64,000 bases of DNA, taken from the IMG/VR virus record IMGVR_UViG_3300040811_000439, positions 1-64,000 of that record; one strand, written 5' to 3'. Under the pieces are notes generated by a model. That model made no database searches. It had not been told where the DNA came from and saw only the letters and a program-made list of their open reading frames with translations. Every line of letters begins with the position of its first letter. Position 1 is the stretch's first letter. Source of the DNA: a virus. Made by a program: the position numbers and the translations under genes. This document shows positions 1 to 64,000 of the stretch, in pieces.

Positions 1-537
1 GCAACCACAGCTACAAACGTTACAGCAACAGCAAACAATGCTACTAACGAAACTGTATACGTTACATTTGTTGACGGTACAACTGGTGCACAAGGTATTG
101 AGACTGATACTAGCTTGACTTATAATCCAAGCACAAATACACTTACAACAAGTATTTTCTCAGGTACTGCAACTAATGCACAATACGCTGACTTGGCAGA
201 ACGTTATCTACCAGATGCAGAATATCCATTCGGTACAGTAATGACAGTTGGTGGCGGAGCAGAAGTAACATATTGTACACAAGACAGCATACCTGTAGGC
301 GTGATAAGTACTGCACCAGCCTATCTAATGAATAGCGATTTAGAAAACGGTGTTGCTGTCGCACTAGTTGGTCGTGTCCCAGTTCGTGTAGTAGGTTCAG
401 TTGTAAAGGGTCAAGCGGTTTATGCGGATCACGACGGAGTCGCTAGTGCGACAGCAGAAGGCGAGCGTGTTGGTATTGCTCTTGAAACAAATGACGACAC
501 AGGTGAAAAACTTGTTGAATGTGTACTAAAGGTATAA
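1..537 (+). CDS. Tail fibre/virion protein, C-terminal part (5' truncated), with C-terminal intramolecular-chaperone (peptidase G2-like) domain
   Basis: Frame is open from base 1; Thr-rich; C-terminal AQYADLAE...GTV...GVIS..PAYLMN...GRVPVRV domain is also present in 1258..2718. Confidence 0.75.
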   Translation, partial: ATTATNVTATANNATNETVYVTFVDGTTGAQGIETDTSLTYNPSTNTLTTSIFSGTATNAQYADLAERYLPDAEYPFGTVMTVGGGAEVTYCTQDSIPVGVISTAPAYLMNSDLENGVAVALVGRVPVRVVGSVVKGQAVYADHDGVASATAEGERVGIALETNDDTGEKLVECVLKV

Positions 538-544
538 TATAATA

Positions 545-1204
545 ATGAATGAAGAGAAAGATATGGACAACAAAATAGAAGAGCCTGAAACACCCTTCAA
601 GGAAAAGGGCGGTGTTCATATGGAAGGACACATTCGCATCTTTGACCCAGACAGCGGTGAAGAATATGTAAACAAACGTAATGCTATTCACTATGAAAAC
701 ATGAGTGAAGCATTAGCACTAAGTTTGAGTAATAAGACCACAGGTTTTATTCACGAAATGGCATTTGGTAATGGCGGCACAAACGTTGACCCAACGGGTG
801 TTATTACCTATTTGCCAGCTAACAGCTCAGGACAAAATGCTAGTTTGTACAACCAAACATACTATAAGGTTGTAGACGATAACAGTAGTTTGAACACTGA
901 TGCAGGCAGAAACAAGCTGAGTGTTAACCATATTAGTGGTAACATCTACAGTGATATTGTTGTAAGTTGTTTGCTAGATTACGGCGAACCAAGCGGACAG
1001 CAAGCATTTGACAATACCAGCAACTTCAATGACACATATACATTTGATGAGTTGGGACTGAAAAGCTGGATCGGCACAGTTAATACAGGTAGATTGCTAA
1101 CACATGTTATCTTCCACCCTGTACAGAAGAGCTTAAACCGACTAATTCAGATAGATTATACGATTAGAATTCAAACTTTGACTAATCTAAGTAGTATCAG
1201 TTAA
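545..1204 (+). CDS. Virion structural protein (baseplate/tail-associated, putative)
   Basis: 219 aa between fibre genes; FDELGL...LLTHVIFHPVQKS..RLIQIDYTIRI resembles phage tail/baseplate proteins. Confidence 0.55.
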   Translation: MNEEKDMDNKIEEPETPFKEKGGVHMEGHIRIFDPDSGEEYVNKRNAIHYENMSEALALSLSNKTTGFIHEMAFGNGGTNVDPTGVITYLPANSSGQNASLYNQTYYKVVDDNSSLNTDAGRNKLSVNHISGNIYSDIVVSCLLDYGEPSGQQAFDNTSNFNDTYTFDELGLKSWIGTVNTGRLLTHVIFHPVQKSLNRLIQIDYTIRIQTLTNLSSIS

Positions 1205-1224
1205 CAGCATATATTATTATAACT

Positions 1225-1232
1225 GATAAATA
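1225..1232 (+). promoter_or_regulatory. T4-like late promoter motif (GATAAATA)
   Basis: In an AT-rich intergenic gap upstream of GGAG and ATG 1258; the same motif recurs upstream of other genes. Confidence 0.5.
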
Positions 1233-1257
1233 AAATAAAGTTTGTGGAGACAAATAA

Positions 1258-2718
1258 ATGGCCTATACAATTAACAAAACAAACGGTGCGGTCCTCAGTA
1301 CTATTTCAGATGGTACAGTAGATACAACTACAGACCTTACACTAATTGGTAAGAACTACGCTGGTTATGGCGAGTTCCAAAACGAAAACTTTGTAAAGTT
1401 ACTTGAAAACTTTGCAAACAGTTCTGCCCCAAGTACACCTCTAGCAGGTCAAATGTGGTGGGATACATCAAATAGCCTATTAAAGGTTTATACTGGTACA
1501 TCATTTAAGACTGTTAGCTCAAGTACAGCAAGTGCAAGTAGCCCAAGCGGTTCAGTTACAGGTGACCTTTGGTGGGATACAACCAACGGACAGTTGAAAG
1601 TTTACAACGGTAGTTCATTTACTACAATTGGTCCTGCGTTCACAAGCGGCACTGGTACATCAGGTGCTATTGTTGAAACTGTCACAGACAGTGGCGCAAC
1701 AGATCACGTTGTTGTTAAACTTTATGTCAATAACACTGTAGTTGGTACAATTTCAAAAGACGCACAGTTTACTCCACAGGCTGCAATCTCAGGTTTTGCT
1801 ACTATTGATCCAGGTTTCCAAGTTAGTTCAACAGTAAGTGGCGCTAAGTTCCATGGTACTTCAACTGACTCAGATGCGCTTGGTGGCGTAACAGCAGCTA
1901 ACTACTTACGCAGTAATGCTAGTGATAGCACAAGCGGTGTTCTCAGCATCCTCAACGACACAGGCCTAGTTGTTGGTGTTGACAGTGACCTTACAGTAGG
2001 TGTAAGCGGCAGCAACGTACAGATTAAGAACGTATCAAGCGACGGCGACATTATCTTTAACGTAAATGACGGCGGTGTTGATACAACTGCACTAACTATT
2101 GATGGCGCAACCTCAAGAGTTTCAGTAGCAGGCGCTCCTGTAGCATCTCTTGATGTTGCAACAAAAGCATATGTTGACTCAACAGTTAGTGGTGCTGGCG
2201 CCCTAGCAGCAGATGGTAGTGTTGCAATGGCTGGTGATTTTGAACCAGATGCTAATAACACACGCAGCATGGGTACTAGCCTACTACGTTATGCAACAAT
2301 TTTTGCAACAACATTTAACGGTACTAGTACCGCAGCACAATACGCTGACGTTGCAGAAAACTTCTCAGCAGACGCACAGTATGCACCAGGCACAGTTGTT
2401 GCACTAGGTGGTGCTGAAGAAATTACTCGTGTAAACGAAGAAGCAAGTGAGCAAGTATTCGGTGTTATTTCTGAGAAGCCAGCTTACCTAATGAACGCTG
2501 CACTTGAAAACGGTTTACCAGTTGCTGTAACCGGTCGTGTACCAGTTAGAGTGCTAGGAATGGTAAATAAAGGTGAGAGACTTGTTAGCGCCGGCAACGG
2601 TCTTGCAAGAGCAGCACAAGCAGGCGAAGCAACTAGCTTTAACGTAATTGGCCGTGCTATCGAATCCAAAACAACCGAAGGCGAAGGTACAGTTGAAGCC
2701 TTTGTAACAATTAACTAA
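1258..2718 (+). CDS. Tail fibre / baseplate wedge-like virion protein with C-terminal chaperone domain
   Basis: MAYTINKTNG...LIGKNYAGYGE..NENFVKLLENFA N-terminus, repeated G(Q/D)(M/L)WWDT...LKVY motifs, ATKAYVD, C-terminal AQYADVAE domain. Confidence 0.75.
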   Translation: MAYTINKTNGAVLSTISDGTVDTTTDLTLIGKNYAGYGEFQNENFVKLLENFANSSAPSTPLAGQMWWDTSNSLLKVYTGTSFKTVSSSTASASSPSGSVTGDLWWDTTNGQLKVYNGSSFTTIGPAFTSGTGTSGAIVETVTDSGATDHVVVKLYVNNTVVGTISKDAQFTPQAAISGFATIDPGFQVSSTVSGAKFHGTSTDSDALGGVTAANYLRSNASDSTSGVLSILNDTGLVVGVDSDLTVGVSGSNVQIKNVSSDGDIIFNVNDGGVDTTALTIDGATSRVSVAGAPVASLDVATKAYVDSTVSGAGALAADGSVAMAGDFEPDANNTRSMGTSLLRYATIFATTFNGTSTAAQYADVAENFSADAQYAPGTVVALGGAEEITRVNEEASEQVFGVISEKPAYLMNAALENGLPVAVTGRVPVRVLGMVNKGERLVSAGNGLARAAQAGEATSFNVIGRAIESKTTEGEGTVEAFVTIN

Positions 2719-2733
2719 TAGGAACGGAAAAAA

Positions 2734-3675
2734 ATGGCTTATACTAGCGGTGATACAATTGAGGCCACCCACTATAATGGCTTTGTAGCAAGTGTTAACG
2801 CACTTTGGGGCACAGGAACAAGTAATAGGGGCATTGGACAGACTACTACTATTAGTACAGTCAGTGCAACAAATACTATTACTGCAACACAGTGGAGTAC
2901 ACTACTAGATAGAATTCGTTCAATCAGTGATCATTACGGTCAGGACGCTAGCATTACAGTTGATACAGTAACTAACCCAAGTGCAGGTGATACAATTAGT
3001 GCACTCGCAACACTAGCAACTGATATTGGCACTATTGATAGTGCACAAATTGCTGTAGCAAGTGTAGCAGCAGGTTATCAAACAGCAGTTACAGATACAG
3101 CAGTAGTAAGCGGAACATTTACAACCACAATCACACAAACCGATACACTTACATTTGCTAGTGCTAATGCAATGCGTTACTTCTTTAACGCAGGCGGTCG
3201 TGTAAATGTAGATTGGACAATTAGTGGCGGTACTTCCGACGCCAAGTACGATGAGTGGGCAGATCTAGTTACTCAGTGTGGTAGCTATTACATTTACAAT
3301 ACTACCGGTGGTAAGAGTGGTGGTAGTGGTACTCCAACAACTAACCTAACAACCACAGGTTTCTGGGACTTGGGTACAGGTACCACAACAATGTTTAAGC
3401 AGGTTGCAGATACTGCACCATACACAGCTAACTATATTCAGCTAGATGCTTCATTGAATGCCGCAGCAGGTAGTTCAACTGTAATGACACTAACCAGCAC
3501 TTGGCAGGATGATGAAACAGACCAAACATCATATAACAAGAACATTTATAACGTACTTGACCAAGTAGATGGTACCAAGACAACAACATTTAGTTACGAA
3601 GCACCAGCTACTACATACATTAGTGCAACCTGGGGCACACCCGGCTGGGCAACAACAGTTAACACAGAATCTTAA
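2734..3675 (+). CDS. Thr/Ser-rich virion structural protein
   Basis: MAYTSGDTI start, RYFFNAGG motif, Thr/Gly-rich, follows the fibre gene. Confidence 0.6.
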   Translation: MAYTSGDTIEATHYNGFVASVNALWGTGTSNRGIGQTTTISTVSATNTITATQWSTLLDRIRSISDHYGQDASITVDTVTNPSAGDTISALATLATDIGTIDSAQIAVASVAAGYQTAVTDTAVVSGTFTTTITQTDTLTFASANAMRYFFNAGGRVNVDWTISGGTSDAKYDEWADLVTQCGSYYIYNTTGGKSGGSGTPTTNLTTTGFWDLGTGTTTMFKQVADTAPYTANYIQLDASLNAAAGSSTVMTLTSTWQDDETDQTSYNKNIYNVLDQVDGTKTTTFSYEAPATTYISATWGTPGWATTVNTES

Positions 3676-3681
3676 TAGTAA

Positions 3682-3710
3682 TTGACAGGGCTATATAGCC
3701 CTGTTATACT
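3682..3710 (+). promoter_or_regulatory. Sigma70-type promoter TTGACA-N17-TATACT whose spacer is a perfect 20-bp palindrome
   Basis: TTGACA 3682-3687, TATACT 3705-3710; ACAGGGCTATATAGCCCTGT 3685-3704. Confidence 0.65.
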
Positions 3711-3717
3711 ATCTTAC

Positions 3718-4044
3718 ATGACAATAGAAACATTCGAACAATTCGCACGCCAGCGTCTTGACCACAATCGTCAACGCTTGGCTCTTAAAGAACAACAGGA
3801 ACAACGTCTAACTATCACATACGATGGTGGGCAGTTTAGAGTTACAGTAGAACTAATGGCACTACTAGCGACATGGCCTGCAGATGAACTGCTATATCTC
3901 GTAGACGACTATGATAATCCAGTAAAGGTTGCGGACGCTTGTGACATGCTAATACACTGTAGACAACGCTGGTACGAAGTAATGAATGATTGGCACAATC
4001 AGCATGCTGAATTAAAAAAGGTTAGACGTGTAGAACAACTATGA
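3718..4044 (+). CDS. Hypothetical protein (possible tail assembly chaperone)
   Basis: ATG 3718 lies just after the promoter; the TTG start at 3682 is the -35 box. Confidence 0.55.
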   Translation: MTIETFEQFARQRLDHNRQRLALKEQQEQRLTITYDGGQFRVTVELMALLATWPADELLYLVDDYDNPVKVADACDMLIHCRQRWYEVMNDWHNQHAELKKVRRVEQL

Positions 4045-4826
4045 GCCAGGGTGCACTACTACTTGCTACACCACATGAAACCATAGACTACATAGGTTTT
4101 GCTAAACTAGCTGCCAAACTTGTAGAAAAACATCTAGACATAGAAACACATATACATGTAGGTGAAGCACGGCCCGGTAATACTAGAGCATTCCGCTGGC
4201 ACAACAATGAAACTGTTACAGTGCCATGGTATAACAGTGATAGAACACTAGCATATGATCTAAGCCCTTATGATGAAACACTGCTTATAGACGTAGACTA
4301 CCTTACGTTTAATGACAATCTTAAGCAATACTTTGGTAGTGCAAATGAGTTTTTATGTTATGATCGTGTATGGGATGTTACCTCCACAAATAGTTTCCGT
4401 AACGATCAAAGGATGACCAGGGCCGGCCATCCAATGTTATGGGCTACGGTCGTTTACTTTCGCAAGTGCGACCTAGCCCATAATATATTTGAAATGATGA
4501 AGAACGTACAAGCCAACTGGCGTTATTATGCAAAGTTTTGGGGATTTGTAGCAGGCAAATATCGCAATGACTTTAGTCTAACAATTGCACATCAGCTTAT
4601 GAATGGCTATGCTAGTGGTACTTACTTTAATCATCCACTGGGTAGTTTGAGTACAATGGACACTATCTATTCTGCTAACGGAGATGAACTACGCATACGC
4701 TATCAAGACGGTGACAAGTATAATGCTGTTAAACTTAAAGGTGTAAACCTACACTGTATGAACAAAGCCTGCTTACAGGATCCAGAAATATATGGAGCAC
4801 TAGATGCGTATGCAACCCAAGGATGA
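4041..4826 (+). CDS. GT-A fold glycosyltransferase-like protein
   Basis: LSPYDETLLIDVD (DxD), WATVVYF, RNDFSL motifs. Confidence 0.65.
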   Translation: MSQGALLLATPHETIDYIGFAKLAAKLVEKHLDIETHIHVGEARPGNTRAFRWHNNETVTVPWYNSDRTLAYDLSPYDETLLIDVDYLTFNDNLKQYFGSANEFLCYDRVWDVTSTNSFRNDQRMTRAGHPMLWATVVYFRKCDLAHNIFEMMKNVQANWRYYAKFWGFVAGKYRNDFSLTIAHQLMNGYASGTYFNHPLGSLSTMDTIYSANGDELRIRYQDGDKYNAVKLKGVNLHCMNKACLQDPEIYGALDAYATQG

Positions 4827-5652
4827 GCCACAGGGTTGGCTAACATTTGCACAGAATAGTGAGACAACAAACTATGTTGATCTCGCTTACTTACTTGCTC
4901 TTAGTGTAAAGGCAACTTGTAAGCACAATAGATTTGCTGTAGTGGTTGATGCTGAATCTGAGGCAACTATTACAGAACAGCAACGTAAAACCTTTGATCA
5001 TATTATTACAGTACCACGCACAGAACCTTTTTACAACGAAGCATGGGTTATGAATGTTACACCCTTTAAGGAAACATTCAAAGTAGAAAGCGACATGCTG
5101 ATTCCTCGCAGTTTGGACCACTGGTGGAATGGTTGCAGATTACAAGATGTGTGCTATACTAATAAGGTAAGAGATTATCAGGGCAATGTTGCCCAAACAC
5201 GCTACTATAGGAAGTTTTTTGATGCCAATTCCCTTGATGATGCTTATAATGGGTTTTCATATTTTAGGTATAGTAGGACTAGTGTGGACTTCTGTAGAGC
5301 TATTGAGCAGGCGATACACCATTGGGCTGAGTTGCGTGACAGTGTTCTTGAGTATAGCATCTATGACAAACCTGATACTGATGTTTTATATGGATTGGCC
5401 CAGTCAAATCTTGGAATACCTTGCTCAAACAAATTAAGTTATCCTACTTTTACGCATATGAAGCCAGCAATTAATAATTGGAAGAACAGTATGCGCTGGC
5501 AGGATGCGGTACCGTGGACACTAACAGATGATTTTGATCTAATTGTAGGTGGATATGTACAACACTATCCATTCCATTATTTTGACAAAACATTTTGTAC
5601 ACCTGAATTGATTGATAGATATGAACACAGAGTTAGAACGAGCACTAGTTAA
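4804..5652 (+). CDS. GT-A fold glycosyltransferase-like protein (paralog of upstream gene)
   Basis: AYLLALSVK, TPFKETFKVESD (ExD), FTHMKP motifs. Confidence 0.6.
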   Translation: MRMQPKDEPQGWLTFAQNSETTNYVDLAYLLALSVKATCKHNRFAVVVDAESEATITEQQRKTFDHIITVPRTEPFYNEAWVMNVTPFKETFKVESDMLIPRSLDHWWNGCRLQDVCYTNKVRDYQGNVAQTRYYRKFFDANSLDDAYNGFSYFRYSRTSVDFCRAIEQAIHHWAELRDSVLEYSIYDKPDTDVLYGLAQSNLGIPCSNKLSYPTFTHMKPAINNWKNSMRWQDAVPWTLTDDFDLIVGGYVQHYPFHYFDKTFCTPELIDRYEHRVRTSTS

Positions 5653-5950
5653 CCATACAAGTAGATTTACTAATACTCGTAAAAAAATTGAAATTGAAAG
5701 ACGTTTACGTTATAATAATGACACAGGTAAAATAATTGATTGGTGTCACGTAGATAAAACACATGTATGGGACGAACCCTACATTATTATACAAGATGAT
5801 ACACATGTCTATCCTATAAGACAACGTGTACGTGAAGGTAAACTCGTAGATATTGATACAGCAGTACATGTATATTGGCAAGCAACACCAGCAGAAACAA
5901 TTAGTAACAACCCTTATTTTTGTAAAAGAGAACTAGAATGGAAGCAGTAA
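5621..5950 (+). CDS. Hypothetical protein
   Basis: Coupled ORF within the operon. Confidence 0.5.
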   Translation: MNTELERALVNHTSRFTNTRKKIEIERRLRYNNDTGKIIDWCHVDKTHVWDEPYIIIQDDTHVYPIRQRVREGKLVDIDTAVHVYWQATPAETISNNPYFCKRELEWKQ

Positions 5951-6744
5951 GCGACGTGCCACTAGCACAACGAGATCAAGCATGGACTACTATTAGACCA
6001 TTTGGTCCTAGTATTATTCGAGGACGAATGACTGAAGAACTACAGCAGGTTCTTTGTGGTCTTTTTGAACAGCAGGGTGCAAAGAATGAACTGACACCTG
6101 AAGAAGATAATGCTTGGACACTAGCAGGAAATCTGCACAGAGAGTTTTTAATTACACAAGAACTGCTAGGTGAAAACGCACAACTTTTCCAAGATTGTAT
6201 TAACAAAGGTGCTAGCCAAATATACCTAGCACACATCAATGTTACATGGGAAAGTCAACAGGGTGTGGTTACGCCCAAGCATAAAGAGATTATAGAAGAG
6301 CATTTTAATAATGTAAACCTAACAGTGGGTATTCATACTGCCTGGGGGAATATTAGTGTGGCAGGCGACTTTAACCCTGCACATCAGCACACAGGAGAAG
6401 TAAGTGGCGTTGGCTATCTAAAACTACCTGATGATATTGAGCGTGAATGGTTGTTAGAAGATCATGACCCAAGTGCAGGTATGATTAACTTCTGGGACGG
6501 TAGACCTAACGCTGGCGCAGTACACATGTATCGTGTTAAGCCTGTTGTAGGAGATATTTTCTTTTTCCCTGCATGGTTACCTCATAGTGTACACCCATTC
6601 CGCAGCAAAGGTGAACGTTGGAGTTTTAGTTTTAACCTAAGCATTAATAACATGAATGAAGATGTAAACCTTACAGATTTTGAAAAAGCAGAGTTGCGTA
6701 CAGAGCGCAAACGTTTATTAAAGGAGTTTGATAATGCAAAATGA
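5938..6744 (+). CDS. 2OG-Fe(II) oxygenase family protein
   Basis: FNPAHQH...SGVGYL...FFPAWLPHSVHP...RWSFSFN facial-triad pattern. Confidence 0.75.
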   Translation: MEAVSDVPLAQRDQAWTTIRPFGPSIIRGRMTEELQQVLCGLFEQQGAKNELTPEEDNAWTLAGNLHREFLITQELLGENAQLFQDCINKGASQIYLAHINVTWESQQGVVTPKHKEIIEEHFNNVNLTVGIHTAWGNISVAGDFNPAHQHTGEVSGVGYLKLPDDIEREWLLEDHDPSAGMINFWDGRPNAGAVHMYRVKPVVGDIFFFPAWLPHSVHPFRSKGERWSFSFNLSINNMNEDVNLTDFEKAELRTERKRLLKEFDNAK

Positions 6745-6964
6745 AGTATTTGTTCCTCTGCCCCATAGTGTAGAAAAGGGCGAGCAAATTCTTGACAGTC
6801 AGTTTAAGGACAATCAAGAACTATTTACAGAGCTAAAACAGTTTTGTGAACAGTCATTTAGTTCTACTTACGAACTAGACCGCACAGTATATGCACGTGG
6901 TATTCGTGTTATAACAGACAGTCACGAAGATGTAGCAAGGTTGCATGAGTGGCTGGACAACTAG
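6734..6964 (+). CDS. Small hypothetical protein
   Basis: AAGGAG upstream of ATG 6734; coupled to its neighbours. Confidence 0.5.
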   Translation: MQNEVFVPLPHSVEKGEQILDSQFKDNQELFTELKQFCEQSFSSTYELDRTVYARGIRVITDSHEDVARLHEWLDN

Positions 6965-7875
6965 TAGACATAGCTGACTTAGACTGCATCTATCTAAGCT
7001 ACGACGAACCACAGAAAGAAGAGTTTTGGGTACAGATACAAAACATTGTACCTTGGGCTAAACGTGTGGATGGTGTAGAAGGTAGTGATGCAGCACACAA
7101 GGCAGCCGCCGCGGCGAGTGATACAGAACGTTTTGTCCTTATAGACGGTGATAATATCCCGGATAGTAACTTCTTCGACTTACAACTTGATATCAAAGAA
7201 GAATATAGTGATTGCGTTTTTCGTTGGAAAGCTCGTAACGCTGTTAACGGACTTATGTATGGTAACGGCGGACTTAGTTGCTGGACACGTGAGTTTGTAA
7301 ATAATATGCAAACACACGAAGCAACAGATGGTAGTCACGAAACCGTAGTAGAGTTTTGCTACGACAGCAAGTACATTCCAATGAACAACGTGTATAGTAC
7401 TACCTATCCTAATGGTGATGCTAAACATGCTTGGCGTGCAGGGTTTAGAGAAGGTGTAAAGATGTGTTTGATCAAAGGACGCAAGCCTACACTGGAAGAA
7501 TTCAAACAGCAGGTACATGCAAAAAACTTTGACAAGCTCTGCATCTGGCAAAGTGTAGGGCAGGACACCGACTATGGTTACGAAGCCATGTATGGTGCAC
7601 GTTATGGTACATACAAGCTCATGCTGACAGACTGGGACTGGCATGAAGTAAGAGACTTTGCAGCCCTTGATCAGATTTGGGAAGAAGAACAATCTTGTTT
7701 GGATACTAACTTTAAAGAGTACGGTGTGCAACTTAGACGTAAACTAGAACTTCCTATTGTGGATTATACAGCAGAAGAGAGTAAGTTTTTTAAACACTAC
7801 TACAGTCAAACATATCATGCATACGATCCTATGACTACAGAACTAGAAGTTATTAGAAAGGTCGAGGGCTGGTGA
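6949..7875 (+). CDS. Glycosyltransferase-like protein (GT-A)
   Basis: YLSYDEP...KRVDGVEG..AHKAAA...IDGD (DxD); N..NGL.YG and AWRAGFRE.VK shared with 18238..19479. Confidence 0.6.
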   Translation: MAGQLVDIADLDCIYLSYDEPQKEEFWVQIQNIVPWAKRVDGVEGSDAAHKAAAAASDTERFVLIDGDNIPDSNFFDLQLDIKEEYSDCVFRWKARNAVNGLMYGNGGLSCWTREFVNNMQTHEATDGSHETVVEFCYDSKYIPMNNVYSTTYPNGDAKHAWRAGFREGVKMCLIKGRKPTLEEFKQQVHAKNFDKLCIWQSVGQDTDYGYEAMYGARYGTYKLMLTDWDWHEVRDFAALDQIWEEEQSCLDTNFKEYGVQLRRKLELPIVDYTAEESKFFKHYYSQTYHAYDPMTTELEVIRKVEGW

Positions 7876-9236
7876 GTGACTACCTTAGTAATGCAGAACT
7901 AGCAAAAGCACGTATGGCAAGTGTCAGCGGCAGTTTCTGTTTGGCTAAATGGAAGCAAGTAAGCCTACACCTAACTACTGGGCATACCAATAGTTGCTAC
8001 CATCCCCCATTGCACCGCATACCCGTAGAGCCACTAGCAAGTAATCCAAGCGCACTACACAATACAGTACACAAGAAAGAACGCCGTGCCGAAATGATGG
8101 CAGGTGTAAAGTGTAGTGAATGTAACTACTGTTGGAATATTGAGAAAAACGGTGACCTCAGTGATCGTCATTATCGCAGCGGTGAGCCTTGGGCTATGGA
8201 AGCATTTGAAGACATTGTAGCAACCCCACAAGCAGATGTTAATCCCAGTTACGTAGAAGTAAATTTTAATCACAGTTGCAATCTAAAGTGTAGTTATTGT
8301 AGTCCACAGTTTAGCAGTACCTGGGAGCGTGAAGCAGAGAAGTTTGGTGCTTATCCTACAAGCACTCCTCATAATGATCCAGCTCATTTCAAAGGTGAAC
8401 GTAAACCTATTCCTAATAGGGATGCTAATCCATATCGTGAAGCATTCTGGCGTTGGTGGCCAGACCTATACAAGGACCTTAAGCATTTTCGTATGACAGG
8501 TGGCGAACCTACCATGGATCCAAACACCTACCGTGTGTTTGATTATGTACTTGAAAATCCAAAGCCTGATCTTCACTTAAACGTAACTAGTAACTTTAGT
8601 GTGGACGAACGTATCTTTACTCGCTACATGGATTATGTTAAACGACTATGTACCGGCGAACAAATAGAACACTTCATGCAGTTTGTTAGTTTGGATACTT
8701 GGGGTGCGCAAGCAGAATACATTAGGCATGGACTTGACTTTGAACTTTGTAAGTCACGCATTGAACAGTTTATAAAAGAGGTTCCTGAGCGTTCCAGTCT
8801 TACCTTGATAATTACAATGAATAATTTAAGTATTATTAGTCTGCAGAAACTGCTAGAGTATATTTTATACCTTCGCAAGACTTATACCAAAAGTTATCAG
8901 CGTATTTGGTTTGATACTCCATTACTGTATACTCCTGAATGGCAAAGTATGCAGATATTGACTCCGGCATATCAGTTATATCTTAAAGACTGTATAAAAT
9001 TTATGGAATCAAATTTAGATGAGATGCACGGATTTAAGGACTACGAAGTACTAAAGATGAGACGTGATCTAGCATGGATGCAAGGTGTGGATAATGTAAG
9101 TGACATTGATACACGCAGAGCAGACTTTTATAGATTTTTTAGTGAACATGATCGCAGACGCGGTACGAACTTTTTAGAAACATTTCCTGAGATGAGAGAA
9201 TTTTGGAATGAATGTCGGTATATAGCAAATGGATGA
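7872..9236 (+). CDS. Radical SAM protein with N-terminal Twitch/SPASM-like Cys cluster (1 of 5)
   Basis: CNLKCSYC, TGGEPT; N-terminal FCLAKW..SCYHP..CSECNYC. Confidence 0.9.
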   Translation: MSDYLSNAELAKARMASVSGSFCLAKWKQVSLHLTTGHTNSCYHPPLHRIPVEPLASNPSALHNTVHKKERRAEMMAGVKCSECNYCWNIEKNGDLSDRHYRSGEPWAMEAFEDIVATPQADVNPSYVEVNFNHSCNLKCSYCSPQFSSTWEREAEKFGAYPTSTPHNDPAHFKGERKPIPNRDANPYREAFWRWWPDLYKDLKHFRMTGGEPTMDPNTYRVFDYVLENPKPDLHLNVTSNFSVDERIFTRYMDYVKRLCTGEQIEHFMQFVSLDTWGAQAEYIRHGLDFELCKSRIEQFIKEVPERSSLTLIITMNNLSIISLQKLLEYILYLRKTYTKSYQRIWFDTPLLYTPEWQSMQILTPAYQLYLKDCIKFMESNLDEMHGFKDYEVLKMRRDLAWMQGVDNVSDIDTRRADFYRFFSEHDRRRGTNFLETFPEMREFWNECRYIANG

Positions 9237-10575
9237 CCTAATTTACAAGAATGAAGTTCTGGACAAACTTAGTCCGACCTTTTGTGGTGCTAAATGGTAT
9301 AATGCTACTATTTGGTTAGGATCTGGCATGACTACCAGTTGCCATCATCCATTGCCGCACAAAGTAGATCCTGTTGCTGTCGAATCAAATCCAAAACTAT
9401 TACACAATACTCCAGAGAAAAAAGAACAAAGACGACTGATGCAGTGTGGAAAGCGTCCGGCGGGATGTGAGTATTGTTGGAAAATTGAAGATATGGGCCC
9501 TAATTTTATAAGTGATCGTATATATAAGAGTAATATATACACACAGGACGAATTAAATGCCGCCAGAACTAGCCCGCATGATAGAGACGTCAATCTCCGT
9601 ACACTCGAAATTGCCTTTGATCGCACTTGTAATTTCGCTTGCAGTTATTGTAATCCTGCTTTTAGCAGCACATGGGTAAAGGATTTAAAAACAAATGGGA
9701 GTTATCAAGGCCTTGTTAGTGATGGCCGCAACCACTTTACTCACGTTCATAGTAGTAGCCAGCTTTATGGGGTGGAGGATAGAAATCCTTACGTAGAAGC
9801 ATTTTTTAAATGGTGGGAAACTGACCTCCACAGTACACTACGTGAACTACGAGTAACCGGCGGTGAGCCAACAATGAGCGCAGACTTATGGCGTTTGATA
9901 GATTGGTTCAAAGCAAACGCAGACAAAAGCCAGACTAAACTTGCTATTAATAGTAACTTGGGTGGTAAGCCGGAGTTTATAGACAGACTAATAGAGGCAC
10001 GTAGTTATTTGCCTAGTTTAGATGTTTACACTAGTTGTGAAGCGATAGGTGCACCTGCAGAATATATTAGAGACGGATTAGATTGGAACTACTGGTGGGA
10101 GAATATTTGCAAATTAAGCGAAGCAGGTGTAGGCACACATTGTATGATGACTATTAATGCACTGTGCCTAGAAACACTACCAGATCTTATTGAAAAAATA
10201 TTACAAGCAAGAAAACTGTTAGGAAACGAATTTGCTGTATTCAGTTTAAATATATTACGCTTTCCAAGTTTTCAATCAGCACTAGTACTTCCTTTAGACA
10301 TACGTAATCGTTATGCTGATAGATTGGAAGAACTATACAAAAGTTGGGCACCCAAGTACCTTAACCGCAGCACGCCAATGCATCAGTTTGAACAAGGACA
10401 GTTGGAACGACTTGTAACTTATTTGCGTACAGTAGAAACACCACACAGTGAAGCGTTTGAAATGCCCAAACTACACAACGACTTTAAAAAGTTTTATAGT
10501 CAGTATGATGTGCGTAGGAATAAAAACTTTACTGAGACTTTCCCAGAATTAGCTGAATGGTATAACAGTCTATGA
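9229..10575 (+). CDS. Radical SAM protein with N-terminal Twitch/SPASM-like cluster (2 of 5)
   Basis: CNFACSYC, TGGEPT; FCGAKW..SCHHP..CEYC. Confidence 0.9.
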   Translation: MDDLIYKNEVLDKLSPTFCGAKWYNATIWLGSGMTTSCHHPLPHKVDPVAVESNPKLLHNTPEKKEQRRLMQCGKRPAGCEYCWKIEDMGPNFISDRIYKSNIYTQDELNAARTSPHDRDVNLRTLEIAFDRTCNFACSYCNPAFSSTWVKDLKTNGSYQGLVSDGRNHFTHVHSSSQLYGVEDRNPYVEAFFKWWETDLHSTLRELRVTGGEPTMSADLWRLIDWFKANADKSQTKLAINSNLGGKPEFIDRLIEARSYLPSLDVYTSCEAIGAPAEYIRDGLDWNYWWENICKLSEAGVGTHCMMTINALCLETLPDLIEKILQARKLLGNEFAVFSLNILRFPSFQSALVLPLDIRNRYADRLEELYKSWAPKYLNRSTPMHQFEQGQLERLVTYLRTVETPHSEAFEMPKLHNDFKKFYSQYDVRRNKNFTETFPELAEWYNSL

Positions 10576-11885
10576 CAGACAAATTAGAAAATTATTATAA
10601 AAACTACGATTATCATACACGTAAACCTGTGTACATTGATGTAGAAGATCTTACAGACGTGCAGCGTGACAGACTGTTAACCAGTGAATCATTTTGTATA
10701 CTGCCATGGATTCACTTGCATGCGTTTCCAGATGGCCGTGCCTATCCTTGTTGCTTGGGACTAATGGAACATCCAGTTGGTAACCTGCGTGAACAAACAA
10801 TGGCTGAAGTATGGAACGACGACCCATTACGTGAAATGCGTCGTAACATGTTAGCAGATAAACCTTGCAAACAGTGTACCAAATGTTATGAACAGGAAGC
10901 AGCAGGCTTTGTTAGCATGCGCTATAGTCAAAACAAAAATGAAGGTCATCACATTGCGGTTGTAGATGAAACACTAGATGACGGAACACTAGATCGTTTT
11001 GAACTCAAGTACTATGACATACGCTTCAGTAATTTATGTAACCTAGCTTGTCGTACATGCGGTGATATTTTTAGCAGCAACTGGGTAAAAGAAGCAAAGA
11101 AGATGAGCTGGCTACCACAGGATCATCCTAACGTACAGTATGCAGGACGTTACGAAATGGATATGTGGGAACAGTTAGAACCACACATAGACAGCATAGA
11201 AAACATTTACTTTGCAGGTGGTGAACCACTAATGATGGCAGAGCATTACAATCTACTTCGTGAACTACTACGCAGAGGCCGCACAGATGTTAGACTGAAC
11301 TACAACACAAACTTTACAGAGCTAGTATTCAAACAGCAGGATGTGCTGGACATGTGGAATGAGTTTGACATTGTAAGCATTGGGGCAAGTTTGGATGCAA
11401 ACTATGCACGTGGCGAGCTCATGCGTAAAGGTACAGAGTGGAGTAAGATTGTAGCAAACAGAGAACGTATGCTAGAGAAGTGTCCTACTGTAGATTTTTA
11501 TGTAAGTTCAACACTAAGCCTGATGAACAGTTATAATATTGTGGACTTCCATAGAGAATGGGTAGAGCTAGGACTAGTCAAACCCAGTGATTGGAATGTA
11601 AACATACTACAAGACCCAGTGCGTTTTCGTTTGGATGTACTACCCAATGACATGAAGGCTGAACTAGTAGATATATACAATGAACATATTGCATGGCTTG
11701 AACCACAGGATCATTTAACAAGAGCAACAAATGGATTTAAGAGTGCAGTAAAGTATATGCAAACAAATGATAACAGCAAGCTCATTCCAGAGTTTGTTAT
11801 GCGGGCTAAGGAACTTGATCGTTGGCGCAATGAAAGTTTCTTCAGCGTATTCCCTGAACTTGAAAGATTACAAGACTATGCATAA
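10572..11885 (+). CDS. Radical SAM protein with N-terminal Twitch/SPASM domain (3 of 5)
   Basis: CNLACRTC, AGGEPL; FCILPW..PCC..CTKC. Confidence 0.9.
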   Translation: MTDKLENYYKNYDYHTRKPVYIDVEDLTDVQRDRLLTSESFCILPWIHLHAFPDGRAYPCCLGLMEHPVGNLREQTMAEVWNDDPLREMRRNMLADKPCKQCTKCYEQEAAGFVSMRYSQNKNEGHHIAVVDETLDDGTLDRFELKYYDIRFSNLCNLACRTCGDIFSSNWVKEAKKMSWLPQDHPNVQYAGRYEMDMWEQLEPHIDSIENIYFAGGEPLMMAEHYNLLRELLRRGRTDVRLNYNTNFTELVFKQQDVLDMWNEFDIVSIGASLDANYARGELMRKGTEWSKIVANRERMLEKCPTVDFYVSSTLSLMNSYNIVDFHREWVELGLVKPSDWNVNILQDPVRFRLDVLPNDMKAELVDIYNEHIAWLEPQDHLTRATNGFKSAVKYMQTNDNSKLIPEFVMRAKELDRWRNESFFSVFPELERLQDYA

Positions 11886-13020
11886 ATGTATACTGCCATG
11901 GATTAGTTTGGAAACAACACCACTAGGCGGTGTTCGTCCCTGTTGTTTGTACAAAGGCGAACTACCAGGAATAAACTTGCGTACACATACTTTAGAAGAA
12001 GCATTTAACAGCAGTGCAATGCAAGAGTTGCGAGAAACATTTGAACAAGATAAACAGCCTGAACAGTGTGAACGCTGTTGGATTGAAGAAAAGGCTGGTA
12101 AAAAGTCTAAGCGTGAATACATGTTGGAAAAGTTTAAGCACGTACCTTTTGAACCCAACTTAATATTCCTTGATCTTAAACTAGGCAACATCTGTAATCT
12201 TAAATGTCGCATATGCGGTAGTTGGAGCTCAAGCAAATGGGCACAAGAACAAATTGCACAGTTTGGAGACAAGCACATTGCCAAGCAGTGGTTACAAGAA
12301 GGACAGTGGCCAAGACGCAGTAAAGGCTTTTGGGATAATCTAGATAGCTTGTTACCTAATCTAAAGTATTTTGAGTTTACTGGCGGCGAACCATTTCTTA
12401 TTAAACAGCATTTTGATTTATTACAACGTGCAGTGGATCAAGGTTATGCAGGTGAGATTGACATCCACTATAACACAAATGGCACACAGTTCCCCAAACA
12501 GCATGAAGTATGGAAGCACTTTAAACATGTACAGATTGCATTTAGCATAGACAATACCGGCAAACGTTTTGAGTATGAACGTGATGGCGCAAAGTGGCGT
12601 ACAGTAAATCGTAACATCAAACGTTTTATTGAAATGAAGGAACAAGGCTATCCATTTAGTTTGCAGTTGTGTATTACTTGGAATCTGCAGAACACTTATT
12701 ACATGACTGAGATACTTAACTGGGCAAAGCAGAGTGGAATAGATGACATACACTTTAATCTAATGCATGATCCCGAGGAGTATAGTTTACTCAATCTACC
12801 TCGCGATGCACATGCAGAGTTTATGCATAGACTAGACAAGGCAATAGTTATGCACAGTGACTATGCAGATCAGATCCGTAGTATTAAAGCAATTACACTT
12901 TCTCAGCCTGTAATTGATCCAGAGAAGATATTTGCAAAAATACGTGAGACAGATAAGTTTAGAGGCGTAAGTTTTGCAGACACACATCCAGAAGTTGCGA
13001 GATTAATAGGTTATGAATAA
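11878..13020 (+). CDS. Radical SAM protein with N-terminal Twitch/SPASM domain (4 of 5)
   Basis: CNLKCRIC, TGGEPF; CILPW..PCC..CERC; start moved to ATG 11878, which overlaps the upstream stop. Confidence 0.9.
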   Translation: MHKCILPWISLETTPLGGVRPCCLYKGELPGINLRTHTLEEAFNSSAMQELRETFEQDKQPEQCERCWIEEKAGKKSKREYMLEKFKHVPFEPNLIFLDLKLGNICNLKCRICGSWSSSKWAQEQIAQFGDKHIAKQWLQEGQWPRRSKGFWDNLDSLLPNLKYFEFTGGEPFLIKQHFDLLQRAVDQGYAGEIDIHYNTNGTQFPKQHEVWKHFKHVQIAFSIDNTGKRFEYERDGAKWRTVNRNIKRFIEMKEQGYPFSLQLCITWNLQNTYYMTEILNWAKQSGIDDIHFNLMHDPEEYSLLNLPRDAHAEFMHRLDKAIVMHSDYADQIRSIKAITLSQPVIDPEKIFAKIRETDKFRGVSFADTHPEVARLIGYE

Positions 13021-13501
13021 ATTAGCATTTGGGTGTAGCCATACGTTTGGCGTGGGCAATAATCCTGAAGATGCTTGGCCCGTACTACTGGGTGCAATTA
13101 ACTATGGAGTACCAGGAAGTAGCACAGATTTGATAGCACGTATATGTGAAGAAAAAATCCAAGAATATCAGGCAAACATAGTTTATGCATTTTGGCCAGA
13201 CTGGACACGATTTGAATTTAACGGCAAGCAGATTCTACCTAATATCTATCCAGAACTATATAGAGATCGTAACGACGAATGGTTAAAACAAAATAGAGAA
13301 AATAAAATAATAGAAATAGAAACTATTTGTGCTAGTAATAATTGTTTGTTAGTCGGATTATACATGGAAGATCTATTTGGCATTATAGATCACAGTGACA
13401 AGTGGCCAAAGGCTAATGATAATAGCCACTTTGGTCCACAGTGGCATATATGGCTAGCAGATTTATTTCGTATAAGAGAAAGTTTTTTAAGGTATGCATA
13501 A
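13013..13501 (+). CDS. SGNH/GDSL-like protein
   Basis: FGCSHTFG, NYGVPGSS and D..HFG blocks. Confidence 0.55.
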   Translation: MNKLAFGCSHTFGVGNNPEDAWPVLLGAINYGVPGSSTDLIARICEEKIQEYQANIVYAFWPDWTRFEFNGKQILPNIYPELYRDRNDEWLKQNRENKIIEIETICASNNCLLVGLYMEDLFGIIDHSDKWPKANDNSHFGPQWHIWLADLFRIRESFLRYA

Positions 13502-14792
13502 GCCCGATAATCTCTGTATGGCGCCTTGGACTCATACATACCTAAGTCCACAGACAGAGCGTAGGTTATGTTGTGCTAGCAGAGAACCTGCACAAAACTT
13601 TCGACAGTACATTGACACTAGTGATGGCACTAATGAATATGTGCCACAAACACTAGAAGAATGGTGGAATGGCGAACATATTCGCAGAGTACGCCGTCAA
13701 ATGCTAGCAGGCGAACTACCGCTAGAATGTGAAGTTTGTGACAAGAAGTTACTTAACACAGATGTTTACCGTGATTACTTTTGGCATTTATTCAAACACA
13801 AGTATGATGACATAGCACAAACAACAGATGACACAGGCTATACTAGTATGCAGCCTGTTAGTTGGGACTATCGTTTTACTAACCTCTGTAACTTTAAATG
13901 CCGTATGTGCGGACCCATGCTGAGTAGTTCGTGGGAAGCAGAAGCACGTATGGATGGTAAAATAGAACCCTGGATGGAAACATCTGTTAAGCAAGCAATA
14001 GACCAGTTTCAAAAGGATACGGTTGAACAGGAGTTTGCTCGCGCAGTAGAAGAACACCGTGTTGAGGAAATATACTGGGTAGGTGGCGAGCCACTTATGT
14101 ATGAACAGCACTGGCGTTACATGCAACGTATTATTGAACTTGGAGATGGTCCACGTATATACGCTAGATACAATACCAACCTTAGCCGTATTGAGTTAGG
14201 TGGTTGCAACCTTTATACTGACATACTTGCGAAGGTAAGAGACTGGCAAATCTGTGCTAGCCTTGACGGTGTTGGTGAGGTTGGAGAGTACATACGTACT
14301 GGATTAAACTATAACAAGTTTATAGAAAACTTCAAGCAAGGTTTAGAACATAGCAAGCATCGCAGACAAATGCGACTGGACTTTACACTAACTACCCCGG
14401 GCCTAGGCCAAATTCTAAAAATACAAGAGCTAGCCAATGAGTTAGATGTGGATCTATTAGTAAAGGTGTGTTTTGCGTTTACGCCAGATATAGCGATGTC
14501 TCCTTTGTTCTTGCCCAAGCAAGAGCTTCATGCTATAATAAATCGTGTACTTCCTCTAACCAATGGGGCAATGCATGATGTGTTGGTAAACTTACTCAAT
14601 CGGCCTACGTTTGCTGAAGAGTATCCCGACACATATCAAGAGGCTAGACGAAAAGCCAAAAAACGAATGGACCTATACGACAGTCGTAGGAGTGGTTTAA
14701 AGTTTATAGATACCTTAAGAATTGGCAATGATCCTTGGGTGTATGGTAAACTAAAGCAATGGTGGGCAAGTATTGATACGAGTAGTTCTTAA
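13494..14792 (+). CDS. Radical SAM protein with N-terminal Twitch/SPASM domain (5 of 5)
   Basis: CNFKCRMC, VGGEPL; CMAPW..LCC..CEVC. Confidence 0.9.
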   Translation: MHKPDNLCMAPWTHTYLSPQTERRLCCASREPAQNFRQYIDTSDGTNEYVPQTLEEWWNGEHIRRVRRQMLAGELPLECEVCDKKLLNTDVYRDYFWHLFKHKYDDIAQTTDDTGYTSMQPVSWDYRFTNLCNFKCRMCGPMLSSSWEAEARMDGKIEPWMETSVKQAIDQFQKDTVEQEFARAVEEHRVEEIYWVGGEPLMYEQHWRYMQRIIELGDGPRIYARYNTNLSRIELGGCNLYTDILAKVRDWQICASLDGVGEVGEYIRTGLNYNKFIENFKQGLEHSKHRRQMRLDFTLTTPGLGQILKIQELANELDVDLLVKVCFAFTPDIAMSPLFLPKQELHAIINRVLPLTNGAMHDVLVNLLNRPTFAEEYPDTYQEARRKAKKRMDLYDSRRSGLKFIDTLRIGNDPWVYGKLKQWWASIDTSSS

Positions 14793-15843
14793 AAGTCCTT
14801 ACAAAGGTAGCGGTGAGTTAGACTACACAATAACTCCCCACGATATTCCCATGGCTCGTGCATGGAAGTCTGCTCTAGTAGATATTCTCGAGCGTGGGCT
14901 ACACTTAGAAAAAAACTTTTGCTTTATGGGTTTTCCCAAGCAGGCACGTGGACTAGACGATATGATTGGTGAATTAATCAAGCATGTAGATCGTATAAAT
15001 GCTAGCGAATTAGATTATTCTATGAGTGAAGAATATACGTCAGAGAGTGTATGGTGGCATGTAGACAAATACGATTTTGAACGTGATCTAGAATATATCA
15101 AGCACGATACATTTAATACGTTACACAATCATTTCGAAGTATTACAAGGCACAGTGGAAAATTTAAGTGATTATTATTATCGTGCAGATCCATATGTAAA
15201 GTACAGTATTAGGCAGTTGAACAATCTGTGTCACGAAATGGAATCATATATTCTTAGTCGTGTAAAGCATAAACGTAATCCCTACTGGACACGCCCTAGT
15301 CAAATTACTACATTCCTAAACGCTCCACGTCTACACCTAGAAGATGAATATCGGGCAGGGTTTGCGACTAACGGATATGATCGTGTGTTTGGTGGTGTAT
15401 ACATGCATTGGTGTCAAATAGGTAAGACATACTTTGAAGTGTTTAGAGACGAAGGTGCACCTAAACTTACTGACACCGTATGCGAAGCAATTACAGATTT
15501 AAAATATTACAGTGGAGAGTTTGATATTGAATGGGGTCGTGACGTTGTTCGAGGCGGCGATCAACCCTGGCATGATAAACAGATGGATGAGTATTATGCT
15601 TGGCTTATGGACAATGATAAGGATATTACCGATCCAAACCTTAGTTTAGGATATTTGCCTCTGGGCCAAGTGGATGTGCTAAGTAGTTTTGGAACGACTG
15701 ACCCAGAGCAGATTTGGGACATGATGAGTCCTCTCCTAAACATACATATTATTGAAGTAGATGGTGTTCCCTACTACTTTGATTATACTGTAGACGATAA
15801 AGACTATGAAAATGTGCAGATGCAAGCACTAGGATTATTATAA
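14773..15843 (+). CDS. Hypothetical protein
   Basis: 356-aa coupled ORF; His-containing motifs (LHNHFE, CHEME) but no family recognised. Confidence 0.6.
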   Translation: MIRVVLKSPYKGSGELDYTITPHDIPMARAWKSALVDILERGLHLEKNFCFMGFPKQARGLDDMIGELIKHVDRINASELDYSMSEEYTSESVWWHVDKYDFERDLEYIKHDTFNTLHNHFEVLQGTVENLSDYYYRADPYVKYSIRQLNNLCHEMESYILSRVKHKRNPYWTRPSQITTFLNAPRLHLEDEYRAGFATNGYDRVFGGVYMHWCQIGKTYFEVFRDEGAPKLTDTVCEAITDLKYYSGEFDIEWGRDVVRGGDQPWHDKQMDEYYAWLMDNDKDITDPNLSLGYLPLGQVDVLSSFGTTDPEQIWDMMSPLLNIHIIEVDGVPYYFDYTVDDKDYENVQMQALGLL

Positions 15844-15944
15844 TGAAATGGATTCGCAACCTTATTAATAGAATTAAACTTGAGATACAGTATCGCAAGC
15901 GACTAAAAGAACTACGTAAAAGAGATCCTTTTATTTACAAATGA
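15843..15944 (+). CDS. 33-aa basic peptide (MKWIRNLINRIKLEIQYRKRLKELRKRDPFIYK), missing from the ORF track
   Basis: Fills the gap exactly: TAATG overlap upstream, ATGA overlap with the carbamoyltransferase. Confidence 0.7.
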   Translation: MKWIRNLINRIKLEIQYRKRLKELRKRDPFIYK

Positions 15945-17467
15945 AAATTAAAACATACATGGGTGTGAGCGCCGGCTTTCACGATGCTGGTGTGAGTGTT
16001 GTAGACGGTAACGGCAATATATTATTTGCTGGTCATAGCGAACGCTATAGCAAAGTAAAAAATGATAGTACACTAAATGAAGGCATTATGAATGAGGCAC
16101 TCAGCTACGGAATGCCTGATGTAGTAGCCTGGTACGAACGCCCGTGGCTTAAAAAGACACGGCAGATTTATAGTGGCGAATGGCGAAAGGCGTTGAACGA
16201 TAAAAGTCCTAGAGCGCATCTATCTCCGTATTTCGACGATATATTGCCAACATCTGTTAACATGGACAGTCGGCCTACTAGAAGTATTAGTACATACAGT
16301 CATCACTTGAGTCATGCAGCCGCAGGATTTCAAACCAGCCCTTTCGAAGAAGCAATGGTTGTTGTTATAGATGCCATAGGAGAATGGGATACGATTACAG
16401 CATGGCGAGCTTGGTACGACGACGATGGTCATGCACAATACCAGAGGATATATAGACAGTTATATCCTCATAGTTTAGGTTTGTTTTACAGTGCTATGAC
16501 ACATCGTATTGGTCTCAAGCCTATGGAAGAAGAGTATATTCTAATGGGTATGGCTGCATACGGTAAAAAAGATGCATATCGTGACGTATGGGAAATGGCT
16601 ATTGATAAGGATCACAAACAAAAATTTAAACGAAACTTTCATACAGGCATAGAATACGAGTTTGGTGCTGAATATGGCAAAGAGACTCTTGCTCGTGCAA
16701 CTCAGTTAACCACAGAACGTTTTTTAGGAACTTTTATGCGACAACTTGCAGGCACACGTTGGGGTTTACACTTACAAAATTGTGTGTTCATGGGTGGAGT
16801 TGCTCTTAATTGTGTGGCAAACAGTCACATCAGAGATATATGGAATGATATGTGGATTATGCCTAATCCAGGAGACTGTGGTTCAAGTCTAGGCGCAGCC
16901 GCGCTAGCATATGGTAAACAGTTAAACTGGCAAGGGCCGTATTTAGGCACAAACATTCCTGGAGAATATCCAAGTGAAGAGATTATTGGTGAGCTACAGC
17001 GTGAAGGCATAGTAGGAGTTGCAAGTGGTCGTGCAGAGTTCGGACCACGTGCGCTAGGTAATCGTAGTTTACTTGCAGATCCTAGAGGCGAAGATATAAA
17101 GGATAGAGTTAACGAAATCAAACGCAGGCAAAAGTTTAGACCTTTTGCTCCTATGATACTCGAGGAGCATGCACAGGATTATTTTGTTATGGATGGGGAC
17201 AAAAGTCCATACATGCAACATACATATCACTGTAAACATCCGGATCTGTTTCCCGCTATTGTGCATTATGACGGTACAAGCCGTGTGCAAACCGTGGGCA
17301 AGGATGATAAGACGGGTGCTAGAGATTTATTAGAGAAATGGTATGTGCTAACAGACTGTCCTATGCTGTTAAATACCAGTCTTAATATCCGCGGCGAACC
17401 CATGGTAAATGATCGTACTGATGCAGATCGTTTTGAAAAGAAATATGGAGTAAGAGTATGTTCCTAG
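15941..17467 (+). CDS. Carbamoyltransferase (NodU/CmcH family)
   Basis: HDA..., HHLSHAA, IDAIGE, GGVALNC, EFGPRALGNRS, FRPFAP, DGTSRVQTV, LLNTSLN. Confidence 0.92.
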   Translation: MKIKTYMGVSAGFHDAGVSVVDGNGNILFAGHSERYSKVKNDSTLNEGIMNEALSYGMPDVVAWYERPWLKKTRQIYSGEWRKALNDKSPRAHLSPYFDDILPTSVNMDSRPTRSISTYSHHLSHAAAGFQTSPFEEAMVVVIDAIGEWDTITAWRAWYDDDGHAQYQRIYRQLYPHSLGLFYSAMTHRIGLKPMEEEYILMGMAAYGKKDAYRDVWEMAIDKDHKQKFKRNFHTGIEYEFGAEYGKETLARATQLTTERFLGTFMRQLAGTRWGLHLQNCVFMGGVALNCVANSHIRDIWNDMWIMPNPGDCGSSLGAAALAYGKQLNWQGPYLGTNIPGEYPSEEIIGELQREGIVGVASGRAEFGPRALGNRSLLADPRGEDIKDRVNEIKRRQKFRPFAPMILEEHAQDYFVMDGDKSPYMQHTYHCKHPDLFPAIVHYDGTSRVQTVGKDDKTGARDLLEKWYVLTDCPMLLNTSLNIRGEPMVNDRTDADRFEKKYGVRVCS

Positions 17468-17805
17468 CACATATGAAAAAATGGATCGGTGCATACCTAC
17501 TAGCACTACTAGTTCTAATGATTGTAATAGATGATCCTAATGATGATTATCCACAGTGGGTATGGTGGTTAATAGTTCCTGTAGTACTATGGAAAGTTCC
17601 TCCCTTTAGTGTAGGTGATTGGTTCTGGGGCAAGGTAACCAATATATTGGCATGGATATTACGTCCATTTACACGCTGGCAAGCAACATGGCCACGTTGG
17701 GTGCAATGGGTTTTTGGTATTGTTTTAATCGTACTGTTTGAAGAGTTCGTCTTACGTCCTCTTGGATATACAATGTATCCATGGAGAATGGATCTAGGAC
17801 TGTGA
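17458..17805 (+). CDS. Small Trp-rich membrane protein
   Basis: Several hydrophobic segments; PQWVWW/PRWVQW internal repeat. Confidence 0.55.
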   Translation: MFLAHMKKWIGAYLLALLVLMIVIDDPNDDYPQWVWWLIVPVVLWKVPPFSVGDWFWGKVTNILAWILRPFTRWQATWPRWVQWVFGIVLIVLFEEFVLRPLGYTMYPWRMDLGL

Positions 17806-18245
17806 AAGACAAGCACAAACTAGCACACATGAAGGCAGCGTTTGCATACGCTGAATGTAGCACTGCGGTTAGACTACAAGTTGGCTGTGTAATTGTAAAA
17901 GACAATCGTGTGATTAGCATTGGATATAATGGAATGCCCAGCGGCTGGACCAACGAATGTGAGACCCAATTTATGACAGGCAACGGTACTGCGGATCATG
18001 TTGAGTTGATTACCAAACCAGAAGTACTTCACGCAGAGTCTAATGCTATCGCGAAACTTGCTCGCTGTAGTGAGAGTGGTGAAGGTGCCACTGCATTTAT
18101 TACACATCAACCTTGTATGGAGTGTGCTAAACTTCTATACCAAAGCGGTATTAAACAAGTGTATTACGTTCATCCCTATAGATTAGACGCTGGACTAAAG
18201 TTCCTGCAGGAATGTAACATACCCGTTGAACAAATAGATGTTTGA
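17802..18245 (+). CDS. dCMP deaminase
   Basis: SIGYNG, HAESNA, PCMECAK Zn motifs; GTG 17802 preferred (GTGA overlap), ATG 17781 is the alternative. Confidence 0.9.
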   Translation: MKDKHKLAHMKAAFAYAECSTAVRLQVGCVIVKDNRVISIGYNGMPSGWTNECETQFMTGNGTADHVELITKPEVLHAESNAIAKLARCSESGEGATAFITHQPCMECAKLLYQSGIKQVYYVHPYRLDAGLKFLQECNIPVEQIDV

Positions 18246-19479
18246 TATCTTCTGCATGCAGATCACAGGCAACACTGTTGACCTGCCTGCTCATACACAA
18301 TACACTCGTTGGAACGGTACACACTTAGATACAATACGTAGGTGTGTTAACCGTGCTCGTACAGAGTATGTTTGGATTGTAGCAGACTGTTGCAATTATG
18401 CAACATTTGATTTTACATGGCAACCTGTACCCTGGGAAGCAGATCAAATACACTGTTGGGCAAGCGGTAACCAACAGTTTGGCGATACTTTCCTGGTGCC
18501 TGTAGCTGCTTTTAAGCGTCAGCAAGAGGGCCTTAAACTACTAGAGTGGTACGAGCATATCAACTGGCATACAGAGCCCTATATACAGCGTTATGAGTGG
18601 CCCACAGTTGATAGTTTGGATAAACAAACAAGCCTATATGCTTGGCATAATCAAACCCCCGCAGACATTGACTATGAGCCTAGTTTATGGAAAAAACGTG
18701 ATCTACACGCCTTTACACAAAGTGGTAGCGTACTACTAGTGCCTAGAGACTGTAAACAGCATTTTAAGGACCAATTCTACGACTACCCATACATATTGCG
18801 TCATAATGACTACAATGTAGAAGAAAAACCGCTAGATGTAGTATACTTGAGCAATGGTGAAAAAAACGCCGATAAAAACTGGTTTCTGCTCAAGTGTATG
18901 TGCCCTAGAGCAAAGCGCATAGACGGCGTGACAGGCAGAGCGCAAGCATACAAAGCCTGTGCAGAAGTCAGTGAGACGCCCTGGTTTTTTAATGTGTTTG
19001 CCAAGTGTCGTGTAGAACCGGACTTTGATTTTAATTGGCAACCAGACTGGCTACAAGGACCCAAGCACTGGATATTCCACAGCCGCAATCCTGTTAACGG
19101 ATTAGAGTATGGACATATGGGTATTATTGCATACCACAAGCAAATGGTGTTAGATGCTACAGAATGGGGTCTGGATTTTACACTAAGTGCTAGACACGGA
19201 GTTGTTCCTGTAGTAGGAAGCACTGCTGACTTTAACACCACACCATATGAAACTTGGCGTACAGCGTTTCGTGAGTGTGTTAAACTTACTCAACAGTCGG
19301 ACATTGAGAGTCGTTATAGACTAGAGCAATGGAGCACAGTTGGTAATGGTGAGAATGGTGAGTGGAGTGTACGAGGTGCTGAGGATGCTGTCAAGTATGT
19401 TGAAGATGGAAATGATCTACAGCAAACCTTCGAGTGGGCTTTCCTCAAAGAATTCTTTGACAGCCACTACAACAGCTAA
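18238..19479 (+). CDS. Two-domain glycosyltransferase-like protein
   Basis: C-terminal half aligns by eye with 6949..7875 (YLSNGE, KRIDGV, NPVNGLEYG, WRTAFRECVKL). Confidence 0.6.
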   Translation: MFDIFCMQITGNTVDLPAHTQYTRWNGTHLDTIRRCVNRARTEYVWIVADCCNYATFDFTWQPVPWEADQIHCWASGNQQFGDTFLVPVAAFKRQQEGLKLLEWYEHINWHTEPYIQRYEWPTVDSLDKQTSLYAWHNQTPADIDYEPSLWKKRDLHAFTQSGSVLLVPRDCKQHFKDQFYDYPYILRHNDYNVEEKPLDVVYLSNGEKNADKNWFLLKCMCPRAKRIDGVTGRAQAYKACAEVSETPWFFNVFAKCRVEPDFDFNWQPDWLQGPKHWIFHSRNPVNGLEYGHMGIIAYHKQMVLDATEWGLDFTLSARHGVVPVVGSTADFNTTPYETWRTAFRECVKLTQQSDIESRYRLEQWSTVGNGENGEWSVRGAEDAVKYVEDGNDLQQTFEWAFLKEFFDSHYNS

Positions 19480-20409
19480 CAGTTCTTCATCAGTCATATA
19501 TGGATCGCAAGGCAACTGTAAAAACTTATGACAGTTTGCCACTGCTCTGTCTAGTGTAGCAATAGGCTCACTATAGGCACGTTTTGTTTCTATTTTACGA
19601 TGTGTTAGATGTGCTTGTAAGTCAGCTCTACGTGATGTTTCAATAACAAACTTACTAACCTGTCCATTTGCATCAGTTACACACTTTACGTATCTGCTTA
19701 ACTGCTGATGATAGTCTCTAGCAATCTCCTGTCTACGCTCTTGCCAGAACGGGAAATGATCTAATTTAACTAGCATCTCAGCACAATCACGCTCGCTCAT
19801 AATACTATTGCCACCAACATGCCCGTCTACTGTATGATGTCTACGTAATAGTTTTACGTCATCAATTACACGTTTGTCGTTGCTTACAACTGCGCCGCCG
19901 TTGCCAAAGTTAGGTAGACTTTTTGTGGGATCGAAACTGTATGCGGCCGTGTCTGCTTGCAGTGGTGCACCAAAGTGTTGAGCACCATCTTCTACTACAG
20001 CAATAGAGTCTGGTATCTCATCATGGTTACCAAACAAGCCCACCCATACTGCACAATCTATACCTTGTGGTATAAGATCCCATCGCATGAGTCCTCGAGT
20101 GTTTACATCGATAGCCACAGGAGAACAACCTGCTCTTATGATACTGTTACTTGTTGCTATGTAAGTTTGTGCAGGCATTGCTACTAAACCTGTGACGTTT
20201 TCTGCTACTAGGGCATACATGAGTGCATCGCTGCCACTGCCTACTACGGCAGCATAACGTGCACCTGCTACTGTAGCAATGCGTTCTTCAAACGCATAGG
20301 TATAATCCCCAAGCATGGCTTGAGGATTAGTAAGTGTTATATTATTGATTCGATCTAAACTAGGTCTTAGTTCATCATACAGTCTGTTCAGATTGTGCAG
20401 ACGTATCAT
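19417..20409 (-). CDS. DegT/DnrJ/EryC1/StrS PLP-dependent sugar aminotransferase
   Basis: GSGSDAL, VEDGAQHFG, SFDPTKSL (PLP Lys), GNGGAV; converges on the + strand cluster. Confidence 0.85.
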   Translation of the reverse strand: MIRLHNLNRLYDELRPSLDRINNITLTNPQAMLGDYTYAFEERIATVAGARYAAVVGSGSDALMYALVAENVTGLVAMPAQTYIATSNSIIRAGCSPVAIDVNTRGLMRWDLIPQGIDCAVWVGLFGNHDEIPDSIAVVEDGAQHFGAPLQADTAAYSFDPTKSLPNFGNGGAVVSNDKRVIDDVKLLRRHHTVDGHVGGNSIMSERDCAEMLVKLDHFPFWQERRQEIARDYHQQLSRYVKCVTDANGQVSKFVIETSRRADLQAHLTHRKIETKRAYSEPIATLDRAVANCHKFLQLPCDPYMTDEELLAVVVAVKEFFEESPLEGLL

Positions 20410-20647
20410 CTTCTTTAACCTCAGGCTCTGGTAGTTTTTGCCTAAATCGTTCTATTATTTCTTCAGTTGCTTGCTCTCTAGTAACTTCACCGCGCTGTAA
20501 CATCCATAGTGCTTCTGTGGGTTTGATACCTCGTTTACGTGCGACGCCTGCAGCAAGACTTACAAGTTCTAATCTTCCAATACCAAGCATTTGTGTGATG
20601 CCGTCAATATCTGGCGGATTGGTTATCACTTTTTTATGTACATGTGC
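20375..20647 (-). CDS. Hypothetical protein
   Basis: Coupled ORF; start uncertain (ATG of MAHVHKK used). Confidence 0.4.
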   Translation of the reverse strand, partial: AHVHKKVITNPPDIDGITQMLGIGRLELVSLAAGVARKRGIKPTEALWMLQRGEVTREQATEEIIERFRQKLPEPEVKEDDTSAQSEQTV

Positions 20648-20906
20648 CATTTTGTTTCCTATGTTCTGCTTGCCAGCGGAATGCCCAAAGAACCATTTCT
20701 TCAGGATCTTCAAATGTCATAACAGCATTACTGTCATGCTCTGTAAAAAACCAACCCCAGCGACTTTTACATTTATTTGCCGCCCACCATATGCTCTCGC
20801 CAATTACACCATTAGATTCTAGGGGTATTTGATGTTCGTATACTTTCCAGTAACCGCAACCTTGTGGGTATGAATGTTTAGGTACCCAGTTGTGAGTTAC
20901 GTCCAT
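20634..20906 (-). CDS. Small Trp-rich hypothetical protein
   Basis: WWAANKCKSRWGWFF...FEDPEE..LWAFRW. Confidence 0.55.
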   Translation of the reverse strand: MDVTHNWVPKHSYPQGCGYWKVYEHQIPLESNGVIGESIWWAANKCKSRWGWFFTEHDSNAVMTFEDPEEMVLWAFRWQAEHRKQNGTCT

Positions 20907-21577
20907 TCAAACATTTCGTCCGCAAGTGGGAACACATCTGCAATTACTCGTGCACACGCATGGGCAATATCCATGTGTTCTTTTTGAGTACCATTAGCAC
21001 CACGTAGTTCAATATAGTGTACCCAACTACGTAGCGTACCGTTCATATACATGCGGCTTACTGTATTACCCTCAGGCAATACAGCCCTGGCTTGTTCTTT
21101 AGCAATACCATTCTCAATAGCCCACGCATATGCCTTTTGAGCAGCTTCAATAACAATGAGCTGTTTATTTTCCCATGTTGCTTGTAGACTAGCATCTTCT
21201 GTATCAATGCTGTTCTGCCTGTTTGTAGTATCCTGCAAACGTGCTTCACGGGTAACGAACTCTAAATCCTTTGTGGGATCAGCATAGCGTTGGCTAAACT
21301 CTTGAAAACTGAAACTCCTGTGACGTAGGATCTGCCTTGCTATATCACGAGTAGTTTCAATCTCCATACAAGCACTGACCATTTCTAGGGGAGACCAGTG
21401 CTTGTGTTTGATGAGATATTTAATGAGCTTTGCGCTAGTTTCCATGTTTAACTGTCCACTAGGGTTGCTGACTCTAGCACAGAACGCAATAAGGTCCTGT
21501 ACATCTGCATCAGCAAGATCGTGAGCAGTTAAAAACTCTGGACTGGCTTGACTAAAACTAACCAGGCTTACCTTCAT
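20897..21577 (-). CDS. thyX: FAD-dependent thymidylate synthase ThyX
   Basis: HWSPLE, RHRSFSFQEFSQRY signature, QKEH. Confidence 0.95.
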   Translation of the reverse strand: MKVSLVSFSQASPEFLTAHDLADADVQDLIAFCARVSNPSGQLNMETSAKLIKYLIKHKHWSPLEMVSACMEIETTRDIARQILRHRSFSFQEFSQRYADPTKDLEFVTREARLQDTTNRQNSIDTEDASLQATWENKQLIVIEAAQKAYAWAIENGIAKEQARAVLPEGNTVSRMYMNGTLRSWVHYIELRGANGTQKEHMDIAHACARVIADVFPLADEMFEWT

Positions 21578-22218
21578 TAGGCAGCAGCCTTCTTCTTAGG
21601 ACGACCGCGCTTCTTAGGAGCAGGTGCTGGAGCAACACTTGGATCGAGTGCAGTTGCTTCTTCAGTAAGACGTGCAACTTCTGCCTGTAGTCCTGCAATC
21701 TGTGACTCCATTTGTGCTGCCTGCTTCATCATGTCTGCGGCAATATCTGAATCAGTTAGTACACCTGCAGGTGCAGTTGCAGCATATGCTGTATCGCTTA
21801 CAGTCTTTGCAGGATCTGCCATACCAGCCTGTGCATCAATCTCTGCCATACGCTTGGCAGCATCAGCACCTGATTCCATTTCGGTAATGATCTTGTTAAT
21901 CTCATCAAGGCGTGCACCTTCCTGATTAGGAACTGGTGTCATAATTACGTCCTGACAACGTACCTTCTTCATCCAACGTTCACGGTGAGCAGCTACTAGT
22001 AGGTTGCGACCATCTGTACCAACTACTCTCTGCATGGCTTCGCCAAGATTACTTGAACTCTGTCCTGCATCACTCTCAATGCACTTCATAAGATCGTTAT
22101 GATATGCTGTTGGTAGCTGACCTGGATAAATTACCAAGCACATGTGTTCCTCATTAGGAACTTCTCTAAAGATTACGGCTACTCTCTGGTCACTGTGTCT
22201 GCCTACGTGTTTAAGCAT
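21577..22218 (-). CDS. Hypothetical protein with coiled coil and C-terminal AT-hook-like KKRGRPKK
   Basis: 213-aa ORF with TAATG coupling to thyX. Confidence 0.65.
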   Translation of the reverse strand: MLKHVGRHSDQRVAVIFREVPNEEHMCLVIYPGQLPTAYHNDLMKCIESDAGQSSSNLGEAMQRVVGTDGRNLLVAAHRERWMKKVRCQDVIMTPVPNQEGARLDEINKIITEMESGADAAKRMAEIDAQAGMADPAKTVSDTAYAATAPAGVLTDSDIAADMMKQAAQMESQIAGLQAEVARLTEEATALDPSVAPAPAPKKRGRPKKKAAA

Positions 22219-22477
22219 CGTCTGCTTCTCCTGTTTCTACTTCTTCCTCGCTTTCGGCTGGTGCTTCGCCTGGTGCTTGACGCAAACCGTTAGCAATTAG
22301 AAAGCCCATTAGCTTGTTATAAAGTGCGCCAACAAGCTGCATTTCATTTGCACGGATGGCACCACGTTGTGCTACTGCTTCTAGAATAGTAGCCATTGTG
22401 TTGAGATCAGCAGCCTGCAGGGCATTTGGATCTTCAACTTGTGTTTCGGTTTCTTCAACCTGTGTTTCGTCTGTCAT
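22211..22477 (-). CDS. Acidic hypothetical protein
   Basis: AGGAG RBS; core ILEAVAQRGAIRANEMQLVGALYNKL. Confidence 0.65.
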   Translation of the reverse strand: MTDETQVEETETQVEDPNALQAADLNTMATILEAVAQRGAIRANEMQLVGALYNKLMGFLIANGLRQAPGEAPAESEEEVETGEADDA

Positions 22478-22532
22478 TATCGATTCTCCTATAGGTATAC
22501 GATACTAAGTATTATTATAAGGTTTTTTGTAG

Positions 22533-22982
22533 ATGAAAACAATATTTTCTTTAATCATTCTTGCATTTATTTCTATTGGACCTGCACATGCACAGTCTAA
22601 AGATGAATTCACGGACGCATATAAGAAAGTTCTACAGTGTCAAGCAGGTTTTAAAATAGTAGCATATTATATAGATATTTATAAAACGCTAAACACCATG
22701 CTAGATAAAAATGAATTGAAGCCAATTAGTGATAGTGTACACAAAAAACTCAAAAGAGATTGGACTACATTAGAGGATCTAATAGGTCCTATGAAAGTGC
22801 TTATGATGCAAAAAGGTATAGATCTTAAACCTTTGGACAATGAATTTTATAACCAGTCTCAAGTTGCCTTAATTATAAGAGGTTTAGATATATCACCCAA
22901 AGAGTACTTAGACAGTCTCCTGGTGTTTGTAAACAACTGTGCAGATATTAAGAACGATATCCAAGATAAAATGGCTCAGTGA
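22533..22982 (+). CDS. Secreted hypothetical protein
   Basis: Signal peptide MKTIFSLIILAFISIGPAHA|Q; isolated + strand gene. Confidence 0.6.
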   Translation: MKTIFSLIILAFISIGPAHAQSKDEFTDAYKKVLQCQAGFKIVAYYIDIYKTLNTMLDKNELKPISDSVHKKLKRDWTTLEDLIGPMKVLMMQKGIDLKPLDNEFYNQSQVALIIRGLDISPKEYLDSLLVFVNNCADIKNDIQDKMAQ

Positions 22983-24271
22983 GTCTTTTTCTCATCGTAA
23001 TATGCATAGTTACCAAAGGCCGGCTTAATATTATCCGGACCGTGTATGATAAACACTGTATCGCAGTAGAACTCGTCGCCCCATGAACCCATTGGGTAAC
23101 CATCAGTAAACATAACAAAACGGTTAGGCTGTATATCCTCTTCCTTCATAAACGTCCAGTTACAGTCAAAGTCTGTACCGCCGCCACCCATGGGCTGGTA
23201 GTCCATGATCTCGTCAATGTTACTAACAGTAAACTCTGCGTAATTGTACACCTTAGTATCAAAGCACCAGAGCTTGATAGTAAAGTCCGTGTACATGTCC
23301 ATGATAGCTTTGATTTCGCTAAAGAAGTCACGTGCCTGTTGGTCACCAATTGAACCACTCATGTCCACGCCAATAGCAATGTCAATAGTCTGTTCAGGGA
23401 TCATACCTGGCAGTAGCACACCGCTATCCCAACCCTTACGTGAAGGACGTTGGAAACTGTAGTCGCTTTTAACACTGCTCTCAATGCTCATAGCAAGCAG
23501 AGCACGCCAATCCATCTTAGGCTCAGTGAGATCCTTAACAATACGAGCAACACCTGCGGGCATATCACCTGCACCGCTAGCCTGCTTGGCACTGTTAATT
23601 AGTGCTTCCTTAATCTCATCTCGAATCTGCTTCTTTTCTTCTTCGCTGTAAGAAGGTTTGCTCTTGCTAACAAGGTTACCGTTCTCGTCCTCTTCGGGCT
23701 TACCACCACTACCTTCGCCGTCGTCTCCCTCAAGATGTTCGTCCAGCAACATGTCAACCAGCTGATCCATGTCGATCTTTTCGGCATTCTCATAGAGGTC
23801 ATCGTAGATTTCCTCCATGCTCATGTCGTAGTACTTTGTATCGTGCAGAGCAGGTACAGTGGTAATCAGCTGACCAATACGACTTTTAACAAGATCACCG
23901 TTTACAGCAAAGTCCGCTGCAATGTTAGCAATCGTAGCATTATGTTTGTTGAGCTTGCTACGACCTAGATGTTCGTAAACATTGTGCAGGACCTCATGCC
24001 CGAAGAGGAACTGTGTCTCCTTCTTCTTAAGCATGCGGATGAACTTGCTGTTATAATAGAAGTAGCGACCGTCTGTAGCCGCTGTGGGGCACCATGCGTC
24101 TGCGTTAACAAGCGGCAAACGTGTGGACATGTTACCAAAGAACGGAGCCTTCATAAGAAGCGCAACACGGGCAGTGGTTAGCTGCTCGCGAGCCTCATAA
24201 TCCTCGTTAGGATCTGTGTCAAATCCTACGGGCAAATCTACATTCTTCTTGTTCGCAGTCGTTTTGGGCAT
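22976..24271 (-). CDS. Metallopeptidase-like + vWA domain protein (DUF2201-like), MoxR partner
   Basis: TAATDG, HEVLH (HExxH), DMSGS MIDAS, GGGGTDF, FTDGY. Confidence 0.85.
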   Translation of the reverse strand: MPKTTANKKNVDLPVGFDTDPNEDYEAREQLTTARVALLMKAPFFGNMSTRLPLVNADAWCPTAATDGRYFYYNSKFIRMLKKKETQFLFGHEVLHNVYEHLGRSKLNKHNATIANIAADFAVNGDLVKSRIGQLITTVPALHDTKYYDMSMEEIYDDLYENAEKIDMDQLVDMLLDEHLEGDDGEGSGGKPEEDENGNLVSKSKPSYSEEEKKQIRDEIKEALINSAKQASGAGDMPAGVARIVKDLTEPKMDWRALLAMSIESSVKSDYSFQRPSRKGWDSGVLLPGMIPEQTIDIAIGVDMSGSIGDQQARDFFSEIKAIMDMYTDFTIKLWCFDTKVYNYAEFTVSNIDEIMDYQPMGGGGTDFDCNWTFMKEEDIQPNRFVMFTDGYPMGSWGDEFYCDTVFIIHGPDNIKPAFGNYAYYDEKKTH

Positions 24272-24295
24272 ATACTTACTCCTTTGCTATATTTA

Positions 24296-24325
24296 ATAAT
24301 AGCATGGATATGCTATGCGTCAACC
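24296..24325 (-). promoter_or_regulatory. Early sigma70-type promoter (TTGACG-N16-TATTAT, extended -10)
   Basis: Upstream of the vWA gene; shares a 15-mer with the MoxR promoter. Confidence 0.65.
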
Positions 24326-24774
24326 TTTTTCGAACCCAGATAATCCTTCTCTGAGTAGGTTTTAGCCATATGACATAGCACACAAAGGGTAGCAATATTC
24401 TCTTCTGTGTCCTGTCCGCCTTGGCTTTTTAGGTGTATATGATCCCCATGCATTACACCTCGCATAGCTCGTATCTTGTGATACTCGTCCTCAATATGAC
24501 CAAAACGTATGTCATCTTCCCTAGGATCATAACCGCAGCCAGTGCATATCCACCCTCTGTAGAAGGTATGCGGGCGTTCTGCTTTACCCATTCCGCCATA
24601 CTCTATACACATAAGCTGATGTGTTCTGCACAGGCTATTGCTACCAGGACCATCGTAAACGCTAAGTTCACCGTCACAGTCTGCTAACATACAGGTAGAG
24701 CCCTTGCGGTGTTGCTCTCGCAACACCGCGTTGGACTTTAGCTTATCCCTGTTAGGATCGCGTAAAGTAGACAT
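24313..24774 (-). CDS. HNH endonuclease-like protein
   Basis: CxxC...HGDHI....GG....N...LCVLCH..KT. Confidence 0.75.
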   Translation of the reverse strand: MSTLRDPNRDKLKSNAVLREQHRKGSTCMLADCDGELSVYDGPGSNSLCRTHQLMCIEYGGMGKAERPHTFYRGWICTGCGYDPREDDIRFGHIEDEYHKIRAMRGVMHGDHIHLKSQGGQDTEENIATLCVLCHMAKTYSEKDYLGSKKVDA

Positions 24775-25931
24775 TACCAAAGGTCCTTTGCACCAACAGT
24801 AAAGCCGTTGTTTGGTACATAACTAGGAGTCTTAAGGTCTGTTGACTTCTTCATCTGTGCGATGAGGAAAGGAATACCTGTGCGCATTTCTGTAGTAAAG
24901 CCTTTGAGACCAAATTCCTTATAACTATCTGGGTTAGCCTTTGCATACCAATTAGTGTAAGCCATACGCACCTTATCCCAGAACATACCATCTTCGCCAA
25001 AGTTAGCCTCGAAGTAAGACTTGGTAAAGGCTACCATCTTGAGCAGATAGTCTTTATCTACTTCGATACCCTGTTCGTAGCAGAGGTTGAAGTACTCGTA
25101 CAACTGCCTAGCTTCCTTAGCACGTACCGGACGCTGTTCGTTAAGATAAGTCCAATACTCTGCAAACATGCGAGTAACTTCTGGATGCTTACGAGTCTTA
25201 AGACTCTTTGACATAAGTGTGTCAGCAAGCAAAGTAAACGCACCTGGTTCGTCCTCATCCCCAAACTTGGAGTGTGTAGCAAACAAACCTGCATCTCGTA
25301 GATAATCGTTCTTGAGTGCAGTATCCACCCATTCTGGATCGTTACTACCATCTACCTTAACAGCATAAACCATCTGCTTGTAGCTGTCAATAAAGTCCAA
25401 ACTCTCCTTAGCGTCGCCATTCAAGAGAATGAAGTTACGCCGAATTTCCAACTTCTGCTTTGAACTTAAAATGTTCACAGGAACCATTACATCGGCAGCA
25501 CGTTCACCAAATACCTTAGTAAGGATAATGTGTAGTGCAATCGCCGTGTGCTGGCCATCCCAGGCAATGTAGTACCCAGGACGAGCATCGTCCCTGTACA
25601 CCTGAATTGCCATCACCATTGTCCCGCTAAAATAGCTGAGAATCTTTAGAATGTGACGCATGTTAAGCTCGCGTTGCATAGTCTCATCGATGAGAATTTT
25701 ATCAAACGGAACGTGAATTGATTCACATATCCCAATGTCGCTAAACTTAGTCCAGCCTCGCTCGGTTGGGGGATTACAGTTACGACGCTTAAACTCGTCT
25801 ACTACTGCTTCTAACTGCCCACGGAAAAATGGGGCTTTACTAATCGCCTTGGCCAGACGTTCACTAAGAGTTACGAAGTTACTTGCTGCAACTTCATAAA
25901 GACTGTTCATTTTCTGAGCGTAATTACTCAT
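24774..25931 (-). CDS. ParB/DGQHR-like domain protein
   Basis: IDETMQR...WDGQHT motif; ATG 25931 has an AGGAG RBS. Confidence 0.6.
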   Translation of the reverse strand: MSNYAQKMNSLYEVAASNFVTLSERLAKAISKAPFFRGQLEAVVDEFKRRNCNPPTERGWTKFSDIGICESIHVPFDKILIDETMQRELNMRHILKILSYFSGTMVMAIQVYRDDARPGYYIAWDGQHTAIALHIILTKVFGERAADVMVPVNILSSKQKLEIRRNFILLNGDAKESLDFIDSYKQMVYAVKVDGSNDPEWVDTALKNDYLRDAGLFATHSKFGDEDEPGAFTLLADTLMSKSLKTRKHPEVTRMFAEYWTYLNEQRPVRAKEARQLYEYFNLCYEQGIEVDKDYLLKMVAFTKSYFEANFGEDGMFWDKVRMAYTNWYAKANPDSYKEFGLKGFTTEMRTGIPFLIAQMKKSTDLKTPSYVPNNGFTVGAKDLW

Positions 25932-26020
25932 TTTACTTCTCCTTTTCATCGGGCACTCCGGCCCATAAGTTAGCGGTCATACTCGACCTTTTTTGTAAAG
26001 CACTTTGCTCTACTGAATCT

Positions 26021-26049
26021 ATAATACGATAGATACTATCCTAAGTCAA
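26021..26049 (-). promoter_or_regulatory. Sigma70-type promoter TTGACT-N17-TATTAT
   Basis: Upstream of the DGQH gene leader. Confidence 0.6.
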
Positions 26050-26311
26050 CCATTTTGACTACAGGAAATTCTGCATATTTTGCACGGCGCATTCCTGACT
26101 CGCTGCGACCGTGACGCATACCTACAGCAAATCCGTTCTCAAGTTCCACCCAATACTGTACATCCTCTTCATCGCCAGGCCATCCGCGGTTGCTACCATG
26201 CTTGTAAACAACCTTTTGGTCACCAAACTCCCTGGCTGGAATATCTCTATCCTGATACTTACGCATCTTCCACCACATTTCAAAATCTTCATTTAGGGTT
26301 AGTTCTGACAT
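26036..26311 (-). CDS. Hypothetical protein
   Basis: 91-aa ORF, WPG...V.YWVELENG.AVG. Confidence 0.55.
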   Translation of the reverse strand: MSELTLNEDFEMWWKMRKYQDRDIPAREFGDQKVVYKHGSNRGWPGDEEDVQYWVELENGFAVGMRHGRSESGMRRAKYAEFPVVKMVDLG

Positions 26312-26459
26312 CTTTTGTATCCTTAGTTACTCTCTCGCCGTACATAGGCGGCTTTGTTAATTCTTTAGAGCACTCTCCTAGTATGCAACGTTTTCTGTCA
26401 ACGTCGCACCCTGGTAGCCAAATTGCTACCAAGGCACTGAGGAGGAGCCGTTTAGTCAT
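26289..26459 (-). CDS. 56-aa putative lipoprotein (MTKRLLLSALVAIWLPGC...), missing from the ORF track
   Basis: Fills the gap between MoxR and 26311; basic N-terminus, hydrophobic core, lipobox-like LPGC. Confidence 0.55.
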   Translation of the reverse strand: MTKRLLLSALVAIWLPGCDVDRKRCILGECSKELTKPPMYGERVTKDTKDVRTNPK

Positions 26460-27567
26460 TTTCTTGGTTAGCCGCTACAACGTACTTGCCAAAGCGATCA
26501 AAGAACTCTTTGAAGTGCGCGAGCTTGTTAGCTTCAAACGGCAGATTATAGTTAGAGATAGCAGTCCGAGCACCCATAACAGTCATCTCTGTAGGGAAGA
26601 AGTCCATCATAAAGCGGAAGAAGTTATCCGCAAGCTCGTGCCACTTCTTGCTATCCTTTTTGCCAAATTTGTCGTAGGCATCCTTGAGCTCGTAGCACAT
26701 ACCAATCGTAAGAGCATACTGTGCTGAGATCTCTTTAATCTTACACTCTTTGACCTTACCAGCGAGAATGTCCTCAGGCTTGGGCATATCCTTAGCAACC
26801 TTGCGGTGTGACATAAACTTAATAGCAATACCTTCGCCAACGCAACCGCTTACCAAGTCAGTAAGCTCATTGTCCGAGATGTCGTCATCGTCGAGGAACT
26901 CGCTAACAAAACTCCAGCTACGAGGTGTAGCAAACGAACGTCCGCTAGAGCGAGGATCAAAGTCGCAAAGGTCACCTTTAGCAAACGAAACGTAACCAAC
27001 AACGTCCTCGTGGATGCGGTTAGTAACAGCCCAGTTCACCCAGCTATCGTAGTCAACACGCACCTCCAAGTGCACAAAACGGTTAGCAAGCGGTGTAGGC
27101 ATGCGGTAGGTAACACCCTTGTCGCTCTCACGGTTACCAGCAGCAACAATCACAACGTTGTCAGGCAGTGCATACTGACCAATGCGACGGTTGAGGATAA
27201 GCTGATAGGCAGCAGCCTGTACACCAGGAGCAGCACTGTTCATCTCGTCCAAGAACAAGATAATAGTGTCATGCTCTTCTGCCTGCGCTTCAGTAGGCAG
27301 ATCACTGGGAGGAAGCCACTGCATCTGACCTGTTTGCACATTAGGCACAGGATAACCACGCAGGTCCGTGGGCTCAAAAAGAGCAACACGCAGATCAATG
27401 AGCAAGGTCTTACCCAAGTACTCTTTGTCTGCGACCTGTTGCATAAGATCGCTCTTGCCAACACCCGGCAGTCCCCAAAGGAAGACCGGACGCTTCTTGC
27501 GGAAAGCACGAACAATACGCTGTTCTGCCTCCTGGATAGTAACAGTTCTTGCATCTACTTCTGACAT
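26452..27567 (-). CDS. MoxR-like AAA+ ATPase
   Basis: Walker A GLPGVGKS, Walker B ILFLDE, AAGN sensor 1, LANRF arginine finger, TPRSW. Confidence 0.9.
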   Translation of the reverse strand: MSEVDARTVTIQEAEQRIVRAFRKKRPVFLWGLPGVGKSDLMQQVADKEYLGKTLLIDLRVALFEPTDLRGYPVPNVQTGQMQWLPPSDLPTEAQAEEHDTIILFLDEMNSAAPGVQAAAYQLILNRRIGQYALPDNVVIVAAGNRESDKGVTYRMPTPLANRFVHLEVRVDYDSWVNWAVTNRIHEDVVGYVSFAKGDLCDFDPRSSGRSFATPRSWSFVSEFLDDDDISDNELTDLVSGCVGEGIAIKFMSHRKVAKDMPKPEDILAGKVKECKIKEISAQYALTIGMCYELKDAYDKFGKKDSKKWHELADNFFRFMMDFFPTEMTVMGARTAISNYNLPFEANKLAHFKEFFDRFGKYVVAANQEND

Positions 27568-27600
27568 ATTCTAAATCTCCTCAGATTCAACTTACATATA

Positions 27601-27633
27601 AACATAACACATCTGTGCTATGCGTCAACCGTT
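27601..27633 (-). promoter_or_regulatory. Early promoter AAACGGTTGACG-N16-TATGTT
   Basis: Upstream of MoxR; identical 15-mer to 24311-24325. Confidence 0.6.
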
Positions 27634-28020
27634 TTAGCGAATGTTTTCGTATGGCTTGTTCCAGCTACCAATGCTCAGGTTGAGGTAGTAAGCCGTATCA
27701 AAGTAGTCAGTCATGCTATCCGAATTATCATACCAACCCTTGTTAGCATGGAAACCTTCGCCATGAATAGGTGCAGTCTTCATGATCTTTAGGATACGCT
27801 TGAAGAAAATCTGGTGCTTACCAACTTGGTCTAGGTGATACTCGTTAACATTACTATGTCCAGTAGCAGTAATATCGCTAAGATCCCTGGGACCTTTCAC
27901 TAGCGTAACATCTAAGCTGTGGCTGCCAGCACCCTTGCGAACGCTGAACTTATACTTGGGATAAACAGTCTTAAGCTCTTTACGGACTGCCTTGACGTCT
28001 TCTGCACTGATATAAGCCAT
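27634..28020 (-). CDS. LPD29-like small early protein
   Basis: RKELK..YP..KFSVR and YDNSDSMTDYFD motifs; GAGGAG RBS before ATG 28020. Confidence 0.55.
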   Translation of the reverse strand: MAYISAEDVKAVRKELKTVYPKYKFSVRKGAGSHSLDVTLVKGPRDLSDITATGHSNVNEYHLDQVGKHQIFFKRILKIMKTAPIHGEGFHANKGWYDNSDSMTDYFDTAYYLNLSIGSWNKPYENIR

Positions 28021-28048
28021 TTCGTTGCTCCTCATTTCCTATATATAC

Positions 28049-28082
28049 ATATTAGCACATATAAGGGGAGCGTCAACCGTTT
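28049..28082 (-). promoter_or_regulatory. Early promoter AAACGGTTGACG-N16-TAATAT
   Basis: Same architecture as the promoters at 24296 and 27601. Confidence 0.6.
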
Positions 28083-28426
28083 CAGTGCCCTCTCATACCA
28101 GAATATGCACCATTTTCTCGGTAAAATCTGCCCATAGCATTAAGACGATTCTCTTTTGTGTAGAACATTATAAAGCTACCGGCGTCACTAGTGTTATCGA
28201 AACGTACATCTGCACCATAATCTGCCCATCTTACGCTCCAACGCTTGTTCTCAGGGCCGTAATGCTCTTTCATAAACTCAAGGAACTCAGTGCGTACCCG
28301 TTTATAAATCACAGTGATGTCAGCATTTTTGTCATGGAACTGATAGTTGAACCAAACGCTAACAAGATGTTTCCATCTGCTACCTTCTATAGGTTTGCTA
28401 TATCCCAGTTCGTACTTTGTAGCCAT
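28082..28426 (-). CDS. Small hypothetical protein
   Basis: YGPENKRWSVRW...VRFDN..DA..F pattern. Confidence 0.55.
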   Translation of the reverse strand: MATKYELGYSKPIEGSRWKHLVSVWFNYQFHDKNADITVIYKRVRTEFLEFMKEHYGPENKRWSVRWADYGADVRFDNTSDAGSFIMFYTKENRLNAMGRFYRENGAYSGMRGH

Positions 28427-28781
28427 CTAAGAATCTCTGAAAATCTCCGTGCATAATTGCCCAGAAGTAGGTTTGTTCATCAAATAGTATAATGCGAGGC
28501 CAACGTCCTACTTGCACATAGTAAGGCACTTCTAAGTGCTTGTCTAGGTCTAGCAGAAACTTGTAGCCTGTGTCTATTCGTCCGTTATCGTCCCATAGTT
28601 TAATGTCGTATGAAGTAAGGCCTATGTCCTCTATTAAGCATCTAAAGCCTTGGTCTGTTAGTCTTAGGCCACCATCAGCACGTACATTCTGCCAAAAGAA
28701 TACCATTTCAGTACCCTTTGGAACTCGTGTATGCTCTGTGTTTTTAAGAAAAACGTCTGTATATTGTTGTTTAGTTCTCAT
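28398..28781 (-). CDS. Hypothetical protein
   Basis: GGLRLTDQG...LDKHLEVPYY; coupled ORF. Confidence 0.6.
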   Translation of the reverse strand: MRTKQQYTDVFLKNTEHTRVPKGTEMVFFWQNVRADGGLRLTDQGFRCLIEDIGLTSYDIKLWDDNGRIDTGYKFLLDLDKHLEVPYYVQVGRWPRIILFDEQTYFWAIMHGDFQRFLDGYKVRTGI

Positions 28782-29070
28782 TCCCTGGAAAAATAGTCTT
28801 CCCACTATTTAATAGAACAACTGTAAAGTCCTTGGTTGTGAACTTTTGGTTGAGCTTCTTGCAGAGATTGATAGCATGTCCTGGGTTACTAAAACTTACT
28901 TTCTTGTACTTTGGACCTGGATAGTTGGTTAGAATATTATGACTCTTAAGATTTATAGGATTACCTTGATAGAACACACTCCATATGCCTTCACTTGCAA
29001 GTACTTGGTCTGCTTTATAACTAGCACGATCAACTTTTTCTAATAAAACATTAGGTTTAGGTCTACTCAT
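28771..29070 (-). CDS. Basic hypothetical protein
   Basis: MSRPKP..., GPKYKKVSFSNPGHA; preceded by GATAAATA at 29099-29106. Confidence 0.65.
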   Translation of the reverse strand: MSRPKPNVLLEKVDRASYKADQVLASEGIWSVFYQGNPINLKSHNILTNYPGPKYKKVSFSNPGHAINLCKKLNQKFTTKDFTVVLLNSGKTIFPGNEN

Positions 29071-29123
29071 TTGATTTCCAATAATATACTAACATTATTA
29101 TTTATCTTAGTATATTATGGTGG

Positions 29124-29336
29124 TTAAAATGATTCTGACTGTATCTCGATGTCTATTACGTTGTTCTCTTGTAAGGCTATAATTTTTGCTTGTAGATCAA
29201 CAGTATATGCTAATAGATTTTGATATTCACGTGCGATGCCCTGTGCTTCTGACCTAGGCACCGTAATGTTCTCACTATTAGTTCCCGCACAGCGGTTTGC
29301 AAAACGTTCTAGATTACCAAAATTAGGACGACTCAT
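29124..29336 (-). CDS. Small hypothetical protein
   Basis: Coupled ORF. Confidence 0.5.
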   Translation of the reverse strand: MSRPNFGNLERFANRCAGTNSENITVPRSEAQGIAREYQNLLAYTVDLQAKIIALQENNVIDIEIQSESF

Positions 29337-29793
29337 TTTGTGCTAACCTTAACTGCTCTTGCATTTCTAGCCGATCCTTATAAGGTCCTTTGTATTCATT
29401 GCGTCCAAGTGTAATTAGCTTTGGACAGTAACTTTTTACCCACCCGTGATCGAACTTGATAATGTAGTATCCTGCACAATAAAAACTCTGACTCTTAGGT
29501 GTCTTGGTATATAGAGGTAGTTTACGCTTTACATCGAAGATGTCATTATGTGGCTCACTCTTACAAGGATACCCGTGCACATCATGTTCACGTTTAGGTT
29601 CTTCTGTCACTTCTACCAAGTTACCAAAACTAATTTTGGTCTTTTCAGTTAGTGTAGCTTCATCTGGAAAACGTGCGTTCTTGTTTTCTACTGTAAGCAC
29701 AAAGTCTTTATCACGTCGAAGTGTGCCAACCTTTTGGCCATTCTTTTCAACGATCCAAAACTTGTTTGGTACAATAGGTTTAGCCTGTAACAT
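29323..29793 (-). CDS. Hypothetical protein
   Basis: LPLYTKTPKS.S.YCAGYY..W...YCPK; start at MLQAKP. Confidence 0.6.
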   Translation of the reverse strand: MLQAKPIVPNKFWIVEKNGQKVGTLRRDKDFVLTVENKNARFPDEATLTEKTKISFGNLVEVTEEPKREHDVHGYPCKSEPHNDIFDVKRKLPLYTKTPKSQSFYCAGYYIIKFDHGWVKSYCPKLITLGRNEYKGPYKDRLEMQEQLRLAQNESS

Positions 29794-30778
29794 GATATCC
29801 TTTTTGTAACCACTCTGCATATTTTGTAGCATCTTCAGCAATCCTATTCAGTTCATATTTGCCGCAGAACTTGAGGAATTTAGCACCAACCATCTTGTTA
29901 GTCTTAGTATCCATTTGTCCACGCATACTTGTATCAATGTACTCTTTAAGTTCTGCAGGCTGTGCAGTAAGATCAATCAGTGTGCGATTGCGCTCATAAT
30001 CATCTAGTACACGATGCTCTTCGCCATTGTGATCTGTCCAACGCTGTAGCATCATGTTATTCCAGTTGTAGCCTTTGCTATCACGATCTTCAAATGCTTC
30101 TAGCAAACCAACCTTGTTCTTAGTGCCTTTCTTGCGTACACCAGGATAAGCACTGAACACATTGTCTGTGCTATCACCACGCATACATTTCTCAAACAGT
30201 AACCATTCAGGATTGGGTGTTTCTTTAAGCTCACCTGTTTTTTTGTCCTTTACAGGCTTGCCGTAATCATCAAACACGCCTTCTAATGAGATCATTTGAT
30301 TCTGTATGCCGTTGTACTGTTTTACATTGTCGCTAACCAGTTGAACAAAATCGCTGTCACTGCTAACGATAACATGGTCGTCACCAGGGTGCATATCAAT
30401 CCAACGTGCAATAATATCGTCAGCTTCCGCAATTTCGCATCTAAGGACGCTACAGTTTGAATTATCTTTGAGGAATGTTGTAAGTTCATCATAGGTCTCC
30501 CAGAACAGTTTGTCTTCTTCCTGTTCTTTTTCAGTTAGTGCATCTCGGGCAACCTTACGGTTCTTCTTGTAAGGCTCGTAATAGTCCTTGCGCCAACTCC
30601 TACCCTCGAGTGCAAATACCACATGATCTGCACCTGCGATGCGCCATGCTTTGTTAACTGCACTCATAGTTACATGCATAGCAAAACCCAAGCGGGTCCA
30701 CTGATCCATGCCACGGTGAGCAACGTGTCGTGCTCTAAAAAACGTGTTCGCTGTATCTACCAGCAGATATGTAGTCAT
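29780..30778 (-). CDS. rnh: RNase H / 5'-3' flap exonuclease (T4 rnh-like)
   Basis: LVD..N..FR, SWRK..Y..YK.NR, EADDII, SSDSDFVQL, GDSTDNV. Confidence 0.9.
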   Translation of the reverse strand: MTTYLLVDTANTFFRARHVAHRGMDQWTRLGFAMHVTMSAVNKAWRIAGADHVVFALEGRSWRKDYYEPYKKNRKVARDALTEKEQEEDKLFWETYDELTTFLKDNSNCSVLRCEIAEADDIIARWIDMHPGDDHVIVSSDSDFVQLVSDNVKQYNGIQNQMISLEGVFDDYGKPVKDKKTGELKETPNPEWLLFEKCMRGDSTDNVFSAYPGVRKKGTKNKVGLLEAFEDRDSKGYNWNNMMLQRWTDHNGEEHRVLDDYERNRTLIDLTAQPAELKEYIDTSMRGQMDTKTNKMVGAKFLKFCGKYELNRIAEDATKYAEWLQKGYHVTG

Positions 30779-31530
30779 CTATTCACTCGTAAAACTGTGT
30801 TGATCTTAGCCTTGTTTACTCTAACTATATTACTAGCATTTTCAACAGTTGTCAACCGTGGCAACAAATAACGTGCCCAAGCGGTGTGTGCGTCTTCACC
30901 ATAATGGTAACCATTGTTGACTGTAGTAAATCCTTGTGCACTGCACCAATGCCAATATGTGCCTGCTTGTGTATAAGGATCAATATAACAATCGCTCCAA
31001 TCTACAGGATCTACACTGTCAAAGTGACTGTAACTGTTAAAGAAAACGTGCTTGATATCACGTTCTAATAGTTCTTTGTGTAATAGATATATTTGTTCGT
31101 GCCAGTATTTCTGCTTTTTAATCAGCTCTTCACGAGTTTGTTCATTAACCCATTGCTTGTATTTGTCTGCAAGTTTATCAGGTACACTGTCTGTTCCACT
31201 TGCTGTTACTTGATAGTGCCAATCATTGTAAAACCATTCCTCACGTTCCCATGTACTCCAGCCTATAATAATAATAGTTTCGGGTCTTTTTTCGCTAATA
31301 AACCTTTTAGTGGTTCGTAAGATACGTGCATTGCTACTAGCACTAATAGCATCACAGTTGTAGCCTGCGTTTAGAGTACGACTTAGTTTTGCACCGTAAC
31401 TTAATTCCAAACAACGAGGGTGTGCTAGCTCTCCCATATGAAGGTATTGAGGATCGTCACTAGCGAAGCAGTAATCGCCTACAAGTTCAGCACCAGCAGT
31501 GTGACTATCACCGTTTAGATATATTTTCAT
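30775..31530 (-). CDS. SGNH/GDSL-like hydrolase
   Basis: NGDSHTAG, SN.RI.R, IIGWS..ER.E, HY...AH. Confidence 0.6.
   Translation of the reverse strand: MKIYLNGDSHTAGAELVGDYCFASDDPQYLHMGELAHPRCLELSYGAKLSRTLNAGYNCDAISASSNARILRTTKRFISEKRPETIIIIGWSTWEREEWFYNDWHYQVTASGTDSVPDKLADKYKQWVNEQTREELIKKQKYWHEQIYLLHKELLERDIKHVFFNSYSHFDSVDPVDWSDCYIDPYTQAGTYWHWCSAQGFTTVNNGYHYGEDAHTAWARYLLPRLTTVENASNIVRVNKAKINTVLRVNR
30827..30855 (-). promoter_or_regulatory. Sigma70-type promoter TTGACA-N17-TAATAT
   Basis: Upstream of rnh, inside the 3' end of the previous gene. Confidence 0.55.
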
Positions 31531-31715
31531 AGATTGTTTGCGTGTTTGAAAACTCTCCACCAACACCAGTCAGTGATAAGAGTAAGAATTAAAAATCCTA
31601 ATGGACTTAGGAGAGCACCAAAAATCATAGCTGTTATAATTGTATTAAGCAGCCAACTCATACCCATTGTGTTTAGATAATTACTTGCTACTTGACGAGG
31701 TACAGCTCGGATCAT
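31527..31715 (-). CDS. Small membrane protein
   Basis: Hydrophobic; ATGA overlaps on both sides. Confidence 0.5.
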   Translation of the reverse strand: MIRAVPRQVASNYLNTMGMSWLLNTIITAMIFGALLSPLGFLILTLITDWCWWRVFKHANNL

Positions 31716-32083
31716 CTGTATTCAGTCCTGCCATCACCTAAGTCGTTACGAGTGACCATTGCTTCTTCTTTTTCGTAACTTTCCATAACAACGTGTCTGC
31801 ACACATCCTGGAACCAACGATCAACCATATCGTTTTCATCTTCGTCTCTATATCCAGCTTTCCATAACTGTTTAATAAAGTGCTCGTTCCAATCTAGTTC
31901 AAACGCACCGTTACCTGGATTGGCAGGGTCAACTTCAACGTTGAGTACCGATACCCAAGGCTCGCCTGCTTCTGTAGCAATCTCTTTTGCTGATTTTTTC
32001 TTTGGCTTAGGTGCAGGCTTTTGTTCTACTTTTTTAGCCTGTCCTAGTCCTACTGCTTTCTTTGCATCGTCTAAGAGTCCCAT
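31712..32083 (-). CDS. Hypothetical protein
   Basis: GEPWV.VL...G.FELDWN..F...L...GY...VD.WF. Confidence 0.6.
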   Translation of the reverse strand: MGLLDDAKKAVGLGQAKKVEQKPAPKPKKKSAKEIATEAGEPWVSVLNVEVDPANPGNGAFELDWNEHFIKQLWKAGYRDEDENDMVDRWFQDVCRHVVMESYEKEEAMVTRNDLGDGRTEYR

Positions 32084-32628
32084 TCGATAAACTCTCCTGT
32101 TCCTATTTCCCAGTCACGTACTGATTCAGCAGTGTTCTTTCCTAGTATTACACTTGCTGCTCTAATCGTATTGCCATGACACACAATAAGATGAGGTAAA
32201 TTTGTGTCCTCTAAAGTTTTTATAAATGCTCCAACTCTAGCAGCACAATCCTTTAGACTTTCTCCGTTTTCCGGTGCACGATTCCAACCTCTACGAACAT
32301 TCATAAAAGCAGGTTCACCTAGCTCTACACAAATCTCGTCCTTGTTTTTTCCACTCCAGTCGCCATAGTCTCGTTCTCTTAGTAAACTATCTACCTTTAC
32401 GTCGTCGAACCAAGGACAAGTTGACATAATAATACGAGCTGTGTAAAAACTTCTACGTAAGTCACTACAGTGCACACTTGCAATAACTTGATACTTATTT
32501 TTTAACTGTTCTGCAACTGCAAGAGCTTGTTGTACTCCAAGTTCAGTAAGTTCAGGGTCGTGCCAACCTGTACTTAGGTTTTTAGCATTATACTCTGACT
32601 GACCATGACGTACCCAAACTGTTTTCAT
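32071..32628 (-). CDS. Histidine phosphatase / phosphoglycerate mutase family
   Basis: VRHGQS..N, SDLRRS, ERDYGDW.G, GESL, HGN.IR. Confidence 0.9.
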   Translation of the reverse strand: MKTVWVRHGQSEYNAKNLSTGWHDPELTELGVQQALAVAEQLKNKYQVIASVHCSDLRRSFYTARIIMSTCPWFDDVKVDSLLRERDYGDWSGKNKDEICVELGEPAFMNVRRGWNRAPENGESLKDCAARVGAFIKTLEDTNLPHLIVCHGNTIRAASVILGKNTAESVRDWEIGTGEFIEWDS

Positions 32629-32661
32629 AATGCACCAGCTTTACGTAACTTTTCTTCTAAG

Positions 32662-33525
32662 TCAGGTTCCCCAGGCGTTACCGAAGACGTCGACGTGGAG
32701 GCGTGGGCTATATCTGTAGCCTTTTTCGAGGGCGAGCTCTGCGACTTGACGACCGTTTTTGAAGTAACTGTCTGTCGTACCGCCAACAGGCATGAGGTAA
32801 ACCGGCGCTTCAAGTCCCGCAGATCTATATTCTGCAACAGCTCTATCAACTTCTGCCACATCAACATCATCAGAAACAACGAACTTAAGATACAAGTGGC
32901 TGTTAGGAACACTAGCGTACTTAACAGCAACATCAGGCTTGATAGCATCAACCCAAGTATGTCCACTAACCGATAGTTTAGGGGAGCAAGAGAATGTAAT
33001 GTGTACCTGTTGATTATCTGTGAGGTACGTTTTGAAATCCTCTGACAGAGATTGTGTAGTATTGGTTTCGAACGTGACATTCTTCAAGTCCTTCATGCGT
33101 GGATGTTCTAGCAACTGTATATATGCTCGTTGCCAACCTAATAGAGGCTCACCGCCTGTGATTACCAAATGGATATCCTGACCATTATCCAATGACCATG
33201 CGCCTGTTGGTGTAAGTGCAAGTAGATCATCAACTAGCTGATCAATGTCTACATCATGTTGAAAACGTTTGAATGCAGGGTGCCAAGCAGCATAGCTATC
33301 GCACCCTACAGTCACAAGTGGGAGATCCTCAAGTGTATCATAGTTATCAATCTCATCTACAATCTTTTGGATCTGAGGCTCTGCTGTTTCGTCACTGTTC
33401 CTAGCAATACCAAACTTAGGACAAGTAAAGTTACAACCATACATACGAAGGAATACACTAGGCACACCTGTCCAGCGACCTTCTCCTTGAACTGAATAAA
33501 ACGCTTCAGTATATCTTACTTTCAT
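32662..33525 (-). CDS. queE: 7-carboxy-7-deazaguanine synthase QueE (radical SAM)
   Basis: FYSVQGEG..G.PSVFLR..GCNFTC(insert)CDS, TGGEPL, ETN, SPKL, PRLH. Confidence 0.9.
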   Translation of the reverse strand: MKVRYTEAFYSVQGEGRWTGVPSVFLRMYGCNFTCPKFGIARNSDETAEPQIQKIVDEIDNYDTLEDLPLVTVGCDSYAAWHPAFKRFQHDVDIDQLVDDLLALTPTGAWSLDNGQDIHLVITGGEPLLGWQRAYIQLLEHPRMKDLKNVTFETNTTQSLSEDFKTYLTDNQQVHITFSCSPKLSVSGHTWVDAIKPDVAVKYASVPNSHLYLKFVVSDDVDVAEVDRAVAEYRSAGLEAPVYLMPVGGTTDSYFKNGRQVAELALEKGYRYSPRLHVDVFGNAWGT

Positions 33526-33534
33526 TGACGCCTC

Positions 33535-33723
33535 TTAGTCTACAACTATGTGGGTTTTTAGTGTATCAATCATCTTAGCCTTTGTAAGACGACGATCGAG
33601 GTTGATACCATGATCTGCTGCCCAGTCATCGATTTCCTTCTTTGTCATCTTGTTAAGCTCAGCTTCTGTAATAACAGCAGGTGTGTCTCCAACTCCTAGC
33701 CATTTCATAATGCATTTAAACAT
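33535..33723 (-). CDS. Small HeH/Rho-N-like nucleic-acid-binding protein
   Basis: LNKMTKKEI...A..HGI.L....TKAKMI. Confidence 0.5.
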   Translation of the reverse strand: MFKCIMKWLGVGDTPAVITEAELNKMTKKEIDDWAADHGINLDRRLTKAKMIDTLKTHIVVD

Positions 33724-34189
33724 CAAATTCTCCATCTTCTCTGTGACCAACTCGCATAGCCATATTTGAGTCAGTTTCTCTTACCTCAACCTTACAGCAC
33801 CATACCCTAGTGCCAGGTTCCCAACTAGGTAAAAATATTGTGTTTACGTATTCATACAAAAAGTCTGATAGACCTTCACATCCAGTCTTTTCAACTTCTG
33901 TAATCTTTGCTAGGCCTTTTTTGCCTAGTTCTAGTAGCATGTCGCGGTCTGGATCATCCTGTGCTACTAGCAGAGTGTGATCAAACCAGTCTTCTAAGCT
34001 GTCCTTTAGTGGACGTAATCCACCGAAGTCTACTACCCAGTTACGAGCATCTAGGTCATCAGTTTCAAATTCAAAATGGAAACTTAATGCGTATCCGTGG
34101 ATAAGATTGCAGTGTGAATCTGCTCTCCACTGTCTGTATGCTACTGGACCTAAATGCCTGTATGTTTTTGTACTAATATATTTTGCCAT
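33716..34189 (-). CDS. queD: 6-carboxytetrahydropterin synthase QueD
   Basis: C..IHGY, WVVDFG.L, FDHTLL, GCE, EVRET. Confidence 0.9.
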   Translation of the reverse strand: MAKYISTKTYRHLGPVAYRQWRADSHCNLIHGYALSFHFEFETDDLDARNWVVDFGGLRPLKDSLEDWFDHTLLVAQDDPDRDMLLELGKKGLAKITEVEKTGCEGLSDFLYEYVNTIFLPSWEPGTRVWCCKVEVRETDSNMAMRVGHREDGEFDV

Positions 34190-34194
34190 GTTTA

Positions 34195-34255
34195 TACTCC
34201 TTGGTTATGGAGTGTGCGGAATATTTAAAGAGGGTCGAACACCTTAGTCCTCTAT
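34195..34255 (-). promoter_or_regulatory. Structured 5' leader of queD, resembling a preQ1-I riboswitch (candidate)
   Basis: AGAGG-(ACUAAGGUGUUCGAC)-CCUCU-UUAAAU; possible pseudoknot GGUGU/ACACU; anti-SD CUCC/GGAG. Confidence 0.4.
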
Positions 34256-34261
34256 AGTAAT

Positions 34262-34290
34262 ATTGTAAGATATTTATGATAGCGTGTCAA
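34262..34290 (-). promoter_or_regulatory. Promoter TTGACA-N17-TACAAT with nested CATAAATA
   Basis: Upstream of the queD leader. Confidence 0.65.
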
Positions 34291-34859
34291 CTTTTATTTA
34301 AACGTGCCTTGAGTGCGTCCGTCTGCACTGCTTGGAAAGCAATAATACTACGCATCTCTTTACAACGTCGTTGTGGACCTGAACCGATGTGTAGAACGCT
34401 AGCATCAAATGTAATTAGTTTTCGTGGTTCGTATTCACTTGCACCGTATTCATCGCCTTGTTTAAATTGTGTGCTACCGCCCCAATTGGTATCCCATTCT
34501 TTATCCGTATATAGAACACCGGTAATACTCTGTTCTGGTGTAGGCCAATCAGTATGGAAATCTCCATCTATACCAAATGTATTTGAACTAGCCATACAGC
34601 GTACAAGCATGTAATCATCTTGCACCATATCTAAGAAACGATTAGCTAGTGTTTTGACAAGCTCTGGACAATCTTCCTTATAGTCCCAGGTTTGATGCGT
34701 GTAGAAGTTTTGAAACCAACAAGGATAATTAGGTTCTATATTACTATCGCTAGTTTGTCCAAAGCGCCACCTTGGAGCATATACCACGTCTGCAAGGAGT
34801 TCCACATGTTCATTTTCTGAAATCCATTCTTTATGTGTATTAAATAAGACCACGTGCAT
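34287..34859 (-). CDS. 2OG-Fe(II) oxygenase (prolyl-hydroxylase-like)
   Basis: HTD...W...WGG.T.F...FD..VLH...R. Confidence 0.8.
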   Translation of the reverse strand: MHVVLFNTHKEWISENEHVELLADVVYAPRWRFGQTSDSNIEPNYPCWFQNFYTHQTWDYKEDCPELVKTLANRFLDMVQDDYMLVRCMASSNTFGIDGDFHTDWPTPEQSITGVLYTDKEWDTNWGGSTQFKQGDEYGASEYEPRKLITFDASVLHIGSGPQRRCKEMRSIIAFQAVQTDALKARLNKS

Positions 34860-35202
34860 AACTCCAAATAGCAACATATGTTAACATATGTAATAGTTGA
34901 TCAAAACCAAACAATATCCAATACTGCGGATGTGCTGTTGTTAGTTTCATAATACGCGATACTAGTTCTTTACAATAATCAATAGTGTAGTGTACGGCGA
35001 AATCAGCTAACCCAACAAATAGAGCAAAAGGCCAACCAATAAAATAATAACAAATAACAAATGTAAAGACACCGTGTATAGCTGCATGGATCAGTCCACC
35101 TAGACCAAATAGTTTACTTTTTGCCTGGATCATCCACGGAGTTTGTAAACAGAAGTCGCCGAGCCAATGCTTAACTAGCAGTGCTATTAAGAGTTCAATC
35201 AT
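34840..35202 (-). CDS. DUF3307-like membrane protein
   Basis: KHWLGDF.LQ, HAAIHG, HY.ID..K, FGFDQLLH. Confidence 0.75.
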   Translation of the reverse strand: MIELLIALLVKHWLGDFCLQTPWMIQAKSKLFGLGGLIHAAIHGVFTFVICYYFIGWPFALFVGLADFAVHYTIDYCKELVSRIMKLTTAHPQYWILFGFDQLLHMLTYVAIWSYARGLI

Positions 35203-35714
35203 CACCACCACTCCTCATAGGGGAATACGACCCATGTATCTTCTTCAGCTTTGTTAATTTCAATGCTTGTATAATCGATGTTAAATGGACTTGCTAGATT
35301 GTTTACGATAGTTGCAAAGCGAACATTCTGATTCCAAACTTTATCCCATCGGTGTTCATTTGGATGACAGCCTGCCGGCCAATCTTCTTTAATCCATTGG
35401 AATGTAGCACCACTATCGTTAATATCGTCTAGGATAAGAAATTTCTTATCTTCATATGTGCCACCCATTTGGAAAATACCAAATGCATCTTCTGCCATCC
35501 AACAGTTAGATTCTTGTTCATCGCCATCACGCAAACGAACATCCAGTGTGTGCATTTTAATACCTGTAAGATGACTCATTAGAACAGCAGGAATTAATCC
35601 ACCTCTGGTAATACCTACAATATAATCGGGCCGCCAGTTGTCGGCATACATTTGCTTTATAACGTTATGTACACCCTTTTCAATATCTCGATTAGACAGA
35701 TATAGTTTGTTCAT
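35202..35714 (-). CDS. Purine phosphoribosyltransferase (Gpt-like)
   Basis: VGITRGGLIPA, LILDDINDSGAT PRPP loop, WVVFPYE. Confidence 0.85.
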   Translation of the reverse strand: MNKLYLSNRDIEKGVHNVIKQMYADNWRPDYIVGITRGGLIPAVLMSHLTGIKMHTLDVRLRDGDEQESNCWMAEDAFGIFQMGGTYEDKKFLILDDINDSGATFQWIKEDWPAGCHPNEHRWDKVWNQNVRFATIVNNLASPFNIDYTSIEINKAEEDTWVVFPYEEWW

Positions 35715-35718
35715 TTGT

Positions 35719-35937
35719 TCACGCCTTGATGCTTATAATGTCGCGGGCGTCAAAATCAATAGGTCCTTTTCGTCCTTTGATATAACGCCAGTTAACATTA
35801 TATTTGTTTTTTAGAGTATAACTGATATGCTCTACACTTTTACCTAATGCAATATACATATCATTTCGACTAACACGATCTATTCCTTGACTTAGTTTAG
35901 CATGAGCCAGTCGTTGCACTATTTCTAAATCTTTCAT
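35719..35937 (-). CDS. Small hypothetical protein
   Basis: Fills the gap in the operon. Confidence 0.45.
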   Translation of the reverse strand: MKDLEIVQRLAHAKLSQGIDRVSRNDMYIALGKSVEHISYTLKNKYNVNWRYIKGRKGPIDFDARDIISIKA

Positions 35938-36352
35938 CTCTTACCTTCTGCTTTCGCCATTCAAAATACTTTTCATTGTGCATCCATTTACCGTTGACAA
36001 TGAAACCCCACTCACGTAGTTTAGGACCAGGAATGAATAGTGACCAAGCACATACTCCTGGTTCTAGTTCTACACGATGCAGACTCTTAGGACCGCTAAA
36101 ACGCATGTGTCCTGGACCACGCCAGAAACGTCCTTTAGGAGTAGTCTCCCAATAACCTCCACGTAAGATTAGCGTGAAGTAGGGCCAGGGATGATCGTGT
36201 AGTTCATCCGGATCGCTTTGTAAAAACTTGTGTAAGAATACGTTAAATGGAAACCATTTACGATCTTTTAGAAACAAGTAATACCTAACCAAGTAGGGCT
36301 TCTGCCCAATGCGATCTAGGATTACACGTTTCCTATCTTTGAACATATTCAT
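35897..36352 (-). CDS. Cupin-like protein
   Basis: LHDHPW..F.LIL.GGYWE...HRVEL. Confidence 0.7.
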   Translation of the reverse strand: MNMFKDRKRVILDRIGQKPYLVRYYLFLKDRKWFPFNVFLHKFLQSDPDELHDHPWPYFTLILRGGYWETTPKGRFWRGPGHMRFSGPKSLHRVELEPGVCAWSLFIPGPKLREWGFIVNGKWMHNEKYFEWRKQKVRDERFRNSATTGSC

Positions 36353-36807
36353 AAACTGTATTCGTAGTTATCAGTTGCAGTATTGTTCTGCAAAGTAACT
36401 GCTCCATTGTTTAAGTGAAACCTACGTGCCATATCCGTTTTTGGACTTAGTGTAATAAGACGTTTGACTTTATGATTTGCACGACATTCATCTAGCAACC
36501 GAAAAACAACGTCTCTGCCAGCACGTGGCGCACGACTCCAAACTGTATATGCTACGCAAATAGAACCGTGTTGATCTTCCTGACAAGCAGCCTGACTCAT
36601 AAGGTCAAGTTCCTTTACAGTAGTTGGTACTTCATTAGTATAGGCAACGCAAATTGCTGCCTGATACTTACCGTCCGTTTCCAACACATAAACCCGACGA
36701 CCCGGGCCCAACCTAAAATTAAGGTCAAGCTCGGGTCTCACGGGGTCGTGGTTGGTATCAAACTGTAGTGCTTCTACATTTTCATATGTCAGCGTAGTTA
36801 GGTTCAA
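36349..36807 (-). CDS. GNAT-like hypothetical protein
   Basis: AYTVWS...AGR...TLSPKT.MARRFHL.NGA resembles the GNAT acyl-CoA binding end. Confidence 0.45.
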   Translation of the reverse strand: MNLTTLTYENVEALQFDTNHDPVRPELDLNFRLGPGRRVYVLETDGKYQAAICVAYTNEVPTTVKELDLMSQAACQEDQHGSICVAYTVWSRAPRAGRDVVFRLLDECRANHKVKRLITLSPKTDMARRFHLNNGAVTLQNNTATDNYEYSL

Positions 36808-36819
36808 TACCTTTTCTCC

Positions 36820-39800
36820 TTAGAACTTCAAGTTCACTTTCATGCCTAGGTTAACTTCATTGTTACCTGAGACACCTGCAACATTGCTACGATGCTCTGC
36901 ATAGCCAGCAAGTGCAACATTGTTTACATTATATTTTACAAACAAACCGGTATCATATTCAATATTTTTCGTACTTGCATCAGCACTTCCTTCATTAAAT
37001 AATACCTGTCCGTCAAGTGTACGTCCTACTGGAACCTTGTAGTTCATCTTACCGCTTGTAACTGTCATTGGCTGACTAAAGTTAGCGCCAACAGTCCAAC
37101 CATTGCTAAACTTGTAACCTGCACCAACACCCCAACTGTTACTTACTAGGGTGCTGTACCCAGTTACTAGACTAAACTCCTTGGATGACTCAACGTCTGT
37201 CATGCCCAACTGGAAGTTACCAAACCCAAACCAGTTCTCATCAAACTTGTGATTGAGACGCAAGCCTGCATAGTTTGTGGTGTGTGACTCACCAACTCCC
37301 ATAAAGCCTTCCTGAACGTTGTTAAGGAACTTACCTGTCTCCTTAATCATACCAAGTGCGGCAGTAATAGTAGTTTCTTCGCTACTATGTACATCATACT
37401 CTGTACGCATGCCCCAGTCGCCATTGGCTTTGGCATCTGGGTCAAATTTGAATGATGTCCTAATACCAAACAAGTCACTAGTGCCTTCGCCGGCATTAGC
37501 AAGATTCCAATAACCGTCATAGTTTGCACCAAAACTTAGTGCTTCTGTTGACGATCCAGGACGAGTATCAATAGCTTGAGTGTTGTTTAGATTGATTGTA
37601 AAATCACGCTCAAAGCTATCAAGCACCGTAACATTACTTAGTGCCGCAAATGCATCGCTACTAATACTTCCGACAGCAGCGCCGCCACTTAGCGTTTCAA
37701 GGCTAGCAATAGCACCACTCGTACGCCCGCTTGTTGGAATACCTGTTGCACCTACAGGCTGTGTAGCCTTGTCCAAGTCCAACATGCCTTGTCCATGTGT
37801 GTGTTTAGCATAGTCAGGCAAGTCCTTGTCTGCTGTTGTTAGCAACAGTTTAACAAGGTTCTCACCCTTCATGTGAGGCCACATCTGATGTACAATAGCA
37901 AGTGCACCAGTTACAACAGGCGCTGCCATACTAGTACCACTCATTGTTACAGTTGTGCCATCCTTGTACGCACTTTCGATACTACTACCTGGTGCAAGGA
38001 TATAAAAGTCACTTGCCTTGGCAGCATCTTTACAGAGATTATTTGTAAAGTCCCAGGTAGCACAAACAGTACCAGCCTTGTTACTGTAACTAGCAATCTT
38101 ATTGTTAGCAAGATCATATGAGCCAACGATTAGCATACGTCCGCCCATAATAAGGTTGCCATTAGAATCTGTAGCATGGGCCATCTGACCAGTACCTGAT
38201 ACATAGTCTTTAGCAAAGTTACCAGCACTGTTCACAAGGATCTGTTCGCTACCTAGTGCAGTTGCCCACAACTTGGCTTCGTCTACAGCACCATTGTATC
38301 CATTCTCACCGTAGTACCAGTGATTACTATACTGGACACCAGTAGTACCTGTTGGAGTTAGACTTCCCTTAAAGGCAGTATCTTCTGCAAAGTTAGCACT
38401 GGCGTTAAAAGCAATACTTCCTAAGTCTCGTGCCCATGTTGCACCTACTCGTGCACGTTGGAAACTGTAGCCAGTGCTGTCACTTACTTTTACGACAGCA
38501 ACGTCTGCATCAAATGCAACACCGTGTGTACCGCTACCGTTCTTACGTCCAGCCGCAATACCCAACACATGACTACCGTGACCAACGTTGTCATCCATAA
38601 ACGTCGCATCATTTGTTAGAGTGTTGAACTCATGTTTAACTGCACCAGCAAGGTCTGAGTGATCCTTATCGTAACCAGTATCAGCAATAGTAATTAGACT
38701 GCCTTTACCAGTCCAACCACGGGAGTATGCAACGTCTGCGTTAATTGCCTGCTTGTAGTTCTGACCAGAAGTTCCATTGAACTCTGAAGTACGATAGCTT
38801 ACAGGATTGCTGTTGAACCCTGCGGTACGTGTGCCCATGTCAGGATGATCGTCTGCAATAGGTGTACTATCAGCAGGAGCATCCTCTGTTGTGGTGCTCA
38901 TAACCTTAGTCCAACTATCTGTCACTACAGTATTTTCAGTACTAGTTTCAACTACAGTTTCACCGCGAATTAGTTTCTCAGTACCATCAGTCCAAATCTG
39001 TTTTGTCACAGGAGTTGTGTTTGTGGTAGTTGTAGTAACAATAGTAGCAGTGGTCGTGTAATAACGTGTTACAGTAGTAATTAATTTACCGTCTACAGTT
39101 TCACTAGTTGTCTTGTCTTCATAGGTTGTATCAAATACTGGATCAGCTTCTGTTACGTCTGTAATAACTTCGTTTGTAACGGTTTCACTCGCTACAACAT
39201 GCTCTGTAGTACTTTCTACAGTTGCTTCACTTGTATTGACAACAACTTCATCTTCTGTACTACTAACCACTTCATCTGTAGCATCATGAGTAAATGAATG
39301 TCCATCTGTGTAAGTGTACACACTAATCTTAGGATATGTTAGTGTAGTAGTGACAGGCGTAGTGCTTGTGGTTGTAGTAGTACGAATGGTGTTATGTACC
39401 TTACTACCATCTTCCTGTGTAATAGTATCGACACGATCCGCATACTCGTTTACCACAACCGTTCCGCCACGAGTGACAGTTGTAGTTGGATCGTTTTGTT
39501 CTTCAACTGTATAGGCAATGTTCTGTGACATGTCCTGTGTAGTAACAATGTCAGCAGCCGAAAGTGTCTGTGTATAAGGTACTTCACGGATTTCACCACG
39601 TTCAGTTTTTGTGCTACCATCGCTGTAAACATATGTGGTTACATTCTGTAGGACCACTGTCCAACTACGATCATACTCCATCTTCTTTGTAGTTGTCTTT
39701 ACCCAAGTAGCGGTACGTGTTAGATCAGAGATGCTAGAACCGCCGGTTACAGTCTGCTCGCCATCGACTACAACAGTTTCCTTAACACGATCAGTACTTG

Positions 39801-40368
39801 TAGTAGCACTTGATTCACTTACTGTAACGCTACTGTTGCTTGCACTAATAACTGTTGGCGTAGTACTCTCAAAGATCGACTTAGATTCAGCTGCAATAAC
39901 ACGGTCCAAATCTTCCTTCTTTTCTAGGAACTTAAATTTATCTGTGTCATACCCTTTGCCATTGGTAACATCAACGACCATTGGACGAAGCTGATTCTTA
40001 AGGATCTTTACTACTGCTTCTGCTTTACGGAAGTCTTCTGATTCTAACTTAGCACGAAGTAGCATAGGATTCATACCTGCCTTATGCTCTTCCCAACTAG
40101 CAATTACATTGTCAATCTTGCTGACAATGTCTCCTGCCATAATTTTATCTGATTCAGTTGGATTAATTAGTGCACTAAGAGTTGCTGAACTTTGTGCAGC
40201 AGCAACTACATTCTCAAGGTCAGCAATCTGTCCACTGATAGCTGCAAAACTTGAATTTGTTGCGAACGAACGCTTTACTGTGTTTACTGCGGAACTTCCG
40301 CCGCCACCTTGACACGCTGTAAGCATTGTGGTGGCTAGCAACGCTCCTGCTAGTGTCTTATAAGTCAT
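36820..40368 (-). CDS. Lipoprotein-anchored S8 (subtilisin-like) serine protease with Thr-rich stalk and autotransporter-like C-terminal beta domain
   Basis: Lipobox LTAC; catalytic IADTG, HGSHVLG, SAGN, GTSMAAP; alternating hydrophobic C-terminus ending in F. Confidence 0.85.
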   Translation of the reverse strand: MTYKTLAGALLATTMLTACQGGGGSSAVNTVKRSFATNSSFAAISGQIADLENVVAAAQSSATLSALINPTESDKIMAGDIVSKIDNVIASWEEHKAGMNPMLLRAKLESEDFRKAEAVVKILKNQLRPMVVDVTNGKGYDTDKFKFLEKKEDLDRVIAAESKSIFESTTPTVISASNSSVTVSESSATTSTDRVKETVVVDGEQTVTGGSSISDLTRTATWVKTTTKKMEYDRSWTVVLQNVTTYVYSDGSTKTERGEIREVPYTQTLSAADIVTTQDMSQNIAYTVEEQNDPTTTVTRGGTVVVNEYADRVDTITQEDGSKVHNTIRTTTTTSTTPVTTTLTYPKISVYTYTDGHSFTHDATDEVVSSTEDEVVVNTSEATVESTTEHVVASETVTNEVITDVTEADPVFDTTYEDKTTSETVDGKLITTVTRYYTTTATIVTTTTTNTTPVTKQIWTDGTEKLIRGETVVETSTENTVVTDSWTKVMSTTTEDAPADSTPIADDHPDMGTRTAGFNSNPVSYRTSEFNGTSGQNYKQAINADVAYSRGWTGKGSLITIADTGYDKDHSDLAGAVKHEFNTLTNDATFMDDNVGHGSHVLGIAAGRKNGSGTHGVAFDADVAVVKVSDSTGYSFQRARVGATWARDLGSIAFNASANFAEDTAFKGSLTPTGTTGVQYSNHWYYGENGYNGAVDEAKLWATALGSEQILVNSAGNFAKDYVSGTGQMAHATDSNGNLIMGGRMLIVGSYDLANNKIASYSNKAGTVCATWDFTNNLCKDAAKASDFYILAPGSSIESAYKDGTTVTMSGTSMAAPVVTGALAIVHQMWPHMKGENLVKLLLTTADKDLPDYAKHTHGQGMLDLDKATQPVGATGIPTSGRTSGAIASLETLSGGAAVGSISSDAFAALSNVTVLDSFERDFTINLNNTQAIDTRPGSSTEALSFGANYDGYWNLANAGEGTSDLFGIRTSFKFDPDAKANGDWGMRTEYDVHSSEETTITAALGMIKETGKFLNNVQEGFMGVGESHTTNYAGLRLNHKFDENWFGFGNFQLGMTDVESSKEFSLVTGYSTLVSNSWGVGAGYKFSNGWTVGANFSQPMTVTSGKMNYKVPVGRTLDGQVLFNEGSADASTKNIEYDTGLFVKYNVNNVALAGYAEHRSNVAGVSGNNEVNLGMKVNLKF

Positions 40369-40393
40369 ATTAACCCCGTGTTATTGACTAATA

Positions 40394-40450
40394 AAGAGCA
40401 TGTTCACCTTGAACATACTCTTATAATAACACAGCGTCTAGACTTGTCTA
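40394..40450 (-). promoter_or_regulatory. Promoter TAGACA-N16-TATTAT with a 13-bp-arm inverted repeat over the start site
   Basis: -35 at 40445-40450, -10 at 40423-40428; hairpin 40394-40422. Confidence 0.5.
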
Positions 40451-40463
40451 CCGTTTTTAGAAA

Positions 40464-40721
40464 CTATATAGCGTTAAGTAATTCCCAGGCTTTGTAATGG
40501 CGTTCTAACTCTGCAAACTCTTCCCATTTTTCTTTTAATTCTGGATACTTGTCCATCATATCAAGTCTTTGTTGCAGATATTCCTCAAGAGGATCAGTTG
40601 GAGGAGTTATGGTCACCGTTGAGGTCGAGCCCCCCATTGTAATAGTACTTGAAATAGGATCGCCTATTTCTCTTGCACGTATAGTAATACCACCGTCTGG
40701 TGATTCATATATTTTTGGCAT
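40464..40721 (-). CDS. Small hypothetical protein
   Basis: KIYESPDGG.TI..R..G N-terminus and KYPELK..W C-terminus. Confidence 0.6.
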   Translation of the reverse strand: MPKIYESPDGGITIRAREIGDPISSTITMGGSTSTVTITPPTDPLEEYLQQRLDMMDKYPELKEKWEEFAELERHYKAWELLNAI

Positions 40722-40734
40722 TAAAGTTGTCCTT

Positions 40735-40774
40735 TATGAAAACGGAGGGCCCAACACGGACCCTCCGTTTCATA
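40735..40774 (-). terminator. Rho-independent terminator after yhhQ
   Basis: AAACGGAGGG-loop-CCCUCCGUUUU on the - strand. Confidence 0.75.
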
Positions 40775-40783
40775 GCGTTATTG

Positions 40784-41407
40784 TTATAGAGTACGCCCTA
40801 GTTTCTTACGCAAATAGCTTAGTAGGAAACCATATGCTGGTAGGAACACAATCAACCCTACAATAATCTTTGTAATTGTCTGGTTGAACGCAACAGCATG
40901 TACCCAAGGTGCTGGATAAAATGCTGTATAGAAGAACGCATAAGTGTCTAGTACGTTTGCACAGACTGTTGAAAATGCTGGAGCAGCCCACCACATCTCT
41001 GTGAACTTCTCACGAATATGCTGGAATACATAAACGTCTAGCATTGTACCAACGCCATATGCAACACCCGAAGCTGCACCAATACGTAGTGCCTTCTCAA
41101 CTGGTGCGCCGCCGCCCCACACAACCAAAATACTTACAATGATTGCTGGGATGACTGCTAGGGCAACAACTGCCCTACCTGCTTCCTTGCCCACCATACG
41201 GACGGTCAAGTCAGTGGCAACAACTACAATTGGAAATGTAAATGCTGCAACTGCAAGTGGAAACTCACCAAAGAATGGCAAGTTAGCACCTGGGAACAGG
41301 TTAAACTTGAACTGCACCAAGTAATTTGAAAGTGCAATTACGATTACGTGCATGATAACAAGCTGATTAACCAACTTGCGATCTACACCTTCTAGTAACT
41401 TCAACAT
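40784..41407 (-). CDS. yhhQ: Queuosine-precursor (preQ0/preQ1) transporter, VUT/YhhQ family
   Basis: IALSNYLVQ, AFTFP...ATDLTVR, R..A.S..AY..G..LDVYVF, multi-TM; adjacent to folE. Confidence 0.85.
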   Translation of the reverse strand: MLKLLEGVDRKLVNQLVIMHVIVIALSNYLVQFKFNLFPGANLPFFGEFPLAVAAFTFPIVVVATDLTVRMVGKEAGRAVVALAVIPAIIVSILVVWGGGAPVEKALRIGAASGVAYGVGTMLDVYVFQHIREKFTEMWWAAPAFSTVCANVLDTYAFFYTAFYPAPWVHAVAFNQTITKIIVGLIVFLPAYGFLLSYLRKKLGRTL

Positions 41408-41429
41408 ATGTTTCTCCCTATTCTGAAGT

Positions 41430-42104
41430 TTACCCATGACCCTTCATGCTTAGACAGATGTTATAAAACTCCTGCTTAACACTAGGCTCATCTAGGAAAG
41501 CACCTTGCAAGACCGCTGTTGTCATATCCGACTCGTGCTCTTTTACACCGCGGTGCGTCATACAATGATGCTCTGCTTTGACTACAACAGCAACGTGCTC
41601 TGTTTTTGCATATTCTTTAAGAGCTTCTGTAATCTGTGTAGTCATTTCTTCCTGTATCTGCGGGCGTTCCGCAATGTGATGAATGATACGATTGAACTTA
41701 CTTAGTCCAATTACTTCATCCTCAGGAATGATGCCTACCCAACATTTACCAACAATGTTCTGAAAATGATGGGCACAGGTACTACGAATACTAATAGGAC
41801 CACTAGTGTACATACTTTTGTAGCCCATGTTAGGAAATGCTGTAACCTTTGGCATCGGTTGATAGCGTCCGCCAAATGTTTCATTGATATACATTTTAGC
41901 TACACGCTTGGCAGTTTCTTGTGTGTTATGATCGTTTTCGGTATCAATAACTAGTGCGTCAAGAACTGCTTTGAACTTTTCTTCTACTTCAGTTTGAAGT
42001 AGTGCTAGTTCACCTTCGTGGATGAACTCGCTAATATTATCGTTAGAATGGAAACGTGCATTTGTCTGCTGAATACGTTCCCTGATTGTTTGTGATATTG
42101 TCAT
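41430..42104 (-). CDS. folE: GTP cyclohydrolase I
   Basis: T..RVAKM, STCAHHF, GLSKFNR, RPQIQE, H.CM..RGV. Confidence 0.95.
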   Translation of the reverse strand: MTISQTIRERIQQTNARFHSNDNISEFIHEGELALLQTEVEEKFKAVLDALVIDTENDHNTQETAKRVAKMYINETFGGRYQPMPKVTAFPNMGYKSMYTSGPISIRSTCAHHFQNIVGKCWVGIIPEDEVIGLSKFNRIIHHIAERPQIQEEMTTQITEALKEYAKTEHVAVVVKAEHHCMTHRGVKEHESDMTTAVLQGAFLDEPSVKQEFYNICLSMKGHG

Positions 42105-42140
42105 ATTATCTCCGAGTTAATGTGGTGGATCACTGTACTA

Positions 42141-42169
42141 ATTTTATACATATTTAGGTTAGGTGTCAA
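42141..42169 (-). promoter_or_regulatory. Promoter TTGACA-N17-TAAAAT with nested CCTAAATA
   Basis: Upstream of folE. Confidence 0.65.
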
Positions 42170-42758
42170 TTTGTATTTTACTACAGTCTGGATAAGTTTT
42201 AAGTTGGCTTTGCAAATTTGGCATCTCTTCCTGATGTGACAACATATCTATACCTTTTGCTGCATCTTCTAGTCGCATATTGTAATGAAATCCTAGACGC
42301 CAATAAGTTTGATTCTCCCAAGGAGAAGTATCTAGCGTTCTGCCATCATACGCCATGCGCTTTAACTGGAAGTAATCGCTCCTACTATCAAGTAGAATAG
42401 CACCACCATGACCAATAGCCAACCGCTTGTCCCAACCGAAACTTAGGCACTGCATACGACCGCTGATATACATATTTTCATCAAATGCTCTAGCACTATC
42501 CCAAATATTAGTAGGAGCAATACGATATTCATAATCCCATGCATAGTCCTTGTCCCAATAAAGTTCTAGTCCTAGCTTATGCATTGTCATTGGTATGCTA
42601 ATATAAGTACGAGCAGGAAGTATCACAGGCCCTTTAGGATGATTTAGTCGAAGACAAAGTTCAATAGCATGAGTGCAACTATCTGTTAAAACCACATGCG
42701 GCGCACCAGTATATACACTTAGGACATGTTCAAACTTATCTAAGATTTTATAGTCCAT
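42159..42758 (-). CDS. Short DegT/DnrJ-type PLP aminotransferase (C-terminal domain absent)
   Basis: DSCTHAI, TYISIP, WDSA, SFGWDKRL, GGAIL. Confidence 0.75.
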   Translation of the reverse strand: MDYKILDKFEHVLSVYTGAPHVVLTDSCTHAIELCLRLNHPKGPVILPARTYISIPMTMHKLGLELYWDKDYAWDYEYRIAPTNIWDSARAFDENMYISGRMQCLSFGWDKRLAIGHGGAILLDSRSDYFQLKRMAYDGRTLDTSPWENQTYWRLGFHYNMRLEDAAKGIDMLSHQEEMPNLQSQLKTYPDCSKIQIDT

Positions 42759-43933
42759 TATAAACCTGTATCACTTGCAATATCTATAACACTAATTTTA
42801 CTTGCTGCTTCTTTTGCAATATCTAAACTAGGTGCTAGTACAACTGCCATTCTACGATATGGTCTAGTCGTGGGCTTTCCAAACACTCTAACATCGACGT
42901 CTGGTATTTTAAGTGCATCGTTAATACCGCTTATAACAAACTCATGCGTAGTTTCATGAGCTAGTACAACATGACTCGCACCTGGACGGACTAATTTGAT
43001 CTCACCAATTGGTAAGCCTAGTATAGCCCTTGCATGCAAGTCAAACTCACTTAGGTTCTGTGTAAACATGGTTACCATACCGGTATCGTGTGGGCGAGGA
43101 CTTAGTTCGCTGAAGATAACTTCAGGACTATTACCTTTGGTCTTAACAAAAAATTCTACACCAAAAATACCTGCGCCACCTAAATCATCTGTAATGATTT
43201 TTGCCATCTCTTGTGCGTGAGTCTCGATAATGTGTCCTGTAAAAGTTTGTTCTAGTGCAGGTTGCCAACTGTACTGATAGTCTCCACGCTCTTGATAGTG
43301 ACCAATTAGTGGACAAAATAGTGTAGGTCCATTATGTTGCTTTACAGTGAGCAGTGTAAGCTCTAGATCAAAATCAATAAACTCTTCTACAATAACACGC
43401 TGCCTGTCTCCACGCATACCTGATACTGCATATTTCCATGCAGCATCTACGTCACGTTCTTCGTTAACTACGCTCTGTCCCTTGCCACTTGAGCTCATCA
43501 CAGGCTTTACCACACAAGGAAAACCAATGCGTCTACAAGCACTCTGTAATGTTTCTAAGTCCTCAGCATATTCGAATTTTGCTGTACGCAACCCAAGTTC
43601 AACTGCACGATCTCTAATGCGATCTCTGTTCATTGTTAGGTTAGTTGCTCTTGCTGTAGGGACAACAGTATAACCCTGTGCTTCCTTTTCAAGTAAGACT
43701 TCTGTACGAATTGCCTCAACTTCGGGTACAATAAGATCAGGTTTATAAGTATCAATTACTCTGCCTAGCATCTCGCCGTCTAGCATATCAAAAACTTGAT
43801 GTCCATCGGCTACCTGCATTGCCGGCGCACCTAAATAGCTATCACATGCTACAACATGGCAACCCAGTCTTTTTGCACTAATGGTAAACTCCTTACCGAG
43901 CTCACCGCTACCTAATAATAATATACGTTTCAT
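42758..43933 (-). CDS. purT: Formate-dependent GAR transformylase (ATP-grasp)
   Basis: [59 protein letters not shown]...RR. Confidence 0.92.
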
Positions 43934-44454
43934 TATTTGTGTCCTGTTATTTGCAATGTATATCGTTTGGTTAGTCCTAAGTTAGCGGCCATATGTTCTG
44001 TGTCGCCTTTCCAGTAAACATAGTCGCCCTTTTTCCAATTTACTTTTCCGAATCCATCTATCTCAAAGTAATGCCCACTCTGCCAATCCTCAAGGAATAC
44101 GACAATACGTTCGCAATCGTTTACTTTTAAATCAAACAACTCACAATACTTTGCATAGGTATCCTTATGGCAAGGTAGTATTACACCTGTACCCATTCTA
44201 TAATAACTTGTGCCTATGTCTTTAAGACCAAATTGATCCTCTGCCCATTGTATGATCTTGTTATTCCAACTTGGTTGAGGGCTACGCATGTCACATAGGA
44301 AGCCTGTGTAATGACTTTCAGGATGTACATATCCTTGTCTTTTCCACTCGACTAAATCGTGCCTATTGTTAAAAGATTCTAATTTATAGGACAAACTTTT
44401 ATATTCATCATCCCAAAAAGGATCAATGTGGCTATGCAATACGGGTGTTGCCAT
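43933..44454 (-). CDS. Cupin/2OG-Fe(II) oxygenase-like protein
   Basis: [22 protein letters not shown]...RYTLQITG. Confidence 0.65.
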
Positions 44455-45649
44455 AATGGATCACTTTATACCTAGTGTCTGAAAAACTACGCCAAGGATC
44501 AACAATAACGCTGTCCTCATAGAGTTCACAGTACAAGTTGTTAGATTGTTGATTGTTCATATAGTTATAGGTTACACTTGGGTTGTGAGCAAGTAAAACT
44601 ACTGCACTATAGGGACCAGGATCTGGATGTGTCAGAGGATCAATAATCATAGGATGAAAACCCCGCTCGCTACAGTAATGTGCAACCAAACTACTGTAGC
44701 TACCTTCCGTATAAGGAACATCTGGCTTGTATGCATAGCCGTGTATGAGTACAGGTAGTTCATGTTCTTTGGATAAATCACATAAGAAGTTTGCAAGATT
44801 ACGTGCTTGTACTTCTCTACTGTTCATAATAGCATGGAATAGATCGTATTCTAAATTTAATTCTTTAGCCATGTAACGTAGTGCAATGTTATCGCGTGGA
44901 TGACAAGGACCACCATCTCCCATGCCCGCTGTCATATACTTTGGAGCCATAATACGTTGAGTGCTGTTAGCAAGAGCATCTGTAACTACATCAACATTCA
45001 TGTTACCCAGTTTCATAGCAACGTCTTGGATCATGTTTACAAGGCTGAGCTTTGCACTGATAAATGTGTTATAGAATATCTTAATACTTTCTGCTTCTTC
45101 CCATGTTCCTACACTATAGCGAGGATTGTTCTGCATAAGTTCTTTGTAGAAGTTAATAAGCAGGTTTGCATCACCTGTTTCACTACCATCCTCTGTACCA
45201 ATGATAACCATTTCTGGATTGACCATATCCCATGCTACACTGCCCATTGCAATTAGATATGGGTTATAGATAAAACGTGCTTGTGTAATCAAAGGTGCAA
45301 GTTCTCTGCGAACAGTGCCAGGTAGCACTGTACTAATAAGAACTATAAGGGTATGTTCATTTGCATACTCGTTAACTTCAGTTAAACACTGCTTTACTTG
45401 GTCATAGTTAAAGTCCTGAGGCTCATAATCCATACAAGGCATGCTACCATCATACTGTGGATGATGTGGCGTTTGAATAGCAACAAAAACTAGATCTTTA
45501 TTTTCTACTGCATCTTTTACATCTGTGACAACTTTTATATTATCACTAGCACGGTCTTCAATATCAAACCCCGTAACTGAGTATTTTACAGCCATTGCTT
45601 CTGCACAAGGCAGACCTAGCTTTCCTAATCCAATAAATCCTACTTTCAT
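44432..45649 (-). CDS. UDP-glucose/GDP-mannose 6-dehydrogenase family
   Basis: GLGKLG, QTP, STVLPGT, K..YN.F, GGPCHPRD (catalytic Cys), G.AYKP. Confidence 0.9.
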   Translation of the reverse strand: MKVGFIGLGKLGLPCAEAMAVKYSVTGFDIEDRASDNIKVVTDVKDAVENKDLVFVAIQTPHHPQYDGSMPCMDYEPQDFNYDQVKQCLTEVNEYANEHTLIVLISTVLPGTVRRELAPLITQARFIYNPYLIAMGSVAWDMVNPEMVIIGTEDGSETGDANLLINFYKELMQNNPRYSVGTWEEAESIKIFYNTFISAKLSLVNMIQDVAMKLGNMNVDVVTDALANSTQRIMAPKYMTAGMGDGGPCHPRDNIALRYMAKELNLEYDLFHAIMNSREVQARNLANFLCDLSKEHELPVLIHGYAYKPDVPYTEGSYSSLVAHYCSERGFHPMIIDPLTHPDPGPYSAVVLLAHNPSVTYNYMNNQQSNNLYCELYEDSVIVDPWRSFSDTRYKVIHYGNTRIA

Positions 45650-46476
45650 AGTTCCTCCAATAACTTTTTAATACCTACTTGAACACTAATCCTAGGATGG
45701 TAACCAAGTTCTGTTCTAGCCTTTTGAATGTCAAGTGCGCCACGTTTAGGGTAGTCGTAATCACGTTGACTGATAGTATAACTGCCAGTGCCAACCAGTG
45801 TGCAGATATATTCTGCAATAATATCCAGTGCGTGACTTTGACTGTAACTAACGTTATAGATTTGATTCTTACTTTTTCTTTCGATCATCAAACGTACTGC
45901 TTGAACAACATCACTTACACTTGTAAAGTCTAAACAGTTATCATGTCCTTTTACTTCAATTACTCCGCCTTCTTTGGCAGTACGAATAAAAGTAGGCAGT
46001 ACACGATTAGGATCATCGCCTTCTCCATACACTGCGGTTGGACGTACGATAGTCCAGTTATTGTGTAACTCTTTGACTAGTCCTTCACCAACTAGTTTTA
46101 GTCTACCATATAAGTCAATGGGAGAAGGATTTTCGTATTCGTATTTGTTTGCTAGGTTACTGTCCCAATTACCATAAACCATGCTACTGCTAAAGTAGAT
46201 AAAATGACTGTTGTTGAACTTTGTTAGGCAGTTGATAAGCCCTGTTGTCATAGTATGAGTAGCTTCTACAGGACTACGCTTTACTGCTGCAAGATTAGGT
46301 TCTGCTGCAAGGAACAACACACAATCATAATCTGGACTTATAAGATTAAGATGGTTATGATTGTTTATGTTAGTACCAAACTTTTTATCAATAACAACTA
46401 CATTGTTATCTTGTTCCAGTTCACGTTCAAGGTGCTTACCAATAAATCCAGCACCGCCTATGAGAAGTATGTTCAT
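45646..46476 (-). CDS. NAD-dependent epimerase/dehydratase (extended SDR)
   Basis: GGAGFIG, SSSMVYG, YGRLK (YxxxK). Confidence 0.9.
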   Translation of the reverse strand: MNILLIGGAGFIGKHLERELEQDNNVVVIDKKFGTNINNHNHLNLISPDYDCVLFLAAEPNLAAVKRSPVEATHTMTTGLINCLTKFNNSHFIYFSSSMVYGNWDSNLANKYEYENPSPIDLYGRLKLVGEGLVKELHNNWTIVRPTAVYGEGDDPNRVLPTFIRTAKEGGVIEVKGHDNCLDFTSVSDVVQAVRLMIERKSKNQIYNVSYSQSHALDIIAEYICTLVGTGSYTISQRDYDYPKRGALDIQKARTELGYHPRISVQVGIKKLLEEL

Positions 46477-47519
46477 CTATTCTTTATTGCTTCGTAAATT
46501 AGTTTACCACTAAAGAAGTTATCTGTTAACTTCCTAGTTTGTGTTAGCATTGCATTACGATATTTTTCGTAATTAATCATGTAATCGTGGATTGTTTCAA
46601 TAACACTAGATTTGTGTTCCTGATATTTATCCCAACTTTCTGTCCACTCACTAGGATACTTAAATTCATCGATAGCCATTTCACTGTAACTTAGACGATC
46701 GGGAATCATTGGAATGGTATCAACTAGCAAACCTTCATACCAACTAATACCAAGTGTTTCTTGTAGATTAGCACTAAACACTAACTTGGCTGTACCTAGT
46801 GCATTATGGTAATCATTTTTAGTATAGCCCTGCTCCATACACACGATCCATTCATACTCTGGCATACTGTCTGCAAGGTCACGGAATATCTCAGGCTGCT
46901 TTTCAGGTGCAATACGATGTGGGAAAAGAATAGTATTGGTCTTTTGCATATGTTTGTATGGAAGCATTTGATCCGCTTCATACTCCATAGGCCAACCAAC
47001 ACGCTTTGTTTTTGCTAGATCAATCTTTAGACTTTCAGCAAACAGATCAATATGAAACTGTGATGCATAAAAGTTGTCATCAAAGCATTCATACATGCTC
47101 TGCTCAGCATGTCTTACCCAAGGCTTATCTCCTATAAGACGCCCAAGGAAGTCAGCAGGATCATAACTGCCAGCATGCCATAAACCGCCAATACGAACGT
47201 CAACCCCCAGTAGTTCAGCCATATAGCGAAGTTGGATAACAGTAGGGTTCCAAGCATCTGTATAAAGGAAATAGTCGCCGTTATGCACTTGCCCTCGGCA
47301 AAACATCTCAGCAATCTGTTCAAGTTGATTACTCTTATAAACATTTGTTCCACCAAAGTTTAGAAACGCACCTGGAGTAGTAGCCTGCGGCACATCCCCT
47401 CCGCTGATAACAACCACTTCGTCATTTGTAGCTCGACGTAGTTGTTTAGGAAGATGTTCCTTCCATTCGCTAGTATAACGTGTTTCAACTGCTTCTAAGT
47501 CTACAATGTATACTGTCAT
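46473..47519 (-). CDS. GT-B (GT4-like) glycosyltransferase
   Basis: FPHRIAPEKQ, QETLGISWYEG (Ex7E). Confidence 0.75.
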   Translation of the reverse strand: MTVYIVDLEAVETRYTSEWKEHLPKQLRRATNDEVVVISGGDVPQATTPGAFLNFGGTNVYKSNQLEQIAEMFCRGQVHNGDYFLYTDAWNPTVIQLRYMAELLGVDVRIGGLWHAGSYDPADFLGRLIGDKPWVRHAEQSMYECFDDNFYASQFHIDLFAESLKIDLAKTKRVGWPMEYEADQMLPYKHMQKTNTILFPHRIAPEKQPEIFRDLADSMPEYEWIVCMEQGYTKNDYHNALGTAKLVFSANLQETLGISWYEGLLVDTIPMIPDRLSYSEMAIDEFKYPSEWTESWDKYQEHKSSVIETIHDYMINYEKYRNAMLTQTRKLTDNFFSGKLIYEAIKNR

Positions 47520-47821
47520 AGGTCTCTACTTTCGTAGGTTTGTTTTAATGGTATTAACAGTTTATACTCTTCTTTTGCAAACTGCAAGTTAATAAGATAG
47601 GATTCAGTTCCATGCTTCCAGTCATGTCCAAATCCTTCCCACCACCAATCTTGATTATAAACAAGTCCGTGTTGTCCTAGTACATTTGAAATATGACAAA
47701 GAGCATCAACGGGTGTGTATCCAGCATTGAGAGCGCCGCCCTCCATTGGAAGATTGTTACGTCTGTCTGTCCAGCCGTTGTGTTTTACACACACCCGATG
47801 ATTAAACTTTTGTTCATACAT
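47516..47821 (-). CDS. Small hypothetical protein
   Basis: Coupled at both ends. Confidence 0.55.
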   Translation of the reverse strand: MYEQKFNHRVCVKHNGWTDRRNNLPMEGGALNAGYTPVDALCHISNVLGQHGLVYNQDWWWEGFGHDWKHGTESYLINLQFAKEEYKLLIPLKQTYESRDL

Positions 47822-48036
47822 TATCTGTTAGGGCCAAAAATCCTTGCTCCTGTAAGTTTAGCATCGCGGATCCAATTGTTGCTGATTCGCTTGCCTCCCT
47901 TAAAGGCAGTGTACTCGTTGTACACTGGGCTCTTGTTGTTATATAGATCAGCCTCATTATAAGGATGACCAAATACAGTGCAGAAACGCTTGTAGTCGTC
48001 TAGGTCGTCAAATACCTTTTGCACTTCGTTTTTCAT
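47821..48036 (-). CDS. Small hypothetical protein
   Basis: FDDLD.Y..FC...G..YNEADLY; TAATG coupling. Confidence 0.6.
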   Translation of the reverse strand: MKNEVQKVFDDLDDYKRFCTVFGHPYNEADLYNNKSPVYNEYTAFKGGKRISNNWIRDAKLTGARIFGPNR

Positions 48037-48491
48037 TATACGTCCTTTGAATATTGTGTTATTGCGCCGTTTTCGCCGTCTTCGGATACTTCAATCCAAA
48101 CTTCACGACCAGGATAACGATCCTGAATGGTTACATATAGGTCATCTGAGATCATCTCACATGACTTAAAGTCTACGTTAAGTTCGCCTTCATAAAGTTT
48201 ATTCATCCAACGTTTGAACTGGATAAATTCAATGTCACGATCATCATGGAATACTTCAATCCATACACGGAACTTGAAGATGTGACGATGAGGATATTGC
48301 AAAAAACTTACATCATATTCATCGCCTGTTGCTAGTTTAGGATCATCAGCAGCCGCTGGATAGCGATGCATACCTTCCTTCTCAAACTTAACCCATACCA
48401 TACGTGAAGCTTTGCGTACTCGATCCTTTAGACCTTCTTCACGCATACTACGTAGGATAAACTCGTCGTGACTCTCTCTTTTATCAGCCAT
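48036..48491 (-). CDS. QueD-like T-fold protein (DpdL-like candidate)
   Basis: EG.H.YP, LQYPHRHIF (LxxxHRHxF), SCEM, IEVSEDGENG. Confidence 0.7.
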   Translation of the reverse strand: MADKRESHDEFILRSMREEGLKDRVRKASRMVWVKFEKEGMHRYPAAADDPKLATGDEYDVSFLQYPHRHIFKFRVWIEVFHDDRDIEFIQFKRWMNKLYEGELNVDFKSCEMISDDLYVTIQDRYPGREVWIEVSEDGENGAITQYSKDV

Positions 48492-49134
48492 TTTCGTTTA
48501 ATTCCCATACACAAGCGGCCATACCTTTTCCGTTTGTATCACCGCCACAGTTGTCGAGGTCCTGCTCACCATAAGACAGTAACTCAATAAAGTCTTCACC
48601 ATTAGGTGTTTCAGTTTGACACCACTTTAGTTTCATAAAGTCAAACTCTTCGTCATCGGGTAGCTCTAAAGTATAGTCTCCAAAGCACCCTTTGTCAATA
48701 CTAGCACCATAGAAAACATATTTAACCTCAGGATAATCCTTGGGAAAGTTTACCCATTCGTAAGTAATGTTATCTTCGATACCCTGTTCTTCATACTTGT
48801 TGAATAACTCGCTCCAGTCTGTTGGATCAAGGATATCTTTAACGTGCTTGCTATTATATTCAGCACCATCATACTCGTCAATAGTAATATATGCTGTATC
48901 TAATGCTGTTGCATTTAGATGCATAATATCTTCTTTTTCATAGTACTCACCGATCCAGCGAGGATCAGTATCGTCGAATATAGGATTGGCATCATCCTCT
49001 TCATATGGATCAATCATATGAGAGATAATATGTTCTTCTTCCATGTCCTTCCAGAAGTCGTACTGTTCCTTGGTAAGGCTACCGAAGCACTGCTCACCGC
49101 CATACCCTTGGATTAAAATGCGATAGTATCTCAT
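48484..49134 (-). CDS. Highly acidic hypothetical protein
   Basis: 216 aa, D/E-rich, GYGGE and T.GKG motifs. Confidence 0.55.
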   Translation of the reverse strand: MRYYRILIQGYGGEQCFGSLTKEQYDFWKDMEEEHIISHMIDPYEEDDANPIFDDTDPRWIGEYYEKEDIMHLNATALDTAYITIDEYDGAEYNSKHVKDILDPTDWSELFNKYEEQGIEDNITYEWVNFPKDYPEVKYVFYGASIDKGCFGDYTLELPDDEEFDFMKLKWCQTETPNGEDFIELLSYGEQDLDNCGGDTNGKGMAACVWELNENG

Positions 49135-49643
49135 TTTACAATCTCGTCGCCTTTATATTCATGCCATGGGGTAAATGACTCGTCTGTTTGTAGAGAGCCT
49201 AGTCTGTGTGTCCAAACTCCCTGATTACTGTGTCCCCAAGTTGTGTCGTCTAGTTTAATTGTAGCATGAGAATTAAACTTGTCAATGTGAGGCAGTCTAA
49301 CACTAATCATACTAACAAAATTTGGAAAGTCGTCAAAGCCCTGCTCTAGAACTTCCTCTGCATAAAATACATCATAGTCAAGGATGCATACATAGCCTTC
49401 TCGTAGTAGAGGTACAATCATTTCACTCCATGCATTCCAGTCATCGTCTGATTCTGGTGCAAAACTTTGACTTGTACCAAAGTATAAGTGCTTGGTTCCA
49501 GACTGTGCAGCAATATCTTTAATCTCATCGGGATGCTTAACGCCCACAATGAATAGATGCTTGATGCCTTTGAATGGTGTATTTTCAACTTCTACACCAG
49601 TAAAAAAATCTGCGTCTAGTCTTTCTTGTGTGTCTATCGCCAT
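49131..49643 (-). CDS. Hypothetical protein
   Basis: FFTG.EVE.TP, HLYFG.SQSF, KLDD.....N.GVW.H. Confidence 0.6.
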   Translation of the reverse strand: MAIDTQERLDADFFTGVEVENTPFKGIKHLFIVGVKHPDEIKDIAAQSGTKHLYFGTSQSFAPESDDDWNAWSEMIVPLLREGYVCILDYDVFYAEEVLEQGFDDFPNFVSMISVRLPHIDKFNSHATIKLDDTTWGHSNQGVWTHRLGSLQTDESFTPWHEYKGDEIVK

Positions 49644-50542
49644 TCTATATATCCCCTTGAATATCCGTTAGGTCTATCAGCAGCATCAGCAAATGCCTGC
49701 TGCCATTCTGTATCTCTATTATACCCTTTAGTCCAAAATGTGTCAACTTCGAGCTCTTCCATTGAAATCATATCAACTGCTTCTTGCATACACCTGTTGA
49801 AGTGTTCGTCTCTTGGACTTGGACAATGCATAGTGATGTTCTTCCATAATGCTTCAGAGAAGTCAATGGTACTTGGAATAATAGGGCTACCTACAATAAT
49901 TTTACCATTATCATTAGTAAGTCCTATTACAGTTTGCCAATCGACAGGCTTTAGTATTACAACATTATCGTAAGTATCTTCTACATCCTCAAGGTCTTCG
50001 TACGGTTCATAACCCCAAGTATCCAATAGTTCGATATTGCTATTACCTACTATATCTGGAAGTTCTCTAGTTTCGAACGTACCCATAATGTTAAAGCCCT
50101 GTTGCTGTGTAAGCCATTGTGCAATAACTGTTGCTAAGAAACCCGTACCAATAATAAGTGTACTGCCTAGTCCAATCTTTCCACCAATGTTAAGTGCACA
50201 ACCAACAGGCTCTACAATGTATTTAGGATCTGCTTCTGGAACCTGTACAAAATGATCTACATTGTACTCATCTGCATATGCAGGTTCTCCTCGAGTAGCA
50301 ACATAATCTCCTACTTGAATATCTAAGACATTGTTACCTACTGCAACAACTTGTCCAAGTCCTTCATGTCCACTCATATCTTCAGGGAGTAAAGGAAAGT
50401 GCCCTAACATCATATCAATATCGCTACGACACACACCAGTCATAATACTACGAACACGGATCTGATTAGGTGCCATGTTTTGTACTACGTAGTTTTTCTC
50501 TAGGAATGTACCGTTGCCTTCAGTATAAAGCAAACGTGTCAT
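49634..50542 (-). CDS. Zn-dependent alcohol dehydrogenase (MDR family)
   Basis: GVCRSD, GHEGLG.V..VG, VEP..C, GTGFL. Confidence 0.85.
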   Translation of the reverse strand: MTRLLYTEGNGTFLEKNYVVQNMAPNQIRVRSIMTGVCRSDIDMMLGHFPLLPEDMSGHEGLGQVVAVGNNVLDIQVGDYVATRGEPAYADEYNVDHFVQVPEADPKYIVEPVGCALNIGGKIGLGSTLIIGTGFLATVIAQWLTQQQGFNIMGTFETRELPDIVGNSNIELLDTWGYEPYEDLEDVEDTYDNVVILKPVDWQTVIGLTNDNGKIIVGSPIIPSTIDFSEALWKNITMHCPSPRDEHFNRCMQEAVDMISMEELEVDTFWTKGYNRDTEWQQAFADAADRPNGYSRGYIEWR

Positions 50543-50543
50543 T

Positions 50544-51416
50544 TTATAGTGACTCTATCTGTTGATGAATCCAAAGGTCATATTGGTACTGCATGTCCCA
50601 ATATTCAGTATTATATATGTTTTTGTAAGAGCGGTCAACCATTTCTCGGTATGCAGATTCTGGACAAAGACCTAGTTGCTCTGTGTGGAATATTTGTTCG
50701 TTGTATATAAATTCGATATTTACACGGTCGCCGCCAGGATACTTCCAACAGGTTTGTATCTCAAATACAGTTGGGCCATGGTAGGTCACCTCTGCCCAAT
50801 CATCTACATTATAAACACCATTAGGATTGACTGTGCCGTACTCAGTGTTCTGCACTAGATCTAATGTGTAGTTTTGTTTTGAAAGATGAACAGGCCTTGA
50901 ATAAGCTCTGTAGTTAGGCTCTAGTACTTGGAACCAACTAAGCATATGCGGTAACAAATCTCTGCTTACGCCGCCATATGCTAGTTGCTTGTTTGTAAAC
51001 CAGTGCCCTGGGTGTGGCACTCTATTGTGCTGTAGCCAATTCAGTCTAACAGTGTCAGCGTTAACTGCTAGGGCTTTAAGTTCATTTACATTAGACCTAA
51101 ACTGATTGTTTTTGACCATTGTGATGCGTGTGTTTGGAAAATCACTTACAAGATTCTGCCATGCTTCACTGTCAGCAACGCCTGGCTTTTCAACAAACAC
51201 AATACTGCTTTTTGCTGCACACTGTCTAGCAACTTCTTCGTGTGTGAAATTAGGTGTGCACACATGAGCAATATCATAAGTACCTGTTACACTAGAAACA
51301 TCTGTAGCATCTGCAGGCTTAATTTTATCAACAGTCGTAATGTCCCAACCTAGTGATTGGTACACACTGCGATATAGTTCGCCTATACCTAAACCTACAA
51401 TTAGTGCTGTTGGCAT
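50544..51416 (-). CDS. Gfo/Idh/MocA oxidoreductase
   Basis: VGLGIG, CTPNFTH, FVEKPG, GGV..DL.PH. Confidence 0.85.
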   Translation of the reverse strand: MPTALIVGLGIGELYRSVYQSLGWDITTVDKIKPADATDVSSVTGTYDIAHVCTPNFTHEEVARQCAAKSSIVFVEKPGVADSEAWQNLVSDFPNTRITMVKNNQFRSNVNELKALAVNADTVRLNWLQHNRVPHPGHWFTNKQLAYGGVSRDLLPHMLSWFQVLEPNYRAYSRPVHLSKQNYTLDLVQNTEYGTVNPNGVYNVDDWAEVTYHGPTVFEIQTCWKYPGGDRVNIEFIYNEQIFHTEQLGLCPESAYREMVDRSYKNIYNTEYWDMQYQYDLWIHQQIESL

Positions 51417-52885
51417 TATGCTTCTGAAAATAGATTGTTAAACTGTGTGGATGCATTTACTGACTTTTTGCCAGTATAGCCTCTTGTACCAATTACACGC
51501 ATCCATAAGCGTGAATGATCGTCAATCATCTGTAACTGCTTGTCTCTGTCGTCAATCTCAAAGATACGTGCAATCACATCTTTTACTTCTGTACGATCAA
51601 AGCGATCATCAACTAGCATGGTTGGATAGTCGCCATTATCATACGCACGATTTGCTTCTTGTACGCTGCGAATATGTGTATAAACATTGTGATTCATCAT
51701 CAGTGCATATGCAAAACTATCCCAACTTGTAGCAGTACTAACACCCATGCGATTTACATCTGTTGGGCTATAAATTGTAATGTCATTTAACTTTAACAAA
51801 TTGGTTATCGGACTGGGCATCCAGTTATTATACATTGCGTCGCAAAAGTCATCGTAAGGAGTAGTATTTGCATTCCACGCTTTATCGTCTGGAGCATCTT
51901 CCATTACATAACTCCATTTGGTGTCGTTGTCCAAACGATAACCTGTATACTGTTGTCCATTTGCTGTACACAAGAACGGACTTGCACAATCAAATGTAAC
52001 TGTAAAGTTTTCGTTATGCTGTTTGCGTACACCGCGTTGAATCGCAGTGAGCACCATTGCCCATTCTAATTTACTTGTACCCAAGAAGTGCATTAAATCA
52101 TGTTTACCTTTTTCAAGTAACCCATCATGCATAAGTGTAACAACACGGCGTAAAGTTAGATGAACATCACACATATTCTGTCCACCCATTGCCCAACCGT
52201 TAAAGTGTGCATCTGGGTATACCTTAGGATCGCAAAACTCTTTTACTTGGTCGTACCAGTCATCTGCTTGACTAAAGTTTTCGCCTTGTAGTACATTTAA
52301 AAACTTACAGTTGCCATTTCGATTGTTAATAAAGTATTCGTTGTTATGCTTTGTTCCGTCTACACTTTCTTGATAACTGGTGATCTTAGTTACTGCTGCA
52401 CTGTGCTTTTCTCTAGCAATCCATGTTGGAATATCTAGTACCATTCCATAGTCCATGAAAGCGTCCATCCATTTTAGAACACCATCACGCTTTTTGTGTG
52501 CTTGTGGACAACCACTACCTGCACGCCAATCGCCTTCCCACTTGCCTTTACCAATCTGGAAACCACCACTATCGCCCAGTAGCCAACTTGTTTCTCTGTT
52601 ACGATCACGGTACATGTCCTCACGGAACATATCTTTTTGTAGATCTAAACTAGCGTGTCCTGCACTGTGCAAACTCCACTTATATTTCCATAAACCTTCT
52701 GGTGCTAGCCAGTTGATACTTTCTACACCGTGCTTTAGTCCACTAGGCACCCGATTCAAAGGAATGTAAGGATCATTATCAATAAGTCCTCTGCGCTGTC
52801 TGCCTACAAACAGAGCATAGAATGTGCTTAGTGCTGGCAGGAATCTTGCATAGTCAGACTGTTGTGCAGTTAGGTTAGTTTCCAT
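51416..52885 (-). CDS. TGT-fold 7-deazaguanine transglycosylase (DpdA-like)
   Basis: DSGGFQ, MVLDIP, VLQG, GWAMGG, HFLG, TFDCASP, HN; no obvious CxCxxC Zn site of tRNA TGTs. Confidence 0.8.
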   Translation of the reverse strand: METNLTAQQSDYARFLPALSTFYALFVGRQRRGLIDNDPYIPLNRVPSGLKHGVESINWLAPEGLWKYKWSLHSAGHASLDLQKDMFREDMYRDRNRETSWLLGDSGGFQIGKGKWEGDWRAGSGCPQAHKKRDGVLKWMDAFMDYGMVLDIPTWIAREKHSAAVTKITSYQESVDGTKHNNEYFINNRNGNCKFLNVLQGENFSQADDWYDQVKEFCDPKVYPDAHFNGWAMGGQNMCDVHLTLRRVVTLMHDGLLEKGKHDLMHFLGTSKLEWAMVLTAIQRGVRKQHNENFTVTFDCASPFLCTANGQQYTGYRLDNDTKWSYVMEDAPDDKAWNANTTPYDDFCDAMYNNWMPSPITNLLKLNDITIYSPTDVNRMGVSTATSWDSFAYALMMNHNVYTHIRSVQEANRAYDNGDYPTMLVDDRFDRTEVKDVIARIFEIDDRDKQLQMIDDHSRLWMRVIGTRGYTGKKSVNASTQFNNLFSEA

Positions 52886-53007
52886 AGGATATTCTTTTTG
52901 CTTTGTTAATTACGTCTAAATCACTTGAATAAAACTGTTCTATACTATTTAGAAAGTCTAAGTTTGTGCGTAATATTTCTTTTAGTTTACTGTTTATACA
53001 AAGTGCA

Positions 53008-53739
53008 TTACTTGGTTTGTGCAGGAAGTAGATAGTTGTAAACACCAAGTCCGCTGTCAACGCTGATCTGACTAACACCGTCATCTGAGATTGAATACTT
53101 TAGGTCACCACTTAGGCCTAGGATCTTACTAACCTGTTCTACTGGCCAAGCCCAACCCTTGCTTACACTGCCAACAACATCTGGCTGGAACACAAATTCG
53201 CCTGCGTGTGTGCTTGCATCACCAAATGCAAACTTTAGATCATTGCCTTCTGTGCGAGCAATAAAAGTCTTCTCTTCACTGTTGGCTGAGATCATCATCT
53301 TAAGACGCTGTACACTAGCAACTGTAGGCTCAAACTCTACACCCCAATTTACATTCTTCATGGTAACACTCTTGAGCTTGTCATTGACAACTTCACTGCT
53401 CATAAAGCGATAGTCATTCTTGAAGTCGCCGCTTGCGTTCTCAAAATGAATACCAACTGGTACTGTCTCGCCATTACGCTCTTGTGTATTGATTGAGATC
53501 TTTTCGTTCTCTGCATACTCTGGAATACGTAGAATAACGCTTAGTGTTGCGAGATTAGGCATACCAAATGTGCCCATGAACTCTGGCACAGGCTTGTGGA
53601 ATTTGCCCTTAAGAATTACAGAACGGTCTTCTGCAATGCCTTCGATAGTTGTAGTACTGTCATCTCCTGTAATCTTTACAAGTTCAATGAATCCCAAGTT
53701 GTGCGTATGCTGCACAACATCAAGTAGATAATCTTTCAT
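53008..53739 (-). CDS. Sliding clamp (gp45/PCNA-like), putative
   Basis: 243 aa near polB; C-terminus GLGVYNYLLPA resembles PCNA-type clamp ends. Confidence 0.6.
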   Translation of the reverse strand: MKDYLLDVVQHTHNLGFIELVKITGDDSTTTIEGIAEDRSVILKGKFHKPVPEFMGTFGMPNLATLSVILRIPEYAENEKISINTQERNGETVPVGIHFENASGDFKNDYRFMSSEVVNDKLKSVTMKNVNWGVEFEPTVASVQRLKMMISANSEEKTFIARTEGNDLKFAFGDASTHAGEFVFQPDVVGSVSKGWAWPVEQVSKILGLSGDLKYSISDDGVSQISVDSGLGVYNYLLPAQTK

Positions 53740-53769
53740 AGATTGTTCCTTATGTTATGTTGATAGTTA

Positions 53770-53798
53770 AGTATATGATTATTTAGATTGTGAGTCAA
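53770..53798 (-). promoter_or_regulatory. Promoter TTGACT-N17-TATACT with nested TCTAAATA
   Basis: Upstream of the clamp gene. Confidence 0.6.
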
Positions 53799-54717
53799 TA
53801 ACTTTTACAATTTCAATGCTAGGTGTTGCTTGTTTTTGGCTTTTAAACTCGCCAGGCTTTTTAACAATCATTACGTTCCAAACACCGTCGTCAAATGCCT
53901 TGTTATCGACCTTATCAAACCCTATTCCATACATCATACCTGTAATAATAGACTCTGTTTGATAGGCTCTAAATCCATTACAAAATTCTAGACTAGGTCT
54001 GTATTCGCAGTTGTTGTAAGTAAAGTAAAATATTCCACCTGGTTGCATTTTTTCAAATAATATACTAGCCTCATCTTTAATAGGATCAATAGGCATACAT
54101 TCGTACTTGCCAAAACAATATGCAACCCCTATACTAGCGTCTGGCAAGTCTTGTATTGCTCTATACCTACGTAACCTTCTACTAGCAAAAAAATCATTGA
54201 ACTCTTTACTTACTATATCTTGAAGTTGTTTATCTGCAATAATATAGGTTGGATCGTTACTGACAATTTCTCGTGTAAACTTAGGATCCGTTGGATATAA
54301 ATCTACACCAGCGTACTGCCAATTACTAGTACTGTTCTTTAAGCCAAAGATATATGCATTCAGTTTTTCGCTAAAACTTTTACGCAGTGCAATACGCTCT
54401 TCTATAGTAGCACTGAACGATTCATAGTTCTTGTAATCTTCCTGTATTAGCTTTACTTCATTATGACGTAGACGCTTTTGAATGTAGTCTTTTAGTTCAG
54501 CTAGATTGGAGTGGTAAGTTTCTAAACTATTAGAAAGTTCTTGTATACTTCCTATTAGATTGTCATGATGTTTCTTTTCTTTGAATAGCCTTTTGTCGTG
54601 TTCTACTGTACTAGTACGTAAGTCAAGATCGTTAGTAAGCTCCAAGTCAAACTCATTGAGCTTTCTCAACATGAGATCGAGTCTACCAAAACTGTCTAGT
54701 AACCTTGGACTAACCAT
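53779..54717 (-). CDS. Coiled-coil + methyltransferase-like domain protein
   Basis: N-terminal heptads; LPDASIG...KMQPGGIFYFTY resembles class I MTase motifs; TATAAATA at 54734-54741 upstream. Confidence 0.45.
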   Translation of the reverse strand: MVSPRLLDSFGRLDLMLRKLNEFDLELTNDLDLRTSTVEHDKRLFKEKKHHDNLIGSIQELSNSLETYHSNLAELKDYIQKRLRHNEVKLIQEDYKNYESFSATIEERIALRKSFSEKLNAYIFGLKNSTSNWQYAGVDLYPTDPKFTREIVSNDPTYIIADKQLQDIVSKEFNDFFASRRLRRYRAIQDLPDASIGVAYCFGKYECMPIDPIKDEASILFEKMQPGGIFYFTYNNCEYRPSLEFCNGFRAYQTESIITGMMYGIGFDKVDNKAFDDGVWNVMIVKKPGEFKSQKQATPSIEIVKVIDSQSK

Positions 54718-54749
54718 CGAACACCTTCCTAGGTATTTATATACCCATA

Positions 54750-57401
54750 TTATTCAAACGAAAATAAGTCATCGAATGTGTTATTAACTCCAGTTGCCTC
54801 CTTTAGATTCCATTCCAGTATGCCAAACAAGTTGTTAATTTTGTTGTCTACAATCGTTTCTTCCATTAGTTGGTCATCAAACGGTAGCTCTTTAAACCAC
54901 TGTGGCAAGTGCGTCTCATCTGTAGGATAACCAACACTAGTATAGTTTAACGGATTTGGCTTCAATTTGCAAACAATAGTTTTCATTCCGTCAATAATAT
55001 CCATACTGTACTGATCACTATTCAGCTTCTTAAGATAGTTCCAATTGATTGCTGCTCTAACGTGTCCAGGCATGTTTGTTTTGCCTAGACGCTTTTCTTC
55101 TGCTGTAAACTTAGTTAGGTTGTTAACACGCTTAGGTGTACCTTTTTCCCAACCTGGTAGCTCTTTAAACTTATACTTGAACTCTTTGATACGTTCTACT
55201 ACGTGATCTTTTTCTTTACCAGTTAGAACTTCAAGTAGTAGTTCACTCATAAAGTCCTGCATTACCTTAGGTGTATCACTGCGCTTGAGATCAAGTCCCA
55301 TTGCTTTAACTTTGCCTGGCTTGCCTTCTGTGTCGACACGGAAACCTTCGTTATCGATTACTAGAGCTGCGTAACGTTTCTTAGTAATATACAAGCCTTT
55401 CTGTGCTACAACTTCACGCCCTGCTGCAATGATCTCGCCCATCTTGCGAGGGCAGTGGAATGCACGTTCCATAAATGCCGCAAATGTTTCGTTGACTGCT
55501 TCACCAATCTGATCGTACAGCGCAATACATTCATCTTTGCCCCAAGCCATACGTCCTTGTTCAACTTGTTCACGTACCACAGGCCAGGCTGTAAAGTACA
55601 CACTGTCTGTATCACCATAGATAATACAGTCACCTACGTGATCGTACTTCTCTGTTAACAGTTCATTTGTCTTTGCGCTCATGTGTTTGGCAATACATCT
55701 ACCTGTTAGTGTAGTGGACTGTCCGATACGATGGTCAAAGAATCTACAACCTGGATTGAGAATAGCACCATACAAACTGTTAAGGTTAATCTTCTTAACC
55801 AACTGTCGCTTGTCCCAGAACGCACGTTCTTCACCTTCTGATTCACGCATCTTAGCCTGTAGCTCTTTACGCTCTGCATACCAACGTTCTAGTAGTCCAG
55901 GAACAACGCCCTTCTTTTCATAGGTTAAAATAGTACCATTAGCACTTAGAATCCATGGGTTGTTGCTGTCAAAGATCAGTCGCCATACATCTGCTGCACT
56001 TAGAGTATCACTATCACCTGTCTCCCAGTCAATAGTAATCTCTGTACCTTTTTCCATGTTCATCACTGCTTGGTATTCTTTTGAACCAAACTCGCCTTCC
56101 CATGCATCTGCAAATGACTTTTTATCTGCCATTTTAGTTTTAACAGCATGGTCAGTTAGTACAGGGCGTAACTGTCCTACAATAGTTTCTGGAGCCATAT
56201 TAAGTGCACGAATAACACTAGGATACAGACTGTTCAAGTCAATAGATCCAATCCAATCATGCAAACCCTTCTTTGGATAAGCAACGTATGCACCTGCTGC
56301 TGTTGTAGGTTCACCAGACCTGTCTCTACGATTGGGAACAATGAGTCCCTCTTCATGTGCGTGATTTATAATTGCTTGTTCTGTCACAGCAACCGCACCC
56401 ATTGTAGTAGGCAGGAGCACTGTGTTTGCGTGTGCAAGTTCGTTACTAAGATCAATAAACTTTAGCTTATCATCTAACTTGTGTAGCAGTAGTGTGTCCT
56501 GCCTGTTGTAATCGATAAATGTGTAAAAATCTTTATTGTACAGTTGATCTAGTGTTCCTTCATATGCAACTTTACGTTCATTAAGTTCGTACTCGCCAAT
56601 TGCGTCCAAACTGTAACTGTGCATTTCGTGATAGGTGTACTTGCGATACAACTGCATGTAGTCCAAGTGCTGCCTACCAATCAAATCAAACGTAATGTTC
56701 TCTGCACCAAAACGTTCAAAGGTACGCTTCTTAGGCAACTGTCCCCACAAGCAAAATTTACGTGTATCATCTTTGCTGAGTACTCTTGTAATACGCTGTA
56801 CTGTGTAAGGAATATCATAACCTTCTGAGTTCCAGCCGCTGAGGATGTCTGCATCTTCAATCAAGTCTAAGAACGCTACTAGTAGATCCTCTTCACGCTC
56901 AAATAAGAACGTGTTACCAAAGTCTGCTACAGTTTCTTTGGCAGTTTCCATACTCATACTTTTGGGAGGAATTGCCAGTGTAATCAGCTGCCCAAGCCAA
57001 TCCAAGTATACTGTAATTGCTGTGATTGTATTGAACGGATCATCGGGTGTAGAGTATCCACGCACAGGATCAAAGTCAACTTCAATATCAAAGAAGCAGG
57101 TCTGTAACTTAGGAGCATCTATACCCAAGTAGTTGTCTGCTAGACAGCGGAATACGGGATTGATATCACTCTCCCATAAACCGTGCTTGCCGTGCATCTT
57201 TAGTTCTTTGTGGAACTCTTTACCATTGCGAGTACTGAATCTACTAACAGGATTGCCGTAGATAGTACGAAACTTACCACGTGGATCTGTATAGTAAAAC
57301 ACATAGTTGACAGGAAACTCTCTGTACTCTCTCCTGCCATCAACACGTTCTACAACGTTGATTCTGTCGTGGTCTCTATCAAAATATGCGTCTACATACA
57401 T
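54750..57401 (-). CDS. DNA polymerase family B (gp43-like)
   Basis: ExoI FFDIEV, ExoII GWNSEGYDIPY, ExoIII YNRQD, DLNSLYPS, KINLNSLYG, YGDTDS; start MYVD at 57401 (TAATG). Confidence 0.97.
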   Translation of the reverse strand: MYVDAYFDRDHDRINVVERVDGRREYREFPVNYVFYYTDPRGKFRTIYGNPVSRFSTRNGKEFHKELKMHGKHGLWESDINPVFRCLADNYLGIDAPKLQTCFFDIEVDFDPVRGYSTPDDPFNTITAITVYLDWLGQLITLAIPPKSMSMETAKETVADFGNTFLFEREEDLLVAFLDLIEDADILSGWNSEGYDIPYTVQRITRVLSKDDTRKFCLWGQLPKKRTFERFGAENITFDLIGRQHLDYMQLYRKYTYHEMHSYSLDAIGEYELNERKVAYEGTLDQLYNKDFYTFIDYNRQDTLLLHKLDDKLKFIDLSNELAHANTVLLPTTMGAVAVTEQAIINHAHEEGLIVPNRRDRSGEPTTAAGAYVAYPKKGLHDWIGSIDLNSLYPSVIRALNMAPETIVGQLRPVLTDHAVKTKMADKKSFADAWEGEFGSKEYQAVMNMEKGTEITIDWETGDSDTLSAADVWRLIFDSNNPWILSANGTILTYEKKGVVPGLLERWYAERKELQAKMRESEGEERAFWDKRQLVKKINLNSLYGAILNPGCRFFDHRIGQSTTLTGRCIAKHMSAKTNELLTEKYDHVGDCIIYGDTDSVYFTAWPVVREQVEQGRMAWGKDECIALYDQIGEAVNETFAAFMERAFHCPRKMGEIIAAGREVVAQKGLYITKKRYAALVIDNEGFRVDTEGKPGKVKAMGLDLKRSDTPKVMQDFMSELLLEVLTGKEKDHVVERIKEFKYKFKELPGWEKGTPKRVNNLTKFTAEEKRLGKTNMPGHVRAAINWNYLKKLNSDQYSMDIIDGMKTIVCKLKPNPLNYTSVGYPTDETHLPQWFKELPFDDQLMEETIVDNKINNLFGILEWNLKEATGVNNTFDDLFSFE

Positions 57402-57625
57402 TACTTGAAAAACAATCCTATTACATATATTAACGTAATTACCACGTTGAGGACAACCAAAGATTGCTCTTTCCACAACCATCCAGCAATTGCCCAAACA
57501 GCATTACCAAAGATGAATACAACCACATACGCAGGATAAACGTTAAACGCTGCTAGTGTTGCACCTAGTATAATAAGGGCTGTGCCTAACCAGGCAAGCC
57601 ATTGATGGGGTTTGCGTTCTGTCAC
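57401..57625 (-). CDS. Small 3-TM membrane protein
   Basis: Hydrophobic 74 aa; coupled at both ends. Confidence 0.6.
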   Translation of the reverse strand: MTERKPHQWLAWLGTALIILGATLAAFNVYPAYVVVFIFGNAVWAIAGWLWKEQSLVVLNVVITLIYVIGLFFK

Positions 57626-57888
57626 TGTAGTTTGCCAACTGTGGCTAGAATGTTTTCCAATGCTGCAAGATCTTCGCTGTGCTTGGCAAAGTCTGCCTTA
57701 TAAGCAGTCTTCACTGCCTTCTTTAGTACTGCTGGCTTGATCTGCATTTCTTCTGCAATAGCCTTTACTGTGTCGTTTAGACCTTCGTTTAGGTCATCTA
57801 CTTCCTGTAGCACAGTAAGACCTTCGTTAATTAGTTGTGTTAGTTTAGCTTTTTCTTCTGAACTAAAAACTCTATCACCGTCACTCAT
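57622..57888 (-). CDS. dsDNA-binding protein (T4 DsbA/GapR-like), putative
   Basis: Helical 88 aa, D.VKAIAEE..IKP.VL.KAVK.AYK. Confidence 0.55.
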   Translation of the reverse strand: MSDGDRVFSSEEKAKLTQLINEGLTVLQEVDDLNEGLNDTVKAIAEEMQIKPAVLKKAVKTAYKADFAKHSEDLAALENILATVGKLQ

Positions 57889-57911
57889 TGATATCTCCTT
57901 ATAATAGTGTA

Positions 57912-57940
57912 ATTATACGCTAGATTGTCTATTGTGTCAA
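57912..57940 (-). promoter_or_regulatory. Consensus sigma70 promoter TTGACA-N17-TATAAT
   Basis: Perfect consensus driving the DsbA-like/polB unit. Confidence 0.8.
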
Positions 57941-58399
57941 CTTGGGAATCTGCTCTTGATAAGGAAAATCATAGATTTCTAGTTCTCCTCCGGGTTGGAA
58001 CTTTTTGCCTTTTCCTTTTTTCTTAAACTCGCCTACTTGTGGCGTACCTTGTTTTGATCGCTTTTGGGCACGTTTTAGTTGTTCTTCATCTTTTTTATTC
58101 CATTGGAATCTATATAAACTATCCCTTTTGTCTACCATAGCCCATAGTGTTATCCACTTGGTGCTGTCTATAGTTTCTACAGTATGATGTTTGTACAAAA
58201 ACTTGTCCGGAGTTTTATAATAAGGCTTGCCTATAAAGTCTAGATTAGTTACGAAACTTAGATAGATTGCAAGGAAAACAATAGGTACTACAACAAACTT
58301 TTGTAGTTTACATACTCTAAATAAAGGAATAATACATATTAACCCTGCAAACGCCCAAATCATAGCTAGCTGAGTAGTGCTTAAATTAAAATCGATCAT
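57929..58399 (-). CDS. Two-TM membrane protein (third gene of the MotA/MotB-like triad)
   Basis: Two N-terminal TMs, then G.P...WI.LW...R..LY. Confidence 0.6.
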   Translation of the reverse strand: MIDFNLSTTQLAMIWAFAGLICIIPLFRVCKLQKFVVVPIVFLAIYLSFVTNLDFIGKPYYKTPDKFLYKHHTVETIDSTKWITLWAMVDKRDSLYRFQWNKKDEEQLKRAQKRSKQGTPQVGEFKKKGKGKKFQPGGELEIYDFPYQEQIPKLTQ

Positions 58400-59022
58400 T
58401 TCCAAGATTTCCTTAGGTTATTTGTATTGTATATGATTTGCACATCGCTGTCAGTAACATTTGCTCGTTTACTGTCTTCTACTTCTATTTTAAATACACC
58501 ACGCTCGTCACCGAGTTGATCTAATCTAACCTGTCGTGTCTTTAAGGTACTAAAAGGATTTACACGTATAACTTCTACTGTAACATCAACGGGAGTTACT
58601 CGGTCGGTTGTTCCTTTGCTAAACCAGTGTACACTAACAAAATAAGTCCTTTTGTCGTCGCTACGTATAGCAACTACTTCTCTGTTAAGATAACGTGTCT
58701 GTAGTTTGCCTTCTGTATCCTGATATGTGTCATTATTTTGACCCATATCATCTCTATCCAATGTGATAAGTGCTTTGTCTTTTAGTTTAAAACTAACAAT
58801 GTTGTTGGTGTTATCCTGGACCCATAAGTCGATATCGAACTTGCTTTGATTGTCCCAGGTCATAACAATCAAATACTCTGCTTTAGGATCAATGTTTGCT
58901 TTTTTTGCAACAGGATTGATAAGGATAAATGCTAGTATGAACATGAATGTAAAACCTACAAGCAGATTAAACAATAGATCAATAAAGCCAAAGCCTGTTT
59001 TATATCTTACCTTGTTCGCCAT
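58396..59022 (-). CDS. MotB/ExbD-like single-TM protein with YfaP/DUF2135-like domain
   Basis: FIDLLFNLLVGF (TM Asp), DIDLWV...LDRDDMG..N.E. Confidence 0.6.
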   Translation of the reverse strand: MANKVRYKTGFGFIDLLFNLLVGFTFMFILAFILINPVAKKANIDPKAEYLIVMTWDNQSKFDIDLWVQDNTNNIVSFKLKDKALITLDRDDMGQNNDTYQDTEGKLQTRYLNREVVAIRSDDKRTYFVSVHWFSKGTTDRVTPVDVTVEVIRVNPFSTLKTRQVRLDQLGDERGVFKIEVEDSKRANVTDSDVQIIYNTNNLRKSWK

Positions 59023-59482
59023 TGTCCCAACTATTCTCTAGAATAACCATTTGTAGTTTTGTGAGTACACTACAAATCAAACCAATAAGAGTTGTGCTGA
59101 GAGCAGTGCTCATACCCACTGCCATATCTGCAATGGCTTCTTGTACGTTTGCTACATCTTTAACATCAAGGTCACTAAAAGCACTGTTAAGCATAAGCAA
59201 GAAGCCTGCAACCGTGCCAATCATACCTAGTGTAATCATTGCTTCGCTAGCAAACCATACGTAGTTTCCATAGTGACGATTACGTTCACTATCGTTTTTA
59301 CTAATATATCCTGTAAGTAGAGTTGCAAATACAAAAATAGCAAGTATTGCCATACTAATCTTAGTGACGTCTGCATACCACAGCGCATCCCACCAGCCCA
59401 ACTGCCATGCAATTGCGGCACCAAATGCTGATGCTGTGAATTGTATCCACCACTTGAGTAAGGGTGCATTTTTATCTAGCAT
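59000..59482 (-). CDS. MotA/TolQ/ExbB proton channel family protein
   Basis: LGMIGTVAGF...GMSTALSTTLIGL signature. Confidence 0.85.
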   Translation of the reverse strand: MLDKNAPLLKWWIQFTASAFGAAIAWQLGWWDALWYADVTKISMAILAIFVFATLLTGYISKNDSERNRHYGNYVWFASEAMITLGMIGTVAGFLLMLNSAFSDLDVKDVANVQEAIADMAVGMSTALSTTLIGLICSVLTKLQMVILENSWDNGEQGKI

Positions 59483-59498
59483 AGTTACCCTCCTAGGA

Positions 59499-59822
59499 TT
59501 AGTGTTTTTCGATCCAGGAATTAAATGCTTGTAATGCTTCCTGTGGTTTTACATATGGACTTAATTTTAGACTTTCTACTTCTGAGTAAAAATCTTGTGG
59601 ATAGAATCTATCATTGTACTCAAATCCACCTGAACGTTCAAACTTAAAAACATCGTAATCTACTTTACGATTGTCATCATAGTCATGTTCTGTCATACCA
59701 AGAGCATAGACTTCGCCGTTCTTTTCAACTTTAGTTACTAATCTAAAGTCTCTACCAGCGACAAACTCCATGCCTGTGCGTTCAAGCATAGTAATTGTAT
59801 TTCTAATATCTTGTGCTGTCAT
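59499..59822 (-). CDS. Hypothetical protein, probable internal head protein
   Basis: GATAAATA just upstream; N-terminus MTAQDIRNTITMLE. Confidence 0.5.
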   Translation of the reverse strand: MTAQDIRNTITMLERTGMEFVAGRDFRLVTKVEKNGEVYALGMTEHDYDDNRKVDYDVFKFERSGGFEYNDRFYPQDFYSEVESLKLSPYVKPQEALQAFNSWIEKH

Positions 59823-59836
59823 AACAATGTATTTAT

Positions 59837-60136
59837 CTAACGCTCTACAATCTCTACAACAAGGTCTGTAGTGCCTTTGAGAATACGATGATAGGTGTTT
59901 TTTGTTATATTGATACTATCACCAGGTTTTAAGGTAATAGGTAGTTGGTTATCCATCTGCAAGCGCCAACCTTCGCCTTCAACTATAGTTACATGGCGAT
60001 CATTACGATCTCTGTGCCAAACAAGCTCTTCGCTATCAACTTCTAATGAAAATGTTCTTATTATACTTTTTTGATTGCGTAATTCACTATATGGGTGTAG
60101 GCGTCCAGCTTCTGCCCACCATGGGTTTACCACCAT
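59837..60136 (-). CDS. Small cupin-domain protein
   Basis: WHRD..DR...VEG.GW.LQ.D...P..L..GD...I...YHR. Confidence 0.65.
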   Translation of the reverse strand: MVVNPWWAEAGRLHPYSELRNQKSIIRTFSLEVDSEELVWHRDRNDRHVTIVEGEGWRLQMDNQLPITLKPGDSINITKNTYHRILKGTTDLVVEIVER

Positions 60137-61590
60137 GCTCCGCCTTTGACACCAAGTGCTTTATAACGTGGTGTGCGGCATGCCCAGTAACCTGCTTTCA
60201 TCTTGTCGTTCTTTTGCTTACACTTGTGACGTGCTACAAATGAACGCACTGCGCCTCTGTCTTTGGCTTTTACGCTTAGTCCTGATGTATCGCCCCAACT
60301 GATTTTCTTAACACGACCAGTCTTTGGATTCTTTACATATACATAGAACTTCTTAGGACCGCCACGTTTAGGTGAGTTTAGTTTAACTTTGCGTCCCTGG
60401 TACTCTGCTTCATCAAGCTCAACTTCTTCACCGATTAAATTTAAGATATATTCTTTTGGGTCTGTGTCTAATCCCATTGCATATTTCATTGCACCAGACT
60501 TGTCGCCCCTTTTCAACATTGCGGCGACCTTCATCATATCTTTTTTGTCTACACCACCAAACTTATTAGCATATGCTTCAAGTTCTTGGCCTTTTCTTTC
60601 AAACCTTGGTTTGTTTGCTTGCATCGTCGTATTTTTCATCTTACCTTCATCAAGGTCAACTTCTTCCGTCTTCATACCCAACATTTTACCAATCTTAACC
60701 ATACTCTCTTGACCACTTGATGTAACTCTGTCATATTCGTATCCATACATGTCATCAAATGCTTTTCTGGCATCTTTTATACTTTTTGCCTTAATGAGTT
60801 TATCTAAAGATTCTTGACCGCTGGGTGTCATACGCTTGCGCTCAAACTCAAGATCATCAATATGTTTTTTTATTTGATTGAGATTTTCATCAAGTGATGA
60901 TTCTTTTAATTTCTTAATCTCATAAGCGTCAACATCTAATGCTTGAAGTGCCGCGATCTTTTTGTCAAATGATCTCTTTGCATCGATCATTTTCATATGG
61001 GCAGCATCACCAGGAGTATTTTTCAACTTAGCAATTTTTGCTTTAAGAGCAACTGCCTGCTTTTTGATATCAAAGGCTTTAGCAGCGTTAGCAACTGTTA
61101 CTTCATCAAGCTCAACTTCTTCTTTTTGGGTTTTAATCCAATTAATAGCATCTCTTTTACTACCAACTGTCCTATCCCATTCCCAATTGCCTCTGTCCTT
61201 TACATAAATTTGCCATTCACCAGATGGTCGATCATTGCGATTTAATCGTGGTGTTAATTTATATTCTGTTTTACCCTGCTTCATTGTGTAAGCACCAGGT
61301 TCTCCTAGAACTTTTTTGGCCATTTCATCAAGTTCAACTTCTTCGATAGGAACATCAAGAGGAACACGCTCGCCCTCTACCATAATGCATTCGCCAATAT
61401 CTGTATCAAGTAGTTCAGCATCCTGCCAGTCTAGGTCCAGGCTTTCACGCATCTCACGCACACGAGTATAAAACTCTGTAAATGCTGCACTACCAGGACG
61501 GAACATGCATTCACTAAAAGGAACGCCACGAGCAATATGTTCTCGAATTGCTTCTTCAACTGGATTTCTTTTTAGATCACTTGCTTTCAT
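60127..61590 (-). CDS. Modular polyprotein-like protein (probable internal head protein) with EEVELDE linkers
   Basis: Five EEVELDE-like motifs spaced 72-80 aa apart; basic C-terminal module. Confidence 0.7.
   Translation of the reverse strand: MKASDLKRNPVEEAIREHIARGVPFSECMFRPGSAAFTEFYTRVREMRESLDLDWQDAELLDTDIGECIMVEGERVPLDVPIEEVELDEMAKKVLGEPGAYTMKQGKTEYKLTPRLNRNDRPSGEWQIYVKDRGNWEWDRTVGSKRDAINWIKTQKEEVELDEVTVANAAKAFDIKKQAVALKAKIAKLKNTPGDAAHMKMIDAKRSFDKKIAALQALDVDAYEIKKLKESSLDENLNQIKKHIDDLEFERKRMTPSGQESLDKLIKAKSIKDARKAFDDMYGYEYDRVTSSGQESMVKIGKMLGMKTEEVDLDEGKMKNTTMQANKPRFERKGQELEAYANKFGGVDKKDMMKVAAMLKRGDKSGAMKYAMGLDTDPKEYILNLIGEEVELDEAEYQGRKVKLNSPKRGGPKKFYVYVKNPKTGRVKKISWGDTSGLSVKAKDRGAVRSFVARHKCKQKNDKMKAGYWACRTPRYKALGVKGGAWW
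60409..61344 (-). repeat. Five dispersed 21-bp in-frame direct repeats (+ strand TTCATCAAGCTCAACTTCTTC)
   Basis: Copies at 60409-60429 and 61102-61122 (identical), 60646-60666 and 61324-61344 (1 mismatch each), 60886-60906 (degenerate); spacings 237, 240, 216, 222 bp. Confidence 0.9.
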
Positions 61591-61841
61591 TTTGTTCTTA
61601 CATTCCTAGCTTTACCGCGTCTGTTCTTTTTAGGATCTTCTCTGCGCTTTCTACTCGCTGCGGTAGCACGTTTCTTTTTGCCTAGTGCATGTGCTTTCTT
61701 CTGAGGTAAACATTTGGGCTTGCCTTCACTGTCATCATCTCTAGCACAATCTCCGCGTATCTTACCGTCAGGCCCAAAGCGTACCCATTTCTCTTTGAAC
61801 CATTTGCGTAAATCGTCTTGTACAATCTCCTCGACTAACAT
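61587..61841 (-). CDS. Small basic protein
   Basis: LRKWFKEKWV...C.R....KPKCLP; K/R-rich tail. Confidence 0.7.
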   Translation of the reverse strand: MLVEEIVQDDLRKWFKEKWVRFGPDGKIRGDCARDDDSEGKPKCLPQKKAHALGKKKRATAASRKRREDPKKNRRGKARNVRTK

Positions 61842-62032
61842 TACTTCTTACTCTTATTACCCCAGTTCTTAGCACCAACTTTACGGCACTTTACAAGAGC
61901 ACCACTAGCGTAAGCACTTGGCCATACTTTGTAACGTGATTTAACTTTGTGATAGCAGGCATCTTTCTCACCTGCCGCTTCATCAAATTCAGCTTCAGTG
62001 ATTGCTTTTGCTGTGAATTCTGAAGATCGCAT
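61841..62032 (-). CDS. Small basic protein with acidic leader
   Basis: MRSSEF..AITEAEFDE then KDACYHKVKSRYKVWPSAYASGALVKCRK. Confidence 0.7.
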   Translation of the reverse strand: MRSSEFTAKAITEAEFDEAAGEKDACYHKVKSRYKVWPSAYASGALVKCRKVGAKNWGNKSKK

Positions 62033-62037
62033 GAGGA

Positions 62038-62484
62038 TTACTCCTCTTCAACTTTATCTTTAATTACATCAACATGACCTTGAATGTAGTCATGTTCATC
62101 TTCCATGCCCATCATTTCAGCCATCATCATGATCTGATCAGCAACTACCTGTGCCATTACAGCATCTTCTGGTACGTGCTTACGATCTGGATCCTTTTCC
62201 ATGTAGAATAGAACATCCTGTAACTTAGCTGTACGAACAGCAAGCTCATCATGATCAATCTTTTTATATAATGCTGTTGCGCCTGGGCACATATCAAAGT
62301 GACGTGTTTGGTAGTCGCCTACCATAAGTTCACCTGTATCTGGATCGTTATTAGGATCGTCATCCTCTCCTACTAAACGATCTTGAAATGGGTGAGGGTT
62401 GCCGCCTGTTTTACGAGCTTTTTCCTTGCCCTTAACTTGATCTACATATTCATCAAGTTGATCTAGTAGTTTACGAAAATCCAT
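62038..62484 (-). CDS. Hypothetical protein, probable internal head protein
   Basis: Leader MDFRKLLDQLDE. Confidence 0.6.
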   Translation of the reverse strand: MDFRKLLDQLDEYVDQVKGKEKARKTGGNPHPFQDRLVGEDDDPNNDPDTGELMVGDYQTRHFDMCPGATALYKKIDHDELAVRTAKLQDVLFYMEKDPDRKHVPEDAVMAQVVADQIMMMAEMMGMEDEHDYIQGHVDVIKDKVEEE

Positions 62485-63086
62485 TAGTCTTCCTTTGGTG
62501 GGTTGCTATACATATGTGCTTCTTCTAGAGCTTCCATAGCTTCAATTAGTTTTTGATGTGCATCTGCAATCCATGCAGCATCACCGCCTTCACGTTCTAC
62601 CATTTTACTAAGCACTGCACCTTCTGCTGTAACTTTCATAAGACGGCCCATCATATTAAACATCTTTTGAAAACTATCATCGATTGCTGTTGCAGAACTT
62701 GTGGCTTCTTTAACTGCGCTATCAACTGTGGTTAGATCATTACCCTGTGCTACTTCACTCTTCATAAAGTCACGATATCGACTAGCAATATCACCTAGCA
62801 CATCTTCGTTAGCTTTGTCTTCAGCTACAGATTCCTTCTTGGCTTTCTTGTCAGCGGCAGCCTTCTTCATGGATTCTTCTTTATCGCCATCGCCATCTAA
62901 ATCAATATAGTCTGGCTTTGCTGCTTCTTCAAGTTCATTAAACACCTTTAGAATGTTTACTGTTTCGCGTGTTCCAGAGACTGCTTCCTCAACTGGCTTG
63001 TAAACAGTATCGCCTGTTGCACTTACTGTTTCCTCGTTATTTGAGATTGCATTTAGTTTTTTAACTAGATCGGTAAAGTCACTCAT
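62484..63086 (-). CDS. Hypothetical protein, probable internal head protein
   Basis: Leader MSDFTDLVKKLNAISNNEE; KPDYIDLDGDGDKEESMKKAA motif. Confidence 0.6.
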   Translation of the reverse strand: MSDFTDLVKKLNAISNNEETVSATGDTVYKPVEEAVSGTRETVNILKVFNELEEAAKPDYIDLDGDGDKEESMKKAAADKKAKKESVAEDKANEDVLGDIASRYRDFMKSEVAQGNDLTTVDSAVKEATSSATAIDDSFQKMFNMMGRLMKVTAEGAVLSKMVEREGGDAAWIADAHQKLIEAMEALEEAHMYSNPPKED

Positions 63087-63835
63087 GATCTACTCCAATC
63101 GCTAAATTTACTTTCAGCTTTCATATTCTTTTTGTTTTGATCTGCTACACGCTTGCTAAACTCTGCATCTAAACCTTTTGTACGATCACGTTCCATACCT
63201 GGGTCTTTCTTTGTAGGCACTGGGGGCTTTGTCTTTGGCTTAGGTACACTAGTAACATTTTTTACAAGGGTGTTCATTGCCTTACGATCTGCATCGCTAT
63301 ATTCTTCAATTTCTATAGATTCAACAAGTCCTAGTTCTTTTGCGACCTGATATCTCATCTGATCTAATGTGCCAGGCTCGATGTCTCTGATGTCTTTGCC
63401 CATGTCGTAAATTTTTCTACGAAGAACATTATCAATTTTACTTGCGGCGGCGCTGCCCAATTTGTCGGCATCATTGTAGCCCATTCTGTATTCTTTAACA
63501 GTTTCTTTGCTTTCACTGGCAAGATCAAATGCCATGTCATCCATCTGTTCAGCTTGGGCGTTTTCAGGATTCATTGGGCTCATCTCATAATCCATGTTGT
63601 GATATACACTGCTTAGATAGTCAGCAGCCTTGGTAATCTTTGCCTGCTGCCACCCTTCAATACCTTGCATCTCACTTACGCCTTTAAGCATATCATGTAG
63701 CTTAATTGCATACTTGGCAATCTTGTACAAGTCTGCACGTGCCATTTGAACTTCATGATCGAGTTCAACACGGTCTGCCATCATACCAAGATGACCTTCG
63801 TTAATTTGGTTTAGTTTGTCAAGTATGTCTCTCAT
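63083..63835 (-). CDS. Hypothetical protein, probable internal head protein
   Basis: Leader MRDILDKLNQINE; DHEVQMARADL, W.QAKITKAADYL. Confidence 0.6.
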   Translation of the reverse strand: MRDILDKLNQINEGHLGMMADRVELDHEVQMARADLYKIAKYAIKLHDMLKGVSEMQGIEGWQQAKITKAADYLSSVYHNMDYEMSPMNPENAQAEQMDDMAFDLASESKETVKEYRMGYNDADKLGSAAASKIDNVLRRKIYDMGKDIRDIEPGTLDQMRYQVAKELGLVESIEIEEYSDADRKAMNTLVKNVTSVPKPKTKPPVPTKKDPGMERDRTKGLDAEFSKRVADQNKKNMKAESKFSDWSRS

Positions 63836-63836
63836 A

Positions 63837-64000
63837 TCAAATATCTCTAGATTGTGTTGAGCCGCTAAGTCTGCTCTGTCCGCGGGTGCTTCCTCTTGGG
63901 GCAGCTTGGCGTTTTTTGATCATTTTATTCACTGTATCCGCTTGCTGAGCTGAGTAGCCAGTAATCTCACCTGTTGTATTTGCTGCTGGTTTAGATGTAG
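63837..64000 (-). CDS. Partial CDS (start lies beyond the window)
   Basis: Open frame ...TSKPAANTTGEIT...STQSRDI* ending at 63837. Confidence 0.55.
   Translation of the reverse strand, partial: TSKPAANTTGEITGYSAQQADTVNKMIKKRQAAPRGSTRGQSRLSGSTQSRDI

What the first reader, a model, noticed from the sequence alone, without database searches (positions are those of the whole stretch)
60127..61590. Repeat-delimited cassette polyprotein: four unrelated ~70-aa modules joined by a 21-bp repeat encoding a prohead-protease-like site
Seen: one ORF contains five in-frame copies of a 21-bp repeat (EEVELDE, EEVELDE, KESSLDE, EEVDLDE, EEVELDE) at 216-240 bp spacing. The four intervening modules share no similarity with each other and look more A/T-rich than the flanks. 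Conservation extends to synonymous codon positions, so the DNA repeat itself seems maintained. Known: T4 prohead protease gp21 cleaves after Glu in (I/L)-x-E, and T4 internal head proteins are ejected into the host (IPI* blocks the GmrSD nuclease). Inference: this is an array of swappable mini-protein cargoes. The repeat would serve both as a recombination handle for gaining or losing cassettes and as the cleavage site that frees each cargo in the capsid for injection, for example as anti-defence peptides.
Basis: partly seen in the sequence, partly recalled or inferred. Interest (0 to 1): 0.88.

Follow-up and report, generated by a model that had tools for sequence, protein, structure and literature searches.

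The report
Swappable-cassette internal-protein precursor of a marine phage
This gene of a large marine T4-related phage strings four small unrelated basic protein cassettes between two conserved end domains, each joined by one standard 7-residue junction that relatives use to swap cassettes and that looks like a cutting site for the phage's head-maturation protease.

Summary
ORF 60127-61590 (-) encodes 487 aa with four near-identical 21-bp junctions (EEV[ED]LDE) and a fifth degenerate one (KESSLDE). They separate four unrelated basic modules of 65-73 aa that lie between a conserved N domain and a conserved C domain.

Relatives confirm cassette swapping. Close homologs (about 90-99% identity in N and C) carry zero, one, two or other cassettes. 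DNA breakpoints fall inside the repeat. Cassettes M1-M4 recur in other genes, nearly always flanked by the same junction. I counted at least 54 cassette families, nearly all net basic.

Cleavage and packaging are inferred, not shown. The residue before the C domain is Glu in 118 of 118 close homologs and 108 of 119 distant ones. A hydrophobic residue sits at P3 and Ala at P1', as at T4 gp21 sites (gp23 LTE|AE, IPIII IAE|A). Leaderless stand-alone copies in phages without this protease start exactly at that Ala.

Family N-termini resemble the T4 capsid-targeting sequence. In cyanophage S-SCSM1, homologs of two neighbouring genes are virion proteins found by mass spectrometry, and one contains EEVELDE.

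Verdict: a new variant of T4-type internal proteins and polyvalent proteins. Injection and anti-defence roles are untested.

The parts
61345..61590 (-). Leader (aa 1-9, MKASDLKRN; V-E-E at aa 11-13) plus the conserved acidic N domain (aa 10-82, net charge -10)
   Evidence: N domain found in 118 of 120 listed homologs. The AF2 model is helical with pLDDT 70-84 for residues 10-66. Close relatives start MRFTEF....
61324..61344 (-). Junction J1, EEVELDE
   Evidence: N-side homology with 74 homologs ends exactly at aa 89.
61123..61323 (-). Cassette M1 (aa 90-156, net +7)
   Evidence: Present alone between N and C in L004 and P0356, and in other proteins P0149 and P0151. No Pfam or PHROG family.
61102..61122 (-). 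Junction J2, EEVELDE
60907..61101 (-). Cassette M2 (aa 164-228, net +7)
   Evidence: Alone between N and C in P0357. Found in proteins without N or C: P0132, P0141, P0143, P0156.
60886..60906 (-). Junction J3, KESSLDE (degenerate copy, 14 of 21 bases)
   Evidence: It travels with M2 in relatives and is joined to different downstream modules.
60667..60885 (-). Cassette M3 (aa 236-308, net +3; internal two-fold repeat)
   Evidence: 97.6-98% nucleotide identity to a cassette in unrelated 536- and 689-aa genes (L013, L010). Alignment ends lie in J3 and J4.
60646..60666 (-). Junction J4, EEVDLDE
60430..60645 (-). Cassette M4 (aa 316-387, net +6), the most widespread cassette
   Evidence: Found in 77 of 95 cassette-bearing proteins (72 alone, 4 with M3, 1 with C). 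All 42 full-length copies are preceded by [LIV]-[DE]-E. A stand-alone 107-aa gene, P0358, also carries it.
60409..60429 (-). Junction J5, EEVELDE, directly before the C domain
   Evidence: C-side homology starts at aa 388 in 43 homologs.
60130..60408 (-). Conserved basic C domain (aa 395-487, net +22), phrog_7595
   Evidence: 3,386 representative clusters at E<=1e-3. AF2 pLDDT 86.7. No solved-structure match. Stand-alone copies start M-A-x-Y-x-G.
61587..64000 (-). Upstream neighbours of the same cluster: ORFs of 84, 63, 148, 200 and 250 aa, and the start of a 292-aa ORF. The cluster runs on to 69019 in the record, outside the window.
   Evidence: Their modules occur as inserts in homologs of this gene (P0022, P0112). 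phi-x-E lies in the first 20 aa in 10 of 12 cluster genes against 23 of 89 others. The 200-aa ORF shares a module with S-SCSM1 virion protein ORF92.

Best explanation
The gene encodes a precursor made of small basic proteins. It belongs to an internal-protein-like locus (60127-69019, - strand) of a large marine phage with a T4-type replication module; the genome is perhaps about 350 kb.

Shown: the protein is a string of independent units, N domain, four cassettes, C domain. The units are joined by a standard junction, EEV[ED]LDE. In this lineage the junction is kept nearly identical at the DNA level, and cassettes are gained, lost and moved between genes at it.

Inferred:
1. The junction's L-D-E, and the more general [LIVM]-x-E|A before the C domain, is a cleavage site for a T4 gp21-type (Peptidase S77) prohead protease.
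2. A short N-terminal leader of the T4 capsid-targeting type brings the precursor into the prohead core.
3. Maturation cuts the precursor into basic proteins of about 8 kDa that stay with the packaged DNA.
4. These are probably ejected into the next host, as T4 IPI-III and Alt are.

What each cassette does is unknown. Known domains found in the same family frame elsewhere (sigma-70 region 4, ART-PolyVal, Zeta and HicA toxins, Imm5) point to host-takeover or conflict functions.
For: **Architecture and swapping**
- 945 homologs were found among 8,000 scored candidates.
- Of the 118 listed homologs with both N and C, 42 have only a 7-9 aa linker and 76 have inserts of 68-324 aa.
- 80 inserts fall into 34 architectures.
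- Near-identical relatives form a series: N+C (L005), N+M1+C (L004, P0356), N+M2+C (P0357), N+sigma70_r4+C (L016, P0012).
- The window gene against L005 behaves as a precise deletion between J1 and J5, with the two alignments overlapping inside the repeat.
- M3 is 97.6-98% identical in DNA to a cassette in unrelated genes, while N and C are 90-97% identical to their relatives.
- 89 of 95 cassette-bearing proteins lack both N and C.
- 153 cassettes are bounded by strict junctions, with a median of 72 aa. They form at least 54 families, and 51 of 54 representatives are net basic.

**Site**
- P1 is Glu in 118 of 118 close homologs, and P3 is hydrophobic in 117 of 118, whatever module lies upstream.
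- In 119 mapped sequences out of 141 distant representatives, P1 is E in 108, P3 is LIVMF in 99 and P1' is A in 104, while P2 and the codons vary.
- Stand-alone C domains in four viruses start M-A-x-Y-x-G, so phi-x-E lies outside the fold.
- T4 reads gp23 FLTE(65)|AEIGG, IPII and IPIII FIAE|A, IPI ITE|A.
- T4 processing depends on CTS residues 8 and 10 and is C-terminal to Glu (PMC9026906 and PMC5694885, passages).

**Leader**
- The leader M-R-A-N-E-F-I-T-E is common in the family, with the first phi-x-E ending at residue 9 in 74 of 120 homologs.
- phi-x-E lies within 20 aa of the start in 187 of 236 unique N-termini, against 93 of 231 internal control windows.
- Cyanophage locus genes start MKSYNEFISE, MKKFSAFLKE|A and MKSFLQFLKE|A.

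**Protease**
- S77 is present in 8 of 8 related complete genomes tested and absent from 4 of 4 viruses with leaderless copies.

**Virion evidence**
- S-SCSM1 NMNAT (45.7% identical to the N-terminal domain of the neighbouring 907-aa gene, E 6e-41) and its ORF92 are virion proteins found by mass spectrometry. ORF92 shares a module with the window's 200-aa ORF and contains KEEVELDE|R.
- The S-CREM2 cytidylyltransferase is also in the virion proteome.
Against: - No cleavage or packaging data exist for this protein or for any protein with the N or C domain.
- The record is a fragment (CheckV 21%). No S77 protease or capsid gene could be found in the fragments of four close relatives, and the window's own record was not searched for it. 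The protease is therefore assumed from more distant relatives.
- The window protein's own leader (MKASDLKRNPVEE) fits the T4 pattern poorly.
- The gene sits beside DNA polymerase, not head genes.
- T4-type late-promoter words are not enriched.
- These proteins are Glu-rich, so phi-x-E is common by chance (40% of internal 20-aa windows).
- An acidic flexible linker kept uniform by recombination would explain the DNA repeat without any protease.
- The S-CREM2 authors themselves note that abundant proteins may co-purify with virions.
- In the PA5oct-like phage Ettore, from the group with the closest DNA polymerase, the cytidyltransferase has no such leader.
Confidence: 0.55

Rival explanations
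1. An uncleaved multidomain 'beads on a string' protein made in the infected cell. EEVELDE is only an acidic flexible linker. Its DNA uniformity comes from frequent recombination or gene conversion that shuffles domains. It is neither packaged nor cut.
For: The DNA repeat and the breakpoints need no protease. The gene lies in a replication-gene neighbourhood. Late-promoter words are not enriched. RNA-library contigs show only that the locus is present in RNA libraries. No cleavage data exist.
Against: It does not explain why Glu at P1, a hydrophobic P3 and Ala at P1' persist before the C domain in distant homologs whose linkers share no DNA or other residues. It does not explain the T4-CTS-like leaders. 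It does not explain why a stand-alone cassette gene keeps both junctions (P0358). It does not explain the virion detection of homologs of locus genes.
Confidence: 0.28
2. The protein is a prohead core or scaffold-type substrate, like T4 gp22, gp67 and gp68. It is targeted and cut by the protease, but the fragments are expelled or serve only in DNA condensation. They would not be delivered effectors.
For: The same site and leader evidence as for the best explanation. T4 core proteins are cut at several L/I-x-E sites (PMC5694885, passages; T4 gp22, gp67 and gp68 N-termini). The uniformly basic charge fits DNA binding.
Against: T4 gp22 and gp67 as read are rich in acidic residues (my reading by eye, no charge count was made), whereas the cassettes are basic. 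The extreme cassette diversity (at least 54 families) and the conflict-type domains in the same frame (Sigma70_r4, ART-PolyVal, Zeta_toxin, HicA, Imm5) fit variable effectors better than a structural role.
Confidence: 0.12
3. The cassette array is an assembly artefact, produced by mis-joining metagenome reads at the 21-bp repeat.
For: The record is metagenome-derived and the repeat is shared by many genes.
Against: 14 DNA runs hold at least 98% of the sampled words. Contigs from two runs span the junctions in the same order. RNA-library contigs cross J1, J3 and J5. An identical protein stands in the protein collection (P0006), though it may come from the same sample as the window.
Confidence: 0.02

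Closest known systems
T4 internal proteins IPI, IPII, IPIII (and Alt), with the capsid-targeting sequence and gp21 processing
   Same: Small basic proteins. A short N-terminal leader of the form M-[KR]-x-[FY]-x-x-[FY]-[IL]-x-E|A occurs in family members and locus homologs. The site is [LI]-x-E|A. The content is hypervariable between related phages while only the targeting and processing signals are conserved (PMC3012670 and PMC9026906, passages).
   Different: Here several cargoes are strung in one ORF and separated by a standard internal junction. The junction is also conserved as DNA and serves as the exchange boundary. There is no sequence similarity to IPI-III. Packaging and cleavage have not been shown.
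Polyvalent proteins of phages and conjugative elements (Iyer et al. 2017, PMC5512222; abstract and passages)
   Same: Many unrelated domains in one phage polypeptide. They are proposed to be delivered with the DNA and processed into units. ART-PolyVal occurs in 2 of 141 representatives that bear the C domain.
   Different: Those proteins are large, carry their own zincin-like peptidase and hold known enzyme domains. No standard junction repeat is described in the passages I read: the word 'linker' has 0 occurrences in that paper. Here the units are about 70 aa, mostly of no known family, and the presumed protease acts in trans.
Head and ejection proteins of giant phages (SPN3US, phiKZ, 201phi2-1) cut by the prohead protease
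   Same: Many internal head proteins are cut C-terminal to Glu at a three-residue motif, some at several sites (PMC5694885, passages).
   Different: The motif there is A/S-x-E. The propeptides are long. Cassette arrays and shared DNA junctions are not reported in the passages I read.
Cyanophage virion-associated NMNAT/cytidylyltransferase locus (S-SCSM1, S-CREM2)
   Same: It is homologous to the neighbouring 907-aa gene and to the window's 200-aa ORF. The proteins were detected in virions by mass spectrometry. The leader is MKSFLQFLKE|A, and EEVELDE occurs inside ORF92.
   Different: Those papers read the enzyme as a carried metabolic protein. In the passages I read they do not mention leaders, cleavage sites or cassettes. 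The N and C domains of this gene were not found in cyanophages.
Precursor peptides with variable cores between conserved protease recognition sequences (cyanobactin PatE type), and integron or shufflon cassette systems. Recalled analogies, not tested here.
   Same: Variable cassettes sit between conserved flanks that serve processing or recombination.
   Different: Different molecules, enzymes and scale. No site-specific recombinase is implied here.

Membership tests
T4-type capsid-targeted internal protein | N-terminal leader of about 10-20 aa, with aromatic or hydrophobic residues at positions 4 and 7 and [LI]-x-E at its end | tested here: inconclusive
   Met in many family members (MRANEFITE, first site ending at residue 9 in 74 of 120) and in locus homologs in cyanophages, compared with T4 IPs read. 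The window protein itself starts MKASDLKRNPVEE, a weak fit, with V-E-E at residues 11-13.
T4-type capsid-targeted internal protein | A gp21-type (Peptidase S77) prohead protease in the same genome | not testable with these tools
   The record is a 72.9-kb fragment. There were 0 of 4 hits in relatives' fragments, and the window's own record was not searched for the family. S77 is present in 8 of 8 related complete genomes, including the PA5oct-like phage Ettore.
T4-type capsid-targeted internal protein | Cleavage C-terminal to Glu at [LI]-x-E | not testable with these tools
   The sequence pattern is present at all five junctions and is conserved before the C domain. No proteomic data could be seen; supplements are closed.
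T4-type capsid-targeted internal protein | Small basic mature products present in the virion | tested here: inconclusive
   The basic charge and the size of about 8 kDa are met. Virion presence is shown only for homologs of two neighbouring genes in S-SCSM1 and S-CREM2.
Polyvalent proteins (Iyer et al. 2017) | 2-15 unrelated domains in one polypeptide of a phage or mobile element | tested here: met
   Six unrelated units. Relatives have up to eight strict junctions.
Polyvalent proteins (Iyer et al. 2017) | Signature domains (zincin-like MPTase, ART, DdrB-ParB, LPDs and others) | tested here: not met
   No Pfam family matches any unit of the window protein. ART-PolyVal is found only in 2 of 141 distant representatives.
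phrog_7595 / C-domain family | Profile match over the whole domain | tested here: met
   E 2.9e-12 over profile positions 9-93 of 96. 3,386 representative clusters.

The most novel reading that the evidence does not exclude
Large marine T4-related phages keep a combinatorial library of at least 54 families of proteins of about 70 aa that are delivered in the capsid. One standard in-frame 21-bp junction does two jobs. As DNA it is the homology handle that lets any cassette move in frame between any carrier gene or phage. As peptide it is the prohead-protease site that frees each cassette inside the head for ejection into the host. That would be a plug-and-play system for evolving host-takeover and counter-defence cargo.
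Probability: 0.4. Interest if true: 0.9.

Novelty: new variant of a known kind. Interest (0 to 1): 0.8.

Why it matters
T4 internal proteins are the textbook case of proteins injected with phage DNA to defeat host defences, but outside the coliphages almost nothing is known about them.

If this reading holds, abundant marine phages carry a large and fast-shuffling repertoire of such cargo, and the cargo can be recognised from sequence alone (leader, phi-x-E junctions, basic 70-aa units). That would:
- give hundreds of uncharacterised 'hypothetical' proteins a location and a time of action;
- offer a ready list of candidate host-takeover or anti-defence proteins for marine bacteria;
- show a simple genetic design, a shared in-frame junction, for exchanging protein modules.

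It also gives an explanation for why NMNAT/cytidylyltransferase proteins keep turning up in cyanophage virion proteomes.

Tried and rejected
**Searches that found nothing**
- Megablast of 59500-63900 against phages: no match.
- Pfam and PHROGs on M1-M4 and on N: nothing usable. The whole-protein V-SNARE hit (E 0.017) is below the cut-off and was rejected.
- PDB sequence search: only ParB at E 0.39, rejected.
- Atlas search on the N domain: no feature hit.
- S77 in four fragmentary relatives' records: none. These records are 14-33% complete, so this is no evidence of absence.
- PF18760 in T4, Melnitz, immuto, HTVC008M and C48C1: none, so I dropped a link to T4 Alt.

**Structure work**
- The AF2 model of the natural N+C protein had mean pLDDT 49.8; only N residues 10-66 are usable, so I make no claim about N-C contacts.
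- The C-domain model is good, but Foldseek against the PDB gave no hit at E<=0.001 and VIA-wide gave none at Z>=2. BFVD gave only uncharacterised phage proteins, two of them fused to parts named ChaB and XkdF; I did not follow that lead.
- Alignment A2 for a full-length fold put non-homologous inserts onto the cassettes. I did not fold the full protein or the cassettes, so the state of the junctions (exposed or not) is untested.

**Weak or uninformative results**
- T4 late-promoter words: TATAAATA occurs 3 times and ATAAATA 8 times on the - strand, about or below my rough chance estimate, so I read nothing from them.
- Read laying: three 'joints' between junction copies have sides of only 20-25 letters, so they are repeat matches and not proof of variants. 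Presence in RNA libraries does not prove transcription.
- I could not tell which representatives carry ART-PolyVal or the toxin domains, because the tool gives tallies only.

**Literature**
- No mention of this architecture in the passages I searched in the Melnitz paper, the pelagimyophage paper or the structural-variant paper.
- A full-text search for EEVELDE or EEVDLDE gave one unrelated food-science paper.
- 'Cyanophage' plus 'capsid targeting sequence' gave only the T4 review.
- The search was unproductive.
- Supplementary tables of the S-SCSM1 and S-CREM2 papers, which may hold peptide lists that bear on cleavage, are closed.
Full report
**What is there**

The window holds a 487-aa ORF on the - strand (60127-61590). 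Four copies of a 21-mer (GAAGAAGTTGAGCTTGATGAA, 0-1 mismatch) lie in frame at 61324, 61102, 60646 and 60409. None is expected by chance, and there is no other copy in the 72,888-bp record. A fifth, degenerate copy (KESSLDE, 14 of 21 bases) lies at 60886.

The copies cut the protein into these units:
- a 9-aa leader;
- an acidic N domain (aa 10-82, net charge -10);
- four cassettes of 65-73 aa (net +3 to +7) with no similarity to each other;
- a very basic C domain (aa 395-487, net +22).

The cassettes have lower GC than N and C (35-38% against 46%), but GC3 is similar. The A/T-richness therefore comes from Lys-rich composition. From the record's codon usage, the shared synonymous codons of the four copies have a probability of about 6e-6, so the copies share descent.

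The order of the units is not an assembly artefact. Contigs of other runs span it, and RNA-library contigs cross J1, J3 and J5.

**What kind of phage**

The record is a fragment (CheckV 21% complete) with a family-B DNA polymerase just downstream. That polymerase is closest, at 58% identity, to PA5oct-like jumbo phages. Several small modules of the cluster are up to 98% identical to proteins of T4-like cyanophages.

The gene ends a run of 12 co-oriented genes (60127-69019). At the head of the run is a 907-aa multi-module protein that starts with a cytidylyltransferase domain. In phage Melnitz, the cytidylyltransferase, other modules and the N and C domains are all fused in one 650-aa protein.

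**Cassettes are swapped**

A protein search gave 945 homologs among 8,000 scored candidates.
- Of the 120 listed, 118 have both N and C.
- 42 of these 118 have only a 7-9 aa linker between N and C, and 76 have inserts of 68-324 aa.
- With locus-derived proteins added, 80 inserts fall into 34 architectures.

Close relatives, about 90-99% identical in N and C, form a series:
- N+C (L005);
- N+M1+C (L004, P0356);
- N+M2+C (P0357);
- N plus other cassettes plus C (L006-L009, L015);
- N plus a sigma-70 region 4 domain plus C (L016, P0012).

At the DNA level, the window gene and L005 differ by a clean deletion between J1 and J5, and the two alignments overlap inside the repeat. M3 is 97.6-98% identical to a cassette in unrelated 536- and 689-aa genes, and the alignment ends lie in J3 and J4. 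Six of the seven junctions in L010 are the same 21-mer.

A search with the cassette region alone found 96 proteins. Of the 95 I analysed, leaving out the identical P0006, 89 have neither N nor C. All 42 full-length M4 copies are preceded by [LIV]-[DE]-E, and 32 of the 42 are followed by a junction.

Over 209 proteins I counted 153 cassettes bounded by strict junctions. The median length is 72 aa (interquartile range 63-78). They form at least 54 families, and 51 of the 54 representatives are net basic.

A 107-aa gene, P0358, holds M4 alone and still has a junction on both sides.

**Is the junction more than a recombination handle?**

Before the C domain, P1 is Glu in 118 of 118 close homologs and P3 is hydrophobic in 117 of 118, whatever module lies upstream.

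The C domain is a large viral family, with 3,386 representative clusters at E<=1e-3. Among the 141 representatives newly fetched from the 150 listed (nine were already held under earlier ids and were left out), the domain is C-terminal in 136. In the 119 whose start could be mapped, P1 is E in 108, P3 is L, I, V, M or F in 99, and P1' is A in 104. P2, the residues further upstream and the codons all vary.

Stand-alone copies in a pelagipodophage, a pelagiphage, a roseophage and a Nitrosopumilaceae virus start M-A-x-Y-x-G. The fold therefore begins at that Ala, and phi-x-E lies outside it. Those four viruses have no S77 protease. All eight related complete genomes I tested have one, with T4 as positive control: Melnitz, immuto, HTVC008M, C48C1, Ettore, S-SCSM1, S-RIM8 and P-SSM4.

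The pattern equals T4 gp21 sites as read from the T4 record:
- gp23 FLTE(65)|AEIGG;
- IPII and IPIII FIAE|A;
- IPI ITE|A.

The literature agrees: cleavage is C-terminal to Glu, CTS residues 8 and 10 are needed for processing and residues 4 and 7 for targeting (PMC9026906 and PMC5694885, passages). The explicit (L/I)-x-E consensus is recalled textbook knowledge.

**Leaders**

Most family members start M-R-A-[NS]-[ED]-F-I-T-E. phi-x-E falls within the first 20 residues in 187 of 236 unique N-termini, against 93 of 231 internal control windows. In the record, 10 of 12 cluster genes have it, against 23 of 89 other ORFs (p = 2e-4).

Cyanophage genes of the homologous locus start MKSYNEFISE (7 of 10 residues as in T4 MKTYQEFIAE), MKKFSAFLKE|A and MLSFKAYLAE.

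The window protein's own leader, MKASDLKRNPVEE, is a weak example.

**Virion evidence from print**

S-SCSM1 NMNAT (ORF91) was detected in virions by mass spectrometry, and the authors note that NMNAT-like proteins are detected often in cyanophage virions (PMC9602691, passages). The S-CREM2 cytidylyltransferase is in that phage's virion proteome table (PMC10665884, passages).

ORF91 is 45.7% identical (E 6e-41) to the first domain of the 907-aa neighbour, and it starts MKSFLQFLKE|A. The adjacent ORF92, annotated 'virion protein', shares a module with the window's 200-aa ORF (E 1e-8) and contains KEEVELDE|R.

This places homologs of two cluster genes in virions. It does not place this protein there.

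**Function of the units**

No unit of the window protein matches a Pfam family. The C domain folds with confidence (pLDDT 86.7) but matches no solved structure.

Representatives that bear the C domain carry the following domains in the same protein: Sigma70_r4, ART-PolyVal (2 of 141), Zeta_toxin, HicA_toxin, Imm5, cREC_REC, cytidylyltransferase and DUF5824. This repertoire is like that of polyvalent proteins (PMC5512222, passages).

**Verdict**

The architecture and the swapping are shown. The junction as a protease site and the capsid packaging are the best-supported reading (about 0.55) but remain inferred. Ejection and counter-defence are untested.

I found no description of this design in the papers and full-text searches named under Tried and rejected. 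It is best filed as a new variant of T4-type internal proteins and polyvalent proteins.

Noticed in passing
G000 66296-69019 (-), outside the window; locus L036 2497-5220: A 907-aa multi-module protein. It has a cytidylyltransferase domain (phrog_3041, E 2e-49), then a domain that occurs twice (phrog_6387, two stretches), then further modules. Several unit starts follow phi-x-E|A/G (for example VNE|AFDSPY and LEE|AFDTKV). By eye one stretch looks ParB-like; this was not tested.
   Followed up: partly
G000 65521-66294 (-), outside the window: A class 3 lipase (PF01764, E 6e-18) sits inside the same cluster. It starts MSITTMEFKE.
   Followed up: partly
window 61841-62032 (-): This 63-aa ORF (MRSSEFTAKAITE AEFDE AAGEKDACY...) matches 366 phage records, mostly T4-like cyanophages, at up to 97.7% identity. 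The DNA polymerase of the same record is only 58% identical to its best relatives, the PA5oct-like phages. Small modules seem to move across phage families.
   Followed up: partly
window 60667-60885 (-), cassette M3: An internal two-fold repeat within the cassette (TPSGQESLDKLIKAK... and TSSGQESMVKIGKML...).
   Followed up: no
window 54734-54741 (-) and G000 69024-69031 (-): The T4 late-promoter word TATAAATA lies 17 nt upstream of the 312-aa gene that follows the DNA polymerase, and 5 nt upstream of the 907-aa gene. There are only 3 copies on this strand and none on the other, so there is no enrichment overall.
   Followed up: partly
window 59837-60136 (-): A 99-aa ORF with a near-threshold cupin match (Cupin_2, E 5e-6, 26.5 bits against a 27.2-bit cut-off) overlaps the end of the cassette gene by 10 bases.
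   Followed up: no
related proteins P0012-P0014, L015-L018: In close relatives the insert between N and C is a sigma-70 region 4 domain (PF08281 E 1.8e-10, PF04545 E 2e-8). It could be a transcription-directed cargo.
   Followed up: partly
whole record G000: CheckV puts the 72.9-kb record at 21% complete, and relatives' contigs of 105-108 kb at 29-31%. This implies a genome of roughly 350 kb, a marine jumbo phage lineage with no cultured close relative in the phage collection (no megablast match).
   Followed up: partly
locus L029 (phage C48C1) 2947-3264: A minimal T4-like-phage form of the C-domain gene: MKKFKQYIDE GCCEACKSLDEELELTE|AEYQG... It has a 10-aa leader with aromatic residues at positions 4 and 7, I at 8 and E at 10, then a Cys-rich 17-mer, then the domain.
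   Followed up: partly
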